A stretch of 30,656 nucleotides of DNA from Prasinococcaceae sp. CCMP 1430 (lineage: Eukaryota > Plantae > Prasinodermophyta). The notes beneath the pieces were generated by a model that worked only from the letters and a program-made list of their open reading frames with translations, had not been told where the DNA came from and searched no databases. Shown here piece after piece: positions 1 through 30,656 of this stretch (positions are counted from its first letter, which is position 1; every line of letters starts with the position of its first letter). The stretch spans positions 232,536-263,191 of the forward strand of contig RQSC01000005.1 of assembly GCA_013416795.1 (NCBI GenBank). Direction: 5' to 3'. A program made the translations under genes and the position numbers.

Positions 1-1
1 C

Positions 2-1291
2 CCGAGTGCGCCGCCGGCCGCGGCCGCGACCGCGCCGAAGCGCGTGTACGTGCGCACGACAACCAAGGAGGCGGCGCTGGCTGGGGTCGAGGCCGGGTGC
101 GCCGGCCTCGCGTTCGAAGACAGCGACGAAGGCCGCGCGCTCGCGGAAGCCTGGCGCGCGCACGCGCGCTTTGACGCCCTCCTCGTCGGCAAGAGCGACG
201 TGACGCTCGTGCGCGATGGAGAAGAGGAGCGCGTGTGTGGCACCTGTGTGGCTCTGGACGCGCCCGAGGACGTCGACCGCTGCTGTGCCGCCGCCGAGTC
301 GGGTTCCGGCGACGGCATGCTCCTGGCATCGTGCGCCGACTGGCTGGTCATCCCTGCCGAGAACCTCGTCGCAGCATACCAGAACACCAACACCGATCTC
401 GTTGTCACGGTGGACAGTGCCGACGACGCTCGTGCATCGCTGGGCGCGCTCGAGCTGGGCGTGGATGGCGTCGTTCTATGCAGCGACAGCGTGGCGGAGG
501 TCTCGGAGCTGTGCGCGTTCGTGCGCGAGGCCGCTGCAGCCTCCGCGCCGCGCGAGCGCCTCGAAGCGGTCACAGTCACGGGGGTTCGGCAGCTGGGCCC
601 CACCGGCGATCGCGCGTGCGGTACGTCACGTCTGCGGTCCTGGACCGCGGCCCGCGCGCCCCTCTCGGCTCGATGTTTTGCGCGCGCTGCCTCAGCGCCC
701 GTGCGCCTCGAAGCTTGAGTCCCTCCGGCATTGCGCCCTGAATATGCTCAGTCAGCGCTGACAGGACCTGCCGCGCCGCTTGTCTGGGCCCGAGCTGATC
801 TAGTGGACTTGATGGAGGCGCTTGTCCCGGGCGAGGGCCTGTTGGTGGGCTCCTTCTCACGGGCGCTGGCGCTGGTCCATTCGGAATGCGTCGAGTGTGG
901 GTACGTGAGGCCGAGGGAATTCCGCGTGAACGCCGGGCCGCTGAGCAGCTACGTCGCTGCCCCCGGTGGGCGCACGGCCTACCTCTCGGAGTTGCGCGCT
1001 GGGGACGAGGTTCTTGTCGTGGATGCGGAAGGGAGGGCACGCGCAGCGGCTGTTGCGCGCGTCAAGGTGGAGAAGCGCCCCATCACGCTGCTGGAGATGC
1101 GCTCCGAGTGCGGGCAGGAGCTCGCCGTCGGATTACAGAACGCGGAGACCGTGCGCGTCGTCACGCCCGGCGGAGGCGCCCTGAGCGTGAGCGTTGCAGC
1201 GCCGGGCGACAAAGTGCTGGCGCGCGTCGAGGCGCGAGAGGTCGCCCGGCACACAGGCATCGCCATCGAGGAGAACGCCAGCGAGCGATGA
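2..1291 (+). CDS. 3-dehydroquinate synthase type II family protein (archaeal-type/plant DHQS-II homolog), 5'-partial; exons <2..620 and 804..1291
   Basis: The frame is open from base 2 (PSAPPAAAATAPKRVYV..., looks like the end of a transit peptide). Removing GT(621)..AG(803), with a branch-like CTGAT just before the AG, joins GDRAC to VDLMEALVPGEGLLVGSFSRALALVHSEC...FRVNAGPLSSYV...TAYLSELRAGDEVLV...VKVEKRP...LQNAETVRVV...RHTGIAIEE, the DHQS-II signature motifs. TGA at 1289-1291. Confidence 0.9.
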
Positions 1292-1477
1292 CACGCGGAG
1301 TGCCGGGTCATGTAACGCGGCGTTCGAAGGCCAATTGGCTCGGCTTCTGCAGTATGAGTTAGTAGTAGTGGCGCGGGCGGGCGCGTGGCGGTGTGTGCTG
1401 GCGCAAGCGCGCGGGTAGTCTCGCCCCTGGCCCCTCCTTTTCCCCCATCGGCGCGCGGGTGCGCATGCGCGGCCGCG

Positions 1478-1525
1478 GTTCAAAACCCTAAACCCTAATG
1501 GCGACGTTCAAAACCATAAACCCTA
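1478..1525 (+). promoter_or_regulatory. Tandem telo-box-like motifs (AAACCCTA) in a 20-bp direct repeat
   Basis: gttcaaaaccctaaacccta (1478-1497) and gttcaaaaccataaacccta (1506-1525) differ at one base and lie just upstream of the NT-C2 gene. AAACCCTA is the plant/green-algal telomere unit and the telo-box promoter element. Confidence 0.55.
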
Positions 1526-1932
1526 TTTTCAGGTTCGGGTTGCCGTTGGTTACCGTTGGGATTTGATGGCGGATGGCGGATTGGGACGACGCCGGCGCGG
1601 CGCTTCCGCGGGCGTGTTCCCCGGGGGGGCGGTGTCGCGCGCGCGCGCGCGCGGGGCGCGCGCCATGCGGCGCGGCGAGGGCGGGGAGCGGCGCGGCGAG
1701 GGGCGCGCATGCGCATGGGCATGCGCACGCGCGCGTGCAGGCGCCCACAGGGAGGCGCACGCAGCGAGGCGCGCAGTGCGCGCGGATTCGTGCGCATTCA
1801 AGCGACCTGCGTCGCGGCGGCTCGCGCGCGGCGTGCACCGGAGCGGGGTCTGAGATTGCGGGTGGGGAGCGCACCACCTGACGCTACGCTCGCGCCGGCG
1901 ACTGCCATGCCTGCCTCTCGTGCCCGCCCTAG

Positions 1933-4900
1933 GGCGGCTCGCGTGCCAAGCACTCTGGCGTGAGCATCATTAACGCGCGCACGGGAGAGTGCTCCTGGCC
2001 TAATCCGGTCGAGTACGAGATCACGCTGTATCAGGACAAGTCGGGAAACCTCGAGAAGAAGGAGCTCGAGCTGGCGCTCGTAAACAGCGCGCTCGGCGGC
2101 CTGGGCAAGCCCGTCGGCAAGCCCGCGCTCTTTGACGCGAGTGAGTACTGCGTTGCGCTCGAGGAGGGCGTGCCCTGCCCGAACCAGCGGGGGAGACTGA
2201 CGCTCGACAAGACGCCCGGCAAGCCCACGATTGCGTTCGACATCACGTCCACGTGGCTCGGCGAGGGGGTGCCGGGTAGCGCGGCGACAAGCGCCGCCAA
2301 CAGCGTGCAGACGAGCCAGCGAGGCTCGCCCGAGCGGCGCTCACTCTCCGAGTACGGAGTCGCGGCAGGCACCGCGGGACTGAGTGCAATGTCGGAAGAG
2401 TCTGACTTCGATGATCTGTTGGAGGACATGGACTCGCCCGGCGATGAGAGCATCGCCGACGTGAAGGCTCGCCTCGGCCTGACTGGCGCGATCGGCGCTG
2501 GGATCGGGAGCGGAGCGAGAAACCACCCTGGATCCGCCCCGAGGGCGGGCATAGGCAGCAGCGGAGGGGTCGGGCGCTCGGGTGGCATCGGCAGCAGCGC
2601 CAGACCGCAGACGGCGCATCCACAGCACGGGTCAGAGGCTGAGGCTGTCGCAGACAAATGGCAACGCAAGCTCTACGGAAGCGACTACGGGGGCGAAGAG
2701 CGCGCGGCTGCCGATGGCAACGACAGCAGCGACGGCTACGAAGGCGTTGGGATCGACGCGGCACCTGCCTCTGCCGACCAGCCCTCGTCGTCTCTGTGGA
2801 CGCCGCACCCACCCGCAGCCCAGCCCACCGCACCCAGTTCGCGATCGAGGGGCACCTCCCACCGGAAGCAGAAGGGCAACCCTGACGCCGCACAGGCGCT
2901 CGCTGGTGGCATGTCCGACAGTGACGACGACAGCGCTGCGTCGTATTCTCCACGCGACCCAGCTCACGCGGGCGGCACCGGCGCAGACGACGCGCGCGCG
3001 CACGCGTCCGACGGCGCATCGGCGGCGAGCAGCGAGGGGAGCGCCATCGAGCACTCGCTGGGCTCGGCGGATGAGCCTGCGCCGGAGAGCGTCTATGAGA
3101 TGATGGGCAACACACTCTTCGCTGGCAAGGACGTGGACGGTGACAGCGGAGTGGCGAAGCGCACGGGGGGCGACGCGGCAGATGGCTCGGCCAGCAAGGC
3201 ATCGGACTCCGCTGACACTGTCGTCTCGTCGGTGGCATCAGTTGCACAGCAGTCGCACCACTCGCAGCACCCGCACCACGCCAAGACCGGCAGTGGCGGC
3301 GCTGGCCTGAGCAAGCTCCCGTCACTACCCAAGAATCGCGCTGAGCTGCGCAGCGAGTACCAGCGCCGCTTCCAGCAGAAGCGTGCCACATTCAGCAGCG
3401 CCGACTTCTGTGCAGAGATGGCCGGGGTGACCGCGGTGGCAGGTGCCGACACCCTTCCTAACGACGTCGCCCTCGCGGCATCGCTCTCAGCGGAGCGGCA
3501 GGCGAGCGATGCGGCCACGCCTGGCCCGTCGTACCAAGAGGCGGAGGAGATGCGCGACGAGATTAAGACGCTCAAGGAGCAGCTCGTGCAATCTGCCAAG
3601 GCTGCTGATAAGCACACGCAACGGGCCGGCGCGGCCGAAGCGGAGGTGGAAGAAGTCAAGGCGCAGCTCGCAGAAGCCTGGGAGCAGCTCCGCGAGGGCG
3701 GCGGTACCGACGCCGGAGCTGCTGCAGAAGTTTTCGAGCTGCAGGCTGCCAACGAAGAGGTCACTGCCATTGCAGATGAGCTCGCAACAAAGAATGAGAG
3801 CCTCGCGGCTGAGAACGACATCCTCCGGGCGCGCGTGTCAGCACTCGAAGAGCGCGGGGCGGCTGAGGGCGACCGTGCTGACGACTCTCCCACTCGGCCG
3901 GAGCCCCACGCTCACCTTCGGCAAGAGATTGAGGCGCTCGCCATGCAAAACGAGGATCTCTCGACCGACAACGACATATTGAAGGACCGCCTCGCCCTCG
4001 CCGACGGCCAGTCTGTCGAGCTGGGCGAGCGCGTCGGAGAGCTCGAGTCCTTCCTGTCGGCAGCGGAAGCCAAGGCGGAGACTCTTCAGGTCGAGGCCGA
4101 AGAGGCCATCGCCGCCCTCGCAAGCGCACGCGAGGCCCTCGGTGCTACCAAGGAGGAGCTTGAGAAGGCTCGCGCGCAGGCGCAGGAGGCCTCCGAGTCT
4201 GCCGTGCGCGCTGCGGACGCCATGGAGGCAGCCTCCGAGGAGGCCGCGGCAAACGCGCTGCGCTCGTCGCAGCAAGAGGCTGAGCTCGCGGAGCTGCGGA
4301 AAGAGAGGGATGCGGAGGAGCAGCGGGCAGCGCTCGTCGTTGCCACGAGCACTGAAGCATCAGATTCGCAGCTGGTGCAGCTCAACGCGGCCAGCGAGCG
4401 CCTTCGCGAGAGGGATGCTGAGGTGGAGTCCCTGAAAAACAAGATAGCCGACATGGCGGTAGACTTGGAGAAGGCCGAGTCAGCGTGGGAGGCGTCCGAT
4501 GTGAGCCTCGGTGCGGCGCGGCAGGCAGCCGAGGAGGCCATGGCAGCGCGCCATTCGGCGGAGCGCCAGCTGGCGGCGACGGCGGCCACGTCTGCGCTCG
4601 CCGCGGCGCGTGCGGCCAACGGCGCCACCGACGGTCTGCACAAAGATCGCGAGCTGCGCGCCGCCATGGAAATGCTCGAGGCGGAGGCTGCTCGCGCGGA
4701 TCGTGCCGAGAAGCAGCTCGAAGAGGCGCGAATGCGAGGCGCGCTGCCGCTGGCTGGGGACCGCGCAGTCGCGCGGAGTGACGGGACGCTCGACGGGCGC
4801 GAGCATTCGCATGACGGCGTCGCTCATGCAGTCTGCATCGACGACGACGGCGAGGCAGAGAGGAGCGAGGAGGCGCTGCCTCGCGCGCAACAGCTGGCAG

Positions 4901-7862
4901 ACCTCGTGGAAGAGGGCGCGGCCGTACTGGCGAGCCGTGTGGTCTCCCTCGAACGATCCGAATCGTCGCTCCGGAGGCGCATGGCAGAGGCTGCGAGGGC
5001 CGCCGCCGCGGCGGCGGCGAGCGCGGCCCCCGGCGAGGATGAGCTGGAGGCTGCCGCTGCCCAGGTCGAGGCGATGGCGGCGATGGAGGTTGAGCTCACG
5101 GAGCTTCGCGCACGCGTGGCGGAATTCGAGGCTCGAGGAAGCCCCGTGGCGAACGGCGACGCTGGTCACCACGCCGACGCGCCCGAGCCGCTCAGCGAGG
5201 AGCCCGTCGCCGCGGCCTCGCCCATGCTGCGCGCGATCACGCATGCCAACGGCCGCACGCCCACCAAGATGCCCGCCCACACGGCTGCGCGCGAGCTCGA
5301 CGAGCTGCGATCTGAGAATGCCTCGCTGGTGTCGCGGCTCGATGAGGCCGTGGAGGCGGCACGCCTGGCCGAGGAGGCGGCGCACAGTATGTCCGCGCCG
5401 ACGATGCACGCCCAAGAGATCGCGGAGCGCAAGGCGATTGAGCTCGAGGTCGAGTGCGACACGCTGCGCACGCGCCGCGATGCCCTCGAGGCCGAGCTCA
5501 GCGCGGCTCAGAGCCGATTGGCCTCCGCAACCTCGGAGCGCGACGAGGCCCACGCCAAGCTCCGCGAGGCGCGGACCGCTGCGGAGGCGATGCGGATAGA
5601 GCGCGATGGCGTGACCTCCGAGCTCGAGGACGTCAAGGATGCGCTGGCGTCGTCCAAAGCGAGGGCCGCCGAGGAGCAGGGAGGTTTTTCTCAACAGGCT
5701 GCGTCCGCCGCCGCCGAGGCAGAGGAGCTGAGGGCGCGAGTTGCCCAGCTCGAGGGCAGGGACGCAGACGCATCGAGAGTCGAGGCCCAGCTTCTGGAGC
5801 TCAGCGTTGAGCACAATGCCCTGAAGGCCGAATTCGAGTCGGCCGCGGAGGCGTCCGTGGCGGAGGCTGACACGCTCACTGCCGAGCGCGATGCTTCGCA
5901 CGCGGAGCGGGACAAGCTGGCGGCCAAGCTTGCGGAGGTGGAGCGCGCCTCCGCCGCAGCCTCGAGCAACAGTCGCGAGGAGACGGCTGAGGCTCGGGCC
6001 GCCGCCAAGCTCGCAGAGGAGCGCGCGGCCGAGCGCGAGGGCACCGTGGCTGAGCTGGAGACGCGCGTGGGCGAGCTGAACGACGAGCTCGCGGGCGTGA
6101 CCAGCCGCCTCGAGGAAGTTCTGGAGGCACAGCGCACTTCGGACAGCGCCGCTACCGACGCGCGCGATGCGCTGCAGGCCTCCGTCGTCGAGATCTCCGA
6201 AGAGCGCGATGGCCTCCGGGCGAGGCTGACCGAGCTCGAGGGACTGCTCGCGGCCGAGGAGGCGCGCAGCGCGCAACGGAGCGCCGACGCCGAGGCAGCG
6301 GAGGGTGAGACCGCCGATCTGCTCGAGTCTGAGCGCGAGCGCGCTGACGCGCTTCAGGCGCGGCTCGCCGAAGCGGAGGCCAGCGTCGCCGCCGCCGCCG
6401 AGGAGCGGGTGGGGCTCAAGGCAATGCTTGAAGCCGAGAGGGACCACGCAGAGTCGCGAGCTGCAAAGCTCGAGGCCGACCTCCGAGACGCCGAGGCCAC
6501 GCTCTCCAGCGAACGCGACGGGTGGCGCAAGAAGCGCGCCGCCGCTGATGAGGCGTCCGCAAAGCTCGAGGCGCTTACGATGAGCGAGCAGATCCTGCGA
6601 ACGGAATGCGACGACCTCAGGGGCAAGCTCGACGCAGCCGAGGCCGACGTCCAGAGCGCTCGAGAGAGGGCAGAGGCTGCCGCGGCCAACGATTCGATCG
6701 CTGCGGAGGAACGCAAGAGCGCAGCCGCTGCGGCCGAGCGGGCTACGGCCGATGCGCGAGACGAGGCCGCCGCACTGCGCGCGGCGCTCGCTCGCGCCGA
6801 GCGCGCTGAATCGGCCGCACGCGAGGACGGCGAGCGGCTGCAGACCGAGCGCAATGAGCTCGCGAGCGAAAGCGACAGGCTCCGTGCCGAGGTCGACGCG
6901 CTCAGGACTCAAACGGACGCCGATGCGGACGCGGCGGGGACGATGAGGTGCGTCTTCGAGCGAGCGCGCCGACGCGCGTGCGTTGCGGGCGCGCGCCGGC
7001 GCGTTTCTGCGCGCGCGCGGCGCGTTGACGGTTTCTGCGCGCGCCCGCTCGCCCTTAACAGCCGCGAGCTGGCAGCCCTCAGGAGGGAAAAGGAGGAGAC
7101 CGCTGCCGCGCTGAAGGCTGAGATTGCGGCCGCCACAGCCGCTGCAGAGGCAGCCAAGGAGGAGGCCGCATCCGCCGAGCGCGCGGCGGAGCTCGCGCGC
7201 GCTGAGACTGTGGCGGTCGAGAAGGAGGCCAAGGCGGCGGTGGAGGCGGCAGCGCTCGCGAACAGGTGCGTCCGCGTGTCGCCATGTTGCGCGATGGGCT
7301 CGATGAGGCCGTGTGGTGTCGCGTGCGAACTGACTGTGGCGCCGACGGACGCCTCCTCCCCCCCCCCTCCGCCCCCCCCCCCCCCCCCAATCCCCCTCGT
7401 GGGCGCTCGCTCGCTCTGGTGTCAACGTCGCGACTGCGTAGCGGTGACGTCGACCTGGAGGTCGAAATCGAGTCCCTCCGCCGTGACCTCGCCGCTGCAG
7501 AGCGACGCGAGGAGGAGCTGGAGGAGGAGCTGGCGGGGGCGCGCGACGCGCTCGACGGCAAAGGTGGGGGCGAGGCTTCGGCGGACAAGCTCGCGCTGGA
7601 GGCGGAGGTGCGCGAGTTGCGCGCGGCCAACGCCGACCTCACCACCAAGCTCGCATCGACGGCGAGCAAGTCGGCCGGTGGCGCCGGCGATGCGGCGCGC
7701 GTGCAAGCGGCGGAGGCCGCGCGCAAAGACGCCGAGGCCGCCGCGGCCAAGGCCAGGACGGAGACCGAGGAGGCGCAGGCCTCCGTTCGCGAGCTGCAGG
7801 TGGAGCTCGTGACCAGCCAAGAATTGTACGCCAAATTGCTCAACTCAATCAACAACATGTAG
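1933..7862 (+). CDS. Large protein with N-terminal NT-C2 (EEIG1/EHBP1-type C2) domain, low-complexity linker and long coiled-coil; exons 1933..6947, 7062..7265, 7442..7862; first exon unresolved (about 1500-1620)
   Basis: Acceptor ccctAG at 1931-1932, with a CTGAC upstream, opens GGSRAKHSGVSIINARTGECSWPNPVEYEITLYQDKSGNLEKKELELALV...FDASEY, which resembles NT-C2. About 1,300 aa of A/E/L/R heptad-rich sequence follow. Removing introns 6948..7061 (GTGCG..AACAG) and 7266..7441 (GTGCG..CGTAG) gives a continuous coiled-coil ending at TAG 7860-7862. Confidence 0.8.
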
Positions 7863-7906
7863 TAATGTACAACAACAACAGTGGGCGCGCCTCGCCCCGG
7901 CTCGGC

Positions 7907-9438
7907 TCAGGCGAACGAGTATATGGTGGCGTCTCCGTCGTCCCCCGCGCACAGCAGCGCGTCACCGCCCGCGCCGACGCACAGCGCGCGCACTGCGTTC
8001 CTCCCGGCGCCCAGGCCGTACGCGCAGGCGCCCGTGCGCGCATCGTGCACGAGCACTCTGCCGCCGCCGTCGCCGGAGATGACGAGATCCTCGAGCGCCT
8101 CCAAGCAGTACACGAAGTCGCCATGCTCGCGCCAGGTGTGCACCGCGCCCCAAACCCTCGCATCCCAGGTGCGCACCGCCCCGTCTGCTCCCGAAGACGC
8201 GAAGGCCATCCCCGTGCCCGCGCCTGCCAGCCTGCGCAGATCGCCCACCGCGCCCGCGCCCTTGGGGGTCGCATGCCCCTCAAGCTCCGCCACGAGCGCA
8301 GCTCGCGGACGCACGCGGGGGTCCCACGCGCGAATGCGGCCGTCCTGGCCTCCCGACAGCAGCACGGATTCAGATCTGGCCCCGCCGCCTCCGTGCAGCC
8401 ACTGCAGCGCCGTGACGTGGCCCTGGTGCGCACCGCCGAACATGCTCGCGGCCGCCTCGACGCCGATCTCCCACAGCCCGAGCGCGCCGTCGCGCGCGCC
8501 GGTGGCGACGGCCCCTCCCTCGCCGCCCCACGAAAGGCACAGAATGGGCGCCTTGTGGCCCCTCAGGACGCTCGCCGCCTCGGCTCGCAGGCCCGAAGCC
8601 CCCAGCGCCCACACGCGCAGGCTCTTGTCGTACGAGGCGCTCACCGCGTGCGCGTCGCCACACGCGACCGCGCTCACGGACCCCGTGTGCCCCTCCAGGC
8701 GTTGCGCTCGCACGGCCCGCCCCTTTTCCCACAGACACAGCGTCGAGTCCATGCCTCCGCTCAGGACGCGCCCATCGCTCGCGTGCGCCACGCACGTCAC
8801 CCACTCGGAGTGGCCGTGCGCCTTGGTGTACAGCTTGCGCGCGCGCCGCCCCGTCGCCAGGCTCACCTCGTATAGCGCGTGGTCCGAGCCCGCGACCACC
8901 GCCAGCTCGCCATGCGCCGAGGCGGCGAGCAGCGGGCGATCCGACAGGTCCACGATCCTCCCCGAGGGATCCGCAGGGCCGGCGAGCCACGCGCCCGCGT
9001 CGGCGGGCGCCCTGCCGCGCGCGAGCGCCGGTGGCTCCGCCGGCGGCGCGTGCGCGAACGCCGCGCCCGCAGCGCGCGCCGCGGCCGGCGCCCGCGCCGC
9101 GGTCGCGGATTCGGCCGCTGCTGCCTCGCCTTGGAGGGTGAGCGCCTGCTCGATGCGCTCGCAGAACGCATCGTTGAGCTCGTGCGAGCGCGCCGCGGAG
9201 TACTTCGGCGGGGCTGCGCGCGGCGGCGGCGGCGGCGGGCGCCGTGTGTGTGTGGGGGGGTGTCAGAAATGCTTCTTCGTCCGGGCGGAGCGAGCGAGCA
9301 CGCGGGCGGACCGGCCGCACCTCTGCTTGACGCTGCGGCGTCGGCGGGCGCCGCCTTGCCGGCAACGGCCGCGCGTCTCTGCTGCCGCCGCTTGAGCAGC
9401 GCGAGCCTGCTCACCCCGGAGGCGTCCCCCGACGACAT
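7907..9438 (-). CDS. WD40-repeat protein; exons 9438..9321 and 9213..7907
   Basis: ATG at 9438 (MSSGDASGVSRLALLKRR). Removing intron 9320..9214 (GTGCGG...CTGAC...GCAG) joins in frame to GHSEWVTCV..GGMDSTLCLW, GHTGSVSAV..SYDKSLRVW, GHKAPILCL..GARDGALGLW, AHQGHVTAL..GQDGRIRAWD and further repeats. TGA at 7909-7907. Confidence 0.9.
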
Positions 9439-9790
9439 TGTGTGTTCCCGGCGGGTGTGTGTGTGTGGGTGGAGGGGGGGAGAAGGGGAGAAGGGAAGCG
9501 GGCGCGTGGGTTGGGCACGCGTGTGCGCGCGCGGAAGGGTGGGATGCGCGGCCGGGCGGGAGCGGCGGGGCGTTGCGCCCGCGCGCTCGCTCGCCGCGAT
9601 TCGTACGCGCCCGCCGCCGGGTCGTCGGAGGAGCGGCCTCGGCGCGCAGGCGATGATGGGGGAACGGGAACGGAACGGAACGGCGGATATTACATTAACC
9701 CTACCCCAAATAAGCATCCGTCTGCCGGCACCTGCGGCACGAACCCTAACCCTCCGTCGTGACATCTGGCTCCCAGCGCATGCCGAGCTC

Positions 9791-9950
9791 TCTGGAGCGA
9801 GGACGGAGCGGTGCGCTCAGGAACATTTTTGTGTCGGTTTGATCGCATGCGATTTGCGAGGTCACCCGAGCTCCCGCATCTGGAGCGAGGCCGGAGCGGT
9901 GCGCTCAGGAACATTTTTGTGTTTGTTTGAGCGCATGCGATTCGGGAGGT
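9791..9950. repeat. Two-copy direct repeat of 72 bp (period 88 bp)
   Basis: 9791-9862 and 9879-9950 match at 66 of 72 positions by manual alignment (tctggagcgagg.cggagcggtgcgctcaggaacatttttgtgt..gtttga.cgcatgcgatt.g.gaggt). Confidence 0.9.
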
Positions 9951-10009
9951 GCGCGGGGCGTCGGCCGCGCGGGGCGGCGCCGGCGCGCGGGGGCGCCAGA
10001 GGGCGCCAC

Positions 10010-10402
10010 NNNNNNNNNNNNNNNNNNNNNNNNNNNNNNNNNNNNNNNNNNNNNNNNNNNNNNNNNNNNNNNNNNNNNNNNNNNNNNNNNNNNNNNNNNN
10101 NNNNNNNNNNNNNNNNNNNNNNNNNNNNNNNNNNNNNNNNNNNNNNNNNNNNNNNNNNNNNNNNNNNNNNNNNNNNNNNNNNNNNNNNNNNNNNNNNNNN
10201 NNNNNNNNNNNNNNNNNNNNNNNNNNNNNNNNNNNNNNNNNNNNNNNNNNNNNNNNNNNNNNNNNNNNNNNNNNNNNNNNNNNNNNNNNNNNNNNNNNNN
10301 NNNNNNNNNNNNNNNNNNNNNNNNNNNNNNNNNNNNNNNNNNNNNNNNNNNNNNNNNNNNNNNNNNNNNNNNNNNNNNNNNNNNNNNNNNNNNNNNNNNN
10401 NN
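10010..10402. other. Assembly gap (N run) covering the FAD4 5' end
   Basis: Run of N. Confidence 1.
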
Positions 10403-11380
10403 CCGGCGGGCGGTGGCGCGCTGTGCGGCGTCGGCGCCCGCCGTGGACGCCGAGGCGAAGCGCGCGGCGGTGCGCGAGCGCATGCGCGCGAACACCGAGT
10501 TTGGCGTTGAGGGCGACTGCTTCGAGACCCTCGACGAGCACCGCGCGTGGGTCAATGCGTGGCTCGCTGCCACTGCCGCCGTGCTGGGCAAGGGCGCGTA
10601 CGCCGCCGCGCTCGCTCCCGACGGCGCACGGGACGCGGCGCTCTCCGTGGTGGCCGCCTACGTGCTGGCGGACCTCGGCACCGCCTTCTACCACTGGGGC
10701 GTGGACAACTACGGCAGCGGCGCGACGCCGCTCGTCGGCACGCAGATTGCGGGCTTCCAGGGCCACCACAGGCAGCCGTGGGTCATCACGCTGCGCGACT
10801 TCGAAAACCGGTGCGTGCGAGGCGCCTGCCGTCGGCGCGGGCGCTCCGCGCGCGCGCGCGCGCGCGCCGAGCGGAGCGCTGACGCGCCGTGTGTGCGGCC
10901 CGCGCACCCCCTGCGTTCGCGCGCCCGCGCAGCGTGCACGCCATTTGCAAGCCCGTCGTGCCATGCCTGTGCGGACTGGCGGCGTTCGGCGCCCCCTCGG
11001 CCACGCTCCACCCGTTCATGGCCACCTTCGGCGCGATGGTGGTGCTCTCGCAGCAGTTTCACAACTGGGCGCACTCGAAGGTGGCGGACATTCCGCCGCC
11101 CGTGCGCGCGCTTCAGCGCGCGGGGCTGCTCTTGGGGCGCAAGGCGCACGGCATGCACCACTGCGCGCCCTTCGAGAACAACTATGCCATCGTGAGCGGC
11201 ATGTGGAACCCCCTGCTCGACTCCTCCGGCATCTTCCCCATGCTGGAGCGCGTGGTGTACGACGCCACGGGCGTGCGCCCGCGCTGCTGGAACGAGTACG
11301 GCACGGACTACGTCGAGGACGAGCCCTCCGGCGCCGAGGAGCAGGTGCGCGAGGAGGACAAGATCTCGGTCAGCGCATGA
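10403..11380 (+). CDS. FAD4: Plastid FAD4-type fatty acid desaturase (delta3-trans-hexadecenoate; Lipid_desat/TMEM189 family), 5'-partial; exons <10403..10810 and 10933..11380
   Basis: LADLGTAFYHWGVDNYG..TPLVGTQIAGFQGHHRQPW, then after intron 10811..10932 (GTGCG..CTGAC..GCAG) RVHAI...SQQFHNWAH...HGMHHCAPFENNYAIVSGMWNPLLD...GVRPRCW. These are the His-boxes and C-terminal motifs of plant FAD4. An Ala/Arg-rich N-terminal stretch suggests a transit peptide. Confidence 0.9.
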
Positions 11381-11598
11381 CCCGCGCGCTGCCGCACCGG
11401 GTGCGCTCGTGCCGATTTTTGTTTGCCTCGCCTCCCTCCGACCACGCGCGCGCATGTAATTTAAGGCAAAGAATGTCATTACACGAGCGAGCGAGCGAGC
11501 GGGCGGGCGTGTCGTAGATGGCCACCCAGTCGCGCGCGGCGGCGGGCTCGAGCGGGCGTTTGCCGCGGCGGCGGGCCCGCCGCCGCGCGCCGCTCCAG

Positions 11599-13413
11599 TC
11601 AGGGGTCCTGATAGATCAGCGGGGTGTAATCGGGGTCCCACTGCATCTCGCGAATGCGTTTGCGCATGCCGCACTCCCCCAGGCGCACCAGGTCGTCCAC
11701 CTTGAGGCCGCGGCCGCCCTCGGCGATGCCCTCCTCGATGGCCGTCAGCGCGACCGCCACGCCAATCTCGCGGCTGATCTCGCGGATGTTCTCAATGCGC
11801 GGGAAAATGCGCCCGCACTTGAGCACCTCCTCGGGCACGAGGTCGGCGAGCTTGATGGCTGCGGCAAGGAGCATGCCGTCGCTCACCTGCGTGGCGCCGC
11901 ACGCGAGCGCGCCCAGCCCCACTCCCGGGAAGAGGTACATGTTGTTGCCCTGGTTGGCGATGACGGGGAAGCCGTTGTGCTCCATCGGTGGGTTCTCGAA
12001 GGGCGACCCGCTGGCGAAGATGCAGCGGCCGCCGGTCGCTCTGAAGGCCGCCTCCGCGGTGCACTCGGCGCGGTCCGTGGGATTGCTCATGGGCATGATC
12101 GTCGGGCGCTCCGTGCTCTCGGCCATCGCCTGGAGCACGTCGGCGGTGAAGATCCCGCCCACGCCCGAAAGCCCCAAGAGGATCGTGGGCTTGACCTTCC
12201 GGATGGTCTCGGTGAGCGACATGCCATCCTCCAGGTCGTCGCGGGCGAATCCCCAGACCGCATCGGAGAGCCCCTCGCGCGAGGCGCCGATGAGGCCGTC
12301 CTTGTCGAGCATGTAGATGTTTCTTCGCGCGGCGGCGCACGCGCCCTTGCCGCCGCCGAGCATCTTCGCCACCGCCTGCACCACCATGGCCGCCACGCCG
12401 GTGCCCGCCGACCCCGCGCCCGCGAACACTATCTTCTCCTTCACCAGGTCTCCGGGGCTCAGGCCGCGCGCGCGCAGCGAGGCGAGCATCCCCGCGAGCG
12501 CCACCCCGGCGGTGCCCTGGATGTCGTCGTTGAACATGAGGCAGCTGCCCCTGTACCTGTTGAGCAGCCTGAGCGCGTGGCGCGTCTGGAAGTCCTCGAA
12601 CTGGACCAGGCAGTTGGGCCACCGGTTGTAGACGGCGTCCATGAACGCGTCGACCACGCGCAGGTAGGCGTCGCCCTCGAGGCGCGGCTGGTGCAGGCCG
12701 ACGTACTGCGGGTCCGCCCGCAGCTCCTCGTTGTTCGTGCCGACGTCGAGCACGCACGGCAGCACGCGGCTGGGCTGGATGCCGGCGCCCGCCACGTACA
12801 GGTCCAGCTTGCCGATGCACACGCCGATGCCTTGGATGCCGAGGTCGCCCAGGCCGAGCACGCGGGAGCCGTCGGTGACGACGATGATGTCGACGTCCTC
12901 GGCGGGCCAGTTGTACGTGATGGCGGGGAAGTCGGCGACGTCGTGCGCGGAGAAGTAGAGGCCGCGCGGCCGGCGGAAGAGCTCGGAGTATCGCTTGCAG
13001 GCCTCGCCGACCGTGGGCGTGTAGATGATGGGCGCCATCTCCTCGATGTTTTCGGTGACGATTTTGTAGTACAGGGTCTCGTTGCGCTCGAGCAGCGACC
13101 GGAGCTGCTTCCACTTCTGGAGCGGGTCTTTGCGCGCGTCGAACGCGTGGCGGAAGCGCTGGACCTGGGAGTCGATGGGCATCTGCCGCGGCGGCAGCAG
13201 GCCGCGCAGGCCCAGCCGGTCGCGCTCGCGCTGGGGGAAGGCCATGCCCTTGTTGTACCAAGGGTCGTGCAGCAGCTCGGCGCCGCGCTTGGTGACCACC
13301 TCCGTCGCCAGCGTCGGCAGGCCCTTCGACTTGGACTTGCGGTCCTGGGCGGCGGACGGCCCCGCGCGCGCGTCCTCGTCCCGCTCGCGGGCGGCCGTCC
13401 CCGGCGCGCGCTG
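11599..13413 (-). CDS. NAD-ME: Malic enzyme, most like plant mitochondrial NAD-ME; 5' end in gap
   Basis: LLHDPWYNKGMAFPQRERDRLGLRGLLPP, IIYTPTVGEAC, VTDGSRVLGLGDLG, GKLDLYVAGAGI, LDVGTNN, QFEDF, FNDDIQGTAGV, GAGSAGTG, PMSNPT..AEC, NQGNNMYLFPG. TGA at 11601-11599. The HDPW and KLDLYVA motifs favour the NAD-ME clade. Confidence 0.93.
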   Translation of the reverse strand, partial: QRAPGTAARERDEDARAGPSAAQDRKSKSKGLPTLATEVVTKRGAELLHDPWYNKGMAFPQRERDRLGLRGLLPPRQMPIDSQVQRFRHAFDARKDPLQKWKQLRSLLERNETLYYKIVTENIEEMAPIIYTPTVGEACKRYSELFRRPRGLYFSAHDVADFPAITYNWPAEDVDIIVVTDGSRVLGLGDLGIQGIGVCIGKLDLYVAGAGIQPSRVLPCVLDVGTNNEELRADPQYVGLHQPRLEGDAYLRVVDAFMDAVYNRWPNCLVQFEDFQTRHALRLLNRYRGSCLMFNDDIQGTAGVALAGMLASLRARGLSPGDLVKEKIVFAGAGSAGTGVAAMVVQAVAKMLGGGKGACAAARRNIYMLDKDGLIGASREGLSDAVWGFARDDLEDGMSLTETIRKVKPTILLGLSGVGGIFTADVLQAMAESTERPTIMPMSNPTDRAECTAEAAFRATGGRCIFASGSPFENPPMEHNGFPVIANQGNNMYLFPGVGLGALACGATQVSDGMLLAAAIKLADLVPEEVLKCGRIFPRIENIREISREIGVAVALTAIEEGIAEGGRGLKVDDLVRLGECGMRKRIREMQWDPDYTPLIYQDP

Positions 13414-14075
13414 NNNNNNNNNNNNNNNNNNNNNNNNNNNNNNNNNNNNNNNNNNNNNNNNNNNNNNNNNNNNNNNNNNNNNNNNNNNNNNNNNNNNNNN
13501 NNNNNNNNNNNNNNNNNNNNNNNNNNNNNNNNNNNNNNNNNNNNNNNNNNNNNNNNNNNNNNNNNNNNNNNNNNNNNNNNNNNNNNNNNNNNNNNNNNNN
13601 NNNNNNNNNNNNNNNNNNNNNNNNNNNNNNNNNNNNNNNNNNNNNNNNNNNNNNNNNNNNNNNNNNNNNNNNNNNNNNNNNNNNNNNNNNNNNNNNNNNN
13701 NNNNNNNNNNNNNNNNNNNNNNNNNNNNNNNNNNNNNNNNNNNNNNNNNNNNNNNNNNNNNNNNNNNNNNNNNNNNNNNNNNNNNNNNNNNNNNNNNNNN
13801 NNNNNNNNNNNNNNNNNNNNNNNNNNNNNNNNNNNNNNNNNNNNNNNNNNNNNNNNNNNNNNNNNNNNNNNNNNNNNNNNNNNNNNNNNNNNNNNNNNNN
13901 NNNNNNNNNNNNNNNNNNNNNNNNNNNNNNNNNNNNNNNNNNNNNNNNNNNNNNNNNNNNNNNNNNNNNNNNNNNNNNNNNNNNNNNNNNNNNNNNNNNN
14001 NNNNNNNNNNNNNNNNNNNNNNNNNNNNNNNNNNNNNNNNNNNNNNNNNNNNNNNNNNNNNNNNNNNNNNNNNNN
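13414..14075. other. Assembly gap containing the starts of the divergent NAD-ME and DUF1640 genes
   Basis: Run of N; both flanking frames are open into it. Confidence 1.
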
Positions 14076-15013
14076 GCGGCAGCAGCAACAGCAACAGCCC
14101 GGCCAGGGCGCGAGCGACCTCGGCCAGGCCCAGGCGAGGTCGCCCGGGGCGGGCGCGGGCGTGGACGGGGAGGCGGGGCGGCGAGCGCAGGTGCGCGCGC
14201 GCGCGGAGCAGCTCGAGCAGGACGAGCGAGACGCGGAGGAGCTGCGCGCCCCCATACGCGTGCGGCTCTCGCACGCCGCCGAGGGCGCGCGGCGGTCGGC
14301 CGACCCGGGCATGCACGACCTCGACATGCTCGCAATGCTCAACGAGCTGGAGGCCGTGGGCTTCACGCGCGAGCAGGCCGAGACCGCGTCGCGCGTGGTG
14401 GTCGCGCACAACGCCGAGCTGTGGGCGCGCTCCGGGCTGCGCTTCGCGGAGAAGCTCGACCTCGCGAAGCACGAGCACTCGAACGAGGCTGCCCGGAGCG
14501 TCTTCCACGAACAGATGGACAACCGGCTGTCGCAGATAATGTCGGACATGCGGCGCGACGTCGAGGGCGTGTCGACGGAGCTGCAGCGGCTGAGGGACGA
14601 CATGCGGTACGAGCAGGAGAAGCTGCAGACCTCGCACAGGCTCGACATGAACGTGCGGGCGCGTGCGCTGGCGCGCGCGCGCCCGAAAACGCGCGCGGGC
14701 GCGCAACTGCCGGCTCGGCGCCCCTCGGCCCCTGCCCCGCCTCGCTGACGTGCGCGCGACCGCGCGCGGGCCCCCGCAGCTCGAGAAGAATCGAATCAAG
14801 GAGGAGATGCAACAGATCGGCGACCGCATAGGGCACGCCGAGGGGCGGCTGGAGCGCATGGTGGCCACCACCGGCCACGAGAACAAGAACGAAATCCAAG
14901 AGGTGCGCACGCTGCTCGAGGCGTCCAAGAGCGACTTCCTGCGCTTCGGCATCGGCGGCGTCGTCTCCGTCGTCACCGTCGGCCTCACGTATTTGCGGTT
15001 CTTCCACATGTAG
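14076..15013 (+). CDS. DUF1640 / CCDC90-MCUR1-like mitochondrial coiled-coil protein with C-terminal TM helix, 5'-partial; exons <14076..14652 and 14780..15013
   Basis: DLDMLAMLNELEAVGFTREQAE...LRDDMRYEQEKLQTSHRLDMN joined to LEKNRIKEE...LEASKSDFLRFGIGGVVSVVTVGLTYLRFFHM. This follows the family pattern FDT..L...GF...QAE / RLDLNLEK.R / hydrophobic C-terminal tail. Intron 14653..14779 is GTGCG..CTGAC..GCAG. Confidence 0.88.
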
Positions 15014-15996
15014 TGAGTGGGCGTCCTCTTCTATAGGAGTAGTGCCCAGGTGGAGCTGCAGCAGGCCATGTTGCGCCTCCGCGTTTACTGTTACCACTGC
15101 CTGTAGGAAGCCCCAAACAAATTAGACCATGCTTCGACCCACCCGCGAGTGCCCCCCCCCAAGGGCCCCTGTGGCACCCCGCAGCGCGTGTTCGTGGTAA
15201 AGGCCGGCGAGGTGGGCATGCGTGGGCCAGGCGCACAGCGCGTGGGGGGGGGGTCTCCGTGGGCATATTTCGTGCGAGTTCGGCTAAAACCCTACCCAAA
15301 ACAACCCGAAATGGCCAAAATTGTTTTGAGATTGCACCAGGGCCGCCGCGCAGGTGCTGAAGGCGGGCCGGAGGCACTCCTTCTCTTCTGCGCGGAGCAG
15401 GGGGGGCGAGGGCTGTGGTGGGGTTGTGCCATCGTCGTCATCATCTGGAGGCGTCGGGGTGAGGGAAACCAAGCATTTCGTTACATAAATTACGCGATAC
15501 CAAGTATTTCGGGCATTATTCAAATTGCCAACATTTAGACGCCAATTGACTCTGTCCGGGCGCGGAGGGCGGAGATGTGGGAGCGGGAGCGGGGGAATAG
15601 CTTGCGCGTGTCGGCAGCGGAGTGCGTGACCTCTCGCGGGCGGCGTCGCGCAGGTGTGCGAGCGCAGAGCACGCTCGTTGTGCTCCCGCATGCGGCGCAC
15701 GCGAGTAAGAAGAAGTCGTTCCACTCAGCCGCGGTGGTTGTGTTCTCACGCGCGGAACGCGCGATGCAGTAAATTGTTCTTCTCAAAGCCCCCATAATGA
15801 CGGTGGGAAGGGAGGGAGGGCGCGTGAGTGAGTGAGGGTTAGTGTTGCCCACGGCGCGCGCTCTGGTGTGCGCGTAATAGCGCGGCGGCGATTGCGCGCG
15901 CGCGGTGAGTCGGTTGGCGCCGGGTCTTCTCGTCCGGTTGGGTGGTGTGTGTGGCACACTGATGAGCTCAAATTTTGACGATCCTGCGTGGTTTGT

Positions 15997-16136
15997 GTGG
16001 CCGTAGTTTAAAATCCGCTTGTACCAGAGCAGGTTAGCTATGTGGTTAGAATCTCTCGTTGTGGGCACGTTCGACGTAGACGTATCCGAGAAGACCCGGG
16101 CTCGACTTTTCAATTACGAGATTCCCGGCGGCCACA
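15997..16136 (+). tRNA. trnH-GUG: tRNA-His(GUG) with three introns; exons 15997-16010, 16042-16064, 16086-16106, 16123-16136
   Basis: The spliced product GTGGCCG TA GTTT AGTGGTTA GAAT C TCTCG TTGTGGC CGAGA AGAC CCGGG CTCGACT CCCGG CGGCCAC A is 72 nt, with a 7/7 acceptor stem, 5/5 anticodon stem, 5/5 T-stem and a GTTT/GAAT D-stem. Anticodon GTG, A73, no encoded G-1, and C54, as in plant cytosolic tRNA-His. Followed by a T6 run. Confidence 0.9.
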
Positions 16137-16139
16137 GAA

Positions 16140-16145
16140 TTTTTT
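16140..16145 (+). terminator. RNA polymerase III terminator (T6)
   Basis: TTTTTT begins 4 nt after the tRNA discriminator base. Confidence 0.75.
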
Positions 16146-16320
16146 GCTCGGATCCGCAACTTTTTTGCATTACTTTGACCTGTAACCATGCATTTCACGA
16201 AATTATGACATTTATTTCACGGAATTATAATACGAAGCGGATTCCGTTGGAATCCCATTATATCTGTGAATCCGAAGGGAACCCACGGTTCCCCGACGCA
16301 CCTTTCCCGCTGTTTTCCGA

Positions 16321-16378
16321 CGTTGCGGCGTTTTGCGAACACGAAGAGACCCGGGGTCGATTCCCGGCGGCCACAGAA
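16321..16378 (+). pseudogene. Degenerate partial tRNA-His duplicate (anticodon region, T-arm, acceptor 3' strand), lacking the T-loop intron
   Basis: 16347-16378 agacccggggtcgattcccggcggccacagaa matches the spliced 3' part of the upstream gene plus its gaa flank at 30/32. Upstream cgttgcggcgtt resembles cgttgtgg(gca)cgtt. No GTGGCCG 5' acceptor strand is present nearby. Confidence 0.7.
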
Positions 16379-16785
16379 GTTTACGGTACTTTTTGGAATT
16401 ACTGTACTGTACGAATCCACACCAGACCCTACATTGGGTCAAACCGTAAGTGCACACGTGGCGCGCCCTCGGCTTGGCGTGTGATCTTCATCCTCGCCAC
16501 GCGCAAGGGCGGGCGGGCGGGCGGGCGAGGGGGGGGTGTGCGGGCGAGCGTGCGCCAATGTAGTCCGCTCGCCGTCCGCTCTCAGCGCCACACGGGCGCG
16601 GCGCGGGCGCGCGGGGAGCCGAGCGCCCCCCCTCTTTGTCCGGAGCGCGCGCCCCGCGCGCGCGCTGCCGCTCCCGCGCGGCCGCGGCGCGCAGGCGCGC
16701 CCGACGCGGCGCCCTGCTGCAGGCCCTTCCCTTCCCAGTCCCCTCCAGCGCCTGACCGCCGCGCTCGCGCGCGTTGTCAGCCGCC

Positions 16786-19698
16786 ATGGCCATGGAGGTG
16801 CGCCGCGTGATCGGCGACGCCCACGACCTGCCCGTGCTGTGTGCCGCGTACAACCGCTCGCGCCGCGAGGTGTACTCGGGGGCACAAGACGCCCTCATCA
16901 AGGCGTGGGACGCCGACAGCGGGCGGCCGCTGCGCGTGATGGCCGGCCACAAGGGATGGGTGACCGACCTGTGCTTCGTGCCCAGCGTGCACGCTCTCTT
17001 TAGCTGCTCCACCGACGGCAGCGTGCGCGTGTGGTCGGAGAAGGGGCGCGCGGTGCAGTGCGTCGAGTTCGGCGAGCCGCGCGGACAGGCGTCGGCTGCG
17101 GCGGCGCATGCGGCGGCGGCGCCGGCGAGCGCGATGGCCGCAGCCGAGGCCGCGCGCGCTGCCAGAACGCGCTCGGATGGCCCGGTCTTCTGCCTGGCGT
17201 GGTCGCACAAGCGCCGTCTGCTCATCGCCGGCGGCAACGGCGTGATCCACATCTACAAGTGCAAGACGCCCGCCGAGCTGAGGAGGCAGGAGGTTGCGCG
17301 CGTGGCTCGCGGCGGCGGCGGCGGCGGCGGCCGCCGCGGCGGCTACAGCGCGCGCGCGTTCGGGGCTGCCACGGCGAGCGACGCCGACGGGACGGCAGGC
17401 TTCGCATCGGGGACGGACGGCTCCTCCGACGGAGACGCGCAGCGCTGCGTGCTCACGCACTTCGCGTGTGTGCGCTCGCACGGCGACATCGTGCGCGGGC
17501 TGTGCGTCAACGAGAGCGGCAGCAAGCTCTTCTCGACGGGCTTCGATCGCGCCATCTGCGTGTACGACATCGAGCGCCCGCACGACTTTCTCAAGGTCGA
17601 GAACTGCCACGACGGCGCCATCTGCGCCCTCGCGCTCGACACCGAGCACCACCGGCTCGTCACGGGTGCCAACGACGGGAGCTTCAAAGTGTGGTCGCAG
17701 GAGGGGCGCTGCCTGGACACCTTTCTCGGTCCCGACACGGTGACGGGCCTGGCGTATGTCCCCGCCACTCGCAACTACTGGATTGCGAGCGAGTCGGGGC
17801 GCTGCACCGTGTACGATCCGCGCTCGCCCATGGACATCTCTGGCTACGTGAGCGCGACCAGCAGCCTGGGCGACTTCGCTGCCATCCAGCACATCCACCA
17901 GCCGCCGGATGCGTCGGACGTGCTCGTGGGGCTCAGCTCGCAGCGGCAGCTGGTGATGTGGCAGTTCAACCCGTGTGCGGCGCAGCGCGTGCTCACGGGC
18001 CACGCCGACTGGGTGGAGGCGCTCTGCGTCGTCGAGCGCGGCATGGCCTACGACAGCCATGCCGAGGGGGGAAATTGGGGAAAAATCGCCGCCGCGGACG
18101 TCGGCGACGACGGCGGCGGCGGCGATCCGGCCGACGGGCTGGCGGGTGGTCGCAAGCGCCCCAGAGAGACGATCGTGTTCAGCGCGGGTGCCGACGGCGT
18201 GCTCCTCCGCTGGCAGCCGAGCCCGGAGCTCAACACTGACGTGTACACGTGCGTGGAGGAGCTGGCGGGCGGTCATCGAGGCGGCATCCTGTGCCTCGCC
18301 CACTGCGCGGAGCTCGACCTGCTGCTGACGGGCTCGGAGGACGCCAGCATCCGCGTGTGGCACCTCGATGGGCGCGAGGAGCTCGGCGCGCAAACGGCCG
18401 CGCGCAACAAACGGAGGGAACAGAGGGGGTTAGAGCCCCCGGCAGGTCCCGCGGGCCGCGAAAACCCGACAAAGGTCCCCGACGTGCTGCTCGGCCACGA
18501 GGGGCAGGTCAGCTGCCTCGCGGCGCTGGAAGGCGCCGTGCTTGCGTCGGCGGGCGCCGACTGCTCGCTGCGCTTCTGGGACCTCCGCACTCGCCATGAG
18601 ATTGCCTGCTTGGCTCGCGCGCACGAGGGCCCCGTTGCCGCGCTGTGCTACGGCGCGGAGCGCGCCGAGCTCGCGTCGTGCGGCCCCGAGGCTGTGGCCA
18701 AGGTGTGGTGCACGCGCTCGCACTCGCTCAAGTACGTGCTGCCCGCGGAGGGCGCCCAAGTCACTTGTCTGGGCTTTGTGCCCGCGGGCGTGGCGGCCCA
18801 GTGCGAGCGCGGCCACCGGCGGCTGCAGCAGCAGCTGCAACTCCGGCTCGCCGCGCGCGCGCGCGCGCGCGAGGCGGCGGCCGCGGAGTCCGAGCAGGAC
18901 GGACACCGCGCTGCTGGCGCCGCGGCCGTTATTGAGGCCCCGGCCGAGGACGACGGGGGCGTTATTGAATCGCCATCCTCGACGGAGGGGGGCCCTCACG
19001 CGGCCCTGAGCAGCGGCCACTGGGTCACCGCGGCGGACGACGGTGTGGTGCGCTTCTGGGACTGCGAGCAGGCCAGCGTGGTGTGGTCGCTGCCCTTTGA
19101 GGGCTCGAGCGCCGCGGCGCTCTTCGTCGACGCGAGCAACGCCGTGGTGCTGCTCGTCGCGCAGGACCGCCGCGTGCAGGTGGTCGACCTTGTGGGGCGA
19201 GCAACAGGGCGCGCGTACGCGGGCCACACCGACGCCGTGCGCTGCATCGCGCGCGTGGAGGGGCGCGGGCACTACCTGACGGGCTCGTGGGACAGGACCG
19301 TGCGGGTGTGGGCCTCTGCGGCCGCCGGGAGGGGCGTTCAGGTGAGGAGCAAGGGAGCATTAGGGGAGGACGCGGGCGAGGGGGAAGAGGAGACCGGGGC
19401 CGGGGAGGACGCCACGGGCAACTACTACGCGTCCAGCTACGAGGCGGAGCACCCGCTCGTGCCGCCGCGCGCGCTGCGTACGGACCGGGGCGTCCGCTCG
19501 CTGCTCAGCCGCATGAACGCCGCCGCGGAGGGCGCGGGCGCCGCCTCGGGCGCGCGCGGCGATGAGGAGGCCGCCGCGCGCACCGCGCTCGGCGGCAAGC
19601 TCGTGGACCTGGAGGGGAGCCTCCAGCACAGGTACTTCGGCGGGCCGCCGGTGCGCCGCAAGGTCGACGCCAAGGTCACGACCTCCTCCTCCGCGTGA
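16786..19698 (+). CDS. Large WD40-repeat protein (about 970 aa, two propeller-like clusters)
   Basis: One uninterrupted ORF with many WD motifs (GHKGWVTDL..STDGSVRVW, CHDGAICAL..ANDGSFKVW, GHADWVEAL, GHRGGILCL..SEDASIRVW, GHEGQVSCL..GADCSLRFWD, GHTDAVRCI..SWDRTVRVW). ATG at 16786 follows a CTGAC..TCAG acceptor (16780), so there is probably an upstream exon; a candidate donor GTAAGT is at 16446. Confidence 0.9.
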   Translation: MAMEVRRVIGDAHDLPVLCAAYNRSRREVYSGAQDALIKAWDADSGRPLRVMAGHKGWVTDLCFVPSVHALFSCSTDGSVRVWSEKGRAVQCVEFGEPRGQASAAAAHAAAAPASAMAAAEAARAARTRSDGPVFCLAWSHKRRLLIAGGNGVIHIYKCKTPAELRRQEVARVARGGGGGGGRRGGYSARAFGAATASDADGTAGFASGTDGSSDGDAQRCVLTHFACVRSHGDIVRGLCVNESGSKLFSTGFDRAICVYDIERPHDFLKVENCHDGAICALALDTEHHRLVTGANDGSFKVWSQEGRCLDTFLGPDTVTGLAYVPATRNYWIASESGRCTVYDPRSPMDISGYVSATSSLGDFAAIQHIHQPPDASDVLVGLSSQRQLVMWQFNPCAAQRVLTGHADWVEALCVVERGMAYDSHAEGGNWGKIAAADVGDDGGGGDPADGLAGGRKRPRETIVFSAGADGVLLRWQPSPELNTDVYTCVEELAGGHRGGILCLAHCAELDLLLTGSEDASIRVWHLDGREELGAQTAARNKRREQRGLEPPAGPAGRENPTKVPDVLLGHEGQVSCLAALEGAVLASAGADCSLRFWDLRTRHEIACLARAHEGPVAALCYGAERAELASCGPEAVAKVWCTRSHSLKYVLPAEGAQVTCLGFVPAGVAAQCERGHRRLQQQLQLRLAARARAREAAAAESEQDGHRAAGAAAVIEAPAEDDGGVIESPSSTEGGPHAALSSGHWVTAADDGVVRFWDCEQASVVWSLPFEGSSAAALFVDASNAVVLLVAQDRRVQVVDLVGRATGRAYAGHTDAVRCIARVEGRGHYLTGSWDRTVRVWASAAAGRGVQVRSKGALGEDAGEGEEETGAGEDATGNYYASSYEAEHPLVPPRALRTDRGVRSLLSRMNAAAEGAGAASGARGDEEAAARTALGGKLVDLEGSLQHRYFGGPPVRRKVDAKVTTSSSA

Positions 19699-20069
19699 CC
19701 GACCTCTGCAGGACCGAGTGCGAGCGAGCGAGCTCGTTCTAAATGCGAGCGCGCTCGCACTTAGGAAAGGCACACGTTGTGCGGTGGAGGTCCGCGAGCT
19801 CGCGGCGCTTGGCGGCAGCTGCGGCCGGCGAACAAACAGTCAGGCTCAGTCTTTAAAAGAAGGGAGGGCGCGCCCAATACATGCGCGCTCCCTCTCTAGG
19901 TCTAGCCAAGGTTGTTGTTGGTTGGGTGTCCGGGTTGTCGCATTGCACATCCGCGCCGCTGCCCGCATTCGGGGGGCGACGCCGCGCCGCGCGCGCGCGC
20001 GCCCCCCACTGCGCAGGTCGCTCCAGATTCATAAATTGCGTCGCAAACCGGGGGCGGGCGCCCCGGGCG

Positions 20070-21791
20070 TCACCGCGCCTCCCGGGCGTCGCCCGTGTGT
20101 ATTCTCCGCACGTTGGCGCCCAGGGCGTTGAGCTTCCCCTCGAAGTTGCAGTAGCCGCGATCCATGTGCTTGAGGCCGTGCACGGTCGTCACGCCCTCGG
20201 CGGCCAGCCCCGCCAGCACGAGCGCCGCGCCTGAGCGCAGGTCGCTCGCGGTGACGTCGATGCCTTGCAGCAGCGGCGCCCCCGACATCCAGCCGCCCTC
20301 GACGATGGCGGTGTCGCTCCCGATGAGCTTGATGTTGGCGCCCATGCGCTTCAGCTCGCTCACGGTGCCCATGCGCTTCTCGAAGACCGTCTCGCGCACG
20401 ATGGACGTGCCGTGGGCGTGCGCCAGCAGCGAGACGAACTGCGACTGCAGGTCCGTGGGGAAGCCCGGGTACGGCAGCGTGGTGAGGTCGGTGGGTTTGA
20501 GGGCGGCGGTGGGGATGATGCGCATGCGCTCGGGCCCGTCGAGGAGCACCTGGCACCCCATCTCCTGCAGCTTGGCGATCGCGGCCGTCAGGTGCGACGG
20601 CACGACGGGCGACAGGCTGAGCACCGAGCCCGTGATGGCGCCGGCCACGAGGAACGTCCCCGCCTCGATGCGGTCGGGGATGATGGTGAAGTCGGTCGGC
20701 CCGAGGCCGCCCGAGCCCGTCCCGCGCACGTAGATGGAGTTGGTGCCCGCCCCCTCGATCTTCGCGCCCATCGAGATGAGGAAGTGGGCGAGGTCGACCA
20801 CCTCGGGCTCCTGCGCCACGTTGGCGATGGTGGTGTCGCCCTCGGCCCCCACCGCCGCCATCAGGATCGTCTCGGTCGCGCCGACGCTCGGGTAGTCGAG
20901 GTAGATCTTCGCCCCGCGCAGCCCGCCGGCGGGGGCGACGGCGTGCACGCAGCCGTGCTCGATGCTCACCGTCGCCCCGAGCGCCCGCAGCCCGCGGATG
21001 TGCAGGTCCACCGGCCGCGCGCCGATGTCGCACCCGCCCGGCAGCGGCACCCTCGCCTCCCCCTTGCGCGCGAGCAGCGCGCCCGTGACGAAGAAGCTCG
21101 CGCGCAGCCGCTTGACGCTCTCCTCCGACGGCTCGCAGCTGGTGAGGCAGGACGCGTCGATGAGCAGCGAGCCGGGGCCGTCCGCGTCCGGGGTGACGCG
21201 GCACCCGATGGAGCGCAGCACGCTGCTCATGGACGCGATGTCGGTGAGGTCTGGGATGCGCCGCAGCATGAGCTCGCCCTTGCACAGCACGGCGCCGGCC
21301 ATCACCACCAATGCCGAGTTCTTCGCGCCGTCGATGGACACGTGGCCCGAGAGGGAGGCGAGGCCCTCCACCTCGAGCGCGTCAGCGCAGGGGGCGCCCT
21401 TGGTCACGCCGCTCTGGAATGCGAGCACGTCCTCCGCGATCATGGGGGGGGTGGATGATGGTGGCCTTCCATTGTTGTTCTCTCTGTCGGACGCGCTCGA
21501 CAGCGCGCGCGTGAGCGTGGAGGAGCGGGGTGGACGAGAGGGGTGGGCGGCGTGGGGGGTGGGCGTGGGGGTCGGGCGCGGATGATGGCGATGACGGTGT
21601 TTGCGGGAGAGGCGCGTGTCGGCCGCGGTTGTTGTCGATCGGGGGAAGAAGGCGGGGGCGGACGCCGCCTTGGGGCGGGCTCCGGGCGAGAGGAAGGTAG
21701 TCATGGGCCGTGCGCCATTCTCGGCGGGGCGCCTGGTGGAGGCGGACGCCATGGTCGCGCGCCGGGCCGCATTCGTCGCAGAGGTCGCCAT
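20070..21791 (-). CDS. murA: UDP-N-acetylglucosamine 1-carboxyvinyltransferase (MurA), cyanobacterial type, with N-terminal extension (putative plastid transit peptide)
   Basis: LSGHVSIDGAKNSAL, LRASFF, VPLPGGCDIGARPVDLH (catalytic Cys), IYLDYPSVGATETI, AQEPEVVDLA, IPDRIEAGTF, PYPGFPTDLQ, ETVFEKR, DLRSGAALVLAGL, HMDRGY. It is preceded by about 130 aa rich in Ala/Ser/Thr/Arg/Pro. ATG 21791 follows a CACAG acceptor, so upstream exons are possible and the start is uncertain. Confidence 0.93.
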   Translation of the reverse strand: MATSATNAARRATMASASTRRPAENGARPMTTFLSPGARPKAASAPAFFPRSTTTAADTRLSRKHRHRHHPRPTPTPTPHAAHPSRPPRSSTLTRALSSASDRENNNGRPPSSTPPMIAEDVLAFQSGVTKGAPCADALEVEGLASLSGHVSIDGAKNSALVVMAGAVLCKGELMLRRIPDLTDIASMSSVLRSIGCRVTPDADGPGSLLIDASCLTSCEPSEESVKRLRASFFVTGALLARKGEARVPLPGGCDIGARPVDLHIRGLRALGATVSIEHGCVHAVAPAGGLRGAKIYLDYPSVGATETILMAAVGAEGDTTIANVAQEPEVVDLAHFLISMGAKIEGAGTNSIYVRGTGSGGLGPTDFTIIPDRIEAGTFLVAGAITGSVLSLSPVVPSHLTAAIAKLQEMGCQVLLDGPERMRIIPTAALKPTDLTTLPYPGFPTDLQSQFVSLLAHAHGTSIVRETVFEKRMGTVSELKRMGANIKLIGSDTAIVEGGWMSGAPLLQGIDVTASDLRSGAALVLAGLAAEGVTTVHGLKHMDRGYCNFEGKLNALGANVRRIHTGDAREAR

Positions 21792-22644
21792 ACTGTGAGG
21801 AGCAGGAAGGTCGGGTGTTGGCAGGTGGGGTGGGGTTGGGTTGGGGGTGGAGAACCAAAAAAATCGAGCGCAGTCGGCCAGCCGGCGGCGGGGTGCGCCG
21901 TCGGCGTGGGTGGGTAAGCCCTCACTCTGCTGCGCCTGCTGCGGTGCGGAGCGAGCGGGAGGAACGGGGGGCGGTGACGCGCGGCGTCTGCCACCGGAGG
22001 AGGCGAGGTGGGAAGGGGGGTGGGGGGAAGGAGCCCGCGGCGCGGCGGCCGCAGCGGCCGCAGCGAACGCGCGAACGCGCTTCCCGAGGGGGGCGCCGCC
22101 GCGAAACGCGAGCGAGCGCCCCTGCCCAGCCTGTTCCTCCGCGCAACACCAGCGCCACCCCCGCGCCGTCCGTCCCCCCTCCGCGCTCGCCCTCCTCAGC
22201 CCCGCGCGCCCGAGGCCGCGCGACACCCGCCACACGCGGCGGTGCACGGGCGCGGGCGCGCAGGCGCAGGCGCCCGCTGCGCCCCCCGGACCTCTCCTGC
22301 GGCCTCGCAGAGGCGCGAGCGCGAGGAAAGGCCCACAAAAGTATGCGCCGGGGCGTGCGGCAAACGGCCCGCGCGGGCGAGGTCAAATCGAATCGGATCC
22401 GCGCGCAACAAACGGCGGGTTCGGTGCGTTTCGCGCGCGGTCGCTCCGGATATTTTCGCCCGCGCCGCCTGCGCCACGGTGCGCTGCGCGAGGGCGCCTA
22501 ACGGCCACTGAAAACCGAACGGCCGCGCGCGCGCGCGCGAAAACCCGCGGCCGACCAAATCGCGCGCGCAGGTCAAATCGCATCAGAGAAGGGAACTTAT
22601 TTGCAGAATAAAAACTGTAATATATGAATTATGAATTATTTATT

Positions 22645-23353
22645 TCACGGAAGAGAGAGCGACGGACGCCGCAGTTTAGCGCGCGCGCGCTGGAGGCTCC
22701 TCGCGGTGAGATTTCGCGCGCGTGCGCGTCGGTAGTTGACGCCAACGATAGCCACGCTGCCGGCGGCTTGGTGGATCTCGGCCGCCCTTTTGGTCCACGT
22801 ATCGTACCCTCCTTCTGCGGCGGTGCGCTCCGCGGGCGTAGCCTGCATCTGCATCGCTGTGTTGAGCAAGTCGAGCTAGCGGGCGACAGTAGCCTTTTCG
22901 CCCGACAGCTCTTCCGTGCATCATGGTCAAGCACCTCTACCCCTGTGTTGGCCACACGCACAGCCTGGAGCAGGAGGTCATTGTGTGTTATTTCGCTCTA
23001 CAGGCGGGCCATGATATAGTCTGTCGCTGACGCCTCCGCCTTCTCAACATCGTTCAGCGCGTGTCGCGGTAGATGCCTGCCGTGGGTCAAGACGGGTTGG
23101 GTATGGGAGTCCACATGGCCAGTGCCTCATGTGGTGGCGCTTTGTCCACCACGGGGCAGGGGACGATATACGCGGCCGCCTGTTTGGTGCAAATTGTGGA
23201 TGATGTGGTCGATGAAGTTGAATAGCTTCTCCTCGCTCTTCGGCTTCTGTGGCTCTGCAAAGACGTCCCGCGGCGAGAGCTCCTCCTCCTGCGCGTTGGG
23301 TGGAAGCTCGTCCTGCGGCCCCGCAGCGCCTGGTGCATGCATGGACACTGCAA
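22645..23353 (-). pseudogene. Possible decayed coding sequence in an AT-richer island
   Basis: Protein-like segments occur in different frames (EEELSPRDVFAEPQKPKSEEKLFNFIDHIIHNL; AYIVPCPVVDKAPPHEALAMW; LLNTAMQMQATPAERTAAEGGYDTWTKRAAEIHQAAGSVAIVGVNY), broken by stops and frameshifts. No family recognised. Confidence 0.3.
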
Positions 23354-23412
23354 AGCTTTTTGAAAGCGGTGGGGATGGTTTCCTGGGACCCTATATCTTT
23401 TTAACCCTAAAT

Positions 23413-23464
23413 GTTAGAATATCATGTTGTGGCCGTGATGACCCAGGCTCTTTGTTGGCAGCCA
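23413..23464 (+). pseudogene. Intron-less tRNA-His-like remnant
   Basis: GTTAGAATATCATGTTGTGGCCGTGATGACCCAGGCTC matches the spliced tRNA-His at 32/38. The anticodon stem TCATG/CGTGA still pairs around TTGTGGC. The T-arm is damaged, TGGCAGCCA resembles the 3' end, and the 5' acceptor strand is missing. Confidence 0.6.
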
Positions 23465-23727
23465 ACCCGAACGACCGACCCCGTTCGCATGCCTTATCCA
23501 TGAGCAGAACGTGCGCAATCGCGAACGAAGTCGCCCGTGTCTTGTATATACGTGTATTTTGATATACTATCCTGGTGACACTCATCAGTGCGCCGCCGAT
23601 TGCCTGTGCGTCGTGCGTTCCCGGCGCGCCACACAGCGCCGCCGCGCGGCGTCCGCCGCCGCTCTGGGGGCGCGGCGCGCGCGCAGCGAGAGGGGAGGGG
23701 GTGGAGGGTGCCCGGGCTTCGGAGCGG

Positions 23728-24137
23728 CGGAGCCCGGACGGCTCGCGCCTGGCGTCGGCAAGCGACGACCTAACGGTGTGCGTGTGGGACGCGTCGACCG
23801 GCGAGGCGGTGCACGTGCTCGAGGAACACGAGGATGTGGTGAGGTCGGTGTGCTGGAGCCCGGACGGCTCGCGCCTGGCGTCGGCAAGCGCGGACGAGAC
23901 GGTGCGCGTGTGGGACGCGCCGACCGGCGGGGTGCTGCAGGTCCTCGAGGGACACAAGGGAGACGTGTACCTTGCGCGCTGGAGCCCGGACGGCTCGCGC
24001 CTGGCGTCGGCGGGCGAGGACGCGACGGTGCGCGTGTGGGACGCGTCGACCGGCGAGGCGCTGCAGGTCCTCGAGGGACACGAGGATGCTGTGGACTCAG
24101 TGTGCTGGAGCCCGGACGGCGCGCGCCTGGCGTCGGC
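23728..24137 (+). CDS. Fragment with highly similar tandem 126-bp (42-aa) WD40 repeats, HET-E/NWD-like; runs into gap
   Basis: SPDG(S/A)RLAS starts at 23731, 23857, 23983 and 24109, an exact 126-nt period. The unit is WSPDGSRLASxxxDxTVRVWDxxTGxxLxVLEGHxxxVxxxx. Neither the start nor the end of the gene is visible. Confidence 0.8.
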
Positions 24138-24684
24138 NNNNNNNNNNNNNNNNNNNNNNNNNNNNNNNNNNNNNNNNNNNNNNNNNNNNNNNNNNNNNNN
24201 NNNNNNNNNNNNNNNNNNNNNNNNNNNNNNNNNNNNNNNNNNNNNNNNNNNNNNNNNNNNNNNNNNNNNNNNNNNNNNNNNNNNNNNNNNNNNNNNNNNN
24301 NNNNNNNNNNNNNNNNNNNNNNNNNNNNNNNNNNNNNNNNNNNNNNNNNNNNNNNNNNNNNNNNNNNNNNNNNNNNNNNNNNNNNNNNNNNNNNNNNNNN
24401 NNNNNNNNNNNNNNNNNNNNNNNNNNNNNNNNNNNNNNNNNNNNNNNNNNNNNNNNNNNNNNNNNNNNNNNNNNNNNNNNNNNNNNNNNNNNNNNNNNNN
24501 NNNNNNNNNNNNNNNNNNNNNNNNNNNNNNNNNNNNNNNNNNNNNNNNNNNNNNNNNNNNNNNNNNNNNNNNNNNNNNNNNNNNNNNNNNNNNNNNNNNN
24601 NNNNNNNNNNNNNNNNNNNNNNNNNNNNNNNNNNNNNNNNNNNNNNNNNNNNNNNNNNNNNNNNNNNNNNNNNNNNNNNNNNNN
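24138..24684. other. Assembly gap within or after the WD40 repeat array
   Basis: The N run begins in the middle of a repeat unit. Confidence 1.
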
Positions 24685-24727
24685 CCCCCCCCCCCGCTCC
24701 GCCCCCGCGCGCACCGACGCCGCGCAG

Positions 24728-25104
24728 AGGGACGGCCCCGCGCTCGCGCAGGGCGCCGTGCCGGCGGCCTCGCCCGGGGGGCACCCCGAGGCTCGCCTCG
24801 TCGCTCTCCGTGGAGCGGGTGCCCGTGGGGAGGGGCGGCACCACGCGCGTGATGACGGCGGTGGAGGTACGTGCGCGCGTGCGAGCCTGGCGGGAGGGAG
24901 AGCGAGCGCGCGCGAGCGCGCGCGAGCCGCCATCGCCGCAGCCTCCTCTTCGTTCGCCTCTGGTCCCGCGCGCGCGCTGTGGCCAACACCCGCCCCGCGC
25001 CGCGCACCCGGCGGAAGCGCACGCGCCGCGCCGCGCTGCAGATCCGATCGCGACGCAGTGGCGACCCGGCGCACGAAACGGAGAATTCATCAGATCAGCG
25101 GTGA
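24728..25104 (+). CDS. Putative terminal exons (24728?..24866 and 25042..25104), possibly of the WD40-repeat gene
   Basis: An intron-like (GC)n segment runs from GTACGT (24867) to CTGCAG (25041). Joining gives ...LASSLSVERVPVGRGGTTRVMTAVE|IRSRRSGDPAHETENSSDQR*. No recognisable domain. Confidence 0.3.
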
Positions 25105-25284
25105 TGACTACAAAGGGAAATGAAAATTGGCGTGCTCGACGTCATTGTTTCCAGGCGCTTGCTTGATTCAATTTTGCTTGCTTGCTCGTATCATCGTATG
25201 CTGCGTGTAGACTCGTCTACCTTGTACTGGTGCTGTGCACGGATGCATGTGTCATCACTGCGGGGGGGGTGCGCTGCGCGCGCA

Positions 25285-27031
25285 TCACGCTGTGAGCACG
25301 CTCTGTAGGGCATCGGGGGTCGGCAGACCGGCCTGCGCAGATGCCTCGCTCCACAGCTCGGCCGCCAAGTGAGCGCTGTACGTCGCCCAGCCGGAGCGCG
25401 GCTGCCTGTACACAGCAGGTGGCGCGCGCACAGCCGCCATCGTCGGCTCCGGGGCGCTCGCCCTGCCGGATGGCGCCCAGTGACGCTGGGTGGCGAGCAC
25501 GCGGGCGATGAGCGGCGCCAACACGTCAGCAGCGTCGCCGCCCAGAGCCGCTGGTCCGCGAGCGCCCATCCGCAGCGTCGAGGCATCTAGGATCGGTCGC
25601 ACTGCCTCCATGACGCGTCGGGCGGCGTGTACGGTCACGATGGACGCCGTTGCGTCAACGGGCGCTCGCTTGAGTCGCTTCGCGTCTGCCGCGCGTGGCG
25701 CTGGCCCAGGAGCCGATGGCAGATGCTCGTGGGTGTTCGTATCGGCCATCAGGTGAGGCCTCCTGAGTAGGATGGAAGACGGCAGCGCCTCTTCGCCTGT
25801 CGCGTCCGCGCGGGCCTGCCCTCCCTGAAGGACGGCGCGCTCGACAATGCCGCGTGTGAGGATTGGCAGCGGCAGCGTCGAAGCACTCAGAGCCTCCTCC
25901 GTGCGGCTGGCTTCTGCTGCGGCGGCTGCTGAGAGTTGGCCGGTACGTGCTGCTGCCATCGTGGTGTACTGGTGGTCTGGAGGGCCGGTCGTGCTGCGCG
26001 CCGCGGGTGGGGGCATCACGATGGCCGTGAGCCGCCTGCGCTTGCTGGCGATCGTATTTTCCCTCGCACCAGAGGTCGGGCCCAGCCAAGTGTGCTGCTG
26101 ATGCGACAATGCCACCATATCGCGTCTCTGTTCCAGACTGCATTCCGCAAGGAGTCCAGCGCACGCTGCGCCGAGCTCGCCGCCGCCCTCTGCGCGGGGC
26201 CTGCCATCACCGCCGAGGGCGCGCTTCTTGCGTAGCCTGGTACGCATCACGCCGGGAGTGAGCACCTCGCCATCGACGCGGTGTGTGTCCTCAGCAGAGG
26301 TGGTGGTGTCCACATCATCAGCAGAAGCTTCCCCACCTCGCGGCTCAGGCGGGGGCGCGTCCTGCTCGAGCGGCGCGCCAACAGGCGCGAGCCACGAGTG
26401 ATCGGCTTCCGCATCGAGGAGTGCGAGATCGATGCGCGCGCGCGCGCGACGCTCGGCCTTGAGGATCGGCGGCAGTGGCTGCGGTGCCGGTGTCGCCGGC
26501 GGGCCATCCGATGACGACACGGGAGCGGCGGGCTCTGCCTTGGGTGGCGCCAGCCGACACCGCTTCTCGTCGCTCGCGGCGGCGGTAGCAGCGAGCCCCG
26601 CCATGTCGGCGGGCCGCTTCTTGGCGAGCGAGAGCCTCAGCCGTGGACGCGTACGCTGGACCTGCGAGAGCGTACCAGGAGGCGTCGTCTCGCCGGCCAT
26701 CCGCGCGGCGATTCCAGCAGCACCAATTGTCGGGCGGCCCGGGCCAGGCCCTCGCGCCGCCTCTCCGCCCTGATTCACTGCCGACGTCAGCGGCGGCGTG
26801 CGGGGAGCCCCGCTGTCGCCACGGCCGCGCGCCGCGGGGCGCGACAAGCTCAGCCGCATGGTGCGTCCGCCGAAGGGGGTGGGGCGGCGCCACTGCTGAG
26901 CTCGAGAGGGAGCCACGGCTCGCAGGCGACTGACCACGCGCGAGTACATCCGGCGGTATCGGCATCAGCGCCTTCTGGTGCGTCCTTGAACGCGGCCCCG
27001 CCCGCTGCGTCGCCCGCCTCTGTGCCAACGC
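25285..27031 (-). CDS. Hypothetical low-complexity protein; 5' structure unresolved (gap, possible intron or frameshift near 26750-26950)
   Basis: A 554-codon stop-free ORF (25285-26949), rich in Ala/Pro, with a more ordered C-terminal region. An overlapping protein-like frame runs from 27031 to 26850, and a CTGAC..GCAG acceptor-like motif lies near 26775-26790. Confidence 0.5.
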
Positions 27032-27266
27032 NNNNNNNNNNNNNNNNNNNNNNNNNNNNNNNNNNNNNNNNNNNNNNNNNNNNNNNNNNNNNNNNNNNNN
27101 NNNNNNNNNNNNNNNNNNNNNNNNNNNNNNNNNNNNNNNNNNNNNNNNNNNNNNNNNNNNNNNNNNNNNNNNNNNNNNNNNNNNNNNNNNNNNNNNNNNN
27201 NNNNNNNNNNNNNNNNNNNNNNNNNNNNNNNNNNNNNNNNNNNNNNNNNNNNNNNNNNNNNNNNNN
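27032..27266. other. Assembly gap between divergent genes
   Basis: Run of N. Confidence 1.
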
Positions 27267-27971
27267 GGCGGAGGCGAGGCCGAGCGGCGCGGCGCGCTGC
27301 GCGAGGCGGCGGCGAACGCGGCGCCTTTCGTCGCCGTCGCCGAGCTGCCACTGCCGCTGCCCGCGGACTCTCGCGTCGCCCTGCGTGCCCTGCGCGCGCT
27401 GCGACTCGAGGAGCGGATCCCGGGCGCTCCGCGGGGCGCCATCGATGACGTGTACGAAGACGCGTTGGAAGTGGCCAGGGTGTGGGCGGAGGCGGTCGAG
27501 GACGCGCGAGCGCGGGGCGACGAGTGCGGCGACGGCGGCATTGACGCCTGCGTGGTGCAGGTGAAGCTGCTGACGGAGACGATGTGCCCGCGGCTGCACG
27601 TCGACCACGTCGCAGCGCGCGCCATGTGCACGATCATCGGGCGTGGCACCGAGTACGTGGACGACCCGGGCGTGCTCTCCAAGGCCGCATCATTCACGGT
27701 TGCGAGTGGCGGCAACGCGCTGGGCGACGCGCTCAAGGGCGCCGTCGAGCGCGTGGCGACGTTCCGCGAGGCCCGCGAGCGCGAGGTCGTTCTGATCAAG
27801 GGGACCGCCTGGCCTGGCGCGCGCCGGCAGGACGCCATTCTCCACCGCTCGCCCCAGGTGGACGGCGACGGCGGGGAGTTTCGGCTGGTCGTCAAGGTGG
27901 ACGAGGGGATCGCCACCGTGAGCACGGCGACGGCGGCACCGCGCGTCCGCGAGCACGAGCCAGCCGCCTGA
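27267..27971 (+). CDS. DUF1826 family protein, 5'-partial
   Basis: The frame is open from 27267. MCPRLHVDHVAARAMCTIIGRGTEYV...VVLIKGTAWPG...ILHRSP...RLVVKVD follows the DUF1826 pattern (CPRFHVD..., LLKGE.W, HRSP, RL.L.LD). TGA at 27969-27971. Confidence 0.85.
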   Translation, partial: GGGEAERRGALREAAANAAPFVAVAELPLPLPADSRVALRALRALRLEERIPGAPRGAIDDVYEDALEVARVWAEAVEDARARGDECGDGGIDACVVQVKLLTETMCPRLHVDHVAARAMCTIIGRGTEYVDDPGVLSKAASFTVASGGNALGDALKGAVERVATFREAREREVVLIKGTAWPGARRQDAILHRSPQVDGDGGEFRLVVKVDEGIATVSTATAAPRVREHEPAA

Positions 27972-28104
27972 GCGGCGGCCGCCCTCCGCCACAGCCGCGC
28001 GCTGGCTGGTGCTCCGGCGCGCGTCGACGCCTCGTCGAAGCAACTTGTAAGATGTGTACACTCAGCCGCAGCGCGAGGCCCCGCTCCCGCGCGCGCGCCG
28101 CCGC

Positions 28105-30456
28105 CTATCGCCACCGCCTGGCAGCCGCCATCTCCGCCTCGCGGATGGCGCTCTCCTCGGCGAGCTCCTCCTCGAGGTCGGCCACCCTTCCAGTCAGGCG
28201 TTCGACGCTCGCCTCGGCCTTGCTGAGCGCGTGGTCCTTGGCGAGCAGCAGCCCCTGCAGGCGCTTGAGCGCGCGCGCCGGCGGCGTGCCGCTCTCGCCC
28301 GGCATCGCGCTCGCGGCCGCAGAGCCCACGCGCACCACGTCCCGGAGAGTCAGCGCGGCCTCGAGCCTCGCCTCCTCGCCGTCGGATGCGCCGCCCGCGG
28401 CGCGATCGTCGCCTTGCCGCTGCGCCTCGGCCTCGGCCTCGATCGCGCCCTCCGTCTCGCTCACGCACACCCGCACGGCCTGCTCCTGCACCCACATGCG
28501 CACGCGCACGTCCCCATCCTGCGGCCGCTCGAGCGCCGCATCCCGCGGCCGCTCGAGCGCCTCCTCGCGCGCCGCGAGCCCGCGCTCGCGCTCCTCCAGG
28601 GCCTCGGCGCGGCGCTGCAGCTCCTCGTAGCCCTGCTTGAGCGCCTCGTCCTTGGCCGCGAGGCGCTCGTCGGCGACGGCCGCATCGGCGCGCGCGGCGC
28701 GCAGCGATTGCACCTCCTGCCGCCGCGCCGCGAGCTCCTCCTCCGCGGCGGCAGCGCGCTGCTTGGCCGCCGCGGCCTCGCCCTCGGCGACGGCGAGCTT
28801 GCCGCCGTCGACAGCCGCAGCCGTGAGCGCCGCCTGCATGCGCTGCATCCCCTTGGCCGACGCCGCCAGCTGGGCGCTCGCCGCCTGGGNNNNNNNNNNN
28901 NNNNNNNNNNNNNNNNNNNNNNNNNNNNNNNNNNNNNNNNNNNNNNNNNNNNNNNNNNNNNNNNNNNNNNNNNNNNNNNNNNNNNNNNNNNNNNNNNNNN
29001 NNNNNNNNNNNNNNNNNNNNNNNNNNNNNNNNNNNNNNNNNNNNNNNNNNNNNNNNNNNNNNNNNNNNNNNNNNNNNNNNNNNNNNNNNNNNNNNNNNNN
29101 NNNNNNNNNNNNNNNNNNNNNNNNNNNNNNNNNNNNNNNNNNNNNNNNNNNNNNNNNNNNNNNNNNNNNNNNNNNNNNNNNNNNNNNNNNNNNNNNNNNN
29201 NNNNNNNNNNNNNNNNNNNNNNNNNNNNNNNNNNNNNNNNNNNNNNNNNNNNNNNNNNNNNNNNNNNNNNNNNNNNNNNNNNNNNNNNNNNNNNNNNNNN
29301 NNNNNNNNNNNNNNNNNNNNNNNNNNNNNNNNNNNNNNNNNNNNNNNNNNNNNNNNNNNNNNNNNNNNNNNNNNNNNNNNNNNNNNNNNNNNNNNNNNNN
29401 NNNNNNNNNNNNNNNNNNNNNNNNNNNNNNNNNNNNNNNNNNNNNNNNNNNNNNNNNNNNNNNNNNNNNNNNNNNNNNNNNNNNNNNTGCCGAGGCGGCG
29501 CGGGCGAGCGCCCCGCCGCGCTCCTCGGCGAGGCGCTGGACCTCGGCGGCCGCCGTGGCCCACTGCATGACGCGCGTCTCGGCGCGGCGGCGGCCGGCCT
29601 CGGCGACGGCCAGCCTGTTTGCCACCACGGCCGCGTCCGCGGAGCAGAGGCCCATCGCCTCGAGGGACGCGGCCAGTTGGGCGGGGTCGTCGCCCGAGGG
29701 GTGGGCGTCGTCCGAGCGGCCCGCGGGGAGCGAGGCGCCGCCGTCGCTCGCGTCGTCCGAGTCCGAGACCGCGTCGCGCGCGACGAGAGCGCGCGCATCG
29801 AGCTCCGCGGCGTCCGACGCGCCCTCGCGGGCGCGCTGCTGCCCGTCTTGGTCCTGGTCCTGGCCGTGGCTCTGGCGCTGGCGCTGGCTCTGGCGCCGCA
29901 GCCGCCGCAGCGGCGTGCTCTTCACCGTGACCTCGTCCTCGCCCGCGTCCTCTTCGCAGGCCGAGCCCACGGCGTCGCCCGGGACGGCGATCGTCCGGGC
30001 TGGCGGCGCCCTCGGCGGCAGGCGCGCGCCGCTCCGCTTGGACGCGCGGCGCAGCGCCCTGGTGGCCGCATCCCACTCGTCCTCGGTCTCGCCCTCGGAG
30101 GCCGCGTCGCGGGCCTCGCGGCGCGCGCGCGGCCTCGGCGCCTCGGCGTCGACCGCGTCGAATGCGGGGTTGGCGAAGACGTGCGCGGAGCTCGCCACGG
30201 ACGAGGGCACCCAGGGCGGCGGGGAGTCCATGAGGGCGGTGACACGCCTGCGCGCGAGCGCGCGCGGCGGCGGCGCGCCGCCCAAGTCCCCCGCGCCGGG
30301 CGCAGCCTTGGCCGCCTTGGCCACCTTGGCGGCGGAGGAGGCCTTCTCGCTCGGCGCGTCCTCCCAGCAGCCGGTTGTGAGCAATAGATTGCTCGGCGCG
30401 TCGCCCCTGTAGGGCACGGGGTCCATGTACGGGCTTCTCCCCGAGATGAGTGCCAT
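28105..30456 (-). CDS. Coiled-coil protein with disordered N-terminus; interrupted by gap 28890-29487
   Basis: ATG at 30456 and an open frame on both sides of the gap. E/A/R/L heptad-rich segments include ERLAAKDEALKQGYEELQRRAEALEERERGL and ALSKAEASVERLTGRVADLEEELAEE. Confidence 0.7.
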   Translation of the reverse strand: MALISGRSPYMDPVPYRGDAPSNLLLTTGCWEDAPSEKASSAAKVAKAAKAAPGAGDLGGAPPPRALARRRVTALMDSPPPWVPSSVASSAHVFANPAFDAVDAEAPRPRARREARDAASEGETEDEWDAATRALRRASKRSGARLPPRAPPARTIAVPGDAVGSACEEDAGEDEVTVKSTPLRRLRRQSQRQRQSHGQDQDQDGQQRAREGASDAAELDARALVARDAVSDSDDASDGGASLPAGRSDDAHPSGDDPAQLAASLEAMGLCSADAAVVANRLAVAEAGRRRAETRVMQWATAAAEVQRLAEERGGALARAASAXXXXXXXXXXXXXXXXXXXXXXXXXXXXXXXXXXXXXXXXXXXXXXXXXXXXXXXXXXXXXXXXXXXXXXXXXXXXXXXXXXXXXXXXXXXXXXXXXXXXXXXXXXXXXXXXXXXXXXXXXXXXXXXXXXXXXXXXXXXXXXXXXXXXXXXXXXXXXXXXXXXXXXXXXXXXXXXXXXXXXXXXXXXXXXXXXXXXXXXXQAASAQLAASAKGMQRMQAALTAAAVDGGKLAVAEGEAAAAKQRAAAAEEELAARRQEVQSLRAARADAAVADERLAAKDEALKQGYEELQRRAEALEERERGLAAREEALERPRDAALERPQDGDVRVRMWVQEQAVRVCVSETEGAIEAEAEAQRQGDDRAAGGASDGEEARLEAALTLRDVVRVGSAAASAMPGESGTPPARALKRLQGLLLAKDHALSKAEASVERLTGRVADLEEELAEESAIREAEMAAARRWR
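28890..29487. other. Assembly gap
   Basis: Run of N. Confidence 1.
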
Positions 30457-30656
30457 TGTGCTTATTGCGCCTCCCTGTGTCTCTTTCTCTCTCTCTCTTC
30501 GAGGGCGCGCCGGAGCTTCACTCCCTCCCTTCCTCCGGCGGGAGGTGCGCCAGCCCAGGTTTGGCAGCGCCGAGGGGAGGCGCGGGGCGGCGCGCGCGCC
30601 CCGTCCGCGTCCGCCGGGATCGGGCGCGGCGCGCGCTGTGGTGCGCGCTGTGGCGG

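Follow-up and report, generated by a model that had tools for sequence, protein, structure and literature searches.

Gene structure and genomic setting

The window, by which we mean the whole stretch of DNA that was analysed (30,656 nt), has a GC content of approximately 70% and contains five N gaps. Within a region of about 1.7 kb where the GC content is lower, the forward strand carries a predicted tRNA-His gene at positions 15997-16136 that is interrupted by three introns. The tRNA gene is flanked by a two-exon CCDC90-like gene on one side and a WDR3-like gene on the other, with genes for malic enzyme and EPSP synthase farther away. A malic enzyme fragment from the window was identical at 604 of 604 positions to PRCOL_00003953 of Prasinoderma coloniale (EukProt EP00793) and, judged by this sequence match, the host genome is that of P. 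coloniale, a marine green alga. The genome paper of this species reports a GC content of 69.8% and does not discuss nuclear tRNA genes. The tRNA gene consists of the following parts:

15997..16010, forward strand: exon 1, 14 nt; acceptor 5′ strand, U8, A9, D-stem 5′ strand and A14
16011..16041, forward strand: intron 1, 31 nt; D-loop position 14/15, relaxed bulge-helix-bulge (BHB) motif of type HBh′
16042..16064, forward strand: exon 2, 23 nt; 3′ part of the D-loop, D-stem 3′ strand, anticodon stem 5′ strand and anticodon loop to G37, anticodon GTG
16065..16085, forward strand: intron 2, 21 nt; canonical position 37/38, weak BHB-like motif
16086..16106, forward strand: exon 3, 21 nt; C38, anticodon stem 3′ strand, variable loop, T-stem 5′ strand and T-loop C54-C59
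16107..16122, forward strand: intron 3, 16 nt; T-loop position 59/60, relaxed BHB motif of type hBH
16123..16136, forward strand: exon 4, 14 nt; U60, T-stem 3′ strand, acceptor 3′ strand and discriminator A73; CCA is not encoded

A first-pass annotation of this DNA had proposed that removing these three introns leaves a complete tRNA. We found its coordinates to be correct: the four exons add up to 14 + 23 + 21 + 14 = 72 nt, and ARAGORN calls the product as tRNA-His(GTG). The stems, which had been described as fully paired, form 21 of 21 cloverleaf pairs, with the wobbles G10·U25 and U13·G22 occurring as in plant tRNA-His. The predicted spliced junctions read GUUUA/GUGG, GUGG/CCGA and CGAC/UCCC (the slash marks the splice), and the anticodon stem of the product, UCUCG/CGAGA, is diagnostic of the locus.

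Standard scans had been expected to miss the gene, and the unspliced locus is indeed invisible to ARAGORN and Rfam. Neither ARAGORN nor Rfam at gathering thresholds found an RNA gene in the whole window, and a search of positions 15900-16250 against Rfam with a permissive E-value found no tRNA. When only intron 2 was retained, ARAGORN still found the gene and reported a 21-nt intron. When intron 1 or intron 3 was retained, it found no gene.

Identity of the spliced product

To place the spliced product, we compared it with a reference set obtained with a relaxed metagenome pattern, which yielded 120 loci, all of them intronless plant-type tRNA-His genes, with 135 copies in total. The product aligned to these copies without gaps and was identical at 61-62 of 72 positions. 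Eleven positions differ from the commonest intronless form. Eight of them make up four double, fully compensatory pair changes in the acceptor, anticodon and T stems, and the other three sit at unpaired, variable positions. At the columns that are invariant among the intronless forms, the spliced product agrees in 38 of 40 cases, and conserved sequence is recreated at all three junctions. The relaxed pattern that gave this set was built on exon 2, and its matches included no intron-bearing relatives. A metagenome scan with the exact exon 2 pattern gave no match, and the spurious ORFs over the locus retrieved no contigs when used as protein queries.

The identity elements point in the same direction. 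The anticodon is GUG, the anticodon loop UUGUGGC is identical to that of green-lineage tRNA-His, position 73 is A, and the base at position −1 is T, so that G-1 is not encoded. As far as the sequence tells, A73, the non-encoded G-1 and the lack of an encoded CCA mark a cytosolic eukaryotic tRNA-His. In plant small-RNA tables, a matching 5′ end carries an extra 5′ G, as expected for a G-1 that is added post-transcriptionally. This suggests that the matching plant small RNAs are tRNA-His fragments, which is our reading and is not stated by the source papers.

The T-loop of the spliced product opens with C54 instead of the near-universal T54. We considered and rejected this as a defect, because every intronless green-lineage tRNA-His that looks intact, with at least 20 of 21 stem pairs, has C54 (23 of 23 distinct forms). 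The T-arm of one of these forms, L028, with T-loop CTCGACT, is identical to that of the spliced product, and both CTCGACT and CTCGATT were found among the intronless relatives. An intronless tRNA-His was also observed on the minus strand of a 68.8-kb scaffold of another marine eukaryote (L050, TARA_B110000977), about 9.1 kb in; its acceptor stem is different (GATCTCG) and its T-loop reads CTCGATT. This gene indicates that the C54 type occurs widely and that the organism in question has an uninterrupted tRNA-His.

Splice motifs

The first-pass annotation had assigned BHB geometry to every junction. This holds for introns 1 and 3, where the central helix is paired at four of four positions in exact register and the motifs are of the relaxed types HBh′ and hBH, not the strict hBHBh′; intron 2 fits only loosely, with three of four pairs.

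In intron 1, the pairing of A9-G10-U11-U12 with an intronic AGCU is complete as claimed (4/4, one G·U), and the AGCU ends two bases before the 3′ cut. The inner helix at 16012-20/16027-35 was likewise found as described, with nine pairs and one mismatch. The bulges UA/A and AU/G (the slash marks the cut) are 3 nt each and the outer helix h is absent, which makes the motif HBh′. The local minimum free energy (MFE) structure is this BHB fold, at −6.8 kcal/mol. In intron 3, C54-G57 (CTCG) forms the proposed four Watson-Crick pairs out of four with CGAG, flanked by the T-stem. Here the 5-bp T-stem serves as h, AUU forms the 3′ bulge, a loop opens on the 5′ side and there is almost no h′, which makes the motif hBH. 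Again the local MFE structure is the BHB fold, at −8.4 kcal/mol.

The claimed three of four central pairs of intron 2 are present. The intron lacks the anticodon-intron pair of canonical 37/38 introns, with U32 facing U16083, 3 nt before the 3′ splice site. Its BHB register has −3.4 kcal/mol versus −8.4 kcal/mol for another local fold, and is therefore not the local MFE structure. A loose BHB fit is usual for introns at this position.

None of the three motifs overlaps another, and the fold of the whole precursor contains the acceptor stem as well as the motifs of introns 1 and 3. Because the central helix of intron 1 occupies the 5′ strand of the D-stem, the D-arm cannot form before intron 1 is removed.

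Comparison with chance expectation

We examined how readily such a gene is found in comparable DNA with a BHB-first scanner that is blind to tRNAs and lists segments whose removal fits BHB geometry. The four-base exon segment that stops two bases short of the 5′ cut had to pair with the four-base intron segment that stops two bases short of the 3′ cut, this helix had to be flanked by 3-nt bulges, and either the outer or the inner helix had to be at least 4 bp long, or both at least 2 bp. Candidate segments were removed singly and in pairs, after which ARAGORN was run with canonical introns allowed. As controls, we used 42 strands, of which two were reversed and 40 were Markov-simulated.

Applied to both strands of the window, the scan recovered the tRNA-His gene with exactly 16011-16041 and 16107-16122 removed, and ARAGORN added the 21-nt intron itself. 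The control strands gave 39 long-armed loci (about 0.9 per strand), and only one tRNA of at most 76 nt was found in all 42. Since the scan recovers exactly this gene, versus one in 42 control strands with a tRNA of that size, the pattern exceeds chance. Among arbitrary junctions, about 2% (138 of approximately 6,570) have a central helix with four of four pairs. Other matches of the pipeline in the window (at 12630, 16599, 22217 and 1662) were rejected, as their products are 91-93 nt long, lie mostly in coding DNA and appear at the false-positive rate of the controls.

Candidate flanking transcription signals

Both the A and the B promoter box of the gene are split by introns, and for this reason we propose transcription from an upstream element. 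The following candidate signals flank the gene:

15966..15981, forward strand: upstream TATA-like block with AAATTTT at 15970-15976 (−27 to −21), candidate TFIIIB/TBP site
16140..16145, forward strand: T6 run, candidate Pol III terminator, 4 nt past the 3′ end of the gene
16161..16166, forward strand: second T6 run, candidate backup terminator, 25 nt past the 3′ end of the gene

The AAATTTT motif is one of only 17 A/T runs of at least 7 nt in 28 kb of DNA with 70% GC, and we infer from its sequence and position that this block may act as the promoter. Runs of six or more T are rarer still: the forward strand of the window (28 kb) has only two, both just downstream of the gene.

Conservation in a natural relative

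The second exon of the CCDC90-like gene, 68 residues long, was used for an exact look-up, which identified a Tara Oceans contig (L145) that ends just past the tRNA. Relative to the window, its coding DNA is about 98% identical and the tRNA flanks are about 91% identical (8.9% differing). At positions 1798-1940, this contig has a tRNA-His gene with all three introns, the spliced form of which is called tRNA-His by ARAGORN. The mature tRNA differs at one of 72 positions (C5 to T, leaving a T·G pair), where about six differences are expected from the rate in the flanks. Exon 2 is the same. The signals around the gene are also largely kept: the TATA-like block differs at one of 16 columns and the next 15 nt at four of 15, and both T6 runs are retained.

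The introns differ in how far they have changed. Intron 2 is identical in L145 (21 of 21), and intron 3 differs at two bases, both in the loop. Intron 1 (16011-16041, versus L145:1811-1844) differs at 16 of 34 aligned columns, well above the 8.9% in the flanks; it turns over faster than its surroundings. In L145 this intron is 34 nt long and lies at 13/14, one nucleotide off the 14/15 junction of the window, with A14 coming from the 3′ side. Its central helix (H) is paired at four of four positions and is accompanied by an 8-bp h′; the nearest-neighbour MFE structure leaves out H. Three neighbouring registers formally pass the BHB filter, of which 13/14 alone brings back the universal A14 and gives the same mature tRNA. 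The first-pass annotation had held that a lack of conserved BHB pairings in relatives would weaken its proposed mechanism, and in L145, one close relative, the pairings are kept. In a more distant relative, whose malic enzyme is 73% and WDR3 51% identical, no tRNA-His was found beside either of these genes, and the gene order also differs.

Intron 3 of the window contains TTCAATT at 16109-16115, a perfect match to the T-loop consensus; the corresponding sequence in L145 is TTCGTTT. This match is probably a coincidence and not a hidden T-loop or B-box. A model with two mini-introns, in which TTCAATT is kept as the T-loop, was rejected because it has no BHB support and because the motif is destroyed in L145.

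A second tRNA-His gene

A second tRNA-His(GUG) gene is present at positions 7088-7211 of another contig (L144) from the same Tara population as L145, with an identical copy in L154, around position 1516. This paralog has a 31-nt D-loop intron after AGUG and a 21-nt T-loop intron at 55/56, and has none at 37/38. Both of its central helices have four of four pairs in exact register, and a T9 run lies downstream. At the homologous site in the window (23404-23475, forward strand), only the middle exon and the T-loop intron remain, while the first exon, the 3′ exon and the T-run have been lost. By its sequence, this copy is dead in the sequenced strain, a decayed remnant, and the gene under study is intact.

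With the relatives at hand, the ends of the introns can be compared. All three introns in the window end in AT, as had been observed before, but this does not hold as a rule, as AG and AA endings occur in the relatives. All six introns compared have A as the first base of the 3′ bulge, namely introns 1-3 of the window (AU/G, AU/C, AU/U), intron 1 of L145 (AG/A) and introns A and B of L144 (AU/G, AA/C). The 5′ bulges of the same six introns show no pattern. This sample is small and its members are non-independent, with intron 3 of the window and its L145 copy counted as the same.

Interpretation and alternative explanations

We consider it very probable that the locus is a functional nuclear gene, in four exons, for the cytosolic tRNA-His(GUG) of P. 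coloniale. This interpretation is supported at the sequence level by the near-identity of the spliced product to intronless green-lineage tRNA-His with compensatory changes, by the exact BHB register at two ectopic junctions and by conservation in a natural relative.

We propose that RNA polymerase III would transcribe a single precursor from the TATA-like element to the T6 runs. Introns 1 and 3 each fold independently into a relaxed BHB motif, and a tRNA splicing endonuclease would cut after the second base of each bulge, regardless of position in the cloverleaf, with the exons then being joined by a tRNA ligase. Intron 2 would probably be the last to leave, when folding of the D-arm and T-arm gives the enzyme a mature body to measure from. 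To finish the tRNA, the ends would be trimmed, CCA added, and G-1 attached opposite A73 by Thg1. An endonuclease that reads the motif and an ordered removal, both also suggested in the first-pass annotation, are proposed by analogy with Cyanidioschyzon merolae.

It is unlikely that the gene is real and is processed at other junctions or by another route, with the T-loop cut at 60/61 or at 56-58 (CUCGAUU), or with the introns leaving in a different order or in none. The order of processing given above is purely our deduction, and cuts at 59/60 and 60/61 yield the identical product. Both CTCGACT and CTCGATT occur in intronless relatives, and neighbouring registers of intron 1 in L145 formally pass the BHB filter. 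However, 59/60 is the only T-loop register in which both cuts fall after the second base of a 3-nt bulge beside a helix with four of four pairs, and only 13/14 in L145 gives back A14 and an unchanged mature tRNA.

Very unlikely, in our judgement, is a decaying tRNA-His pseudogene with three insertions, with the working tRNA-His encoded elsewhere. The remnant at 23404-23475 demonstrates that tRNA-His copies can die in this genome, but this true remnant looks different, as its exons are lost and no T-run is left, while the gene under study has all 21 stem pairs intact, including four compensatory changes. Comparison with L145 likewise argues against decay: the exons differ at one of 72 positions versus 8.9% in the flanks, the exact BHB register is kept even though about half of intron 1 has changed, and the terminators and the TATA-like block are conserved. 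A chance cloverleaf, obtained from GC-rich intergenic DNA by choosing three segments, is effectively refuted, since the false positives of the BHB-plus-ARAGORN pipeline (about 0.9 long-armed loci per control strand, and one of normal length in 42) stand against a gap-free 85% identity to genuine tRNA-His with compensatory changes, the unique T6 runs of the window directly downstream, and an ortholog in a natural relative.

Going beyond the single functional gene in four exons that we favour, we tentatively raise the possibility that the BHB tRNA introns of Prasinoderma, a member of the green lineage, form a genome-wide system that is still active, an extension that we hold to be somewhat doubtful at present. 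Three observations lead to it: between natural populations, junctions slide by a single nucleotide with no change in the mature tRNA, intron bodies change several times faster than neutral flanks while the motif is kept, and paralogs of the same tRNA carry non-overlapping sets of introns. If true, intron gain, loss or replacement would be ongoing, and a position-independent endonuclease may be ancestral to Archaeplastida and not a red-algal oddity.

Relation to known systems

The closest known system is the red alga C. merolae. Reports on this species (Soma et al. 2013, PMC3728597; PMC9602550) describe 27 nuclear tRNA genes with introns of 11-69 nt, three of which have three introns. The introns lie in the D-loop, at 37/38 and in the T-loop, and their motifs range from strict to relaxed BHB. 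RT-PCR showed that the genes are spliced, with the 37/38 intron leaving last and the order following motif stability. The nearest precedent is tRNA-Ile(UAU), whose three introns interrupt the D-arm, position 37/38 and the T-loop; the gene described here likewise has three short introns (16-31 nt). Both 14/15 and 59/60, the ectopic positions used here, are among those recorded in C. merolae. Further shared features are the independently folding motifs, the split A and B boxes, an upstream TATA-like element and a downstream T-stretch, as well as the weakest BHB motif being at 37/38, where the class with three of four pairs is also known. Unlike C. merolae, a red alga in which splicing was demonstrated, the host here belongs to the Prasinodermophyta in the green lineage, the tRNA species is another one, and splicing is predicted from the DNA sequence. 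Two observations made here, the slide of a junction by 1 nt between close relatives and the non-overlapping intron sets in paralogs of one tRNA, were not found in the sections consulted of the C. merolae reports.

Another red alga, Chondrus crispus, has nuclear tRNA genes with validated introns in the D-loop (20/21) or T-loop (58/59) (PlantRNA 2.0, bioRxiv 10.1101/2021.12.21.473619). These resemble the present gene in being ectopic D- and T-loop introns in a eukaryotic nucleus, sometimes combined with the canonical intron, and in being missed by tRNAscan-type tools. In C. crispus the position within each loop is fixed and no gene has more than two introns, whereas here we find 14/15, 13/14, a second D-loop site, 55/56 and 59/60, and three introns in one gene.

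With the multi-intron tRNA genes of archaea (Thermoproteales and others, cut by EndA), the present gene shares the 4-bp helix with two 3-nt bulges, each cut after its second base, and the independence of position. It differs from them in being eukaryotic and nuclear, with CCA and G-1 not encoded, with A73 and with Pol III-type signals, and the enzyme would be a Sen2/Sen34-type complex. Permuted tRNA genes occur in Ostreococcus and Micromonas as well as in the nucleomorph of Bigelowiella (Maruyama et al. 2010, reviewed in PMC3978253). They have in common with the gene studied here the green lineage, processing by way of a BHB-like motif and an AT-rich upstream region, but they are circularly permuted, mostly at 37/38, while the present gene is collinear with ectopic introns. 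According to the same review (PMC3978253), green algae have permuted genes and almost no tRNA genes with ectopic introns. A 2026 review does not include a Prasinoderma case among those it lists, and our literature search found no report of such a multi-intron layout in the green plant lineage.

So far, experimental evidence for nuclear tRNA genes that carry several ectopic BHB introns comes only from red algae. What is new is that this multi-intron layout, known in red algae, is now found in a new major lineage. As the Prasinodermophyta split before Chlorophyta and Streptophyta, the gene bears on the question of whether position-independent tRNA splicing is ancestral to Archaeplastida. For annotation, it means that the tRNA set of this genome is unreadable with standard tools. 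The Tara ortholog, in which the intron has largely changed and its junction has moved by one base while the motif and the mature tRNA were kept, offers a natural system for studying intron evolution.

Neighbouring assembly features

Two observations concern the DNA around the gene. A segment of about 227 nt in the window (15333-15559) is missing from the Tara contigs L145 and L150, and represents an intergenic indel upstream of the tRNA gene. Directly upstream of the WDR3-like gene, positions 16500-16700 form a 200-nt stretch with 80-89% GC. The WDR3-like gene is also found in Tara contigs L121 and L144, both of which start just upstream of it, with leaders of 46 and 124 nt, right after the end of this stretch. 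The GC-rich stretch probably marks a break in coverage or assembly.
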